Shown piece after piece: positions 1 through 64,000 of a DNA stretch of 64,000 nucleotides (its first letter is position 1; each line of letters starts with the position of its first letter). The notes beneath the pieces are model-generated. The model did no database searches, was not told where the DNA came from, and was given only the letters and a program-made list of their open reading frames with translations. The position numbers and the translations under genes are program-made. Origin of the DNA: Rhodosorus marinus CCMP1338 (lineage: Eukaryota; Plantae; Rhodophyta); NCBI GenBank assembly GCA_029953675.1, contig JAMWBK010000007.1, positions 1,364,001 through 1,428,000 of the forward strand, read 5' to 3'.

Positions 1-147
1 GCTGGTGCCTGTTTTTTCTTTTGAACGTAGCATGAGACCCCGGTAGCGGGGTTCCAGTAAGTTTCTCCCTAGATAGGATTAGACGTAGTGTTGCGCTGCA
101 GTAGGCAGCTGCCCAGTAAAGCTTATGGTTACGTTAGTCTGGGGTTA
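1..147 (+). mobile_element. 3' end of a CRE-like (RLE) non-LTR element: last codons, 3'UTR hairpin, tail module, terminal 16-nt motif
   Basis: Bases 1-30 align to the RLE C-terminus at ~7995-8025 (LVPVFSFERS vs LIPYFSFYRS). Then hairpin gagaccccg-gtag-cggggttc (34-54), module gcgctgcagtaggcagctgcccagtaaag, and ggttacgttagtctggggtta (127-147). Opposite orientation to the other copies. Confidence 0.7.
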
Positions 148-1230
148 TGCGTTGGCGTTCTTTGTATCCCAGTAGGTTATCGGCCTCGGGTGCCTGGCCA
201 GTTGACAGGGTCACATGCCGATCGGGGTGTCGCAGGTTAAAGGATCCGAAAATCGCTGTCCTGAAAACTCCCCGTGTAATGCCGCTTTGGAGAAGCGGGA
301 TTGCGTCTGGGTGGCATAGCAGGCTGGCGTGGGAGGCAATGAAGTCCACGTGCACCACATAAGAGCTCGGGATCCCCAATGCTTGGCAAAGAACCGTTGA
401 AAAGTCTGATGGGGCCACTTCATCGTGCCGCGGGGTCATACATTCCTGAGAGTGGCGAGGACCGGTGTGGTATCTGGTCCCCAGATAGCTCCTTCCACCG
501 TAGCGTGCAGCTGTCTCAGGGCAATTTGCTGGGTCTGCGGCCCTGGGCGTCCTACTGTGCGGGTTTGTGCGGCTTCTCCGCGCACTGAGGCTTTCTGATC
601 CGTGCGCTCAGCGTAGGTAGGTTGTGTACTGCCATTCCCGATGACTGGGAAGGCCTCTGCGTAGTCCAGTGCGACCGTGACACCTGCCCTAACCGGAAGT
701 TGATTGAGACGCGTTCCGGCTGCATGTTGATTGATGGCCGCCGCCCGCGGGTGCTGTTGCAGGATTTGGGAGGGGTTCGGTGCTGCGGCTCCACCGTGCC
801 ACATATAAGGTTTTGCTGAAAGCTCGGAGAGACGTGCGGTAGTTCCTTCGAGTTCAGTGGTGCTGTTAATCCGATGATGATGCTGTTAATCCGTGAGTAG
901 AGTTTGAATACAGCCTGGTAGAAGTCCGCGATAACTGCTTCACCATTTCCCAACTCCTGATAGCGCCGGTCAAAGGCGCGAAGTTGGTGCAAAAAGGCTG
1001 CCGCAGGTCCAGTTGCCTCTTGAGTCTCCATCCTGTAAGCCTCCTGTGCGTTCGCTGCTTCTAAATCCTGGGTGCTTGTGGTCCTGCCGTTATGGCCTAC
1101 GACTCCCAGTCGGTGTCGCCATCCCCTCTTCGCCTGGGCCAGGGCCGTTGGTGCCCGGGTGGCGGAGAGGTTCTGGGTCCGGTCCCAGGGTCTCCTTCTC
1201 GATCATAAAGCTTTCCTTAATAAAACCTCA
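134..1230 (-). pseudogene. Degenerate ORF1/gag-like 5' region of the CRE-like element, diverged subfamily
   Basis: Frameshifted ORFs 552-1031, 436-804 and 134-439 join into ...FYQAVFKLYSR...TYAER...QQIALRQLHATVEG..WGPDTTPVLATLRNV*PRHD..VLCQALGIP..HPDAIP..RGVFR..FGSF. Homologous to 2091-3047 and 5661-6785. Confidence 0.55.
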
Positions 1231-1260
1231 GCGTATGTTTGTGCATGTTAGCCCCTTAAC

Positions 1261-2070
1261 CTTACCCAGACTAACGTAACCGTAAACTTTCCCCCAGCTG
1301 TAACCGTAAACTTTACTGGGCAGCTGCCTACTGCAGCGTATCACTATTTCTACTACTATCTAGGGATCTGCGATCCCACATCGCTCAGCTCCTCGCTCCT
1401 GTGCAGTAGGTGTTTGCAGCTGTCCCGGAGAAAGTCCTGTGCCATAACCCCAGACTAACTTAACCCCGTAGCCTTTATTCGGCAGCTACCTACCGCAGCG
1501 CAATACCACTACTATATGTTCGTTCTAAACTCACATACACCCCCTGTCCAGGGGTCTCATCTAAGTTCTACTCGAGGGAAATATCGTCCTATCCGCGCTA
1601 TCTTTCTCGATCGCATGCTCAACTGGCGCAGCATTTTGCTGCCACAGAATCCGATTTAATTGACCCCTCACCGACGACAGATGGGAGTCACGATCATGCA
1701 GATGCGTTGTCCCTATGCGAAGAAATTCAAGGCTTGCCTCGCCCATTCGACCAAAAGTCTCGAAAATGAACGGCACAAAAACGAGGTCTCGGTTTTCCAC
1801 CCTCGGCACTTCCTTAGAATGCAACGCCTTCGCTTGTTCTGCTTGTCTCGCAGCATGCCCGCAACTCCAGCTCGTATGTCTCAACTGATGCCTTTGAAGT
1901 GGCGATGTTACCATCACGTCCACCACGTACACGCAACCGCCCGTCGGGTGCCGTGCTACAATATCGGGTCGAATTCCGGACCCAGCAAAGAACCCCTGAG
2001 GCTCTACTAATATCTCTGTGAAATTCCATAGGTGTAGCCATGGACTCAGTTCGACTTTCAGCTCATCGTG
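1261..2070 (-). mobile_element. 5'-truncated CRE-clade non-LTR retrotransposon: RLE domain (1561-2070) plus 3'UTR with two stacked tails
   Basis: Translation HDELKVELSPW..EPQGFFAGSGIRPDIVAR..VVDVMVTSP..AEQAK..FVPFIFETFGRMGEASLEFL..QLNRILWQQNA is the RHD / PD-(D/E)xK signature of CRE RLE domains. The 5' end is joined directly to the GGGG of the 16-nt motif (2071-2090). Confidence 0.85.
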
Positions 2071-2090
2071 CCCCGGACTAACGTAACCCC

Positions 2091-3047
2091 TCCCTGGTGA
2101 TCTTGCCGGCGTCTCGCGAAGGATCCGAACACACCTGAGCGGAAGACTCCCCTAGCTATTGCGCTGGTGATGAAGGGCATCGCGTCAGGGTGACATACCA
2201 GCAGTGCGTGGGTGGCAACAAAATTGATATTTGCAACCAGGTGTACCAGAATACCCAACGCTGTGCACAATACTTGTTTGTAATCCGAACTGGGACAATC
2301 GCAACCGGGACAGTCCAGGGTGGGACAACAGGATCTAGCATTCCCCGCCTTGGGACATACCCCTCCCAGTGGCACTTACGCAAAGCGTGCGGCCAAGACA
2401 GCCCGGATGCGTCAGCAGACAGCCCTCCGACAACTGCACGCAACGGTTGGAGGAGGTAGATGGGGGCCCCGATACATACCCGGTGCTCGCGACGTTGCGC
2501 AACGTACACCCGCAGCGAAACGAATTGGTGTGCGCTCTCGGACAAACAAGTCCTGTGCACAGCGTTGGGTGTTCCGGTACACCTGGTTGCACATATCGAT
2601 TTTGTTGCCACCCACGCACTGCTGGTACGTCACCCTGACGCGATACCCTTCATCACCAGCGCCATGGCTAGGGGAGCTTTCCGCTCAGGTGTGTTCGGAT
2701 CCTTCGCGAATACCCAATCAGTTTGGTCATATCTAACTTGGGACAGCCCCACGCGGAACGGTCACTTATGGGACAACCCGAGTTGGGACAACAGCAACTG
2801 GGACGACAGCACTGGGACAATCGCAACCGGGACAGCAGAGTCCGCGACAGTCCGGGGTGGGACAACAGGGTCTAGCCTTGGGACGTACCCCTCCCAGTGA
2901 CATGTACGCACAGCGTGCGATCAAGGCAGCCGGTATGCGTTAGCAGACAGCCCTCCGACAACTGCACGCAACGGTTGGAGGAAGTAGATGGGGCCCGATA
3001 CATACCCGGTGCTCGCGACGTTGCGGAGCGCCACCAATTCGTTGCGC
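2091..3047. mobile_element. Rearranged ORF1-like fragments: inverted plus tandem duplications
   Basis: 2091-2281 (-) and 2542-2709 (+) both encode VLCTALG..HPDA.PFITSA.ARG.FRSGVFGSF. 2290-2510 and 2811-3047 are direct copies of the RQLHATV/PVLATLR block also present inverted at 5661-5910. Confidence 0.7.
2114..2709. repeat. Inverted repeat, 168-bp arms (2114-2281 / 2542-2709), 260-bp spacer
   Basis: Direct reverse-complement comparison, about a dozen mismatches. Confidence 0.9.
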
Positions 3048-3899
3048 GTAACCCCAACGTACGCCCGCCGCGATAAGGCAAGACCATGAGAAGCCAGCTA
3101 GATCAAGACAGGAACACAGTCTGTAACGCTGTGAATACTGGAAACTAACCCTCCAGCTCAGCAAGCTCAACTCTTGCCTGTACCTGAAAGCACCCAGACT
3201 AAACAAAACAGCCTGGACTGCCCTCAAGGACAAATCAGAAGCCAAAAATAGCAATAGAACACCGAACCAAGTACTTGACACAACAAAGGATAAGCTCAAT
3301 CAAGACATCTCAGAGACAGGAATCAGCAAAGACCAGCCACTCCAATCAATACCAAATACAATATAGGGAAGCCCATTCAAAAAGTTACAGAGACCTGCTC
3401 AATCCGACAACAGCACCTATATAGCCCGGAACACCTCTTAGCCATATACGAAACAAGATCTTAACCCGTCAAACCAGTAGAACAAACACCAGAAGAAGCC
3501 TTGAAAACAAGACTGAGAACCCTCCGCCCCCTCAAAGCTCCAAACAAATGCCCTAGTGGAAATATTTCAGCCACCTCAGGAGAATCTCTATAGAGAGACT
3601 GGCCCCAAATCATAAACCCCTAGAGAAATATCAAGCAGCCACCACTGTCAAGCAGCCACCACTCTAGAGATGCCACCCATTGTAACCTCCTAGGGACGAA
3701 TTCAATTAAAGCAAATAACCTAGTGAAAGATGTATAACCCCCTGAAATACTCAAACTAACAAACAAATATAGTAGCAAACTCAACCAAGCAGCCTAACCC
3801 CCAGCCCTCATCTTCCTCATCACGTACGATCCGGATCGGGAGGGCTTTTGCGTTGTATTTCTTGTACCTAGAACAAGAAGTACAACACAGTATCAAATA

Positions 3900-5570
3900 T
3901 GACCAGTAGGGAACCAGGACTAAATAACACCTCTCATACCTCCTAAACCCTAAGTCTTCTCAATCAGCCACTATCTCCACTAGGTAATCACTATAGAGGG
4001 CGGTCCCCCTAACACTAGTTGGGAACAACATCTGAAAGCCTGGACCCAGTCAAAAGAATCTATCCAGCCAGCTTCCTCCCCCCCCCTCCTCCGCGATCCA
4101 ATCTCACAAGCAGCCTGAATATATATTGATAGCCTCAGGAACCACAAACCAGCCCCTGCAAGGTTGGTACCCAGGTAAGCCCCTTTTCCCCCATTTGAGC
4201 CGATTTTGGACTAAATCTAGTAGGGAACAGGAGTCAAAAACAACGAAATGCAAAAAATACGCAATAATCCGAAATAACGCCAAAACTGCAACTGCATATA
4301 GAGCCCGATCTTCAAAGAAAACTATTCGCCGGGCAACCTTGCGAAGCAAACTCTCAAGCAGCCACCCTCCTCAGCCCCAGATCCTTGAGCTGGCACCCCT
4401 CAAAGCTCGACATTTAGAGTCCCAGCGAAGCGAATCCTCCTCCAGCCACCTTCAAATCAGGCCATATCACATTGATAACCGAAAAACGGCCTCTGCACGG
4501 TACCTACACAGATAAGGTCGTTTTGCCCCCTTTTTGCCCATTTTAGACAATATTTAGTAGGGAACAGCACCACAAAACAGTGAAAGGCAGAAAAGTACCG
4601 AAATACAGAAAACCAGCTAAAACTGCATAAAAGGCGTAAAAACTATCCACCAGACACAACCAGCCTAAAAAACCCACCAGCCATAAGTTTGAGCTCTGGA
4701 GAGCGGAGACACAGTTCGACACTTCGAGATAGATTGCGCGGGGCGCGCGCCGGTTTTCGCTGAAGCCCCAGAAAAGGTAGGTACCCTGCCCATGTCAGAT
4801 CATTTTCATCAAATATGCCACTTTTTCCCTATAAATTAGTCGGGAACAGAAGCACAAAAACATGAAATGCACGCTTTCACTCGACCAGCGGAACGGAGCC
4901 ATTTTTGCATTCCGAGTCCATCGCAAAGAAAGTGTCAGGTTACCCCATAAAAAGAGCACTTTTGCCTCAAAAACCACCCTAAAACACCTTATTTGGCCAC
5001 CTTTCTGAAACCCTGCACTACTCGCCGCCATTTTGCAACCCACACCCCCTCTGTTATTTTTTTTTGTACCTCGAAAAAGGCTTAATTAGTACTGTTCCCT
5101 GCAAAACATCGCTCTCGCAAGCGGATATTAGCCAAAACAAAAACATGAATAATTTGAAATAAAAAATCACGAAACGAACAAATTTTATTTGCGGACAATA
5201 GGATGACGGAGTCATTCAAAACGCCGAGAGTACCGAGGCCCCCAGGGGGTACCTGCGAAGGGGGTGCAGGGATGTCCCCCCGATCTGCCCAATAGAAAAC
5301 CTCCAAACCCTCCCCCTCGTTTGTACGACTGTCCTCTGCCCTGAAAAAATCTCGTTCTGACCTGAAAAATCGCTTGTTCCCTATAAAAAAAAAACCATTT
5401 TTTCCCCTTTTTCGCCTCGTTTGCCCTGAAAAAATCGCCTCCCCTCGATTGGACCTGAAAAATCGCCTTGGATCGTCTCGTTTGCGTCGAAAAACTTTGA
5501 CAAACGTTGAAAACGATGCGATTTGGTAGGGAACGTTCGTTTGTCGCGTCTCGTTTGCGTTGAAAACCCC
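3900..5570. repeat. A/C-skewed spacer with recurring short motifs (TAGTAGGGAAC family; CCTGAAAAATC x4; ~130-bp diverged duplication)
   Basis: tag(t/w)(a/c/t)gggaac at ~3905, 4017, 4219, 4555, 4837, 5525 and inverted at ~5087. (g/a)ccctgaaaaa(a)tc x4 in 5337-5470. 4160-4285 is similar to 4520-4635. Confidence 0.55.
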
Positions 5571-5647
5571 TTCACTGAGTCCGATCCTTCGGGAAATGGG
5601 GCGCCCGCGCGTGTCGCTTGCCTCCTTGGCGCTCAAATCGCCTGAGG

Positions 5648-6800
5648 GTAACCCCAACGTACGCCCCCCGCGCAACGCATTGGTGGCGCTCCGCAACGTC
5701 GCGAGCACGGGTACGTATCGGGGTCCCTTCTACTTCCTCCAACCGTTGCGTGCAATTGTCGGAGGACTGTCTGCTGACGCATCCCGGCTGCCTTGGCCGC
5801 ACGCTGTGCGTACGTGCCACGGGGAGGGGTATGTCCCAAGGCGGGGAATGCTAGATCCTGTTGTCCCACCCCGGACTGTCCCGGACTCTGCTGTCCCGGT
5901 TGCGATTGTCCCAGTTGCTGTCGTCCCAGTTGCTGTCGTCCCAGTTGCTGTCGTCCCAGTTGCTGTCGTCCCAGTTGCTGTCGTCCCAGTTGCTGTCGTC
6001 CCAGTTGCTGTCGTCCCAGTTGCTGTCGTCCCAGTTGCTGTCGTCCCAGTTGCTGTCGTCCCAGTTGCTGTCGTCCCAGTTGCTGTCGTCCCAGTTGCTG
6101 TCGTCCCAGTTGCTGTCGTCCCAGTTGCTGTCGTCCCATTTGGTGTTGTCCCAGTTGGTGTTGTCCCAGTTGGTGTTGTCCCAGTTGGTGTTGTCCCAGT
6201 TGGTGTTGTCCCAGTTGGTGTTGTCCCAGTTGGTGTTGTCCCAGTTGGTGTTGTCCCGGTTGGTGTTGTCCCGGTTGGTGTTGTCCCAGTTGGTGTTGTC
6301 CCAAGTCGGGTTGTCCCAAGTTAGATATGACCAAACTGATTGGGTATCTCGGCCTGCCGCCTGCGAGGCTGGGGCGCGACTAAAGTCCACCAGATGTGAT
6401 GTTCACCCAGGGCTTCGAGTCCGGCGTTGATGCCCTTGAGATCGTCGGTGTTGGCTGCCCGGGACTACAGCTTGTAGACCCGAGCGAAGAAACGTTCGAG
6501 CTCTCCTTCTGATACCCCAGAATTGCGGTAGAACTCCGTATATGATTAAAGTTTCCCCAAGAGTGCATGAACAGCATCTTCTTTCGCAGTGGTGGGAGAG
6601 GTGGGCGTTGGCACCATCTCTGCGTCTTCATCTTCTCCTTGGTCGGCGACAGAGCCGCGCGGCACACCGTTTTCTGCGATGTGCCCCTCCTCTCGATGTT
6701 CGGCTGCAGAGAGATGCGTCTCCCCCGTAGGTGCACAGACACTGTTCGAGTTCCCCTCCCCAGTCGAGGGGGGGATCGCCACCATTTGGCATGGTTTATC
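5648..6800 (-). pseudogene. ORF1/gag-like 5' region of the CRE-like element containing the expanded minisatellite
   Basis: MVAIPPSTGEG..DAVHALLGKL*SYTEFYRNSGVSEGELERFFARVYKL*SR (homologous to 552-1031), then repeats, then TYAQRAA..RQQTVLRQLHATVGG..PDTYP. Ends at degenerate motif gtaaccccaacgt (5648-5660). Confidence 0.65.
5896..6315. repeat. Bipartite 15-bp minisatellite, 28 units
   Basis: 15 x ccagttgctgtcgtc (5911-6135) followed by 11 x cc(a/g)(g/t)ttggtgttgtc (6136-6300), with one degenerate unit on each side. No unique spacers. Confidence 0.97.
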
Positions 6801-6859
6801 CCAAACTAACCAAGCTTACAAACTTTCCGTCCGAACCCTATCCAATACTAACCAAACTT

Positions 6860-7638
6860 CAGACTAACGTAACCCCGTAGCTTTTTGCGTGTCCCCAGAC
6901 TAACGTCAGACTAACACAACCGTAAACTTTACTGGGCAGCTGCCTACTGCAGCGTATCACTATTTCTACTGCTATCTAGGGAAAAGCTCACGCTAACCCC
7001 GTAGCCTGTATTCGGCTGCTACCAACGAACGAATTGTTTAATAACCGCGCACTACTAAAACACTCTGTACGCTCTAAACATACCCAGACCCCCTGTCCAG
7101 GGGTCTCACCTAAATCTAGCTAACGGAAATATCGCCCGGTCCGCCCAGTCCTTCTCGATCGCGTGTTCTACTAACTGCGCATTTTGCTGCCATAAAATAC
7201 GGTTCAACTGACCTCTTACCGATGATAGGTATGTTTCACGATCATGAAGACGAGCAGTTGCCTTTCCCAGAAACTCTAGCCCTGCCTGTCCCAGCCGTCC
7301 GTACGTCTCAAGAATGAATAGTACGAGTATCACCTCCCTGCGTTCAGCGCATATTACCGCCTGGTGGGGTGCCACTTTGCTTTGCTCTCCTTTCTCCGCG
7401 GCATATCCGTTTCTCCAGCTCATTTGCCTCAGTTGATGACGTTGAAGCGGCGACGTCACCATTACGTCCACCACGCACACATGCCCGCTAGTCAGGTTCC
7501 TTGCTATAATATCTGGTAGAATACCTGACCCGGAAAAGAACCCTTGGGGCTCCACTTGTAGGTCCGTAAAATTCCGCTGGTGCATCCATCGGCTCAGCTC
7601 CATTTTTAGTTCATCATGTCGCTTTCCTCGCAAGCGCA
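6860..7638 (-). mobile_element. 5'-truncated CRE-clade element: RLE domain (7106-7638) plus 3'UTR with stacked tails
   Basis: RHDELKMELSRW..EPQGFFSGSGILPDIIARN..VVDVMVTSP..AEKGEQSK..LETYGRLGQAGLEFL..QLNRILWQQNA. Hairpin gacccctgtccaggggtc follows the stop. The 5' end abuts ccccagactaacgtaac (7639-7655). Confidence 0.88.
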
Positions 7639-8803
7639 CCCCAGACTAACGTAACTGTATCCTTTATTCGGCTGCTGCCTACTGCAGCGCAACGCTAGTT
7701 CGAACAGCTTTGGTCACGTGGATAAGTCGGGTTTAGAGTGGTTGCGGAAATGTTTTGCTGAGCATCCTACTGAATATTTGGCGCTCTTGAGGCGTTTAAG
7801 TGTCTCCCTTTGGCGATATTCCAGCCACATGCTTTCCGAGGCGCGCCATCGGCGCCTGGGGTTGCATGCTTCCCTCCCTAGTTATTAGTTCATCTTCACG
7901 CCTTGCGTAGCGCTTCAGGCTATGCTAGTGAAGTCCAGTTCGAACACTATTTAGGGGAAAGGATCGGTGTAACCCCGCATCCCGGGGTCTCTAGCTACGA
8001 TAAAAAGAAAAATAAGGAATCAGCGGCTGGTCCGACTGATCCACAAGAAGTGCGCCTAATGCGAGCTCCGCGTTCCCTTCCCAAAGCGTCCTGTTGATCT
8101 GAGCCCGTACGTTGCTCAGTTCCTCGACCTTTGTCAGCATATGACTGCATCTATCCCGAAGAAACTATTGCGTTAGCTCTCCTGTCCGTCCAAATGTCTC
8201 GATCGCCATCGGTATGAACTTATCGTCCGGGTGCTCGATGGATATTGCCTCCTTGTAATGTGCAACTTTCCAGCGCTCCATTTCGCTAAAATTCCATTAG
8301 TATCTCGGCTCCGTGCAAGGTGTCTGGTCTGTAATGGCGACACCACAGTCACGTCAAAGGCGAATCGCTACCACGTTCCTGGGTGGATGGCCACCAGGCC
8401 AGGCCCCAGATTGTAGTTCTCAAAGTAGTGCGTTGGTTCTTGCTTGATCTCTCGAAATTGCCACCGGTTCAACCACCTCGCTATCTCTGTGCATATGGCA
8501 TCGTGTCTCCTTTGCCATAGTCCCGTCGACGTTTGGCAGTGGTGCAGTCTTTGTACTCCGTTCGTACGGTGTACTATCGCACGTAGTACACGTCTCCGTC
8601 GGCAATCCCGGAATCGGGAGTCCCAACGGTTGTCGGATGTTCAAATGCGTTCCCGGTCCGCTCAATTTCCTCGGGCCAAAGTGTGGCAAATCGCGTAGCC
8701 AAACTCCAGAGCCAGCACCTGCAGCAGATCGGATTCGGGCTCGGTGTTCTTCGTCAATTCTTGCGTCCGTCACAAGCCTAATAATTCTAGACTTTCGAGC
8801 CAC
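7639..8803 (-). mobile_element. Degenerate CRE-clade element 3' part (pre-RLE, zinc-knuckle region, RLE, 3'UTR), second subfamily
   Basis: RARIRSAAGAGSGVWLRDLP..LS..LGLPIPG..CTTC, then with frameshifts FDVTVVSP..KVAHY..FIPMAIETFGRTG..FL..QINRTLWEGNA. 3'UTR hairpin at ~7970-7992 and tail ending at the 16-nt motif. Confidence 0.78.
7707..7936 (+). mobile_element. Short 5'-truncated 3' end of a different RLE-type LINE family, with 10-bp TSD
   Basis: Flanked by AGTTCGAACA (7697-7706, 7937-7946); removal restores the host tail module. Encodes FGHVDKSGLEWLRK..LRRLSVSLWRYSSHML, which is RLE C-terminus-like. 7815-7938 is nearly identical to the reverse complement of ~15850-15974. Confidence 0.75.
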
Positions 8804-9122
8804 TGCTGATGCATGACGGGGGAGATACTAACCCTCTGTGGGACTGTGAAGAGCCAGCACATATCCAGACGACGTGTTCGAAAGTGTGTTGTTAAAGTGC
8901 TTAGGACCAGTCTGAGCTAAGATCTTGAACTGAGGGTTTGTCACTCAGATCGGTTCCTGACCAAGAAGCAGTTTCTGATCAACGAACGAGAATGAATCAT
9001 TTCAACCTCGTGAAGCAAAATCGGTTACCAAAGGTTAACATAAAAAGAGCTTTTGCTGATTGTTGCAGTTCAACGGAGTCTGAAAAGACTTCAGCCTAGA
9101 CTTAGGGCATGGAATTTTTTTA

Positions 9123-10106
9123 TCAGTTTGTAGCTTGAATAAAGTCTGTAAACCTGTCCTGTGGATCCACCTGGTCGTTCGTCGGGGAATAGAAGACGTT
9201 GATGCCAGAGCCACCGTACAATAAGTCTCGGTCTCCGTCGAGAGGAATCCGAGCATAATCATCACCAGTTGACCCGAAGAACCTATCTTTTCCATCCCCC
9301 GGCTGGAAATCGTCGTTCCCACCAAAGCCGTAGAAGGTGTCATCCCCTCCAGCTCCTCGGGCATAGTCTTTCGGAAATGAGCCGAACACAAAATCGTCTC
9401 CTTCGGCGGTGGAGATGTAGTTCGCCCGAGTTCCTCCCAACCTTCCGATATAGAAGACGTCGTCCTCGTCGGTTCCGTAAAAATAAGCATAGTATTCATC
9501 GTACCTAAAGTCGGGAGTTGTAATCAAGTTGGGGCAGGTGATCTGCAGGTCACAGCCCTCGCCAGAACATCTGTTGTCATCGAGCGCCAGAACTTGTTCT
9601 TCACCTTCCACATCAACTACCGCCTGGACGACGAGGCAACGAGTTGTATCGCAGCAAAGTTCCAATGCCGGAATATTCTTGAAGCAGAGGATAGCATTGC
9701 TAACGAGGCCGCTCTTCGTCGTCGTCGTGTCCGCAAGTACCTGAAACTTTGATTCATCGGTGGGGATCGAGTTACAGTTCGGGTGGACGCCAGCTCTAAT
9801 GCTCTTTATATTCGCTTTGGGTACGTTCTTCACCGAGACCCTAATACACTGACGACCGCTGTTCCTTCGACGATAGTTCTTCACGCAGACCTTCGAAGCC
9901 TTGCCGTCAGCTACAACTCCGAGGTTCGTTCTGCGGCAGTATGTTTCACTCCATAAAATCCTCCCGTCCGTATGCAGATCCGCAAAGTCAGCGTACTTCT
10001 CTCCAACGCTCTCCGGGGGGGGAGGAAGCTCAAAACTGTCGCAGTTCGTGGGTGGCCCACCGTTAACGACAACCACCAATGCGAACACAACCAACAACCC
10101 CTTCAT
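9123..10106 (-). CDS. Secreted protein: signal peptide, Cys-rich N-domain, RTX/hemolysin-type Ca2+-binding Gly-Asp repeats (327 aa)
   Basis: ATG at 10106, MKGLLVVFALVVVVNG signal peptide. Nonapeptides ARGAGGDDT, FYGFGGNDD, FQPGDGKDR, FFGSTGDDY, LYGGSGINV. Intact single-exon ORF. Confidence 0.85.
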   Translation of the reverse strand: MKGLLVVFALVVVVNGGPPTNCDSFELPPPPESVGEKYADFADLHTDGRILWSETYCRRTNLGVVADGKASKVCVKNYRRRNSGRQCIRVSVKNVPKANIKSIRAGVHPNCNSIPTDESKFQVLADTTTTKSGLVSNAILCFKNIPALELCCDTTRCLVVQAVVDVEGEEQVLALDDNRCSGEGCDLQITCPNLITTPDFRYDEYYAYFYGTDEDDVFYIGRLGGTRANYISTAEGDDFVFGSFPKDYARGAGGDDTFYGFGGNDDFQPGDGKDRFFGSTGDDYARIPLDGDRDLLYGGSGINVFYSPTNDQVDPQDRFTDFIQATN

Positions 10107-10656
10107 CTCATAGAAATCGCAACAAGGCAGAAGCCAATAACCTACTACCCAACCCAGAGCCGAATCCAGCCTTGCCTCTAACCACTTCCCCGGTCTAAAT
10201 CGCAACCGAAGCTGGCTAAAGTACTGCAAGCAGCTGGCAAAGGTTAGTTCGATCAGAAAAGCTCACCAGGAGCGCTGAGATATCCCGGGCTCGATCCCAA
10301 ATTTAAAAAACTCGGATCATATGACAGTGTATCCTGCTCTACATGGCAGAAAATTAACAAAAAAAGCACGTTTTTATCTAGAATATGAAGCTTGTACTTA
10401 AATTTGAGAAGCCACCATTTTTTCTCACCAGACGGCCGAGTCCGATTCGAGTAAAAAACCACCCCCTCGTGGGAGATGTAGCCGAGGATTTCTTGATTTC
10501 GGAAGGATCTACGAAGAAAAAACGGGGTGACCCGGGGTTAGGTGTGGAGGGTCAGACTGTGAGATTCGCAGTGCCAATATTATCCTCAGCTTCCAAGTCC
10601 ATAAACTAAAACCTTGGTCGCATCTCCCCTGTCCGCAGCGAAGCAATTACAGCGTT

Positions 10657-10851
10657 CACAGGCTGGCAGCCGCCTTTACAACGTTAGCTAGGGTCCTTTC
10701 TCACTACAGCGAGGTGGCAAATCCACTGCTTTTGTTGCTCTGTCCGGAGGGGAGCAACTACCGGGTCCACAGGCTGGCAGCCGCCCTTACAACGCTAGCT
10801 GGGGTCCTTTCTCACTACAGCGAGGTGGCAAATGCACTACTTTTGCTGCTC
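10657..10851. repeat. Tandem duplication, period 111 bp (10657-10740 / 10768-10851)
   Basis: cacaggctggcagccgcc...ctcactacagcgaggtggcaaat...gctc repeated with about 7 substitutions. Confidence 0.9.
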
Positions 10852-12994
10852 AACAAATTCACGGCTTGCAAGATCCGAAGTTCGCAATGTCAAGTCTATA
10901 AAAACAATCCTGGTTGGTTTTTTCCCGTATTTCACTATCTGTGCAGGCTTAGATTCCTTTGTTTTTGAATATATTCTAGCCCTCTTGGAAAACTATTCAG
11001 AAATGAATGCCCAACGGTATCGGGGAAACGGATGTTTTTGTTTATTGGTCACCTGCTACGTAAGTTGTTTTTGCTCTTGTTTTTAATTTAATATTCTTCT
11101 CTATTTGAAGTACGTGCGGGTTTTGATATGACAGATAAGTTAATGAAAACTCTAAAGGCATCATTTTGTCTGCTGGTGGTTCTGAATCGGTAATCTGATT
11201 GGATTTGATTTCAGTCAGGTCAGATTGGACTGGTCAGGAGAGGTAGTTGTCTAGGAGGCTGTTTTCTTTTGGCGAGAGATTTCCTCCGACAAGGGGTTAA
11301 GCTGGCCCTTGGTTGGAGAAAACTTCCAGGATACAACTGGCTTGGAATCTAGCGAAATAATGACTTGAAGCTGACGAAGCTGGCTGTCGCATCGCAGACA
11401 CGAGGGGCAAGGGCCAGCTGCTGGAAAAGCCGAGCATTTCTGCGGAGTTTCTTCTCAGGCGCGCTCCTTACAACACAGCTCCGGCAGGACGGTTTCGTTT
11501 CCAAGAAATCCGCTGACTAGAAAAAAATATGTGGTTTACCGCATCGGCCCGTGATCGTGCTGACAATCAAATCAAGCTACTCCTCCCGCGAGCCAAAGTT
11601 TCCTGGAAAGCTGGAAAGCCAGCCGCCAATACAAAGATCAAGCCTTCAACCCTCCCCTTCCCCTTCCCCCTTTACCTGCAGCTAAATCCGAGGGTGCTGC
11701 AATCATCAATCCCCTAGAATTAGACCAAACCGACCGAAGGTCGTGCAGTGTGGTTGTGAACTTCTACGAATGGATTTGCATTTTTGCGTGGTACAGCTAG
11801 TTTTGCGTTGTCTTCCCAAAAAACGTGTCCGTTCAGGCCCCAGCGGAAGCCTGAGCTTGAGCTTTGTGCTCAGCGTTCCGGGACTTCCACTTCATATCCC
11901 AATCCAACGCTGCGTCCGCCGCAAAGATAAAAACTAGCCGATGACCGGAAAGCTGTCGAAGCTTGTTCAAGTAGTCCACAACACTCTCACCACAAGTCAC
12001 ACACGGCGCTTCAAAAAGTTCAACACAGAATATCCTTCCCTTACCAGTATCCTATGCCTTCTCGTTCCACGTCTTATATTTTCTCTACTAGTCTTAACGT
12101 GGTTTAGATGAATGTGTTTAGTCTAGCGCCACAGTCTGTGGTTGCCAGTACAGTCAAGCTGCCTATCTCGACCCTCCGTGGATGACCGAGGAGTACTCGT
12201 AAGAGTGAACACCGCAGAAACCATTGCGATCGTGCGTCAAAGAATCGAGCAATCATAGCTCCGAACAAGGACAAACCGGCAGCTACAGAGGCCCGAGAGC
12301 GGACTGCCGTCCGCCAAAAAATCTCATCAACTCATGCTAGGGGATGATCTCATACGACAAACCCGGAGAATTGACATGCACGGGACCAAAGCACGAAAAG
12401 CTTGAAAGCAATATTTGTCAGATCTCTTGGATCCGTTTAAAAGGGATGGCTCCGAGTGTGAAATCCATCAGGCGACCTTTAGCACTCAATACGTTCCGCC
12501 TGACTAGCAAGAAACAAAACAGCGATGCTTCTTCGTTGTCCCCGAACGGAAGCTATCTAACATAATGGTTTGCTCAAACTATGGACAACCCGCTTCACAA
12601 GTTCGCAGAGTTTGCTAACCATGATGTCGCTGTGGGAAATACACGGCCGAACGAGAAGAACCTTTTCAGGTCACCGGAATGCTCCCAGCAGTTGAACAAG
12701 AGTAGTACAAAGCGCAAGCTTGTGTACGAAGTTCGGCAGCCATTGGAGCTCGCACGTTTGTTATCTGCGCGTTTGGCACGAAAACAGGCTCATTTATCTG
12801 CTCCAAATAAACGCATGATGACGCATCCAAGGGGTTAGGGGAGCCATCCAGAGGTACGTTTGACAAACGGAGTAGACCCAGAGCAAAACAGGTACCGATT
12901 GTCATTCGGAATCAAGGAGGCCAGCCGAGCCGAGCCGTGCAGAGCCGAGAAGGGACAGCCTGGGCTCATAACCTCTTGGAACAGGAGGTGCAGA

Positions 12995-13345
12995 GCAGAC
13001 AATGTACCTCGCGTATATGACTCATTTTTATCTTGTCTTGAAGTATCCCTGACTATTATGCTAACAAGCTTGGCTTATATGGGTCTCGCAGGGTTTCCTC
13101 CAAACTCCTCTAAGTCATCTCAGAGTCCATACGGTTGTGTCTAGATTTGGCATGAATGTTTCTTATCTACGGGCTCCACGCTTCATAGATTCCATCACTC
13201 GTTCCCGGGACATGTACTTGGAAGTCAACTCTGTCAGCAACCAGAACAAGACTTGGTTACGTACAAGTCTTGGGTACGTAGTCCGCATAGCCTAGTCGTC
13301 GAACCGTGGTCGATGTGCAGCAGTTTCACCAGACCATTTCCTACC
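12995..13345 (-). repeat. Putative 3' LTR preceded by polypurine tract
   Basis: PPT gggatgagggggag (~13346-13359, minus strand) then TG. The sequence is homologous to ~23669-24000 downstream of the second Copia RNase H. The distal boundary is approximate. Confidence 0.65.
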
Positions 13346-15285
13346 ACTCCCCCTCATCCCAGCATCCATGTGCATCCGTGTTACTCCCAAGGATTCCCGA
13401 TGACGAATTAACGCTGGTGTTGAATAGCTTTTGGGGAAAATGTCGGCCACCTGCTCTTCCATAGGAACATACGTGAAAGTGTAATCTCTCAACTCCTCCT
13501 GCTCTTGCACGTACCTGTATGCGATGTCCACATGCTTCAGTCATGCCTTGCCACTTCCGTTAATCCATTTGAGGCATGATTGATTATCATTGTAGACGGT
13601 CGTCGAGGTCGTCTGAATTCCAACCTCGGTGAGTAGTTGATTCATCTGTCGGAGGCAGCAGTCCGTCTGCTACTGCAATTAATTCTGCCTCCCCCGTCGA
13701 AGTAGCCACCGTCCGTTGCCTTCGATTTGCGTATGTTGAAAGACAAGTCTCCACAAAAAACGCGAAAACTGTCGTAGAACGGCGAGTCGTACCGGTACCC
13801 CACGACGCATCCGTGTATAGTACCAGGTTCTGATTCGGGTTCAGGCGGAACTCCAAACCAAAACTCGAGTGTGCCCTTCAAAAAAATACTTCAAGATCCG
13901 TCTCGCAACGACCCAATCTTCACGTTTGGGGATGTGCATGCGCATCGCCAGTGCGCGAACCGCAGAGAGAATATTCTCCTCAAGTCCGTACTTTGTGAGA
14001 AGTTTGTCAACGCAAGGCTTCTGGTGCATCAGCATGATGGAGTCGCCAAAGTTTCTTTCAAACTGGACTCCAAGATAACTGACAATGCCGCCCAGCTCAC
14101 GTGTCTCATACAGGCTCTTGAGGACACTTTCAGCTTTCCGTATCTCGTCCTCAGGTCCTGTAATAATCAAATCATCCACGTATAACAGGATCAGAACGTG
14201 CCCGTTTAAAAATGCGCAGGAGTCCATTTTCAGCTGCGAAAAACCGTGTGTCTTCAAAGATGCCGTGAACGTCTGATTCCAGGCACGGGCTGCATGTTTG
14301 AGACCGTAAAGACCCTTCTAAAGTTGGCATACTCTGTCGGTACCATCAGATGATCCTTCGGGCTGCTCCATGAAAACTTTCTCATGGAGCACACCGTTTA
14401 AGTAGGCAGTTTTGATATCATATTTGTTTGAGCCTCCACCTGCGACTAAGTGCGAGGGACAACAATAACTCGTACAGTCTCAAACTGCACCGTTGCGCTT
14501 CGCCGTAGTCGTGGTTAGTCGTCTCGGTCTTGTTCGAATCCACGTACTACTGGGCGAGCCTTAAACCGCTCAATCGTGCCGTCTTCGTGCTGCTTAATTT
14601 TAAACACAAATTTGTTACGTAGAACTTTCGCATCGCTCGGTCTCTCCACTAAAGTCCACGTGTTATAAGCGTTTAGTGATTGCAATTCCTCCGCTATGAA
14701 GTTTTCCAACGCTCCTTGTGCGGACTAGCCAATGCTTGCTTTAGTGTCTCAGGTTCCGCCTCCGTAGATGTTAAAGCCGTAAGCTGCTAATTCTTCGACG
14801 CCAGAGCGAAATCTTCGGTTCCTCCACGGCGGTGGGTCTTCTGGTTTTGGTAGGTCGTTTTTCTCGACGTATTCGAATGCAGCAAGTCAAAAATATCCTC
14901 GTCGTCGGAATCATCGGCGTTAGGCATCGGAATCCCGTCGTTGACCACCGGCATGGTGGCGTCCTTCTTCTTCAACGGAAACCTGTCCGGGTTATCTCAT
15001 CCCGGACGATCACAAGCTTCTCGGTTTCAAGCTAAATCACCTCGTAATTGCCATGCGGAAAATAACCTAACAATATCCCATATCTGGAAGGGATAGCCAG
15101 TTTACCCTTTCGTTGGTCCTTCCGAAGGTGAATTAGAACTTCTCAACCGAAAGGATACACATTCTTCAAGGTATCCGGCCTTCCGTATAAGACTTCGTGG
15201 GCTGTCTGGTTCCGTCCCTTTCTAGCACGACCGTTCAACAGCCTCTGGACTAGCTGTAGAGTCCATGTCCACCGTTCCGCATTGA

Positions 15286-15377
15286 CTCATGTTGGAGGCG
15301 CGAGTACTTCGCCGCGCTTAGTCTTTTTTTCCCCTCGGGGTTTTTTTTTCAGCCTCCGATTAAACCATTCGTTCGAC
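15286..15377 (-). repeat. 92-bp insertion of an unclassified dispersed repeat into the Copia integrase
   Basis: Interrupts ERTNRSILTLIRLMYVNQ..NAERW. GAGTC occurs at both ends. Core aatcggaggctgaaaaaaaaaccccgaggggaaaaaaaga is shared with five other loci. Confidence 0.6.
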
Positions 15378-15806
15378 TCTGATTGACGTACATTAAGCGG
15401 ATAAGAGTAAGTATGGATCGATTTGTCCGTTCCGACAATCCATCCGTTTCGGGTGAGTGGGGTGCCGTTGGATCCCATTCAATGCCATGGTTGAGGAGTT
15501 GTTTCGCCAGGCCTTCGTATTCGCCACCTCCATCGGTGTGGAGTACCTTATTCCGTGTGCCCGTCTGCGTTTCGAACCAAACCTTTTAGTCATTAAAAAG
15601 CTGGTATATCTCGTTCTTCTTGCACAGGAAATAAACGCGCGTGAAACGGCTATATTCGTCCACAAAGATGGTTAAGTATGTTTTTCCAATTGCGTTCGTG
15701 GTCACAGGGCCGCATATGTCGGAATGTATTATATCGCCAACCCCTGTGGCCTGCGAAAGACGTCCGTGCCTCGGTTCACGGACGATCTTCACTTCCTTGC
15801 ATATCT

Positions 15807-15970
15807 GGACTTTACTGGACTTTACTAGCATACTTTACTGGACTTTACTAGCATACTTTACTAGCATAGCCTGAAGCGCTACGCAAGGCGTGAAGATGAA
15901 CTAATAACTAGGGAGGGAAGCATGCAACCCCAGGCGCCGATGGCGCGCCTCGGAAAGCATGTCGCTGGAA
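15807..15970 (-). mobile_element. Short 5'-truncated LINE 3' end with tandem-repeat tail inside the Copia pre-integrase, 5-bp TSD
   Basis: TATCT at 15802-15806 and 15971-15975; excision restores tgc aag ata tgc (CKIC). Tail is repeated (agtaaagtatgct/agtaaagtcc). Body is near-identical to 7815-7938. Confidence 0.78.
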
Positions 15971-17832
15971 TATCTTGCATGATTCGTCCTTAAGTTGCTT
16001 GATCATCCGTTTGTTAGCATGCCCGAAATTCGCCTATTGGTGCGAAGGGCTATCGTATTGGGCTAAGGACTCACCTCTAATTTTTTTTCAAACAATATAC
16101 AGTACCTCGGCGAGGGGCCACAGCTTTCAGTTGTCGGTGGAATTTGATCAACGCAACATTGAATCCCATTAGAACTGCTGCTGCATGTGCAGTCATCTGG
16201 GATGCTGAAAGGTAGTTGCGTGTAATTCTATCCAGTCTAGGATTCTATCCACGTAAATTATTCGTTGGAATCTTAGCACTTCTTCCCTTTTCAGTACCAA
16301 ACATCGTAGAACTGCCTCGCCGACCCGGTTGCTAATCAGCTAGTGCCGTCGGCCAAGGTTACGCGGATGGGGGAGCATGCACGAACATTGCTCATCAACT
16401 CAAGGTTGCCAAACATGTGAGTGGGAGCTCTACTGTCGAGCACGATGTCCCAATTGGACACCTGTATTGACATCCCAAACGCCGGCAATGTTTCCAGGTC
16501 GCCGTGTTCCCGGATGCTGATTCCGAGCGTTCCCCGCAGCTCTGAAGGTTTATTTTTACCGGGTTTAGAACTTCCGTAACTTCCTCTATTATGTCTCTGG
16601 GAGCTTTGCTTGACCATTTTTTTGCGCCGCGTCTCACACCGCCTGTGCTGAACCAGCATTGCTGTTTTATATGTCCCATCCGACCGCATTGGTGACGTTG
16701 TGGTCCGGAGTTCCTCTGTGGAGGATCAGAACTGTACTGCGCCAAAAACTCTCTCTTCGGTTGACGGAGTTCAGCTGATTTCAGGCGCTCGCAGCTCAGC
16801 TCCCAAGTGACACGGTCCACGTCCTTGGTGATGAGCGCCTCCAAGGCCCATTCGTACTTGGCGTGGCCCTCAAACATCACTTGCAGCAAACATAGACGTT
16901 TGGCCGGGGATGTTGAGTGCCCATTGATCCTCTATAAACGGTCGTAGATCCTTGAGAGCCCATCTAAGGCCTCTTCAATTTACTGTTGTCCGTCGTATTT
17001 AAGAGTATACAACTGCCGTTCCAGGTCAACTTGATGCTGCAGTGACCAGTTGACAAATTCGTCTTCCAGCTTTCTCAATATAAACACCGGGTGCGCTTAG
17101 GCCCTCTGATAACTCGCTAAGGCTCGCGCGCCCAAAGTCAGTTTGATGCAGGCACCTGCCAGGATACATGTTTCGTCCGAAATGTCCACTCCGCCTCGAT
17201 CGGTGTATGCCCCCTTCGGTATACCGCTCAGGATCAACCGGGAGGTATAGTGCTCCAGCCACTCCGAATAGTCGTCCGCTGTGTTCAGCAGGGGCTTGAA
17301 CTTCATAAAATACTGGCTCGGCTGACTCCCCGTCCTGTAGTTCAATCTCCACGTCAATCACCTTCTTTCCTTCAATCACTTTCAACCACCAGGCCGCGCT
17401 TGGGCTCATAACCTCACGCTTTGCTACCCAGCCGGCGAAGGTTACGACCACAGAGGTGGCCACTAAAAAACGAGCCAACCCGATAACCGCCTGACCACAT
17501 CCCAGAGGTTTCGTAAGGAAGTAAGGCTGAAGCAGTTCTAAGCGATGGTCAGAGATGCAAGCAACGATTATACACAACCCAAGACTAAAAACGATGATGC
17601 TCCGAAGTCCAGGCTCCATCGAAGCGAGAACGCTGACAAAAAAATGACGAGTCAGCAACGAGTACAGTTGCAAAAGTCCCCCGTACTGCGCGGATTGTTT
17701 CGGAGAGGGTCGTCGGTAAATCTCTTTTCAAAAGGGACAGACATTTAATAAACTGTCTACTAGTACATTGAAATCTAAATCAGTAGCTTTACAAAGCTTT
17801 CCGGGCGTATTTCCTCCTCGTTCCCTGCGGGC

Positions 17833-19056
17833 TTAGTAGCCTTCATAGCAGTAAGACCGTGACCAGGCGTTCGCGTGGCAAATCGGTTTGGTATTTCCCC
17901 AAGCGAGGGTCTGGGCGATGCAGTATTTCAGGGTAAGTCTATCTGAACATATATAACTGGTGCAGATCGATCTACAATTTGGCAATATCCACACGTTAGA
18001 GTGCCAGACGTGGTCAACGCAAACCTCAGCATCCCTACACCTGAGTCGGTCAGCTCGCATAACCGCTTGTGACAATTTGAATCGCCTCCGTTTCTCAGCG
18101 CGGATCGCAAGCTTCATTTTCCTGGAGTCCTGATTCAGGTGGGTATTCTGCTCGTCCAGTGCTGCCAAGTTGGCCTCCGTCTCATACGTCCTCTGATTCA
18201 ACTCATTGATAATATCATCGATTTGATCCCGTTGCCGCTTCAATTCGTCAAACTTCGCAGTTAGCTTCTCTCTAAACTCAGGCGCATTTTCCGCCCAACC
18301 CCGCAAGTCTACAGCTTCAGCACCAAACTCATTGGATTCAGCGTTCATCTCCTCGAGAAGACCGTTCAGTTCGTCTATATGTTCAATATAGAAAGCCCTC
18401 AGCGCCATCTTCTCATCATCAGTTCCCAGAGTCACGATCCACTGCGGGTCATCGAACGGAGCCTCAGCGGAAGCGGCATCCAGCGGACTCTCGAACATAT
18501 CAGAATGGCTAATCGGGAGCGTATGTAGTGGGCTGCAGGAAAGCACCGACCCATCATCGGCCGGCACCGCCTGCTCAGAGCCATCCACATCCGAGCAGAG
18601 ACTCATCACCTTATTCACCAACAACATTGCCACCCTGGAGAACACGCACAACCTGTTCTCGTCATTGAAGGTCGCACGGCAAGTGCCTTCATAGAGAGTG
18701 CCCTCCACAAGCCCATTCGCGAACGTTGTAACCTGGTCATCCAACTGCTCATTGCTGTTCGGAATGAAGCCCAAGGCATCGCATTCCAGGCCGTACTGTT
18801 GAAAGCACTCGAAGTTGTCCTCCAGTTTACTCCTATAACACAGCTTCGCTTTGTTGATGGCGGATACAATCTCATTCACTGCCATATCAACAGGCATGCA
18901 CTCTGCCTCGCATAGTGGACGAGTAATTGCCAAGCGCATCTCTTCGGTTAGTTCCCCATTCTCTCCTACTGGACACTGGCGAACCATCTCCAGGTCGACA
19001 TTGACCCCGCATGCCGCTGCGAATAGTAACAAGAAACCAATTGCAAACGCCTTCAT
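17833..19056 (-). CDS. Secreted protein of unknown function: Cys-rich N-domain, coiled coil, Cys/Trp-rich C-domain (407 aa)
   Basis: ATG 19056, MKAFAIGFLLLFAAACG signal peptide. Heptad stretch FREKLTAKFDELKRQRDQIDDIINELNQ..LAALDEQNTHL. Terminal domain with 8 Cys. Intact ORF. Confidence 0.8.
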   Translation of the reverse strand: MKAFAIGFLLLFAAACGVNVDLEMVRQCPVGENGELTEEMRLAITRPLCEAECMPVDMAVNEIVSAINKAKLCYRSKLEDNFECFQQYGLECDALGFIPNSNEQLDDQVTTFANGLVEGTLYEGTCRATFNDENRLCVFSRVAMLLVNKVMSLCSDVDGSEQAVPADDGSVLSCSPLHTLPISHSDMFESPLDAASAEAPFDDPQWIVTLGTDDEKMALRAFYIEHIDELNGLLEEMNAESNEFGAEAVDLRGWAENAPEFREKLTAKFDELKRQRDQIDDIINELNQRTYETEANLAALDEQNTHLNQDSRKMKLAIRAEKRRRFKLSQAVMRADRLRCRDAEVCVDHVWHSNVWILPNCRSICTSYICSDRLTLKYCIAQTLAWGNTKPICHANAWSRSYCYEGY

Positions 19057-22000
19057 TATTAAAGAAACACCAAAACAACGATGTTGCTCACACGTCCTAC
19101 TGGCACCTCCTGGTAACACACCTAAATTGCTCAGTACTTATACTCGTACCCCTCCCCCCCAAGACACAGCAAAAAAAGCAAGAATGCTAGAAGTCTGCCT
19201 CCCCGAACTATAACACAAACCTTCTTGGCAATTTCTGGATCTCAAAAGCGAAAGAAAACCACCTGAAAGCCAGAGCTGACTAACACACTGCAAGCTCAAA
19301 CATTACAAAAACAAAGAAATTCCCTTGAACGTCTCCTTCATCCTTCATCTTTTCAAAAAAAATGTCAAGGCTACCTTCGTCCGGGTACATGTTCCGTCCG
19401 TCCCGATGCACTCGCAGTGGACACCCACCCACTTCGTTCTTACAAATTCTCTTTTCTTCCTAACGAGACGTTCCAACCTTCTTCCTCTCTCGCCCCCAAA
19501 AGAATCTCACCTTCCAAGCCACCCAAAAGCTGAGACCCATAATTTATTCCTATTCGTGTGGGAATATTTCAATAAATGCCTCGTAGTGGAACTCCTATCT
19601 CAACCCGCAGAACCGCTCTTTTCAACCCAAACCCGCACCCCTTGGGACAACGCTTCTCAACTTGGAACTTGATTTTGGTACTTTCAGAAGGGGGAAATAG
19701 ATATTCCTCTAGACCCATATTTGTTCGAACAACACCCAACCCCCCCCTCCTTGGTTCCAATTTTGACGGAGAGTTTAAGAGACCCCCGTTGACTACAAAC
19801 AGCTCGTTTCAACCATTTTTATTGTAGGAAATTTTTGTTGCCCACACGAGATTATGCCCTAAGGAGACAGGCAGCAGTTCCATGTTGTACTGGAAAACAA
19901 CAAATGGTAGGTGTTTTTTTATTCAATCTAGAGGACAGGCAGGAAATACAGCATAATATTGTGTATCCAATTTTCTCTCTTCATATTATTGAAGCAATTC
20001 GGATAAATCTGCTCTCCACTCTCAACCTGTCTCCTTTCTTCTGTCCAGCTGAATTTTTGGTCCTGGCTGCCTAAGGGGGGGTCGTACGGAAACCCTGAGT
20101 AGAGGTCAAGGTTCTTGCTTGTGAACAGACCATTTTCAACATGAACTCCCAAGCCGGGAAGAACGAGCACATTCGTCGTACATTTTTTTGATATCGCACA
20201 TTTTGTTTTGGAATCTGAAATCGTTGCGGTGGCTTTTAACCCTAAGCCTTTTAGATCGAAGCCCAACTACAGGCTGGGGTTTCTGAAGATTTAACAAAAC
20301 AAAAAGTAGCTTTGGGCAAAAATTCTACTGCCAACCGAGTTCTTTAGGCTCCAAAACAGGCGAGCATGTATTCCGAGAGTTCTAACGAAGCACTTCCCCT
20401 TTCTCGGGATTGCAGATAAAAAAATAGCTGACCACCAAAAACACGCGCTTCTTACACTTCAGGATTTCTAGCAGATGCTCATTGGCTAATCGATGCTCGA
20501 CGAGAACCGGCCCAGAAATCCATCAAGGCTTGTGTATCTGTTACGATGGACCAACAGGTCGTACTACCATGAATCATGTATTTGAGAGTTTCTAACTGCA
20601 TTTTCTTGGTCGTGGCAAAACCCAGCGACGCTTTGGGTTGAAGATTTCATTATTTTGGCTTTCTTCTCTGAGTTTGAGAAGTTCCAAAACGTCGCAGCTC
20701 ATGCAGTCCGGTAAGTCAAATCGCAAGTTGCAAGGCTCTGATTGGCACGCCAATCTTTTTTAAGTTTATTTTTGGGGTGTGACATGGATCTACCAATCAG
20801 TGGTTCTTATCCGAATGGAGCAACCCACGACACTAATCTTAGGTAGGTTCTAAATCTTCCAAAAACAATGGATTTTCTTCCCCCCCAACAAGTTCGGTTT
20901 TTTTTTTGCGTGAGTTCTCTTGATTCGTTCGATATCAGTTTTCGCCGAAGAAATTGAGTTGATTTGAGAAAGTACAAGAAGTGATTGCTCAATGGCTCCG
21001 GCTTTTACTGTTGATTCACATGGAGTTGCCTCACCTCTTCAAACCTCCCTTCTGCGGGGAACGATCTCAAGTCCACTGATCAAGAATTTGCCGCGGGGGA
21101 TAGTATGGGGACCCTCTTTCCTTTGTGAGCGCGGAGGCCGTAACTGTGTGATAAACAGAAACGAAAAACCATTACTTCGATCAATCCGAATACCAACTTC
21201 AATCCCACATCCACCCCTGGACACTGAACGAGTTTCTGGATTTCTTCTTAAGGGGGCGGAACTGGGTGTGGCTTTGGAATCTGTGAAAACGTATCTGGTT
21301 TACTTTTGCGCAACACGGGTTGTCGAATGAACGTGCTTCTTGTCGTGAAGGCATGGGTCCAATCTCAGCTGAAATGGTGGTGACGTTGACTTGTGGAGGG
21401 CCTCATTGTTCTCCACGTTTGAAATGCGTTTATTCGGAGAAAACGAATTTTTGACAGAGCCGTTGTTCCTTACGTAAGTGCAGGTGGTTCGGTTTCTCTC
21501 AACCTGCTTAGATGGGTAGAGAACAAACGAGTTTTGGAGGGCTTCGCCAATGTCTCGAGAGGGGTTGTCCGGTATGAGGAAGATATGTTATGAAATTTTA
21601 GTAATCTAGACTAATTACTCCTCCTTGAACAGAGTTCATTAGTAGTGTTTAGTAATAGCTAAAAATGCACAGCCTTCGTAGGAGAGGCTGCAATGCTTCA
21701 GGAGAATCCTTGGAGATATTTTCAGAAACCTTTCGAAAGCGGAGGAGTACCGGCTGGCAAGGGATCCGAAAGTCGCGGAAGCTTTAAAATAGGGCCAGCT
21801 GGTTTCCGCAGGAGCGGCCTTGAAGAGGGTTGGAGCGGCAGCCGCTGTAAGAGGTATTTTCGAATCGGTTGGCACTTGCGTACTGAGGCTCTGTGTGACT
21901 TGTTTAAATATTCACATCATGCATAATTATCTGGTAAGCGAGTTTGCTCTCCCCTAGAGCTGTGCAAACACGTTTGGTTGTGCTCGAGCGAGCGCTGGAA

Positions 22001-22718
22001 TATCTTTCGGCTTGGGTTTGGCCCTGTTAGCGCACTAACTTTGGACGCATCCTCTCGCTGTGAGTGGTCGGTATGCCTCTACGAACGAGTCCTGTTGATG
22101 TTTGTTTTGTACAGGAGCGGCTGACGACCAAATTCGTTCAAAGTGCACCGAAGCCAATGCGCTTAACTGAGGACGGCAGGGGTCCATGCAGTCATCCCGC
22201 CTACAGGAACTGGAAAAGCATAGGATTGTTCTCCCCCTCCAAAAAAGCGAGGATCCCGCAGAGACACCACAAATGGGCATCGCAGAACTTTTCTCGAGAG
22301 CGAACCACCTGCACTTACGTAAGGAACACCGGTTCTGTCAAGAACCGATAACCGGCGAACATCCTAGGTACCCTTGATCAGATATGGCTGGCACACGGCA
22401 TCACCCATAGCTTGGGCGTGCATCTTCCATACGAAACAACAACAGCTGATTTGGGTTCATTCGACAGCACTCCCGGTAACATACTGAGAGCTCTCTTATG
22501 ATCAATAAGTGATCCCCAGACCTCGACCCTGGAGGGTAGGTCTGATCGGGCCAGACGCGTCTGGCACCAATTGTGGATGTATTCCAAATCAAGAATATGT
22601 ATGACCATTTTGAGTTCATCAGTGACCGACTAAGTTTTCGTTTATCATATTCACAAAACTTAATGAAAGAGCGGGATACGAACGTTTTTAATCTAGCAGA
22701 TGCCGGTATATAATCTAT

Positions 22719-23293
22719 TAAGGTTGTCATAGTCCGTCCGATAACGTTTATCGGACGCGTGGTCTTAGCTCTCAGATTTGTACTTGGATGTTGCTCTTTT
22801 GATTCAATGGTTTTTCTAGTGGATACAACTATGGCAAAATAGTAGAAACTTGTCCATTGTAAAAAAACAGACCCGATTGCCCCGTCCGATGAACGTGTCC
22901 GACAAATCGTCCGATATTCAATCAATGTTGATCCAATAGTCAATCATATCCGGACCAACCATTGACCCATGATTACTTCTTTCGGAGCTCTCTCACATCA
23001 TGAACCATGATTGCCTACCGGGCCTATCGTATGATGAATTACGATTACTTCTGGAATCAACAGGCTGTCATAACAATGGTTAAAAGGTGGCTGCGACTTT
23101 TTGGAGTAGAACGAGCGTTTTGGAAATGAGTCTAAAATATCGGCAGGTTTATCGACGAGGCCTATTATTTTTTTTCTATTCAGGTTTGATAAACTTATGC
23201 GGACGGAAGTCCATCGCAAATGAACATTATTATTTCCAAATTCAGGTCCGATATTTATCGGACTTTTTTTATCGGACGGAGTTGACAACCCTA
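22719..23293. mobile_element. MITE copy 1 (575 bp), hAT-like termini
   Basis: TIRs TAAGGTTGTCAT / TTGACAACCCTA. Subterminal tccga/tcgga repeats. Flanks aatctat / aatatat. Colinear with 47466-48082. Confidence 0.8.
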
Positions 23294-23668
23294 AATATAT
23301 GTCCGACTAGGATTGTCCCATCACATTTAACTTCGCTTTTATTAGCGGTACCGGCAAATGCAAAAACTACCCCAATTTCGAGGATTCTTGAAGTAATTAC
23401 CGGTAATCAACGGTACTATCGGTGATTGGCGGAAATTTTCAATATCGGTTCTAACGACCCGAAGGCGTTGAAAAGAAACGCCTGCCAGAAAATTATTAGC
23501 GCGCAGAGTTAGACCACCCAAATGGTGACAAAATCAACGTTTTCCCACCACCCCAAACCGTAGCGAGAGTCCACCTTTTTCCTTAGAAGGATGGGAGCTT
23601 TTGGCCGGTGTGCCAGCCGAAGCACTCGATGACCACATGGCCAGACTCTTAGAACAAAAGGTATATGG

Positions 23669-24630
23669 GCAAACAATGTCTTTCGCCTACGTGACTCTTT
23701 TTTGTTGCTTGTCTTGGAGTGAGTATCCCTCACTAGTATGCCACAAGCTTGGCTCATAGAGGTCTCGCAGGGTTTCCTCCAACTCTTCTAAGTCACCTCA
23801 GAGTCTATACGTATATGTGTTGCTTCTACACGTCTGTTTCTATCCAGGTTGTGCACGTTCATAGTCGCCATCACACGTTTCAGGGACATGTGCTGGGATG
23901 AGAACTCGGTTAGGAACCCTAGCAAGTCTTGGTTACGTAATCCACATATCCAGGTCGTCGGACCGTAGTCGATGTCCAGCTCGAACAGACCATTTCCTAA
24001 AATCCCCCCTCATCCCATGTGCCTCCGCGTTACTGCCAGCAATTAGCGATGACGAGTTAACGCTGTGTGAATTAGCTTTTTCTGAAATTGCTGGCCACCT
24101 GGTATTCTGTAGGAACCTACCCAAACGGGTAATTTCTCAACTCCTCATGCTCTTGCACGTACCGTACGCAACGTGTACATGCTTCGGCAACGCCTTGCCA
24201 CTCCCGTTATTCCATTTTGAGGCATGATTGATTATCATCGTAAACGGTCGTCGAGGTCGTCTCGAGCCCAACCTCGGTGATTAGTTGGTTCTTCCATCGG
24301 AGAATGCGGAATCCGTCTGCTACTGCAACTAATTCTGCCCCCGCTGTGGATGTAGCCACCGTCCGTTGCCTTCGACTTGCGTACGGTAAGAGACAATTCT
24401 CTACAAAAACCACGAAACCCGTTGTGGAACGGCGAGTCGTACCAAAACCCCACGACGCATCCGTAGACAGGACCAGGTTCTGTTCCAGATTCAATCGGAG
24501 CTCGAAACCAAACTCGAGTGTACCCTTCAAGTACTTCAAAATCCGTCGCGCAGCGACCTAATCTTCTCGTCTAGGAACGTGCATGCGCATCACCAGTGCG
24601 CGAACCGCCGAGAAGATATCTGGCCAAGTT
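23669..24630 (-). mobile_element. Second Copia 3' fragment (end of RT, RNase H, PPT, LTR), same family as 12995-17306
   Basis: KYLKGTLEFGFEL..STDASWGFGTTRRSTTGF..RQRTVATSTAGAELVAVADG..VYDDNQSC. PPT gggatgagggggga. LTR similar to 12995-13345. Confidence 0.85.
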
Positions 24631-24849
24631 CGGTGAGCAACAAAACTATGACTTCCGGTCGACCACAGCGGATAACCATTACAAGGGGTTGGAATATTGA
24701 TTGAATTTAGCGATTGCTGCGATATTGACTGATACTCTCAAGAGATCCTTGCAATTCTTGCAGATTCGACATGTTCGATGCAGTCGAGCAGAATTCGATT
24801 ACCGTTTATTACTGGAACGAACACCACTTTTCATATATGTGGCGTATCG

Positions 24850-25030
24850 ACGCTACTTTGATGTTTGGAGGGCACGCGACGAAGCTCGCGCCCCCCAACG
24901 GTCTTTTTTTCCCCTTGGGGTTTTTTCTTTCAGCCTCCGATTAATCAAATTCATTCATTCAGTATCACAGCTCGTCGCCTGGTACCCCTGGTCATTGAGG
25001 GCTTTTGGGTTAATGGATTTCGTTGGTTCT
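24850..25030 (-). repeat. Unclassified dispersed repeat copy
   Basis: tttttccccttggggttttttctttcagcctccgattaa is shared with 15325-15365. The adjacent cgtcgcctggtaccc..ggatttcgttggttc block is shared with 27480-27545 and 29070-29125. Confidence 0.6.
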
Positions 25031-25645
25031 CGTTGAATCCTCCCGAAGCTTGTCAGGGCAGCAAGGCTCTCACATATCCCTCTTGAGGTCGGTCAGCTTC
25101 CGGTTACAAATGTTTTCTCCAAAAGAACATCGAAGTTTGTGAGAAAAACGTTTTTGTGCTACGAGCACTGCGGCCTAAGAAAGCAGTTGTACGTATCCCC
25201 GATTGAGGGCCGGGCCGAGGATGCCTGTCCAGCAACTTACCCCGAGGCTGTGCAGGTTTCATTCGTCGCGCTAAAGTCATAGAGGCGCTGTCGGTTTCTT
25301 TGCACCGCTAGATCCAACCAGGGCTAAGGAGACCCGAGCCGAGCAAACGCATTGAATCGAACATCACGGCGTTGATGTTCTTCAATATTTACGACCTTCA
25401 CCTTCAGACAAAGTGTTTATGTTCAGTCCGAGACTGCGGTAGCGGTCCTCGGGACAATGATGGGCGGTGTAGAGACTAGGCTTAGTACTTTCGTGAAAGA
25501 GTGAATAAAATTCTTTGAGCTTATTGTTGTTGTTTTGAAATATTTTAACGTAAAATTGTCTTTGCAAGGATCCTCAACAGGAGCTGAGGTTGTGTGCTAT
25601 ATACATTTTGTACAATGGCTATTGGTAGCGGGGGCTATGGACAAT

Positions 25646-26212
25646 TCAGACCCGGACGGCAAACGATTGACTGACAGCCGTTGAGAAGACGGCAGGGGAA
25701 CTGACCAGATCGTTCATCATCAGCGCCTTCTCCCGCAAAAATTCTTCGGTGCTCACAGACATCCTGAAGCCCAAGAGCGAGAGCATGCTGACCTCTAGCC
25801 TGTTGATTTCTTCAAGTCCGGCCATGCCGAAGATCTGAGCCATGTAGTCGTTCGCATAGTGCTCATCGTCATGGAATTTCAGGGCGATAAGCGTAGCCGT
25901 AGCGAACAGTTTCTGCACGTTCATATGCGTCAGCCTATTGTCTCCATTCAATCTTTGGATTCTCCTCAAGTAGATAAGAGCCGTCACGAACACAGAGTCT
26001 GAGCAATCGAGGTACTCATAAAGCCGCTCTACGTAGGCTGCGATAGAAATCGAACCCTTCGTCCTCAACGAAAACTCCTCGGGAATCGATCCAGGTCCTA
26101 CTCCACCACACCTGTTGCACTCCCACTCCAACGCCTCGCACACAGCATTGATCAGCTCTGTGTCAGTCAGAGGCAAGTACTCCTCATCTTCAAATGAAAT
26201 AGACAGATCCAT
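25646..26212 (-). CDS. PHO80/U(P)-type cyclin (188 aa)
   Basis: ATG 26212. Cyclin box SISIAAYVERLYEYLDCSDSVFVTALIYLRRI..LTHMNVQKLFATATLIALKFHDDEHYANDYMAQIFG..EINRLEVSMLSLLGFRMSVS. Confidence 0.92.
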   Translation of the reverse strand: MDLSISFEDEEYLPLTDTELINAVCEALEWECNRCGGVGPGSIPEEFSLRTKGSISIAAYVERLYEYLDCSDSVFVTALIYLRRIQRLNGDNRLTHMNVQKLFATATLIALKFHDDEHYANDYMAQIFGMAGLEEINRLEVSMLSLLGFRMSVSTEEFLREKALMMNDLVSSPAVFSTAVSQSFAVRV

Positions 26213-27454
26213 CGTGTTTCTTCCAATTACCTTCTTCCTAAATTCAAAGAATTTCTTAGCTCTCCTGCTTCCAAACCTCCCTTCCTTCTTAACTCTCCTC
26301 GATGCGTATATATACCTCAACTCCTACAGCGCGGACCGTAACGCATATCCCGGACAAAAACAGGAAAATGATATCCAGTTGGCTAAGCCGGCAGTACTCG
26401 TAACTCCGCTCATTGACGTGAAGCATACATATGCATATCTATCTTGCCATTTCCTAACGCATACCGCCCCATGAACACCAACCACAATTCGCTGCGCAGC
26501 CATCTGCCCGTATGGTAGTAGTCCCCCATCGACCAATTTCGTTGTTCCCTTTGCCTGCACTGAAATTCACAACAGCGCCAAGGAAACAAGGAGTACTGAG
26601 CGAAGCAAACATCAGCAAATATGCCAAAAACACTCAAAAAAGAACAATATCCAAAAATAGAACCCCAAGAGATCCCCTATTCACAAACAAGTCGAAATCT
26701 GAGCGCTGACAAATCGAAACCCGAAAATAGATTTTCTGCTAAAAATAGTTTCCAACTTACGAACGCAGCTATATTGAAACTAAATAAGGTTCGAAATCGT
26801 GATTTGATTTGTTCTTATCCCGTATTCTGATTCTTAATTGGTTGGAAGACAGTAGAATGACTTAATCAATCATTGTACCTGTCCAACAGGATCCGACTTC
26901 ATCGGCATTGGGTGAATCAATGGGCGGTTTTTTGGCTCGGAAAGGGCGTGAACTGTGGTTAGCGCATTTGTCTGGAGGAACGTTGTTGTTGTGCGGCGGC
27001 GAGTGAGCTATTCGAGAGGAAGCTGTACTGGTTGAACAACGCTCACAAATTTGTTTTCGAGATTGACGTTGAGTGAACTATGTTGCGTCGGCAATCGGGA
27101 AGGATGAAGGATTGGTGATTAGGAGGAGGTTGTGACATTGTGGGAATGCTCACGCCAGGTTCTTGCATTGGCGGTAGCCAGGTCAGAGTAATCACGCCTA
27201 GATATGTTTGTTAACACATGCCTTCAATTCAAAGCACAAAGACAGCCAAAGAGACTGGCAACACAAAGCAAATTCCCTGTGCTTGTACGGGGCCTGTGCA
27301 ACCCGCCCTTGCACGTTCATGAGACTTCTTTGCTTCGAGAGATACCAATCGAATTATGCCTGAGTAGACGGACGTGCTATGTTAGTAAACGAACACCATT
27401 TTCGGGGCTTTTCGATACAAAGTGGATGAAAAATCAGTGACAACTCATATACTA

Positions 27455-27730
27455 TCAATTCATTCGAGCTTCGGCTTTATAGCTCATCGTCTGGGTACCC
27501 TTGGTAATTTAGCGTTTTGATTTTACGGATTCCGTTGGTTCCCTTTGGCTTCGCGAATTTACTGCAGGCGCCCCAACCGGCTTTCCTCGTTGTTAACTCG
27601 TTTGAGTTTCATGTTGTTGCGAATGAGCGCGGTTTTGATGTTGGAGGCACAGATCTCCGCCTTCAGGAGCCGCTTTTTGTCCCCTTTTTTGGTTTTTGTC
27701 AGTCTCCGAATAAACACGTTCATCCAGTCA
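27455..27730 (-). repeat. Unclassified dispersed repeat copy (longest)
   Basis: Reads DWMNVFIRRLTKTKKGDKKRLLKAEICASNIKTALIRNNMKLKRVNNEE; homologous frames occur at 33865-33975 and 37110-37250. Confidence 0.6.
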
Positions 27731-28224
27731 TTACATTACACACGTACTATATCCTGCAGAGGATCATTCACACGAAGTGGAACACTCCACATGGGCTTCT
27801 CATTATTCCTGGGGATTCGGGCTTCGGCTTTGGCGCATCGCCTAGTACTTTTGGTCATTGAGTGTTTTGACTTGGATGACGTGAAGCAGGTCTTCCTTTG
27901 GTGTCGATAACGGCTCTCTTTCTTTTGGGCCTCTGCTGCAGAAGTCGAAGTGTGAGGTACATGTTGCGACTATTGACACCCCCCGATTGGTAAACCGTTC
28001 ATGGCAGGATGTCCAGCATGTGCGTGCGAGCCATCTGACAATTGAGCAAAATGGTAAACGAGTTTTGCCACGCATTCGGAACCTCACCCTGTGGCGAAAA
28101 GTTGTTTCTGCCGCGGATGTCTCAGATGAGCGTCCGCCCTCCAGCTCCCCGGTCGATTACAACATCTACTCTCCCAGGAGACTAACCACCGCGCTTTTGA
28201 GGCACTCGTGGACAGTTCTGAGCA

Positions 28225-28930
28225 CTCGAACGAGTTTCGGGCGGGCGTTGGCGCTCATCTGCAGGATTGGGTGCTGGCTCCTGGATTCGTGATTTACCAC
28301 GTGAGGGTCGCCATTCTCTCAGAGCACCAGAGATCCATTTGCCGTTCTGCGCACAGTCAGAAGGGTATTCAACAACTTTTCCATTGCCGTTCTTCCACCG
28401 GCAACTGGGCTCTCCGACAAAACAAGCTTCGAGAAGAGCTAGACGAACACCTCCAAAAGTGTCGCTTAAGCGATACCAGCGTAGAACCTGCGTAATTTGT
28501 ACTGCACGTCCACTGCGTCCGGACGTCGTAGTCCGAAATTACCGCACTGCCGAACAATATGTAGTTGACGTGAAATATCCCGTACCCTCTCTGGCTCGAC
28601 AATATGTGACAAGAACAACTTGCTCTGACATCCGCATCTAGTTCATTGGGGACACTGGCGTACGCCAGTGTCCGAGCTGAAACTATCAAGCGGGCTCACT
28701 ACTGAGAGGCTCTGGGAGATCACAATGATTTTATTATCGTGCCTTGTATTGTACAGGCATTTGGACGGCCTGGGAAGGCGGCAACAGAATTTCTTGCGGA
28801 AGTTACGCAACATCTTGAGCGCAAAGGTGAGCCTTTGGGTTCGGTGAAGGCATGATTCAATCGTAAGCTCTGGCCCGGTATTTTCCAGTCAAATTTCAAT
28901 GCGATGGCACGCGATGCATCTCCAAACAAT
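28225..28930 (+). mobile_element. Degenerate CRE-clade RLE remnant (dispersed copy)
   Basis: GAGSWIRDLP..L; FHC..GNWALRQNKLREEL..SVEP..LRPDVVVRN..YVVDVKYP..AETIKRAHY..VPCIVQAFGRPGKAATEFL..FNRKLW, with stops and frameshifts. Confidence 0.75.
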
Positions 28931-29069
28931 ATTTTTCCCTTAGAATCTAGTTTGCCATCCCGTCAAGGGGTTCTCCTGACGTGGTTTACTGACCTTAACC
29001 TTACATCCTCTTTGTCTTAGCGTTCTTTTGAAAAGAATGAATGTTCTTTAGCGCCACAGTCCGCGGTAC

Positions 29070-29310
29070 GCGCCAATCGCCTGGAACCCTTTGGGTGTCA
29101 CGCTGGATTCCGCTGGTCCCCCTAGTCCGGGAAGTGTTCTGTGAGCGCCCGGCCGGCTCTCTCGCTGTTTACCTATTGAGTTTCCAGTTGTGGTGTTGAG
29201 AGCTGCTTTTGATGTCGGGGGCATGTAAAGCTCGCCCATATTGAACGTCTTAATGGTTTTTGTTCCCATCGCTTTTTTTTCCTGTCTCCGAATACACGCA
29301 TTCACCATCC
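29070..29310 (-). repeat. Unclassified dispersed repeat copy
   Basis: tttttttcctgtctccgaatacac core, acatcaaaagcagctctc block and the cgcctggaaccc..ggattccgctggtccc block. Confidence 0.5.
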
Positions 29311-29901
29311 TTGGTTGGAGGCAGCCACTGGCATCTGGTCAGACGATCACCATTCATACTCTGACACGGGTCCCTTTACTCTTTATCCAATGATTTCAGA
29401 AAACTTTTTCATTTGAGAAATATTTTTGAAGGGATAACTTTTCGTCAAATTAGATTCGATCATGTTGGAAGAAGATGTCTCTATTCGGATTGAGACACAT
29501 GTTGGAAGGGTATAAAGCAAGGTTATCGAGCCACTAGGTCGCGTTCATTACAGGGTCTCGGGTGGTGATCAACGTGGAAGTGGCATGGATACTAGATCAA
29601 GTGGAGAGTGACTAGCAAAGCTGTCTTCTGACTTGTTGTGGCATATTTTGGTCAGAAATCACAATGCTTCGCACCGTGCAGGTCGCGGCAGACTGAACCA
29701 ATTCCGGCTTCTATCGAACTCGAGTCGCCCGAAAACCCCTAATGGTAGCCCTACAGTTTCCAGTCGATTGCGTCAAGAGCTTTTAATGATCACGAGTCTC
29801 TGACGGGAACTTAAAGGAGTATAAAGAGTTTCATTTTTCCGGAACCTCAAGTTGGGTCCCCATACGATCATTCGGCAAGACGCAACATGTATTTGCGCAC
29901 A

Positions 29902-30441
29902 ATGAAGAAGTTCACGATCTTTACGGTACTAGCGGTGATTGGGGCCACACATGCGATCAAGGTCCATAATGAAGTCGATGTAGTCCGTATGAGGGAGCCC
30001 GAGCCGGAAATCGATCCGCCAATCCCCCCCCAGGGAAACCCCTCGGACTACAAGAATTTGTATGTGCGAGTGGTGAGGGCTGTGGGCCTGACTTTAAGAA
30101 CAGAAGGCTGGGGCGCTGGAATGCCTGATCCTTATGCAATCGTCACGGCGTACAGGATGGACGGCCCGCCTATAACAAGACGAACGAGGACTATCGCGAA
30201 CTGGTACAGTCCGTTTTGGAACCAACAACTGCACTTTGGGACTGGGAGGTGGCAGACCTTCAAGGTCGTTATCTGGGATTCAGACGGTTGGGCCAACGGG
30301 GGTGATGATCTTCTGCTAACTACTCCACGGGTCAGCATTGATGCCTTCAAAATCTTAAGTTGCTGTGCAACCAAATCCTTGCAAGACGTTAGCGATCCCG
30401 ACCTCGGGAGAGTGTACGTTGAAACTCAGCTGATCAGCTAA
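29902..30441 (+). CDS. Secreted stand-alone C2-domain protein (179 aa)
   Basis: MKKFTIFTVLAVIGATHA signal peptide and Pro-rich linker. C2: LYVRVVRAVGL..GMPDPYAIV..RTRTIANWYSPFWNQQLHFG..VVIWDSDG..GDDLL. Confidence 0.87.
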   Translation: MKKFTIFTVLAVIGATHAIKVHNEVDVVRMREPEPEIDPPIPPQGNPSDYKNLYVRVVRAVGLTLRTEGWGAGMPDPYAIVTAYRMDGPPITRRTRTIANWYSPFWNQQLHFGTGRWQTFKVVIWDSDGWANGGDDLLLTTPRVSIDAFKILSCCATKSLQDVSDPDLGRVYVETQLIS

Positions 30442-31059
30442 AGCTCCTTAGTATTGGGCCATCCTACATCTGCGGAAAGCACTTCCCATATTTTGAAAGT
30501 AAAGCAACTGTTTATTTCTCTTGGCCAAACATACGGAACAGTCCTTGGGCATCGCCCTCACGCCCTAGATATCTGAGAAGAAGTTCGAGAAACCCCTCAT
30601 ACGGCCTGCCAAGGTTGTTACACCCTAGCGAGGTACGCCTACTTCAACCACATCATGACTATTTCCGAGCCCATCTACGAGCTACAATCTCCGCCACCTG
30701 TACCTCCGATGGAAATCTGACCCTCACATGACCCGCTCTATTTGAATCGGTAGCTAGAGGGCTCGCTCAAGATGTCGTGGAATTGAACCCAGGCTCGTCA
30801 CTGAATCATTTGCGCCGCTATCCACAGAATCTGCGATGCCGCTCCAGACACAATCCTAGCGTCATTTCCGTGCATCTTGGGTGCCCTTCACTGGAAGCTT
30901 TTAAGCCAGACGGACTCCCCAACTGGCGTGGAGTCCTTCGAATCCATGAGAAGCGGACCATAACTCATTCGGACTCGGGCCGTATACATTTTCTTCGCTT
31001 GTGGTCGATATACTCGTCGAGTTGCCTTCTGGTAATGTCTTGATCGATCCAAGTATGAG

Positions 31060-31371
31060 TCAGTCCATATCCCTACCTCTCTCATCCCGCTGCTTAGCGA
31101 AATGCAATCTCCGGTGCTGGGACAAGCTCGACCTCCACTTGAAAGCCTTTCCGCACCCCTCAATGTTACATTTATACGCTTTCTCGTTCGTATGGATCCG
31201 CATATGGTCGCGCATTGTATTGGACTTTTCAAATCTCTTCCCACACACACGACATTTGTGCGTCTTCCTGCACACCTCAGGTTCCTCGTCCGACCCGCAA
31301 CATAAGTGCTGGATGTCCATCTTGTTCAGTGGCCTCGAACCCGCCATCATGGAATCCACACTCTTAAACAT
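31060..31371 (-). CDS. Small two-finger C2H2 zinc-finger protein (103 aa)
   Basis: [51 protein letters not shown]. Confidence 0.9.
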
Positions 31372-32489
31372 CCGTCCACCACCTCCTATGAAACGTTCTA
31401 CTCTCCTGTTTACCTCGGACCGAACTTTTAGATCTGCAGATTTCAGAGCGGCTTCAACTACAACTACCTACTCATATCCACCGTGGTTCTAGGGTTCTAG
31501 TTGATGATTCAAACGGATGCTTAAGCAGAATTAAACCCTTAGACTGATGCATACCTTTGCCTTTCTAGTGAAGACTCTCTTAGTCACCTTCGAGGCCGAC
31601 AACATCCCCGTCATATACGCAGACTTCGGCGAAGTTTTTCGATGGAACCCGTTGTACGAGAAATCTAGCGCTGATAGAATACTATGCCTTCACGCCGTTT
31701 GGGTAAAAGCTCGAAGGGAGCGGATGGGATATCGTACAACCCATCGTCAATCCGCTCCTTCCCCCCCAAAAGCACTCCATACTAAGTGCGGGGCCTGACT
31801 AACAAAGTGTTCCGATCCAAAAAAATTCTCTAGCCAATAAACTAAAACCAATAAAAAAAAGCATGGATTGTATTTATTACAAATTGAAATGTTCACCTCG
31901 GTTCTAAACGCATGGAAGGAATTGTTGTTTTTAGACCAGAACAAATAAAATACTTTAAAACATATAAATAGACCTGCAGTATTCAAAAGAAAATGGTGAA
32001 AGAAATAGAAATTTTGTAGGCGAGATGCGGAGTCGAGATGCTGGTGGCTGCTTAGGTTTTTTGGAGTGTTTTGTTGGGTCCTGGAGTTTCTGAGAGGACT
32101 GCGCAATGAATCCGTACACCCAAGGATGTGGACGGGTATCTACAGGAGACTGATGGGAAGTTCAAGCAGTCCCATGCCCAGACCAGGCATGCTGTGTCTT
32201 CGGGTTGTAGCTCAGAGGTTTTTTCGAAACCATCCTTCCCATCTCCTCTGCAACTAGCTATGCTGGCCGAGACTCAACATCATGTCCTGGAAAGGGAATC
32301 TGACTAACTCGAACTATGCGAGTTCTTGTTGTCTTGACTACGGCGATAGCCGGACCAGAACCGCCAGAACCACTGTCCATACGAAACAAGGAAGAAACCG
32401 AACAATCAATATTGTGAAGATCCTCTCGAATTATATCACAATTCGACAGGATCATTATAACCTGGATGCGCCGTTTCACTCAGGGGTGG

Positions 32490-33790
32490 GAAACTCTCCG
32501 CCCCCGCGGACCCGCGAGAACCGCAAGTATCCAGCCGTCCGCGTAGGAGTCCATGTGGACGCATACACTAAGAAACATGCGGAATACGGACAGAGCTGCC
32601 TTTGTTCACTTCATTTTCCATAAGGTCCATTTGTCGGCTATTCGAACGAAGATGTCAAGATGAAGGTGTTCACGAGACCTAATAATCCCAAGGCTAAACA
32701 AGAATGCTGGATCCGGTCGTGGAAGTAGAAAAACCGCCGATCTTCGAATCCATGGCTTTGCAATGGAATCAAGAACTGGTAATGGGTTATGAACTTGCGA
32801 AAGACGTCGCTAAGAGGCGAGCAGACCTTAGCAAACCGTCTCCACCACAGGATTCCAGGGGGTAGGGGGGAGGTATCGTCGTTCTACACCCGCACGCAGG
32901 AGACGTTAAACCGATGTGAAAATCAACAGGTTACATATATCCGTGGTGTACGAGTTAGGACCTCTTCCTTCCCCCCCGCTCTCCCTTGTGCACCCTTTGC
33001 GGCAGCAGTGACAGCTATTAACTTAATTCAAAATGTTCTTGACCTTGCGGGCAAGTCGGGCTACTCTGATTCGCTATGGGAAGAGCGCTGCTCACTGGGT
33101 CCAGATCAAGTAGGTAAGAGATAAAACTCAACTAAACAAGGAGGGAGCCGAACAAGCGATCTTGTGAAGCTCCGAATTAATCATGGAACTTGGATCAGAC
33201 CTTACACTCAAGGGTGGGCTTCCCTCCGGACCACGCAAGAGCCGCAAATATCCAGCCGTCCGCTTAGGACTCCATGCAGTACGCAACACAAAGAAACATG
33301 CGGACGGAAATAGTTGTCGTTGTTCACTTCGTTTTCCATAAGGTCCATTTGTCGGCTAAGTGAAGACTGCAAGATGAAGGTGATCCCGAGACTTGAACAT
33401 CCCAGGACAAGGTAAGAATGCTGGTTTCGGCAGTGGAAGTAGGAAACAGCACATCTGCGAAATCCATAGCTTTGAAATGGAATCAACGACGGGTAATGGC
33501 TTTCTACTGAACAACTTGCAAAAGACCTCGCTGGTAGGCATGCAAACAGAGGAGCAGACTTTCCCCACCAGCATGCAGGCGACGTCAAACTAACCTAAAA
33601 AGCGATACATCTCGTTTGCTCGTGGTACCGAGCCAGGGCCCCTCGCCCCCATCGGGTGCGCCCTTTACGGCATGAACACGGCGATACTTGATTCAAAATG
33701 TTTTTGACCTGTCGGCAAGTGGGCTACTCTGATTCGCTACTCGAAGAGCGCTCGTCAATGGGGTCCAGATCATGTAGGTAAGACTTTGGA
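32490..33790. repeat. Diverged tandem duplication (~700-bp units ~32490-33130 / ~33210-33790), probable pseudogene pair
   Basis: Shared blocks tatccagccgtccgc, ttttccataaggtccatttgtcggcta, caagatgaaggtg, attcaaaatgtt, gggctactctgattcgcta, gggtccagatca.gtaggtaaga. No frame is intact in both. Confidence 0.8.
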
Positions 33791-33864
33791 TTAATTCTAA
33801 AACCGCTCTTCCAGGAGCGGCTTCCTCGAATTCTTAAGTCAAACAACTGGTTTGGCGAGTTCAC

Positions 33865-33975
33865 TTGAGTTTCGTGCTGTTACGTGCTAACGCTGCTTTG
33901 ATATTGGAGGCGCATGATCTTCCTTCGCTCTTTTTCCCCTATCGCCCATCGGAGGGGTCTTTTCAGTCTCCGACG
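33865..33975 (-). repeat. Unclassified dispersed repeat copy
   Basis: cgtcggagactgaaaaga..gcgcctccaatatcaaagcagcgttagcacgtaac..gaaactc (SCASNIKAALARNSTKLK). Confidence 0.55.
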
Positions 33976-36248
33976 CAATCCCATTGAAGTGTGGAATGTG
34001 TTTACGAGGAAACAAGTGAGGCAGAATCACGACAATTTCTGAAACCGCATGTTTTGATCCTGAACCGAGCTAGAGCGGGACGCAACACCAGAGTTGATTG
34101 GATTGTTACTAGGTACCCCCTTTGAGATTCAGACAATAGGTGTCCAGCGAGGCAAATACTAAATGAAAGATACAGCAAATACGCTAATTCTTGTTCTCCT
34201 GCGAATCTATCCGCCATCCTCCCCTCACCCCCCGGAGACGTCAGTCCCTCCAAAACCAAAAGTCCTCAACCTCCCTCGTTTCTCCTTAGCGAGTGGGATG
34301 TCATCGCCACATTCCCATCCACCAGAAAACAAACAAAAAAAGGAGCCGCTCCGGCTGATAATTGTTCCAAAAGTTGGGCTCCCGAGCCCACAAACCAAAT
34401 TATAGAAAAAACATTATGGACTGGACAAAAATAAAAAAGTTTTCCAGTCCTTTTTTAAGATTCCGGACCCAAATCAATAAGAATTGTAAGGATTGGTAAC
34501 CTAAATTCAGCCAACACTTAAGGGATATAGAGTATTTGACAAATATTCAATATTCTGTTTTTTTTTTGTTTTTCGGTTGAGTTTATATTTTTCCTCACTT
34601 GGAGGTCGATAACATGGAGTGTGATGACAAACAGTCCCCCCTTAAAAGAATGGCAATCTAATCCAAGAATTCGGCGTCGTTGGCGGATTGTAACCAATAT
34701 GTCGTATTGTTCTTAAAACACGCCCTGTTTTGGGGGTCATTATCCACGATTTCAAGAAGAAGCAACGCTGGGCGCTTTTTCAACTTTTTGCGAAGAATCG
34801 GTTGTCGTTTATCTTCCTAAAGCGGACGGATGGGCACCACCACTCCTGCTCCCCTACAAATAATAAGAATAATATGTTTACACACCTTTGTGAGGAAAAA
34901 ATATATGTTTACACACATTTGTCAAGAAGAATATGTGATAAACGTTTGTGAACAGCCGGGAACGGCTTTGTGCTGAGCGTTGACACGAGTCAGATACAGT
35001 ACACGCCGCAGCAGCAATTTCAGACCGAAAGAAGAAAATGATGAACGTATAGAACATGACGATCGTGAGCTCTCGCCTTAACTATACAAATTCATTCATT
35101 CAATTTGGAGGCGAAATTAATAGAAAATAGGAACCGGTCTGGCCCGGGAAGTATCGTTTTAAAGACAACAGAAGGGGGGACCCGCCCACGAAGCTTAGGA
35201 TGGCCGAACGCAACTAACCGATGACAGGACAGCGCAAAGGTGGGGGTCTTCAAGCAGAGATTGTCTGTAAAACCTGTGGGGAGAGCACTTGGAATCGAAG
35301 GTTCCAAGCGCTGTTCTCGAGAATTTTAAAGAAAGGGCTCGAAGTCGCAGTAAGGTTTGAGGGAGTTCGAGATGGGGGTAGAGCGGTTCCCTTCGGAATA
35401 CCGTGTCCGCTCCATGCTACAATTTTTATGCTGAAGAGGGGTACGAGGACACCCACCAACCTTGTTGTTGGAAAACCTCCAGTACTAACCCAAGCTGCTT
35501 TTTTTTTACATGTCGGTTAAACTAGACACGGTGGGCTTCTCTAGGACCCGGACGAACGATCCACTCGGTTCGCCTATGGTCTCCGGGTTCGTGCTCGTAG
35601 CGAAAATGAAGGACTGACAAAGGTCTTCGGAAATCAAGGAATACCGAGTATGAAATCCATTATCAAAATTCATCATTATCCATATCAAATAAAAAAGCCG
35701 TTTTCCTGTCACAGTCCGCGATTTCGTTGTTTAGCTGGTAGCTAATTTTTGGAATACTTTTGCACTTAACCGATTTAGAGCTAAAAAGAGGTGTTCCGCT
35801 GAAAAAAATTTCTCCGACAACTTCGTAGAAACCCATTTTGGGGTGCGGATAGGTTGATGGTGGTAGCGTCCATTCCCGAGTGGTTTCCATTCAGAGTGGT
35901 GGTTCTTATTCAGGTAGTACGCGTTTAGATGCTTGAGGGCGTGGCTTATTAAAGGGCAGGGAGGAGTCTCTTGGTAGATGGAAGGGAAGAGCTGTAGAAA
36001 TGGAGAAAAGCCTTTGCTTGGGTCCCAGGTAGTCTAATCAGAATTCGTTGTCCGCTAAAGTGAATATTATCCCCTCGCTCCAAAGTTCGGCTTTAGAGAC
36101 TTGGGGTGCCTAGGTGGGAACTGTTGAGTAATTGACTAGGTGGACATCACTGTATATAAGCCGAGAGGGTTGGCAGGTCTGCTGGGGGAGTGTCGCGAGG
36201 GGTAGTGTACGAGCGTGTAGCAGTGTTGTCGGGAGCAGTATTGCAGAG

Positions 36249-36596
36249 ATGTTGGCGAGGCGAAGCGTGCTTATGATTGGGTCCAGGGAAACGAACAAGA
36301 TGGACATTGATTATTTATGCTGCGGATCGAACAGTGGAATACTTTCGTGTCGTCGATCTCATGTGTGTGTTAAATGTGGGAAGGCATTTGGAAAGTCGTC
36401 GACGTTACGTGACCATATAAGGATGCACACAAACGAAAAAGCCTATCGCTGCAGTGTTGAAGGATGCGGTCGGGCGTTTAAATGGAGGTCGAGCCTGTCC
36501 CAGCACCGGAAGATTCATCTCGCCAAAGAAAGGGTAGAGAACGACGGAGAGATGGACTCGGGGAGCTCTGAGCTGAGTTTACCCTTGACTCCCTAG
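36249..36596 (+). CDS. Small two-finger C2H2 zinc-finger protein, paralog of 31060-31371 (115 aa)
   Basis: ATG 36249. [51 protein letters not shown]. Confidence 0.9.
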   Translation: MLARRSVLMIGSRETNKMDIDYLCCGSNSGILSCRRSHVCVKCGKAFGKSSTLRDHIRMHTNEKAYRCSVEGCGRAFKWRSSLSQHRKIHLAKERVENDGEMDSGSSELSLPLTP

Positions 36597-37109
36597 AAAC
36601 TACGGTCCTGTTTATAGCTATTAACGTTTGATTTGTATATTTAGGAAGCGTTTCCAAACCGCAGCCTCTAACACAGTTGCTTAACTTGCCCTGATGTAAA
36701 CAAAATCCGCAAGGACTGACTTTCAATACCGCTGCGAGTCATACGTATCTTGTTCCTTCCCTACATAGACAGATCTGGATAGTGTGTCATCAAACAGTCA
36801 GACCTTTCCACTGACGCTCCCCAGACACTCAGGTCCTCGCGAAGGAATCAGCCAAAGCGAAAAGCCTTCGAAGATGTCTCTCCGCTCAGGCAGGGTTCGC
36901 TCTTTCTGGCATCGTTTCTCTCCGGCATTACGGCGCTGAACAAATCTTTTAAAAATCCATTGCCACGGCGGACACCGGACGGGAACAAGACAGCGTGGGT
37001 TGCCGAAAAGCATTCCGACCTTTTAATTCCCTCGAAAATCCAAAAAAGAGGATCCTACAGATCAGCTAGTTCTCCTTGAGTACATCATTTTACTAGCACG
37101 CAAACTCAT

Positions 37110-37250
37110 TGAATGAATGTGTCTCTCAATCGGAGACTGAAAAAAAAAAGCCCCAGAGAAAAAATGGACTACGAGCGGAGAAGATATTGCGCCTCCCACA
37201 TCAAAGCAGCGTTCATACGCCACAGCGGGAAACTTCAACTGGTAAACAAC
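37110..37250 (+). repeat. Unclassified dispersed repeat copy, just downstream of the ABCA stop
   Basis: MNVSLNRRLKKKSPREKMDYERRRYCASHIKAAFIRHSGKLQLVNNLE matches the 27590-27730 frame. Confidence 0.6.
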
Positions 37251-37297
37251 CTGGAGAGATGGTCAAGGCGTTTGCGGACTCATTGGTGCTACATGTT

Positions 37298-40200
37298 TCA
37301 GGGAACTGAATCAGAGTTGTGTTGTTCGGCAAACGTCTGGAAGACCTGCTCCAGGTTGGGTTGACTGAAGGAGAAGTCTTCAATCCGCAAGCAGTCCTTG
37401 ACATTATTGAATACCGAGAAAACCATTGCGAAGGAAGGCACGAGCTGGGCGGCGTTACCCAGTGAGGGCGTTGCGGGGGTTTCCGCGACGTCGGCTTCGG
37501 GTGGTGGGGCATCCTCGAGCTCCTCAGTTGGCTCGGGCCACTCGTGGACCTCTCTCACAATGATCTCACACTCCTCCTGGCTCACGTGGGGCACCCTGGT
37601 CATGACTCGGAACCTCGCACGTCCCCCAAAGGCATCTGTCAGTTCGGCGTCGGGGAACACAGCCTTCACAAGTTTGACTGCGTACGCGTTTAAGTAAGTT
37701 GGCTCGCCGATAAGCTCAACAATATACCCTTTCCCGTAGAGGCTGAGCAGCCGCTGAGGATGTCCAATACACTGCACGGCTCCATTCGTCATGATCACAA
37801 CAACGTTGCAGAGCACGGACGCTTCCGTCATGTTATGGGTGGAAATGATCGCGGCAGAGTCCGTCGTTCGCTCGAGAACGGCATCCCACATCTTCCTCTG
37901 CGAGACAACGTCCAATCCAGTGCTCGGCTCGTCGTGAAGCTGAGCACTTGGAGCTCCAATTGTACCCAACGCCAACGATAACTTGCGCTTTGTTCCACCG
38001 GAGAGTGTCGACGACCACTTGTTGGCGTATTCGGTTATGCTCATCTTTTCCATAACCTGAGTCGCCAGCACCCTTGCTCGGCGCCTTTCCGCCCCGTGCA
38101 ATACCGCGAACAACTCCAGATGTTCCCTCATCGTCATCTTCTCCCAGAGCCGATCATGCTGCGCAGTGTAACCCATGTTCCGGTAGGCCGCTAGTGGTTC
38201 CTTCTCAATATCGTGACCGGCCAAGTACGCCCTACCACCACTTGCCGGGACAGCTCCAGTGAGCACCGACAACAAGCTGGTCTTGCCAGCTCCGTTCGGA
38301 CCTAGAAGCGCGATCCTCTGCCCCCTTTCCACTCCCAGCGTCAACTCCTTTACCGCAATCTTGTAGTCCCGAATCATTTTCGGGGTACCGAAGAAGGTCT
38401 TCGCTCCATCCGCGCTCTTACTGCGCCCACCTTTATATGCCACGCTCACATCCAATGCCGCGATGTGATACCGATCGTCGTCTTCTCCGCCACGATCCAG
38501 TCGAACAATTGCATCCTCATCTTCGACGTAGGCTCTGTGAACTTCACTGCGATGATCTTGAACATCCATATCACCTCGATCCTCCTCCTCCTCCTGCGAG
38601 CTACCAGAAGCAGCAGCTTTGTACTTCACCCATCTCGACTTGTTCTTGCTCAGCCTCCGCCTGTACTTGACAACGTCCAAGTAGTAGACCAGCACCAAGT
38701 GGATTAGGATGTGACCTGCCATGGCGATCAATGCCGGGTACACCATCGCATCTGTTGAGTAGACATCCGAAACCGTCTTCGCTGTTGAGGTGAATTCCGA
38801 CTTAGTTTCCAGAAGAAGGAGAAAGTTGAGCAACGAGCCGATCCCATACGGCGGTATGAACACAAGCAAGATCGCGTTGGTAATAGTATAAGTCTCAAAA
38901 CTCGTGAACAGGGACAGGTTGAAGATGACGATATAAGGAATCCACGCCTGCGCACTTATGAGCCCTGGGAGCAGATTGGTTACAGTCTCCGTGTTGTTGA
39001 ATGCAAAGGACCACGCGTAAGTATGCAGAACCATAAGGAGACCGTAGAGAAGGACTCCAGGGATCAAAGCTGACAAAGCGACGCCAATGAACGCTTCGAC
39101 TCGAAAGGCAACGATCACAACGACCGACAGGAGATACAGGATCCACGTGGTCATAAGGTGGTGAGCGAACCGGGTCAATAAAAGGGTGCTTCTCTTGGCC
39201 CCCGCCATTCTCAGAGCATGATCGAGTCCCAGGCTTCGCTCCTGGACGTAAGAAATCGCAGCTCCGCCAATTGAAACCGTGAAAGATATCACAATGAACA
39301 GTCCCGCGAAAAATGCTAAGACGTCAAAGGTCGGGACGTCGGCGGGCAGTGCCACCGCCGACACGCTGAACGACAGCTCGCTGTTGCTGGTCGCCAATCT
39401 CAGCAGCGCGGACGAAATCCTCGAATTGGCCGCCAAAAGCTCGTGCGTGTAAGAGAAATTGGAGACGATCTGCAGCTCAATGCTCGCTGCCTGGCTCGCA
39501 TCCAGCAGGTCACCTGTGGCGGAGAGTATCACCACCCCTGATGGAACTACCGGATCATTCAACGTCGTACCGTCCGAAAGTCTCCCCAAAAAGTAGTCAT
39601 CCACGGTCGACAAGCCGCCGTCGACAGAAACAGTCCTTGTGGGGTAAAAGTCTGGAATGCGACCCGCCCAAGAAGTCTCCACCTCAGAGGAAGCCATTGA
39701 CGTCAGCGAACTTAGTTGGGATTCCTCCGTCCCCAACGCAGCTGCGAGCTCACTAAACGATTCGTCGTAGACCATGGTCGTTTCTTCCTGGTCTGCGGAT
39801 GGATTTGAGAGCAGGCCGAATACCAACCCGATGATTAGGAATAACAGAGGAAGAGCGACCGACCAGAGCCAAAAGCCACCCTCACGCGCAGTTAAGATCA
39901 CCGTCATCCTCCACAACGTGCGAAACTGGTCAAACCTCTTCGGAGCCTCCTCTCGAAGGTCCGCCTCCTGTTCGGGCAAGTCTACTCGTATCGTTTGGAC
40001 ACCTTCTTCCTCATCCTCTAAGACCACATCGCCGTCGATTTCCCTTCCAGACCTACTCGCCGAGAAGTCCGACGAAACGGTTCCATCGACGTCGCTTCGC
40101 CGATCCTCCTTTTCTTGTTCAATCTTCCTGAACACCTCTTCCAAGGTCGGCAGCGCTAATCCAACGTCCGCAACGTCTTCGCTTTCCTCAAGCAGCCTAA

Positions 40201-42649
40201 ACACCGTAGGGAATGACTCCGCTGCATCCCACGGGAGATCCATTGCTAGAGTGCCAAGTTCCTGATAGTCCTTCGGTACATCTGTCCTCGCTCTGGTGAG
40301 CGTACCCGCGGAAGTCTGAGCCGCGACAGCCTCAGGAATTACCTTGGTGATTCCATTGGTCAGCTCGTGGTGCTGGTGGAGAGGTGCAGTAACTGACAAC
40401 CTGTAGGCGATGTTGAACTCTGCTTTTAGATGGAGAGGAGTGCCCTGGCACCTGATTTGACCTTCCTCGAGGAGTACGACACGGTCACAGAGTACCTCAA
40501 CCTCGTCAAGGAAGTGGGAAGCCACAAGTGTCACGCGCCGTTCCCTGTCCCGCTGGAGGAGCTTCCACAACGACCTCCTGGCGAAGACGTCAACTCCCGC
40601 AGAATGCTCGTCAAGAATCAGTATCTTCGGTGATCCAACTAGCGCCATGGCCAGGAGCAACTTGCGTTTCTGCCCGCCACTCAAAGACTTTGCCCTCTGA
40701 CCCATCGCGTCCTCCAAACCTACTTCGACCAAGAGTTGCCTCGTGAGCTCTGGGGCGTTTCCCCTCATCCCCTTGATTCCAGCGATCATCTCCATGTGTT
40801 CAGTGCACGTAAGCTCGTCGTGGAGAATTGAATTCGACTGAGGTACAATGCCGAGCCCTTTCCTAATCTCATCCATATCATCCTCAATGTTCATGGAGAA
40901 CAATTCGGCAGTACCTTCGGTTTGTTTGAAGAGACCGCTGAGTATATTGATAAGCGTTGACTTTCCCGCCCCGTTATGGCCCAACAAACCCAGGATCTCC
41001 CCTTCCTGCGCTGCGAATGATACGTCATCCAGGGCCATCACCGTGGAAAGGGGCTTCCTCTCAAACCAGCGCCTATTCGTGGTAGGTACGTCGCTGCCGG
41101 CATTCCTCTTCGATATGAACATCTTGCTAATGTGCGAGACGACAAGCGCCGCATCTCCAAAGGAACTCTTGTCATTATCCTGCCCCTCCAAGTCGTGCTC
41201 TGCCGCCTCTGCCAAGCTGGTGGCGCGGTTGCTACCACTAGTCCCTCCCCATGCGTAAGTTTTCCCCTGGAAGATGAAGTACCACTTCTTCGACACGCCG
41301 TACTCCGTTGGAATGACCTGGTCAAAGTACCACGTTAGAACAATGTACAGGACGGTATCCAGGAGCATCATCATCGTCGCACTGCCAATAGAGAACTCTC
41401 CCGGCTCAAAAAAGTTGATTGGAAGCGATCGGCTGATTCGATCGTTCACGGAGTTGATTCCCAGAGTGACAGCGCAAGGAGACAGAAGACTGAACAAGTA
41501 CTTCACCGACGTTGGTACATTACGAACGGCGAAGATGAGTGCACCTGCCAAGAGGAACAGCAGAGATCCGACAGTTCCCGCCAGCTTAGCTTTGCTGAAG
41601 AATGTCGATACTGCAAACCCGAGCGTCACCAGTGACGTCCCAAAGAAGAAGAGCATAATGAAGTAGTAACCACCGTTCAGCCCAGGAAACAGGTCGGAAG
41701 CGGCTACCATAATAGTGACTAGGACCACCCCGACGGTAACCAAGAATATGTACACGATAGACCAAGAAAGCCAAAAGCTCAGAGTGCTTGTGCCAACAAT
41801 GCTCAGGTAAACCTTTCGCCCCTGTTCCTTCTCAGTTACGATGTTAACGATAAGAAACTGCATCACCGGGAAGAAGGCAAGAACCGTATAGATAGGGATC
41901 ATGTTGTCCAAAACGGCATTTCCGCCCGGCACAAACGCCTCCGAGGTTGGTTCTTGCACTTCTTGCACATCCACACTTAGGCTACCGCTTCCGCCTCTGA
42001 TCTTCTCCACGAATTCCGTCGTGATTCCAAGCTCAAGCGATGCCAGGGCGTTCGTGACATAGTCATCTACCGGGCAGGAGGTTCGATCTCCTCCTTCACC
42101 TCGGCAACTTCCGATATCCGTATTTACTAGATCCGGCGTTTGAGAGTATCTGTTCGCTGGAAACCGTAAATCGAATGGAATAATCGTCGATGAGCTGCTT
42201 TGAGCATCGCTGATCAAGGTGTCTGTGGACGATTCAAATGAAACGCCGCCAATCAACAGCGTCTGGTTATTGTTCGGGTCCTGAACCCACTGGTTCAAGT
42301 CCTCAGCGTTTGGAAGGCACTCGACACCGACATCCAGTTCGCTGAAAACTCGCGCCGCTGCAGCCTCTACGAAGGTCTTCGTCGAATCATCGTCCGGAGA
42401 ACAGAGAACGATGTTCCTATCCGGTGCCGGAGACGGAGGAGAAGCTGTGGGAACAGCTTGCAGCGGCGAATATGACTGTGCCTGCCATTGTCTTCCCTCC
42501 CTGTTCTGGTTGATAGAGGCCTTGACGATGATCAAAATCGCAACAATGTAGACGGGATAGAGAGTCTCCTGGATAGTTTGTCCCGAATTCCTCCGCTTCA
42601 AAATACGATTCCTTTTAGTCAAGGCCCAAATTTCACTTCCATGCACCAT
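37298..42649 (-). CDS. ABCA: Full-size ABC transporter subfamily A (TMD-NBD-TMD-NBD), single exon, 1783 aa
   Basis: Walker A GHNGAGKS and GPNGAGKT. Signatures LSGGQKRKL and LSGGTKRKL. ABCA hallmarks IVTEKEQGRKVYLSIVG, WYFDQVIPTEYGV and SQPNLEQVF. Confidence 0.96.
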   Translation of the reverse strand: MVHGSEIWALTKRNRILKRRNSGQTIQETLYPVYIVAILIIVKASINQNREGRQWQAQSYSPLQAVPTASPPSPAPDRNIVLCSPDDDSTKTFVEAAAARVFSELDVGVECLPNAEDLNQWVQDPNNNQTLLIGGVSFESSTDTLISDAQSSSSTIIPFDLRFPANRYSQTPDLVNTDIGSCRGEGGDRTSCPVDDYVTNALASLELGITTEFVEKIRGGSGSLSVDVQEVQEPTSEAFVPGGNAVLDNMIPIYTVLAFFPVMQFLIVNIVTEKEQGRKVYLSIVGTSTLSFWLSWSIVYIFLVTVGVVLVTIMVAASDLFPGLNGGYYFIMLFFFGTSLVTLGFAVSTFFSKAKLAGTVGSLLFLLAGALIFAVRNVPTSVKYLFSLLSPCAVTLGINSVNDRISRSLPINFFEPGEFSIGSATMMMLLDTVLYIVLTWYFDQVIPTEYGVSKKWYFIFQGKTYAWGGTSGSNRATSLAEAAEHDLEGQDNDKSSFGDAALVVSHISKMFISKRNAGSDVPTTNRRWFERKPLSTVMALDDVSFAAQEGEILGLLGHNGAGKSTLINILSGLFKQTEGTAELFSMNIEDDMDEIRKGLGIVPQSNSILHDELTCTEHMEMIAGIKGMRGNAPELTRQLLVEVGLEDAMGQRAKSLSGGQKRKLLLAMALVGSPKILILDEHSAGVDVFARRSLWKLLQRDRERRVTLVASHFLDEVEVLCDRVVLLEEGQIRCQGTPLHLKAEFNIAYRLSVTAPLHQHHELTNGITKVIPEAVAAQTSAGTLTRARTDVPKDYQELGTLAMDLPWDAAESFPTVFRLLEESEDVADVGLALPTLEEVFRKIEQEKEDRRSDVDGTVSSDFSASRSGREIDGDVVLEDEEEGVQTIRVDLPEQEADLREEAPKRFDQFRTLWRMTVILTAREGGFWLWSVALPLLFLIIGLVFGLLSNPSADQEETTMVYDESFSELAAALGTEESQLSSLTSMASSEVETSWAGRIPDFYPTRTVSVDGGLSTVDDYFLGRLSDGTTLNDPVVPSGVVILSATGDLLDASQAASIELQIVSNFSYTHELLAANSRISSALLRLATSNSELSFSVSAVALPADVPTFDVLAFFAGLFIVISFTVSIGGAAISYVQERSLGLDHALRMAGAKRSTLLLTRFAHHLMTTWILYLLSVVVIVAFRVEAFIGVALSALIPGVLLYGLLMVLHTYAWSFAFNNTETVTNLLPGLISAQAWIPYIVIFNLSLFTSFETYTITNAILLVFIPPYGIGSLLNFLLLLETKSEFTSTAKTVSDVYSTDAMVYPALIAMAGHILIHLVLVYYLDVVKYRRRLSKNKSRWVKYKAAASGSSQEEEEDRGDMDVQDHRSEVHRAYVEDEDAIVRLDRGGEDDDRYHIAALDVSVAYKGGRSKSADGAKTFFGTPKMIRDYKIAVKELTLGVERGQRIALLGPNGAGKTSLLSVLTGAVPASGGRAYLAGHDIEKEPLAAYRNMGYTAQHDRLWEKMTMREHLELFAVLHGAERRRARVLATQVMEKMSITEYANKWSSTLSGGTKRKLSLALGTIGAPSAQLHDEPSTGLDVVSQRKMWDAVLERTTDSAAIISTHNMTEASVLCNVVVIMTNGAVQCIGHPQRLLSLYGKGYIVELIGEPTYLNAYAVKLVKAVFPDAELTDAFGGRARFRVMTRVPHVSQEECEIIVREVHEWPEPTEELEDAPPPEADVAETPATPSLGNAAQLVPSFAMVFSVFNNVKDCLRIEDFSFSQPNLEQVFQTFAEQHNSDSVP

Positions 42650-45600
42650 ACCCTAAACGAACCCTCGATTCCACAAGAATCAAATATCCTTCCCACTTTT
42701 CCGATTGCTGCGTGACCCCTTCTCCGGTCAACTCTAGTAGAATAATTCTTGATCCACGCTCTTTCAATTCGTCCACAGTCTACTTGTGCTCAATGAGCTG
42801 CGAAACATTGACAGCACTGAAACCGATGAAGCAATCTCCCAGCACCAGATTCAGTCCATCCTTAAGTACACTACCGCCTGCCGCCTCCACTCATACTCCC
42901 TCGATCTTACAGGAAAACTCACCGAGTCGAATTTTTCTGGTAGCAATCAAAAAAATTTCTTTGTTCTCATCCTCCTCCCTTGCTAAACAACATCCACTCC
43001 TGCAGATCGTTTGCCAAACCTCTTCCAGGTCACCCTGACACAGCGTACCTCACCAATAAAAGGACCCAGTAACAAACGCTAACGCAAATTCTAATCAAAT
43101 AGAAGAAAACACGAAAGAATAATATGCACAGCGAGGACTATGCCCTCCACGCCAAGCCGCCGAGTTTCCCGCATCCAAATGTCCCTTGCAGTTTCGAACT
43201 CCTTCGTCGTAGGAAAGAGACCACAATCCCTCAACCGGCCCTCGACTGTCAAGCTGAAGTTTAGACTGCTCTCCTTCCTTGCCCCCAGCATTGATTGCTT
43301 AAACAAATCTAAACAGGAACGGAAAATATCTTAATTAAGATAAAAACAGCCCTCACAGTCATGGTTTAGAGAATGCATGGACAAATATATGAACTTTCTC
43401 GTCTATTCCACACCTTCTAGCGCTGTCAATGTGGTGTGCTTTCGCCCCTTTTTCCAAAGAATTGTTCCATCTAATTATTTTCATTTTTCAGTTCATCTTT
43501 TGGTACTTCCTGGCGTCAGCAGGATCTTGTTTTCCGTTGGAAAAGGACTCTTCGTCGGCTAGAATATTTAAGAAGAAACCTCTTTTAAACAAAAACGTCT
43601 AGATAGAAACTTACTATACATATACTGGAAAGAATGATGAGATGGAGTAAACTATTCGACTATTTGATATTATCAAAAGTACACAGTGTATATTTTTAGA
43701 ATAGTTTGTTTAGAATTGGTATCAATTTCTTATTTATGTACAAGTATTTCTCAAATATTGTTATATTTAAGGTTGGCCCAACCTCAGATGAACCAAAAAT
43801 CCCACTTTTGAATTCAAGAGTCCCAAAAGTTCAATATGAACAAGCTGTAGATTCTATAAACAAAAACCCCAAGTGTTATCGGAAATTATCTCACTCACAA
43901 ATGCATCCTTTTCATTTTTCGCGATATATTCTTTGAAGGTAGTCGTATTTTGAAAGAATTTAAGTTGTCAAAAACATGAATTGGGAAGAAAACCCGGCCG
44001 TAAATCGCACAAGCTAAAAAGTTGCAAAACATGAATTCATGAAATGCTGACACTGCAATGGTCTTCAGGACCATTGCAGTGACGAAAAGTTTACACGTGC
44101 ACTTTAGAATATTGGTTCTGGATAGGAGAGAGGGGGTCTGGAAGGGCAAACAAACAAGGATTTTGCTTTGCCGGCTGTATATATAGGGTTTTTCAGTGGC
44201 CGACGGCTTTGTTTGCCTAGTAATATTTTTCTCAGGTTAGGCTCAAGTACCACCGGCGTGCTATTCGCTGGAGGGTTGTGTGAGCAGAACGTGATTACAA
44301 GGCTCGTCAAAGCCGTGGACAGGATTTGCCGCATCTACTCTATCGGGATGACCAATGTAGTTATGTGTGAGCTGGTGCGTAAGAATGGTCGTGGTTTTGC
44401 TTTTTCCGGAAAAGATTAGGTTCAAAAATAGCTCACGGGACCGATTAGCCGTGTCCTTGCCTGTCTCGGGACTCTCTACCCACGTGTTCTGCCTGTGTTA
44501 TTGATTCAAAGTTCAAGTGGAGAGCTTAGTCCTGGATGTGCTCCTGATTTCGTTTGAAGTACCTCATCAACTTAAAAAGTAGTTGCCCCTTGTTGGTCAG
44601 CCCGCCTTTCGCGATATCCAGGGAGAAACTGTCCGCGGCTCCTGGTAGCTGAATCGTCGTGCTCATATGTGCAGCTTTTTTTTTTCACTATCCAGAAATG
44701 CAGTCGAGAAATGAAGAAGCGGTAGTTAATTGGTTGGAGGAACATCAAGTCTGGATCTGCGTTCATCCAGAATGATCCCTTACTGCCCGAGAGTCATGTC
44801 GAACTCGAACGTGATTGTCCGGAGGTAAACTCTTCATTGTCTATTCTTGATAGAATTAGTCACTGACGGAGATGAGTAACCATTTGGGTTGAGGGACATT
44901 TTTCGCTCCCCGGTGACTTCCGTCCCTTATTAACTTGAGGTATCATATGCTTGTGATGGTCTGTGGTTGAGCTAGACGGAGATATCTGGTTGCCATAGTG
45001 TTGCTGGAAGGTACAGTTGCGGGGGTGTATCTATGCCCGCGAGGATGGCCGGCTATTCATCCAACCCAGATATAATAATGAATGAGAGGTCTTGGGTTTT
45101 TCCTTCAGTTCATTTGCGTGGATGGTCAAGTCTCGGATGGTTCAATACGGCCAAGAACTGTAATTCTTTCTTTTTTAAGAAAAACGTTTCCGAAATGAAA
45201 CATAAATCACCTGAAGGAGCAGATTGATTGAATTTTGATGTCTTAAGTTTTTGGATAATTCATGCAATTGTAGACAATTGCGATTGATTGGTTGTCTGAA
45301 CTCAACGAATGAGGATGTTTAATGAATAAGTAGGGGCAAGGGCATTGACTAGTGGTTCAACTACCGCAGCCTAAAGCGCCAAGACACATGCATTCATTAG
45401 CTTAGGGACACTTGACACAGGGGAAATCCCAGATCGACGTAAGCAACGGCCCTTCCGACCCGGCTCAATAACCGCACAAGAGAACAGAGCATGGCTGATC
45501 AAAACCGCTACCTAGCATGGCGATGTTGGAATATTCTAGCAGCATGCTAGAATGAATCCATCTCTACCGCCGCTTCGGCTTGCTCGCTTTAGTTCCTCGT

Positions 45601-45755
45601 AGCTAGTTTACATAGCTAAAACAAGGGGGGAAACTCCATTCGCAAACCGGCCAGTACAGCAAAAGTCAGATTATTGCCAAGTTCGACCACCCCAACTGGA
45701 TACAGAGTGAGGCTACATATACACGGTCCCCCTCCCCCCCCCCCCAACCAGCGGC

Positions 45756-47105
45756 CTAGATGTCGCTGCACGTGCCATTCATGAAGACGGCATATTTACC
45801 CGATTTACGGGTGTATAGTTGCCCAAAGACACCGACGAATTGAACCACCAATCGAGCGTAGCCTTGGGTCTTCGAGAGTGGCGGGCCGCTGATGAGGAAG
45901 GGGTAGTAGCCCAAATCCCCCGTCTTGGCTGTTGTGAACAATACATTCTTGATGGCGGACTTTCTGCCCTTCCCAACGAGTTCAACGTACACGGAAACTA
46001 GCACTGGTCCACCCGTCGAAATCTCCCCTATGAATCCGAACTGGTACGGACAGATAGCATTCATTTGCGAATGCATTGCGAAGAAGTTGTCGATTTTGAC
46101 ATATTCTTTCGTGATCCATGTTGGATACCTCGTCCATACAACGAGCTTCTTACCAACGTGCGCGTACCTGACAATGTTCACCTTCTTCTTCACCCAATCC
46201 GTGACTTCCGACAGCGTTGGGACTTCGTTAAGGCCGCTCGTATTTTTGGCTTTCTTGAAGTAGGACTGGGCAATCCACAACAAGAGACGATCGCTGATAC
46301 CTTTGCTGCTCGAGTTCTTGTACCACTCCTTCTTGAATTGTTTTTGGAGCGCCGCGAAGAGTGCACTCTCCAAATCTGCCTTTAAATCGTCCATCATCGC
46401 AGAAAAGTTGACGTTCGCTGTTATGAACAAGTCAGCACTCGGAGTCCATTCGACCTCAACCTTCGCGAGGTTTAGACGAGTTTTGTACGCAACGTTGGGA
46501 TGCGGCGCAATAGTGAGAAAGACTTTAATGACGAAGTCGCTGATGTGGCCTTTGTACTTCTGCTTGTCTTGTTCGCACGGCGAACCTTCACTGTAGCATC
46601 CAAATCTGAGCTCTACACCGTGCTCTTCCATATTGAATTCTAGGACCACCTGAGCGTTCGCGTCGTCATCACTACTATACGAAACACCGGCGTATATGCC
46701 TTGGCTCTTGATTTGGTTCAGGTACCCCACATAGTAGGTCTCAGGAGAGCCAAGGAATGCTGGGATATGCTGTGGAGCGGTCGAAGGCGTGTTGATCTTC
46801 ACCTTCGGCGCTTTGTGGAACATGAACGAGCTACCCTTCTCGTCCAGGAACTTCATGCTCGAATCTTGCCAATCGCCGTAATTGTGAAGCTTGATTTGTA
46901 TCCTTCGCAGCTTTTCGACGTCGACGGGAATCTTGTAGTGTGAGTAGCTCGCAGACCTCTGCTCATACGTTGGGATAAGTAATGGAGGAGGAGGGATGAG
47001 CAGGCTCCTTGTCGATAGTTTCTCCAAGCGATCATCTGCCCCTGAGGCCATCCCACCAATCACAGTCAGCGCTAGTATTGTCCAAACATAAACCGACCAC
47101 GCCAT
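45756..47105 (-). CDS. Secreted protein of unknown function (449 aa)
   Basis: ATG 47105. Hydrophobic N-terminus MAWSVYVWTILALTVIGGMASG. 1.35-kb uninterrupted ORF with globular beta-rich composition. No family recognised. Confidence 0.78.
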   Translation of the reverse strand: MAWSVYVWTILALTVIGGMASGADDRLEKLSTRSLLIPPPPLLIPTYEQRSASYSHYKIPVDVEKLRRIQIKLHNYGDWQDSSMKFLDEKGSSFMFHKAPKVKINTPSTAPQHIPAFLGSPETYYVGYLNQIKSQGIYAGVSYSSDDDANAQVVLEFNMEEHGVELRFGCYSEGSPCEQDKQKYKGHISDFVIKVFLTIAPHPNVAYKTRLNLAKVEVEWTPSADLFITANVNFSAMMDDLKADLESALFAALQKQFKKEWYKNSSSKGISDRLLLWIAQSYFKKAKNTSGLNEVPTLSEVTDWVKKKVNIVRYAHVGKKLVVWTRYPTWITKEYVKIDNFFAMHSQMNAICPYQFGFIGEISTGGPVLVSVYVELVGKGRKSAIKNVLFTTAKTGDLGYYPFLISGPPLSKTQGYARLVVQFVGVFGQLYTRKSGKYAVFMNGTCSDI

Positions 47106-47465
47106 CGCTCGCAACTACTTCAAGCAGACTTCCACTATGAATACGAACCAGGTTAATCGTTCTCCAAAGAGTTCCTGCCGGAGGTTGTAGATCCTGTGCT
47201 TATTCTGATTTCTTTATTTCTCCAACCAAGTACCTGCAACTCCCAACCCTTTGAATCCTCTTATATGTCCTCATCCAAGTCCGAACTCAGTCCGATTGCT
47301 GCTCAACTACCCTCACCACGGTGACCACGAAACATTCACAAATTAGTTGAATTTGTTCCCACCACTTGGCTCACCAGTTCTACTTAAAAAAGTTCCGCTG
47401 TCGTATATTTTTACAGAGATCTTACTCCGGTGAGGAAAACCGTCCTTCCGTTAATGGCATATGTT

Positions 47466-48082
47466 TAGGGTTGTCATAGAGCGTCCGATAAATTTTCTAC
47501 GGATATACTATTGCAAAACAGTAGAAACTTAATGAGTGTATGATTTAAATTCTTCCAAAAACCAGATCCGATTGCCCGTCAGATATACGAGTCTGATAGA
47601 AAATTGTCCGATATTCAATCAACGTTAGTCTCCTAATCAATCATCTCCGAACCAACCATTGAATCATGATTACCTCTTTCCTGAAGAAGCTCACACTCAG
47701 CAAATCATGAATTATGATATTTTCTCGGTATGTAAGCTCCCACTAACATGTAATGAATTATTAGTAATCTGTTACAACATGTTACTTCTGAATAGACAGG
47801 CTGTCATAGTGTTGGTTTCGGTGTCAAGGACAGGGATTAGAATAAGCGCATTCCGAAGGGAGCTTAAAATATGGGACGCTAACCCGGACGGTATCCGACT
47901 ATTTATCGGACGAATGCAACTTTATATATTTTTTATTCAGGTCCGATAAACCTATGTCGGACGGATATCTCCAGCAAATGCACTCCACTATTTCTAAATG
48001 CAAGTCCGTCAAACATTTATCGAACAGTCCATTTATTGGAGGCTATCAGGGGTTTTTTAATCGGACTGAGATGACAACCCTA
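47466..48082. mobile_element. MITE copy 2 (617 bp), hAT-like termini
   Basis: Perfect 12-bp TIR TAGGGTTGTCAT / ATGACAACCCTA. Flanks atatgtt / atatttt. Colinear with 22719-23293. Confidence 0.85.
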
Positions 48083-49070
48083 ATATTTTGTTTTGAAAAA
48101 CCTATTTTCACTAGTGGCTCTAGCCGAAAAAAAAAACACCGTGGCTAGAATTCATCAATACTTCATTGGCTATCATTTATCTCTTTACAACAAAATAATT
48201 ATATCATATGCAGATGATGGGTAAATTATAGAAATTTTGTCTACTTATCTTACTAAGTCTGCGTTCCGGTGAGGGATTAAAAATTGGAAAACTTGCGCCC
48301 TCGAGGAATTCACCGTTTTCTATTGGATAAGATAAACTGTATTTGTTGAATTTTTTAATCAATAGTTTTGTGCTAAATTTGGAAATTTTATGAGCCTACG
48401 TGCTGGCGGTTCTACGAGCTGTCGATGATCGGCAAGCGTTTGGAGACAAACGACCCTCGAGAAGGATTAGATATGAGCGGAGATTTCAGTGACAGCCATC
48501 TGTGAGCCTGGCATTGTCCCGCCACAGCTTGAGAGTCAAGTGATTGCGCAACCTGGAAAGAGCAGTTTTTTGTTTTGAGCACTCACAGAAGATGTCGCTT
48601 AGCCAAGCGGCTAGCCCATTAGACGACCGGAGCACTTGCTGACAGCAAATCCAATCGGTTTACGACAGCTTGGACTCGACTAGCAAGCACACTCAGCTCG
48701 ATGGCGTCCGCACTATAATACTTACATTGGCGTCCAGCGCCCGTGACCTCACCTTGCCACAACCTTACGGAGGCGGCAACACCTCGGTCTCGAACACTAC
48801 CAGGTGCTTCTCGTGTACCGGCTTTATCTTTGCGATAGAAACATATCAGCTCCAGGAGTCTCAGATCAGAATATGATGACGTGGTAGCGACAAGTACTTG
48901 TCAAGGCCGAAAGATCAACATGCGACCGGCTGTTCCAGCCACAAGAATTCAGATCCCATTCAATACTTCCAGTTTGTTTTATTCTGTTCCTTCGATATCT
49001 TCCATGGACCAGCTCATCCAAAGATGCTATTGGCGGTCTGTGAGGAAGAAATTATCATGCAAGCATCTGT

Positions 49071-49511
49071 CTAACAGTAAACGGAGTATCCGTAGACGCT
49101 GGGGCAGCAGTCGCCACACTTGTCGGGGCATAGAGCCCGTAAAAGGGGCTCAAAGCACTTCGCTGGTGGCAGCTTGGCGCAGATATCGGGATTAGAATCC
49201 TTGCACGGGCAGGCATTGCATGTCTTCTGGCACTTGAAACGAACGTCCGGATCAAAGCACTTCTCCATCGGCAGATTTGCACAGGTCTTCGAGCTATCTT
49301 CGCACGGTCTTGGTGGTGGGGATGGTGGAATCTGGGGCGGGCACAGACCACAGTACAACAGACACCTCTTTGCGAACCATGGTTTCTCACAGTAGATTTT
49401 TGGGCGCTTGGCGCAAGAGGACATGGAGTCCTCGCACGGCATCGGTGGAATCCCAATGTCACAAACAGCAAGCCCAATAAGGGCCAAAAGAGCTATTGCA
49501 AACACCTTCAT
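49071..49511 (-). CDS. Secreted protein with three ShKT (ShK toxin-like) domains (146 aa)
   Basis: MKVFAIALLALIGLAVC signal peptide. Three C-x6/7-C-x7-C-x8-C-x3-C-x2-C units (CEDSMSSC..CGLC, CEDSSKTC..CNAC, CKDSNPDIC..CGDC) with a Pro-rich linker. Confidence 0.88.
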   Translation of the reverse strand: MKVFAIALLALIGLAVCDIGIPPMPCEDSMSSCAKRPKIYCEKPWFAKRCLLYCGLCPPQIPPSPPPRPCEDSSKTCANLPMEKCFDPDVRFKCQKTCNACPCKDSNPDICAKLPPAKCFEPLLRALCPDKCGDCCPSVYGYSVYC

Positions 49512-52500
49512 GTCGATCAAGCTGCCTCAGTAGAAATACGAACTTTCTTGTGTCAAAAACTACAGATTCCTTCCCTTCTCTACTGTCACCTTCGAGAACC
49601 CCTTCGTCCACAGCATGTCTGCACCTTTTTATAGCAGTCAAACCAAGCATGAAGGACCCCCCGCCTCTCTACTCAATGCAAGGTTCCCAGACGAACGTTT
49701 GGTGATTCTGCAGATGTGTTCTAGACGTGTCTAACAATTCGCCGCATTGCGGGTATGGATTATCCCGTACGGATGTAGCCAGTTGCATGCCCACTGCACG
49801 CGCGTTGTTAGGAGGGATTGCAACGCTGAGTATCAACGGGAGGGCGGTATTGTTTTGTTGCCCGCCGGCCACCGCTCCCTCTCGAGCGTGGAAAACAAAG
49901 GATTTGCAAACCTACTAGAAGAAACTAAAGAACGCAATGCGTATATCAAAGAGGAATGAGGAGTCCTAAACGGAGCTATCATTTCAGGCAAATATGGGGA
50001 TATCAATCAATCTTCTCTGCTACTGTCGGCTCGGTGTTTCCGCAGGTATGTGGCACGTTGTCGTAAAATTCAACAGCCCGAATGGCTAAGCTTGTCAATG
50101 TCAGTCTTCTTTCACTTCCTTCCATACTAGAAATGCACGTGAAACAAACACTATCCTGCTCTCACAAAGTGAGACCGTTGTCTTGTTATTTCCAAAGCTC
50201 TTGTCTTCTGATAATCCGCCAACGAGATGAAGTCGGGCAAGCTCCTGTCATCCTCGGCCAATAAAGAACCTTTCCAATTCGTATCCAGTGAGCCTTGCAG
50301 GGCAATCAATAAAATCCTCCCCATGTGAAGTGTAGACTCTTACTTGAACTATTCTTGGCCCCTTCTAGACAACCTCGCCTTTCCCACCAGATAGCCCGAA
50401 GTTGCTCGCCTCTTTGATTATGTTGATTGAATATGAAATCAATATTACCCATCACGAGTCGTCTGAGAAGTATACCCGTAGCAGACCTGCACACGAACAA
50501 ATTTGCTTGTATTATGAAAGCAAATTGAGGCTTTTTTTAGTTTTAAGCCGTATGCCTAAGGGTACGAAATTTTCTAAGTAGTGCCTCCTACTTAGAAAAC
50601 TTAGATCTCAAGATGTGAGAGATAATTGGCCTATTTTTATATTTGTTTAGACAATATGAATGCTGGTTTGGTTTTTCAATCAGTGACTATTTCCATTGGA
50701 GTACATGAGTTCCGCTTTTTTTCTTTTTTCTTGGATCCAGTGGGCTGGTGGGTATGATAATTGGACGTTCGTGGCAGGATAATACGTTTGATTGGTTTAA
50801 CGCTTTTCTCACAGAGAATCTTAGAAATTCAAAATAAGTTCAATCAAATTGGAATCCTTAGAGACTTCAATTCGCGGATTATCAGATATGGTGAAAGCTT
50901 GTGCCCCTACACGTGCGATACATGGTATTCTAGTGAGTGGACACCCGACACTGCACTCACTAGAATACCAAATCAGAACGCAAGAATCGGATATCATAGC
51001 AAATTGCAACGACAGACTGTCAACTGCTGCATCACACGCGCAAGTGATTTTTGCATGGGAGCATCAGGTGACGGCAATTGCGGATTCCCGCCCGCCAGGA
51101 AAGGGGCGGAGGATAATGCACATTGTTGCGCCACCAAGAAGATAGCAGGAGACTCCGAACAAACTCTGCATCTCAACAATGGGAGCCCCAATTCAGCCCT
51201 TTTCAGTCTCCGCCGTGCGCTAATACATACTGGCATCTTATCGAGGGGACCGGATACTGTCTTCATAATTCGGAGACAAGTTGCCGGAGTGGTCTCAAGC
51301 TCCAGCCTCTTAGCTTCTTATTTCTGCCCTGCGCCGGCTGCGCAAGTCCTCCATCTAGAAATGCAGGCGGTTCGGATTACACCTGTACCTCCGCAGACTT
51401 AAAAACGCCCTGCTAAGGGAACCTTCCCAACTCCAACTGCTTTTCAAGGTAAGTCCTGGTAGCCACGCACCTTCCCAAGCAAAGGTTAATAAGCCGATTC
51501 TTATATTTACCCTTAGATTCTCCAAATACTGAAATAGTCCCCCTTAATATAATCGAATAAATATCTCGTTCTTAACGTTAAGAAAACCGTATCGTTGTTC
51601 ATGAGCCGATTCTGCCCAGTTCGAAAGGATCCACCCACGATACCATTCCCTGGCAGTGGTTGCCCCCCCCCCCCTCCCCTCCCCGTGGAGTAGACCGTGA
51701 AGACTCTTCGCGTTTAAGCGCCGACAAATTAATGGGGCTCTTCTCATTCTCGAATGCCTTGGGCACACCAGATATACATTAGCCAATAGAACCGACGAGA
51801 TGTGAACGTGGGAACAACAGAACAGAGTTGCAACCTGATCGGATTCAATCCTTGAGCCCGCCGATGGACCTCATCTCTTCTCTCGAGGGCCTCCGTATCC
51901 AGTTCGACGCAGATGCGGGACATCATGCAGGCCATGCTACCGTCAGGACGTTCGACACTACACTTGTTCTAATATGTTTGCAGAACGCCGGGGTATTGCA
52001 GCCGTACGATCGAGCCTGAGCATGAGTTCCGAGGACTAGCTGACGCTTAACTTCCACGCGACACATAGCATGGCGTTAGTCCGGGGTTAAGCGTTAACGA
52101 GTAGATCCGGTGACACACTATCGGATCCCCCGAAGCCCAACGTTTCAGTGAAATTTCGAGAATGGTAAAACTGCTCAATCCGCGGCAAAAGGCCTAACGC
52201 AGTTCGGGCAATGCGGGCTATACGACAGCGTCCTTTCGGGCTTGCATACTGTCTCGACGGTGCTTAGATAGCCGCTGCTGCGGTGCAAGGTAGGTCCGCC
52301 CGGGGCAAACAAACAAGAAAATCAACGTTCTCAGAGTGTCGTCCTCACGAAGCCCAGGCCTGCTCCGCCATGGATGCATTCTTGATAGTTGACCGCCCGC
52401 AGGTGTAAGGTGTCTATGGGGACGGCAAACAACTGAACGTTTTATCTCGAAAAACTATCATACATGACCTGAGATTGCTTCTTTGTGCTCTGCCCCCTCG

Positions 52501-52574
52501 ATCGTTAGAACCTTTGACTTGTGTTGCCCAAGGTGCCCTTAATAGGCTACGCTCTATCAACTATACGAGCCTAG

Positions 52575-55500
52575 CTATTGACCAACTGCAGAACTAACCG
52601 AGTTCAACCCCGATTGCGGGGGAGCAGCGTCAACAGATTCCAGGCTCGCGAGATCGCGGGGTTCTTCATCGGGCGCTTCACCCCGTAGCGAATTCGTTGG
52701 CTGAGCAGCCCCTTGATCGTTTGTCTCGTTTCCACTTCGCTCGCCAGACTCTCCCGGAGTCGGTAGCTCCGTACCTGACGCGGACAACGGCGTTTCGCCT
52801 TCGGGCAGCTTGCTAGACTGCTTCTTCGCGCTTGATCGTCGCTTCCTCTTCCTCCCAGATTCTTCCCTCAGAAGTTCGTCTATATCCATATGTTCACTGT
52901 ACAAAATGTTCTTCTTTCGCCTCCTACCGCGGCCATGAACCTCCTCTTCCACTTCAACCTTCTGTTCTTTCTCCTCCTCAGGTGCGAGTACCCAGGACGG
53001 GAGTTCATCCTCAGCTCGCATGAGGCTGCGCAGGATCCCACTCTCCTTTTCTTCCAGTTCACGCTCCCGGTCCATGGCCTGCATCACTTCCAGTTCCTCC
53101 ATGTTTCTAACCATCATCCGGTTTATGGCTTCGTCGTCGGGAATCGATTCCATGACCTCGTCTCCTTCGGGCTTTTTGCTAAGGATATAGTTACGTAACA
53201 GTTTCTGCCGTTCACGTTCTGTCGTCTTGTTGTTGAACTGGCCCGCTTGAATGATTTGCGCATCCATCTCAAGTTTTCGGTTTGCCTGCTCCAGAATCTT
53301 GTTCTCCACAGTATTTGAGCAAATTAACCGAAACACCCTTACTTCGCGAGTCTGGCCTATTCGATGCACCCTGTCCTGCGCCTGTAGGTCCATCATGGGG
53401 TTCCAATCGCTGTCGAAAATAATAACTGTATCTGCAGACTGCAAGTTTAGCCCAAGCCCTCCAGCCCTGGTCGATAACAGAAAACAGAAATACTCCGACC
53501 CTTCCGCATTGAACAGTTCCAGCATATCCTGCCTGTCCTCCGCCTTCGTCATGCCGTCCATTCGGAGAAATCGGAAGCCAGCTCTGGCGAGGAATACTTC
53601 CAGAATGTCAAGTGCGTGAGTCATTTGACTGAAGATCAGGGTCTTGTGGCCCGTCCTTAACAGTTTAGGGAGAATTCGGTCTAGCAGCTCGAACTTGCCG
53701 CTCGTCCGCACCAGGAACTCATCCGGAAGCGTGTCAATGATGTGGTAGTCGTAGAACAGGTACGGGTGGTTGCAAATTTTCTTCAGCTGCATCACAACGT
53801 TGTTAAAAGACCTCGTCTTTTCCTCGTCACCTGCGGAGACAGCTAGCCGGTTTTGAATCTGCCAGAGCAAAAGTGAAACGCCACGTTGATGAGTTCAGGG
53901 CTAACTCCATGTAGCCGTTATAATCCCGTCCGGCGGGAGCACGCGGATGACGAGTTTTTCTGCTACGTACTTGGCGGTATAGAACTTTTTGCCACACAGA
54001 TAATTCGCACGGAATGAGCCTTTCAATCTTCTCTGGAAGCTGGGATTCCACATCCGCCTTCAATCGCCGCAGCAAAAACGGTCTCAAGACCTGATGAAGT
54101 CTGTTGATGATCAAGAGCTGCTCCTCCCCGGTAACGTCCGGTTGGTCTCCCATGCTACTAGCCTGCCGCGTGATAAGATTGAAGGGGGGGGCTTGGGTTC
54201 AGGCTTCATACATTGTGGTCTAGAATCTTTGCGCCCAAATGCAAACTCCTGTGGCGAAGATGAACCTAGCACTTCTCCCAAACCAAAAACTCGCATTCGA
54301 CGGAGGCCAGTGCTTACCTGGAACGGTGAGCTGAACCATTGCTGGAAAGTCACGCTCGAGGAAAATATACTGGGTAGCAGAAAGTTCAGCAGAGCCCAGA
54401 GCTCAGTTAGATTGTTCTGGAGTGGCGTCCCAGTTAGCAGCAGCCTATTCCTTGTCTCGTAAGTGGACAACGTCAGGGCGAGTTTGCAATCGGCATTCTT
54501 CATCCGATGGCCCTCATCGACAATGATATACTTCCACTTCCACTTCGTTAAGATGCTCTTGTCCTTGATGACCATCTCGTATGTCGTGAGGATCACGCTG
54601 AAATCTGCCTGCGCCATTTCGTGCTGCTGAATTTGCTTCCTCGTGTTCCTGTCGCCGCGATAGACTACCTTCCTCGAAGAAGGAAGCCAAGCTTCAAGCT
54701 CCCTTACCTTTTCGGAAGAATGAGAAGGGAGGCAAGTCCTTAACAACCAACAGGTCTGCGCAGATATTGCGAGCAGATTTCCAATGCCCGGTGGAAGAGC
54801 ATAATCATGATTTAAACGAGATGAAGACCTTACCCAGTTGCTGACCGTTGCGAGAGGAACGACAATGAGAAACGGTCCATTGTTATCCTTAAACTCCTTC
54901 AGATAGGCCAGAAGGGAAATCGTCTGTATGGTCTTGCCCAGGCCCATCTCGTCCGCAAGAATACCGTTTAGGTTGTTATTGTACAATGAAACCAACCAAC
55001 CCAATCCCTCTAGTTGGTACGGCTTCAGACTTCCGCCAACGAGGCATGAAGGTTGCTTCACATCCTCGCGGACGGTATGTGTGAGAGAGTAGTACTCCTC
55101 ACGCCGCTTTCGCATGGCTTCTAAAGTGTTCGAAGCTGTTCGAGTGAACCGGAAAAAGAACCAAAAAAAGGTGGTGTGCGACGTTAAAGCTCTCTTTCAA
55201 CACAACGCGGTCATTCAAGTCCGGTCGTTGGCCAAGGAATCTCGATTGACGAAACAAACGACCCAATATGAAGCTTTGCCACTTACACCCGATGACCGAA
55301 TAGTCATCTACCATTGCCTCGTCGTGCGACGATGCTCTAGTCCGCTCCTCGCCAGGTGCAGGTCCAGCCCCTCCTTTTTGTTTCTCCACCTATGTCGAAA
55401 AGCAACGTTCCAGCAAGCTATCAACGTGAGCGTCTAGAAAGGCAGACTTCGGATGCACACTTTTGAACGGCTTACCTGGGCTCCAATCTCGCTGAGATAG

Positions 55501-57514
55501 CGATCTGTCTGCCTCAAGAATGTCAATAGCCTCTCGTTCTTCGTGTTCTGAACGAGGCGAAGGTAGGCTTCCTCATCATTCTCCTTCAAGGCCTTGAGGC
55601 GTTCCGTGTCTTCCCGCTTCCGTGCCCGCTCTTCAACACGTGCCTGAGTGGCAATGAAAACCGTTGCAGAAAATAAGGGTTGGCTTAAAGAATAAAACAA
55701 AGATTGGAAAAAGTTAATGATCCTTCGTACCCTCATGAGGAAATGCCTCCTGACTCCGTCTGTCGTCCGCTGCAGGGAGCCTTGTACGGCAATATGATGC
55801 TTGCGGAAGTCTGTTGCGTGCAAAGTCAAGTTGGAAAGATAGTTCTTCAGCCGGGAGCGTTGCTTCCGCCGCTTTTCCCGGCGCTGTTGTGTTCTCTGCG
55901 AAGCTAAATCCTTCTCTCCAAATGCTGCTAACCGCAACGAGAGATGAAAGAATGTGAGCAGCCACACAACCGCCATCAAACTCGAACAGCTCTGACAGCG
56001 ATTTCTGGACACCGGAGCGCCGGCTATCCTCGTCCCGTACCTGTTTCGCCCTCTAGGCTTGGAATTCGCCGTTGATAGCAATTACCCATCTCCAGTCTTC
56101 TTTTTATCCACACAGGAGACATAATCCTGTGCAGTTCCAGTACAGCTTGTTTCCGTACTACTCTTTGCAGCCCGACCAGCTCCAGCTTCTTAAGCTCGAG
56201 CGTGGCTTGTCTTCGGATGCTCTCGGGCAGAAGAACAGGTATCTTATGCAACTCCATCATCCTCGACGCCAAGCGGTTGCTTAGTCTTCGCTCTCGCTCC
56301 CGAGCGATTCGCTCATACGAATACTCCTTTGTTTCTGCGACGTCATCCTTATGTTCCACCACATCCGCCCGGGATTGGTCTCGGGTAGTAGAGCTCTCGA
56401 CCTCAGCTTCATCGGCCGGCACTCCAGCTATGAGGGACTTCAGTTCGAGGGAGTCATCTTCTTCACTAGCAGCATTTCTGATAGCCTCAGAAATGTCGAT
56501 CAGAGGAGGTCTATGGAGATCCTCATCCACCGAATCCACTTCCACATCCGAGTCTCGCAGGTTGTCACTGTCCTCAAGCATATCCCTGGAGACTGACGAC
56601 GCCTCCAATCCAACATCCGTCGATACTTGACCAAAGTACTGATCACCTCGATCGCTGGCGACCTGCTTTTTGACCCGCTTGATGCTTTTGGAACCAAGCG
56701 CATCAGATTGATCTGAAATCCTTTTTACCGCAGACTTCGGACTCGACTCTACAGATCCCGACTTTGCCCCCAGCGGTGTTACAGCGGTACTAGTTTGAGC
56801 ACTCTGGTTGGCCTTCCGCGCTGGAGTCCTGGCAGATTGGTCGGCGTTACTGGTCCCGTTCACTTGACCCGTTAATATCATATTCGGAACCGCCTTGGCG
56901 TTGGTCTGCTGAGTTTTCTTCCTTCCCCCCGCGGCACGACCGTACAACCTCGGCGGGGACTTTCGGGCGGAAGCCACAGGAATTACCGTCCGCTCTGTTC
57001 TCGGTGAGCTCAAACGTCCATCAGTCTTGACAGACGCTTCTTGCACTGCTGTTGCCTCCTGCTTGGCGTCAGTTGTTGCCCCATTCTTGCCATCAGTTGA
57101 CAGGAGCTTGTCTCCTGCAGCTCCCAAAGACGCACCCGCACAGGCCAAGATAAGATCTGTTGAAAGCAGAGCATTCTTCTGCAGAGCTCTCACGGCCTCC
57201 ATTTGGGCTTTCGTTTGCACCACTTGGTCTTCATTTGGGTGAGTAGTGCTTTGCGGTCCTTGGCTGATCGACTCCTTACAGGAACCTTGACTTTGGCGAG
57301 AGGCTGACAGTCGGCCTCTAGCATAGGCTAGTATTTCCAGCAACGGTCTTACACGTGGATCCTCAACGCCATTCGAAACTTCGCAAAGTTGTTTAGTCAG
57401 CAACGCGAGCTTCAAAACAAACCCACACTCCTTGGCCTCCCGCGCAAGAGACGCGATTTCGTCGGGAGGTCCTGTTTTGAACCGATCTCCTGTGCTCACA
57501 CCCGAAGATCCCAT
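52575..57514 (-). CDS. SNF2: SWI/SNF ATPase, SNF2/BRM class, without bromodomain; 8 exons, ~1369 aa
   Basis: Exons 57514-56041, 55927-55731, 55643-55476, 55389-55287, 55135-54834, 54707-54318, 54162-53971, 53858-52575. All introns are GT-AG (86-155 bp) and frame-consistent. QLQ-like, [62 protein letters not shown] and SnAC-like motifs. Confidence 0.95.
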
Positions 57515-60500
57515 GAGAGCCAACAAAAAGAAACACAAGAAAGGTTCGCTCTCTAATCCCCGTCTGCACCCCCAACCTAAGTCCTCCAAACCATCAGCAC
57601 CAAGCGCAAGTGATGCTTACTCTAGGGGACAGAAACATGCAAGAATTACCAGCTCTGAAACTGGAAACCGCTCTGCCCAAAACCCTCCGTAAACGACCCT
57701 AGCATCCGCTCATCGCAACTCCTTACCCCAGCAAAGACCTTTAGATAACAACCTTCCAAAAACTCTCCAAAAAAAAAAAATTGAATTGTTTCGCTTCGCC
57801 CCCACCACCCCCCCCCTCCAGAACACAGCGCAATTTGCTTGTATAGTTCAAAAACACAGCCAAGGTCACTCACACAGCATCCGCAAGTCCAGAAAGACTC
57901 CTACTCCGTTCCGCAAAGCGCACCTGGCGACTATTAAATACCCTTCTCCAAACCCCTGTCCCCCAAAAACAGACAGACCAATTCAAACTTCCTCAAAAGA
58001 ACATACGAAACCTTCTGTTTAGTCAAAAAAGCAGTTCAGCAACCCAGGCACACCATCCTTAAAACTAATCTTAATAAAACCTTTGCTCTTTGACAACGAC
58101 GCCCCAAAAGGACGCTCCCAAACCAAACAACCAACAAGTTCTCCACTATAGTATATACCGAGCAATTCTATATTAGTCCAAACCCAACGAAAACACCAGC
58201 TATAGTCCCGTTCATACACTCCAAGAATCAACTTTCTCTAGTCTCCATTCACTCTGCTCACACCTTCCCCATCCCAAAAGCCCCCCTCCCAAAAACGGCG
58301 ACTCCTCATCAAAAATGAATGTCCAAACCATCGGTTCTTCTAAACACTCAACACCACCCCCCCCTTGTCTGTTTTAAATGTTCTTTCCACAGTTTCACAC
58401 AAGTATTGTCCACCCCTTCTAAATCTGCGGAAATAGTCTTGACTAGATTGGACGGAACGAAATGACCCCTCCGTGAATTCTTCCTACTGAGAGAAGTTTG
58501 AGGGGTAGGGTGGATACCCAAGAAATAATAATTTTCTTCTCTTTAATTTTTTACCCTGTTATTTGTATGATCTACGTCCACAAACCACCCCTAGGTTGAG
58601 CGTTTAGGGTTGGGCTATTAACCCTTTGGAGTAGAGGATGAAAATAGAAGGTTTGTTAGGTTCTCGGGGGGTTAGAGAATTCGAAGTTTCTAGTGGATTA
58701 CGGGCGAAGACGGGTGTTTTTCTATGTTTAAGGGGGAGGGTGGGAATTGTGGTCTCGTTTCTAGAGTCGGCATTGTAAGAAAATCACGTGGACCGACCCC
58801 ATATTGTCCAAAGCTAGTAAAGTAGGAACAAGACCTGCTCCGACAGCCCTTGAAGGCGGATAATTAGCCAGGCTTTCATTGACTATGACCCAAGTAAGAC
58901 TAGGGGACCCGAATGTCGAGGTCCGGATGCTCTGAAGACTAGCGGGTCGTATGCTACCAAGGGACGGCCTAGACAACTCTAACTAGCTAAGGTTTTTATT
59001 GACTAAGGTCTAAGCAAGAATAAGCTCCCCCTTTCCCTCCCCCGCCCCCCTGTTCAAAGACCGGAGGGCCTGTACATGATACAAGAGGAACTTCCGAGTG
59101 AGAGCGTTTCGAGTACTTTTGAAGATTATTTTTCTTCTGAGGTTTGCGTTAGGAAGTTCGAGAGTGAAAGTGGAAGCTCGATCACGCAATCACCTGGAGA
59201 GGACGTTGGCCGTGGGTAGATTCATGGCAACCCTAGGATTGATTTGTAGTGTCCAGTTGTGCAAATCGCTTGAACAAGATACAAGATCTACTATAACCGT
59301 CGGGAGATCAGATTGCCTGGGTTGTACGATCGAAGTTCTTGAGTCGAGACGGGTGGATTGCCGGCTTTTGGCATGCCTTTCGGCACTGTACTATAAGACA
59401 CCCAAAAGCTCCCGAGCGCAAACGAACCTAGGGTATGGAAACGGAAATACATGAGGGCAGGACCAACAGCTCAGGTTTCTTCCGTAATCGCAGGATCGCC
59501 TCAAAACTCATGCTGAAAGCAATTTTAGGAACATTCCCTGCAGATGATTTGCCTAGATTGCGGAGGCTGACCAAATTGTAGAGTTCATCTGCTCAGATAA
59601 GCTGTCTTATCACCGCCAGCACACTACGAAGAGCTCGAGACCTACCAATGTAAGACCTCAGCACTTGAATTACGAACCCTTCTGCAGCTTTCTAAAAAAG
59701 CGGCTGAGCCTTTCGTAGACGAGTCGGCCGTCTCCAAGATTGTTCCCGCAGAAACGTCACCCTTGCAAGGGGAAATGAGACCTGTCTTCGTACGTTGTTC
59801 AGCGCAACGGATAAAAAACCGTGCTTCCGAATCTAAGCTCGGAAATGTTCGAACGCCGATTGACACGGCGTGGAACCTACCTCAAGGCTAGTTTCACTCT
59901 GGTCCTCCACAGACAGCCCAGTAGTTTTCAACTGTGAACGCTGTACCTTCCTGGTTTGCTGTATTCTTCAATCAATAAAAATATAACACCCACCGAGCCA
60001 TAAGGGTTCGCGTCCACTGGCACCTCAATCACTCCGCAGCTACCCCAGAGGGCGCGCAAACTCTGCCCATTGAATAATGGAATCTCTCAACTAATCAGAC
60101 GTCCCAGCACCAACTTCCAACCATCACAAAACAAGGCCCACCGGCGCCAGCGAAAAGAAAGTAGATCCCATTGAAAAACCAAAACCCACAACCAGTTTCG
60201 AAAAGAAGTGCGCACATTGGTTCTTAAGACTTCAGTACCCACCTAAGAGAGAAACCCATATCCATGCTCACTACTATCTCCAAGATACAAAAGCCTAGCC
60301 GATTTCGATCCCTCAGAGCTCCCAACCCCCACATAACCATTGCCCAATCCTTCATCAGCAATCAAATAAAATATTCACACGTGTCAAATCCTTTATGGTT
60401 TCAAACTAAAATCCCCTCGAAAAAGATATAAAAACTAAGAAATGTAGGAAACACTTTTTGCCCGTTGAAATATCGAATAACGGAATAAATTCGATCAGCT

Positions 60501-60972
60501 TGCCGTTGGATCAAATCCGTTAAAGAAATTAGAAATAAATGTATAGGGATCCAAGTTTTTGATTTCATAATGAATTTTGAAGGTTTTGGTATTTTTTTAT
60601 TTTCAAACGTTTGAAAAAGTTTCTAGTGCGGTTTTTTTGGGTCTTTTTGAGGTTAAACGAATTTCGCTTAGAAGTGGCGTTTTTGATTGCTTGGAAAGAG
60701 GAGGAAAGAAGAAGTTCGGGAGTTGTTGAGCAATAGCCCGAAGGACTTGTTGAGAGGGCCGGGTGGGCGTGGTTGGATAGTTTTCCGGGATCGTTGGGAG
60801 GTACTGATGAGCTTACCGTATGAGAATTTGTGTCTCTGAATATGCATAGGTGTTGATAGGGAATCTAGGATTGATAGAGAGAGAGATGACTGATTTGGAA
60901 GGGGTGTGACTAACAGATTGCGCGGTGGAGTTGTGAAGTGTGATTGGTGTGGGGTGTGGTGGGCGGAATAAG

Positions 60973-63543
60973 ATGCAGGATGCAGCTCATGATGTTCTCA
61001 ATGGAGGCAACAAAGAAAACACCTCGAGGAATCTCGCGGCGCTGCGAGCACGGGTCAGGATGCTTCGAGAGTCTGGATCGACTCCCGCGAAAGATTCCGA
61101 GAAGGACAAGTCGACCAGGAAGGACGGGAGCGATGTGACATCTTCGATCCAACCGGGTGCTCTGGAGAAGCATGGGAGCTGGGCAAAAGTATTGGACTCA
61201 GTTGAGAGGCACAGCTACGCGAATCTCGACCGCGCAGCGTACCGAAAGGTGGAAAAAATCATCGCGAACCTTAGAAACGACTCTGACAACCCCGAGCGCT
61301 GGCTTCTCATGCTCAACTGTCTCAAGAGCACTTCGTTTAAAAGTCAAATTCCAGTCTCCAACGTGCTTCAACTCTACGAATCGGCCACAAGGAAACTAAA
61401 CCTGAGGGAGAATAGACAGAAGAAAACTTACGTGCAGCTATGGCTTTCTTACGCCACCGAACAGGCGACGATATCCCCAGAGGATGCCCGTGATACCTTT
61501 AAATACATGCGAGCGCATCGAATCGGGGAGGATACAGCAGAGCTCTATGAGACCTGGGCGTTGTTCGAAGCGCGAAATGGAAACTCCGACAAGGCTAAGA
61601 AACTCTTCGAGGAGGCTGCCTCTCGGCGTGCGGACTCTGCGCCTCCGCCCACTAGGGAGGAGAGCGTAATTTCAAATCCCCCGAGAAAACCACCAGCCGC
61701 AGCTGGGGGCAAGTCCAGCGCCTCAGCCGGAAAGGATCTCACGGGCAACACAACTGAAGATCACAGCGGGGATGATACGATTTTGAAGAAACGTGGAAGG
61801 ACGCCTATGCCCATACGGAAACCACTGCTGTCCACAGGTCCTGCGCGTAGAGTACGAAACGACGACACTGTTGATGGGCATCTTGGAATGGACGAGCTGG
61901 TGACCACTGGATCGGAAGGAAGACAGGAAGCCGAGCTCAAGGCGACAGAAACATGGGGCGCTCAGCCGGTCATGGAGATTACCGCCGTTTCTAAAACGGA
62001 GATCAATCAGGGGGAGAGATCAGCGGTTCCCCTTGCGACCGAAACAGTGGAGGCAACGCCTTCCATATCAACCGCTGTGAAGCGTCTGCGGTTGACTTCC
62101 GTGGAGAAAAATCTCAAGTCCGAGTCCTGGTCCTCGCTCTGGACAACGTACGACAATGACAATGAGACCAAATCAAGTGCGACTGAATCTCCAGAGCTCT
62201 CGCGGCACACGCTTGCTGATCCGGCGGACAGCATTCCGGAGGTCGGAGTTAACGACCTGTTCCAGGAAAGCAAGAGCCAAGGTGGTCAGGAGATCTGCGG
62301 GTCAAGTCCGGAAAGAGAAGAACGGGGGAGCAACGGCTATGGAAATGGACAGAAGCAAACAGATTCGTCGGCAGACAATGCACCTATTGCAGCCGCCGTA
62401 CTGCAGGATGAGAAGCGAAGAGACGAGAACGGGAACCGGGATGATCTGGAGACACCGACGGCAACACCGTCTGTTCTTAATTCGATGACGGATTCGGTGG
62501 TTCAGGTCAACGACAAGCAGTTTTTGAGGCTGGAGATGGTGGGCCGAGGGGGATCGTCCAAGGTATACAAGGTGATGGGACCGGACAGGAAGATCTACGC
62601 CTTGAAGAAAGTGAGAATCGGTAAAAAGGACCAGAGCACGATCTCGAGCTACGCCAACGAGATCAAGCTGCTTATGAGGCTACGCGGGAAACCGCATATT
62701 GTACAGCTATTTGACGCGGAAGTGCGCGAGGAAGCGGGCCTGATTTATGTGGTTATGGAGTTTGGCGATATCGACCTCGCCAGGCTGTTGTCAAGAGGTC
62801 GAGGAAAGCCCGTGAACAGCAATTTTCTTAGATTGTATTGGCAGCAGATGCTGGAGGCCGTGCACACGATTCATGAGGAAAGAATCGTACATGGAGACCT
62901 GAAGCCGGCCAACTTTCTGCTCGTCGAAGGAGCACTGAAGCTCATTGACTTTGGTATTGCGAAAGCAATACAGAATGATGATACCACTAACATTGTGAGG
63001 GATTCTCAAGTAGGAACACCTAACTACATGTCTCCGGAGGCACTTCTCTGTGCCCCGGACGGCTCTTCTACTGAGGTTCCCACTGGCCCGAGTGGTCGTA
63101 AGAAGTACAAGCTTGGAAGGGCATCCGATATATGGTCGCTGGGATGTATTCTGTACCAGATGGTTTCTGGGAGAACACCTTTTGCACACCTGAGCATGAT
63201 CCAGAAGCTCCACAGCATAACGGATCCGAGCTACGAGATACAGTTCCCACCCATTCGAAATGCATACCTCCTTGAAGACCTTCGAAAGTGCTTGCAGCGA
63301 GATCCGATGAGAAGGCCCAGCATTCCGGAGCTGCTTAGAAGCCGGTTTCTTTTCCCAGACCAGAGAATGGCGACTGCAGAGGATGAGATGGCTTCAAGAG
63401 CCAGGGGTGTCAACGCGCAAGGCGAGGTTTCGAGGGACATGCTTTCCTCTATTCTAGAACAGCTTCGCTCGATGAACGTCAATATTCCGGCAAAGGTCCT
63501 CAACGATCCAGCGCTAATCGACGAGCTCTTGTCCCGGCTATAA
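60973..63543 (+). CDS. MPS1: MPS1/TTK spindle-checkpoint kinase with N-terminal TPR (856 aa), single exon
   Basis: ATG 60973. GRGGSSKVYKV, YALKKV, IVHGDLKPANFLLVEGALKLIDFGIAKAI..TTNIVRDSQVGTPNYMSPEAL. TPR YVQLWLSYA..DARDTFKYM..IG..AELYETWALFE. Confidence 0.95.
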   Translation: MQDAAHDVLNGGNKENTSRNLAALRARVRMLRESGSTPAKDSEKDKSTRKDGSDVTSSIQPGALEKHGSWAKVLDSVERHSYANLDRAAYRKVEKIIANLRNDSDNPERWLLMLNCLKSTSFKSQIPVSNVLQLYESATRKLNLRENRQKKTYVQLWLSYATEQATISPEDARDTFKYMRAHRIGEDTAELYETWALFEARNGNSDKAKKLFEEAASRRADSAPPPTREESVISNPPRKPPAAAGGKSSASAGKDLTGNTTEDHSGDDTILKKRGRTPMPIRKPLLSTGPARRVRNDDTVDGHLGMDELVTTGSEGRQEAELKATETWGAQPVMEITAVSKTEINQGERSAVPLATETVEATPSISTAVKRLRLTSVEKNLKSESWSSLWTTYDNDNETKSSATESPELSRHTLADPADSIPEVGVNDLFQESKSQGGQEICGSSPEREERGSNGYGNGQKQTDSSADNAPIAAAVLQDEKRRDENGNRDDLETPTATPSVLNSMTDSVVQVNDKQFLRLEMVGRGGSSKVYKVMGPDRKIYALKKVRIGKKDQSTISSYANEIKLLMRLRGKPHIVQLFDAEVREEAGLIYVVMEFGDIDLARLLSRGRGKPVNSNFLRLYWQQMLEAVHTIHEERIVHGDLKPANFLLVEGALKLIDFGIAKAIQNDDTTNIVRDSQVGTPNYMSPEALLCAPDGSSTEVPTGPSGRKKYKLGRASDIWSLGCILYQMVSGRTPFAHLSMIQKLHSITDPSYEIQFPPIRNAYLLEDLRKCLQRDPMRRPSIPELLRSRFLFPDQRMATAEDEMASRARGVNAQGEVSRDMLSSILEQLRSMNVNIPAKVLNDPALIDELLSRL

Positions 63544-64000
63544 ACTAAAATTGAAAGAAAACGAATACTGCTTTATAAGATCTACGAGGTCTGATTCTCA
63601 CCAGTCCCCTTGGTCGCCACGCTATAGGTGGGAGTTCTCAGAACGTCCACTCAACAGAGAAGCTGACAACATCTCGTGGGACAAGAACTGTGGCTTGTCC
63701 CAATGTTGGGCACTTACGGATGAGAGGATGCCCTGACTAGCTCAAAGGGCCCTACCTCGGAGTTGGTTTCGCAGCTGCCAATGAAACTTTTCACCGCTTA
63801 GTTTATCAATTTACTGAACTAGACAGGTAACGACGTTGGTCCGAACGGTGCCACTCTCCAGGAATGTTGTCCAAACTCCGAAACAAGAGCTTCCTTCTTC
63901 TCATATCCGACTCCGATTTCAGGTCAAGCTGAGAAGACCCCCCGATCTGACACATTCTGGTCGGTTTGAAACATATTTCTGCCCGGCTAGAGCCCCTCTG

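Follow-up and report, generated by a model that had tools for sequence, protein, structure and literature searches.

The window analysed here, a stretch of 64,000 nucleotides from the red alga Rhodosorus marinus CCMP1338, was mapped to positions 1,364,001-1,428,000 of contig JAMWBK010000007.1 (2,212,799 bp). An array of LINE pieces occupied its left end (1,364,001-1,372,815 on the contig) and was interstitial, lying 62% along this chromosome-scale contig. Rightward of the array, ordinary genes began after 300 nt. The upstream sequence was examined, and the array was found to extend leftward past the window start; the window edge is thus a tiling artefact. The 877 nt upstream of the window encode a fusion of the pre-RT N-terminus with the second half of an RLE, which reads into the first piece of the array.

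The original prediction recognised four RLE-bearing blocks in this array. All four were real, but the three on the - strand proved to be composites (Table 1). The block at 1261-2070 consists of C and the A-type fragment at 1264-1447, and the block at 6860-7638 consists of B, an A-type 3'UTR fragment (6893-6996), and a 36-nt tail-only piece (6857-6892). The block at 7639-8803 carries an inverted insert of another family (7706-7936, +), with a 9-bp direct repeat, AGTTCGAAC, on either side (7697-7705 and 7937-7945); the insert is 97-98% identical at the nucleotide level to three copies in L125, a second locus on the same contig. The host of this insert, A2, is P0006-like, and its 5' end at ~8800-8820 adjoins unique DNA. 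Matches were also identified between the A-type pieces: 47-147 matches 6901-7001 and 66-132 matches 1300-1366, in inverted orientation, and 1366-1445 shares 90% identity with the A copy upstream of the window (-151..-72). The block that interrupts the array contains a 15-nt minisatellite (~28 copies, ~5880-6300) and a 2.6-kb A/C-rich core, and no match to it was retrieved in L125 or the rest of the window. A 191-aa public gene model at window positions 5596-6512 corresponds to this minisatellite and is spurious.

Table 1. Pieces of the array in window coordinates.
Position	Strand	Feature	Remarks
1..147	+	A-type RLE element 3' end: last codons, 3'UTR, and tail ending GTTACGTTAGTCTGGGG at 144	
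148..1263	-	X: 5'UTR and ORF1, degenerate	At least two frame breaks
1264..1447	-	A-type fragment: 80-nt RLE-coding piece, 3'UTR, and partly duplicated tail	Abuts the tail of C
1448..2070	-	C: 5'-truncated, RLE ORF, 3'UTR with two hairpins, and tail GTTAAGTTAGTCTGGGG	Tail at 1448-1464
2071..2087	-	Lone 17-nt tail motif (GTTACGTTAGTCCGGGG)	Flanked by C and an ORF1 piece
2088..2709	.	ORF1-derived pieces in an inverted duplication	Arms 2114-2281 and 2542-2709, 93% complementary
2710..6347	.	Block interrupting the array	Flanked by inverted ORF1-like segments; not an RLE element
6348..6856	-	Y: 5'UTR and N-terminal part of ORF1, diverged lineage	Begins directly after the tail piece at 6857
6857..6892	-	Tail-only copy, 36 nt (...AGCTACGGGGTTACGTTAGTCTGAAG)	
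6893..6996	-	A-type 3'UTR-only fragment, behind ...GGCTACGGGG of B	6918-6982 98% identical to 1302-1366
6997..7638	-	B: 5'-truncated, RLE ORF, and 3'UTR ending ...AATACAGGCTACGGGG	
7639..8815	-	A2: degenerate copy, third lineage; linker and CCHC, then an RLE interrupted by stops and frameshifts, 3'UTR, and tail	Tail at 7639-7655
7706..7936	+	E2-family 3' fragment, young, inverted inside the 3'UTR of A2	93% aa

Two RLE ORFs, both on the - strand, were intact: B (7109-7639) encodes 177 aa and C (1564-2070) encodes 169 aa, with 65% amino acid identity between them. The RLE of A2 (8003-8803, -) is degenerate and represents a third lineage, with 30-39% amino acid identity to B and C. A profile of 26 RLE relatives matched the C-terminal RLE of R2 proteins in the PDB, among them R2Bm, R2Tg, and other R2 (E = 3e-6 to 8e-4). 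The best match was to residues 946-1014 of 8gh6_A (E = 3e-6), 9nl3 and 9dou were also matched, and the RHN...E...PD...DV motif was kept in the alignment to R2. A total of 272 relatives were found, the long ones having RVT_1 upstream of the matched region. An AlphaFold2 model of the B ORF, built from an alignment of four sequences, was unusable (pLDDT 38.5).

The RT of this family was absent from the window when searched by tblastn, as the original prediction had stated, and the organisation of ORF2 was read from related sequences. Transcript contig L001, to which B is 77% identical at the nucleotide level, has RT motifs (a fragment, VHDD), CCHC, RLE, and the same 3'UTR in this order; the CCHC motif is also visible in P0003 and A2. 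In L125, a full-length element has both ORF1 and ORF2, and the E2 ORF2 there matched RVT_1 (E = 3e-16), with no APE and no other Pfam domain. The best match of the RT among solved structures was R2 (E = 2e-12), and no zinc-finger or Myb domain was detected in the N-terminal region. The elements thus have two features of the RLE-bearing group (R2/R4/NeSL/CRE/HERO), namely, a C-terminal PD-(D/E)XK endonuclease preceded by a CCHC motif and, in close relatives outside the window, a single ORF in which the RT precedes the RLE and no APE is encoded.

The 5' pieces that alternate with these 3' ends had been described as gag/ORF1-like. They are true ORF1 sequences, as X is 66% identical to the R. marinus protein P0164, which is encoded directly upstream of the RT ORF in L125, elsewhere on the same contig. 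At the nucleotide level, 139-641 is 76% identical to L125 10363-10866, and Y and the N-terminus of X share 32% identity over 60 aa (pairwise E = 3e-8). The term gag-like was unsupported because Pfam found nothing in ORF1, a gag domain included. An apparent extension of the ORF1 homology through window positions 14-147 (tblastn) was an alignment artefact. The 44-nt flank after the tail of L001, which resembled antisense ORF1 by eye, was dropped because the shuffling test was not significant. The public gene model NDN08_004843 is spurious: it represents a LINE ORF1 whose reading continues through a tail.

The 3'UTR, ~120 nt long, contains a signal of the form AATAAA/AGTAAA, together with either one or two modules that end in a G-run (...CTACGGGG, followed by TTACGTTAGTCTGGGG). 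Two conserved hairpins with two compensatory pairs were identified in it, with thin covariation support (n=8 sequences). The 17-nt tail GTTACGTTAGTCYGGGG, searched with up to three mismatches, had eight matches in the window versus 0.12 expected by chance, and this count was reached in 0 of 100 shuffles. Seven of the eight matches lie within 1-8803 (+ strand, 128-144; - strand, 1264, 1448, 2071, 6857, 6893, and 7639). L125 and the independent transcript contig L127 carry the 17-mer unchanged, although by eye the remainder of the 3'UTR shows just ~80% identity. A metagenome-wide 16-mer scan returned at least 120 matches, all of which were chance matches (16-18 nt) with no RLE nearby, and an RT-based homologue search returned no additional genome loci of R. 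marinus.

Junctions were collected from three loci (the window, L125, and L127), representing ~30 kb of element sequence. The tail end directly abutted another element piece in nine of nine cases (window 144, 1264, 1448, 2071, 6857, 6893, and 7639; L125 10360; L127 2216), and the orientation was the same across the junction in eight of them. In the exception, at 147/148, the tail meets inverted ORF1; X begins directly behind the 1264 tail and is truncated at 148, at the junction with this inverted tail. The 3' end of B itself (~6997) adds a tenth such junction. The insertion point varied, being after CTACGGGG in B and L001 and after GTCTGGGG elsewhere, and no poly(A) was present in the junction sequences of the window. 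The two intact RLE copies start at the GGGG junctions that had been noted for them (C after ...GTCCGGGG at 2071 and B after ...GTCTGGGG at 7639); C opens at CAC GAT (H-D), and B opens 21 nt upstream of its own CAT GAT. Tail matches, RLE ORFs, and junctions agree with the head-to-tail stack of RLE-bearing 3' ends, drawn from several lineages and sharing a common tail, that was first proposed. No tail association was seen for the E2 family or for an old copy at 28 kb, and thus any specificity would be lineage-specific and not absolute.

Cnl1 of Cryptococcus and MoTeR1/2 of Magnaporthe are RLE-type LINEs that form head-to-tail arrays of mostly 5'-truncated copies, each abutting the end of the previous one. 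The R. marinus array resembles them in this arrangement, and it had been assigned to a probable chromosome end as part of a similar telomere-associated system. Two observations are in line with such a system: the tail terminates in a G-run, and L125, a second array that shares the tail junction, starts ~16 kb short of the right-hand contig end. However, 1.36 Mb and 0.84 Mb of contig separate the array in the window from the two contig ends, and the array continues leftward past a window edge set by tiling alone, whereas Cnl1 and MoTeR lie in or next to telomere repeats and have telomere-like repeats at their element ends. Neither tandem tail units nor tandem repeats of TTAGGG, TTTAGGG, or AATGGGGGG were found in any part of the window. 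The 3' ends in L125 face the contig end, the reverse of the orientation in terminal-addition arrays such as HeT-A. Moreover, the genome paper reported CRE LINEs to make up 2.8 Mb in ~4,000 pieces of a compact 31-Mb genome with 13 large contigs, and this amount is too large for confinement to 26 ends. A telomere-associated system at a chromosome end is thus highly unlikely, and for the locus in the window, the telomeric reading is refuted by the map position.

From the identity and structure of the elements, their tail, their junctions, and their map position, all of which were observed directly, the locus is probably the right-hand edge of an interstitial island, in which CRE/SLACS-like LINEs have been stacked by repeated target-primed reverse transcription directed to tails. 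The full-length element, as observed in L125, comprises a 5'UTR, ORF1, ORF2 (pre-RT region, RT, linker, CCHC, and RLE), and the 3'UTR. Incoming copies, usually 5'-truncated and sometimes just 30-100 nt long, would land right behind the terminal G-run of a resident tail, and thus lineages A, A2, B/C, and the ORF1-bearing X/Y would pile up head-to-tail. The tail sequence may be recognised by the ORF2 endonuclease or by the 3' end of the RNA annealing to nicked DNA, and GGGG microhomology, seen by eye at two junctions, may aid the 5' joins. The stack would have been blurred later by the insertion of the young, non-tail-specific E2 family with target-site duplications and by an inverted duplication with the minisatellite.

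The RT of R2 is known to switch templates, leaving one RNA at its 5' end and resuming at the 3' end of a second one, and end-to-end template jumping of this kind in single integrations could leave a stack as a by-product, with no target preference for tails. Junctions between a complete 3' end and a truncated 5' end are exactly what it would yield, and the tiny tail-only pieces (27-36 nt) are compatible with abortive jumps. Nevertheless, the stacks combine lineages of very different divergence: the A-type fragments behind B and C are 98% identical to each other, while B and C are 70% identical, which argues for independent, recurrent insertions at tails. X and Y, with a full-length-looking 5'UTR and ORF1, also begin right after tails, the isolated 17-mer at 2071-2087 follows an ORF1 fragment, and the same junction type occurs at three loci. 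Template jumping alone was therefore considered improbable.

An artefact of the Nanopore-based assembly was considered as well, as long noisy reads were the source and this repeat-rich region includes an inverted duplication and a minisatellite. Every junction, however, lies within a few kilobases, well inside the length of a single read. The same junction types are found in the independent transcriptome contig L127 and at the second locus, and neighbouring copies (65-70% identical) are too diverged for collapse or mis-joining. Misassembly is thus extremely unlikely, and tail-directed stacking is retained as the probable explanation of the array.

The original prediction also regarded the system as possibly undescribed. 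The class had already received an automatic label in the RepeatMasker table of the genome paper (CRE/SLACS, 9.04% of the genome, versus 0.06% for R2/R4/NeSL), but it was never analysed there. An affinity to CRE/SLACS is plausible from such automated labels, including that of the best long relative, a Diplonema protein annotated as "SLACS 132 kDa protein". As in CRE1/CRE2, SLACS, and CZAR of trypanosomatids, the RT is followed by a C-terminal CCHC motif and a PD-(D/E)XK RLE, with no APE; ORF1 is present as in SLACS, and integration may, judging from the three loci, be sequence-targeted as in the CRE clade. Unlike the CRE clade, with few copies in a gene array, the R. marinus elements have a very high copy number, and their target would be their own 3' tail and not a spliced-leader (SL) RNA gene. 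The flanks are other elements or unique DNA. An SL target was considered since the tail antisense (CCCCGTAGCCTTTATTCGGC...) resembles the dinoflagellate/perkinsid SL, and CRE and NeSL target SL genes. It was rejected because the host is a red alga, a group in which, to our knowledge, trans-splicing is not known, no Rfam family was matched in the window, and the sequence is the 3'UTR of the element itself. With R2, the elements share a homologous RLE domain, a structured 3'UTR, and reverse transcription from a defined 3' end without poly(A). They differ from R2, which is rDNA-specific (structures 8gh6, 9nl3, and 9dou), in their target, in the presence of ORF1, and in that no N-terminal zinc-finger or Myb domain was detected.

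Zepp and ZeppL of Chlorella, Coccomyxa, and Chlamydomonas are LINEs that insert preferentially into their own copies and form nested clusters in compact algal genomes. Self-nesting clusters in a compact algal genome are likewise found in R. marinus; however, Zepp is L1-type with APE and poly(A) tails, whereas the R. marinus elements have an RLE, a specific G-run tail, no APE domain, and no poly(A) target at the junctions. By analogy with the proposal for Zepp/ZeppL, the island could be a regional centromere, part of one, or a specialised chromatin domain of another type, which tail-homing CRE-type LINEs would build and renew. Its interstitial position and extension beyond the window are consistent with this, as are the self-nesting habit of the family and the total of CRE LINEs, which over 13 large contigs leaves room for one ~200-kb island per chromosome. 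The ordinary genes so close to the array and the second array near the contig end, which indicates that islands are not unique per chromosome, argue against it, and we consider a centromeric role unlikely. If it were true, the island would be a red-algal counterpart of the green-algal ZeppL centromeres, arising from an unrelated LINE lineage with RLE instead of APE, and the island-building endonuclease would recognise a defined 16-17-nt sequence.

The analysis provides the anatomy and a likely integration rule for a repeat class that accounts for 9% of a compact 31-Mb red-algal genome and had so far been recorded solely under an automatically assigned label in a supplementary table. It also shows that some gene models of the public annotation are spurious. 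As RLE LINEs with a defined target, such as R2, are of interest as insertion tools, a lineage with a different 16-17-nt target would be a candidate for biochemistry. Tail-homing would explain how LINEs can be abundant beside dense genes, as they would land in each other and not in genes.

The first 8.8 kb of the window is a real, well-structured stack of fragments of LINEs carrying a C-terminal restriction-like endonuclease (RLE), joined head-to-tail at apparently tail-directed junctions, and these LINEs are CRE/SLACS-like in type. Several RLE copies were found by tblastn within the window. C starts at CAC GAT, directly 3' of GTCCGGGG (2071), and B starts 21 nt upstream of its own CAT GAT, directly 3' of GTCTGGGG (7639); no reverse transcriptase (RT) of this family was found in the window. 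The original prediction had described these copies, their start points, the tail and the missing RT accurately, as judged from the motif count, tblastn and the junction sequences.

Element pieces in sense order, followed by related features (window positions unless a locus is named; L001 and L126 are transcript contigs, L125 a second locus on the same contig)
Feature	Position	Strand	Remark
Unique DNA, then A2	~8815 to 7639	-	A2 a degenerate third lineage (tblastn, 8003-8803)
B	7638 to 6997	-	Intact RLE ORF, 7109-7639 (tblastn)
A-type 3'UTR fragment	6996 to 6893	-	
Tail piece	6892 to 6857	-	36 nt
Y	6856 to 6348	-	5'UTR + ORF1
Inverted-repeat and minisatellite block	6347 to 2710		
Inverted ORF1 pieces	2709 to 2088		
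Lone 17-mer	2087 to 2071	-	
C	2070 to 1448	-	Intact RLE ORF, 1564-2070 (tblastn); 65% aa identical to B
A-type fragment	1447 to 1264	-	
X	1263 to 148	-	5'UTR + ORF1
3' end of A-type element	147 to 1	+	Meets X tail-on
Old dispersed RLE LINE copy	28000-28960	+	Degenerate further lineage; tblastn match 28.2-28.9 kb; ~33% aa identity to B and C
E2 piece, 231 nt	7706-7936		Inverted inside A2 3'UTR; 9-bp repeat AGTTCGAAC
Solitary E2 3' fragment, 171 nt	15803-15973	-	Tail (CCAGTAAAGT)n; gene-rich DNA; 7-bp target-site duplication ATGCAAG
A-type tail fragment	L125, to 10360		Ends ...GTTACGTTAGTCTGGGG
E1	L125, directly after tail at 10360		5'-truncated ORF1, ORF2 N-terminus, RT
E2, full-length, other family	L125, ~13,160		Interrupts E1
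Predicted 3'UTR hairpins	24-144; L001 1829-1935; L126 950-1052	+ (window)	
Predicted 3'UTR hairpins	1448-1570; 6990-7116	-	

Pfam found no domain in the RLE ORFs. A profile search of 1.8 billion representative proteins retrieved 272 relatives, the long ones carrying RVT_1 upstream and matching at their C-terminal end; the best long match was a Diplonema protein annotated 'Retrotransposable element SLACS 132 kDa protein'. Among R2 proteins of solved structure, a 26-sequence profile matched the RLE domain in 8gh6_A (residues 946-1014, E = 3e-6) and also in 9nl3 and 9dou, and the alignment included the RH...E...PD...DV motif. The nearest relatives were MMETSP/JGI transcript contigs, and L001 contains an RT fragment, linker, CCHC, RLE and a 3'UTR as in the window elements. 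The AlphaFold model of the RLE ORF was of too low quality for use. LINE CRE/SLACS sequences make up 4,036 pieces (2.82 Mb, 9.04%) of the genome and R2/R4/NeSL 0.06%, with 24 RepeatModeler LINE/CRE families, two at ~1% divergence; they are tabulated in the source data and not discussed in the text (PMC10250338). The literature search returned no paper linking Rhodosorus with retrotransposons. The old copy at ~28 kb lies scattered between genes, and no GGGG tail could be recognised in it.

The G-run-ending tail motif GTTACGTTAGTCYGGGG (≤3 mismatches) matched eight times in the window against 0.12 expected, and none of 100 shuffles gave eight matches. Nine tail ends, in the window, at L125 and in L127 (an independent transcript contig), each had another element piece directly behind it, eight times in the same orientation. 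A rival reading is that the mosaic is a misassembly. The L127 copy behind the tail ...GTTACGTTAGTCTGGGG is truncated within the post-RT linker. The 3' end of B (...GGCTACGGGG at ~6997) forms a further junction of this kind. GGGG is directly followed by TTATG at three junctions. By eye, GGGG at two junctions is shared as microhomology with the incoming copy (TACGGGG in A-type coding sequence; GCGGGGTT in the A-type 3'UTR hairpin). The stack might alternatively have arisen by template jumping in a single event; the two A-type fragments share 98% identity over 65 nt, against ~70% between B and C ahead of them, which argues for separate, recurrent insertions behind tails.

Three independent 5' truncations in two families (B, 7638 -; C, 2070 -; an E2 duplicate, L125 17958 +) start no more than ~20 nt from 'RH', the first conserved motif of the RLE. 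Each lies directly behind a tail and still has an intact ORF of 169-181 aa that codes for the RLE alone, with the in-frame ATG of the E2 duplicate supplied by the preceding tail. These start points could reflect microhomology or a hotspot for truncation; a subgenomic RNA could also explain them.

The conceptual translation of X had a single match, R. marinus NDN08_004843 (66% identity), whose gene lies on the same contig at 2,196,696-2,197,983 (L125). As ORF1 stands directly upstream of an RT ORF at L125, X represents a true 5' portion of an element. Homology to the X N-terminus was found for Y (32% over 60 aa, E = 3e-8). Of the proposed gag/ORF1-like 5' pieces, the ORF1 assignment held, and 'gag-like' was left unsupported, Pfam finding no domain in either ORF1. 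The public model NDN08_004843 (L125 10001-11288, +) is a LINE ORF1 with its N-terminus translated through a LINE tail, its residues VTLVWG being the translation of GTTACGTTAGTCTGGGG. A 191-aa public gene model (5596-6512, +) is the translation of a 15-nt minisatellite; both models look spurious. This minisatellite (~28 copies of the GTCCCAGTTGCTGTC-type unit) belongs to the block at 2710-6347, which is flanked by inverted ORF1-like segments, contains repeated 'TAGTAGGGAACAG' units in a non-coding, A/C-rich core of 2.6 kb, and matched neither L125 nor any other part of the window.

Elements of the E2 family differ in their tail, insert elsewhere and generate target-site duplications. The L125 element comprises a 5'UTR, ORF1 (494 aa) and ORF2 with RVT_1 (E = 3e-16), CCHC and RLE, ending in (CCAGTAAAGT)n. 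Both window pieces are 97-98% identical to L125 copies, and E2 is thus a young family.

The array was proposed to lie at a probable chromosome end, as a telomere-associated, MoTeR/Cnl1-like system; its position contradicts this. Exact look-up of the ABCA-transporter ORF and of the gene at 9123-10106 placed the window on the assembly of R. marinus CCMP1338, where adding 1,364,000 to a window position gives the contig position, with orientation unchanged. The array therefore lies 1.36 Mb and 0.84 Mb from the ends of contig JAMWBK010000007.1 (GCA_029953675.1, 2,212,799 bp), in an assembly with 13 contigs >1 Mb, six of the 13 telomere-to-telomere (PMC10250338). No telomere-type tandem repeats were found anywhere in the 64-kb window. 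The array is interstitial and is not a chromosome end. The window start is only a tiling boundary, since the array runs on through the 877 nt upstream that locus L003 covers on the left flank. The + strand A-type copy running into the window (L003 20107-20984, window -877 to 0) has a pre-RT N-terminal region, 71-76% aa identical to E2 ORF2, joined straight to mid-RLE (...RRKNQ to RYALDVTVVSP), and either has lost its entire RT through an internal deletion or is a between-family chimera.

Another reading takes the array as part of a centromere-like island. Beyond the array the window holds ordinary DNA dense in genes, among them those for an ABC transporter, BUB1 and a SNF2 helicase. Next to the array, the nearest normal gene (9123-10106, -) has a 327-aa product that looks secreted and shows weak calcium-binding repeats of the RTX/hemolysin type (Pfam E = 0.002, not reaching the curated cut-off). 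An annotated 128-aa gene (13841-14227, -) with a weak RVT_2 (copia-type RT) match is probably an LTR-retrotransposon remnant.

Alignment of eight 3'UTRs gave a conserved core, GCGCTGCAGTAGGCAGCTGCC(C/G)A(G/A)TAAAG..TAC(G/A)G, and behind it the 16-mer TTACGTTAGTCTGGGG; an AATAAA or AGTAAA signal lies 20-27 nt ahead of the 3' end. B stops after ...CTACGGGG without the 16-mer, L001 ends alike, and L126 ends short of its tail end. The 17-mer is identical between the genome and L127, while other 3'UTR sequence is only ~80% identical (by eye). RNAalifold predicted two hairpins with two compensatory pairs in the eight 3'UTRs, one overlapping the ORF2 stop codon (GACCCC(N)...(N)GGGGU) and one in the core (GCUGC-AGUAG-GCAGC; GCUAC/GUAGC in transcript contigs, a compensatory change). 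Both hairpins are conserved and probably serve in recognition by the RT. The tail would be recognised by the endonuclease or by RNA-DNA pairing, and microhomology may help to form the 5' joins.
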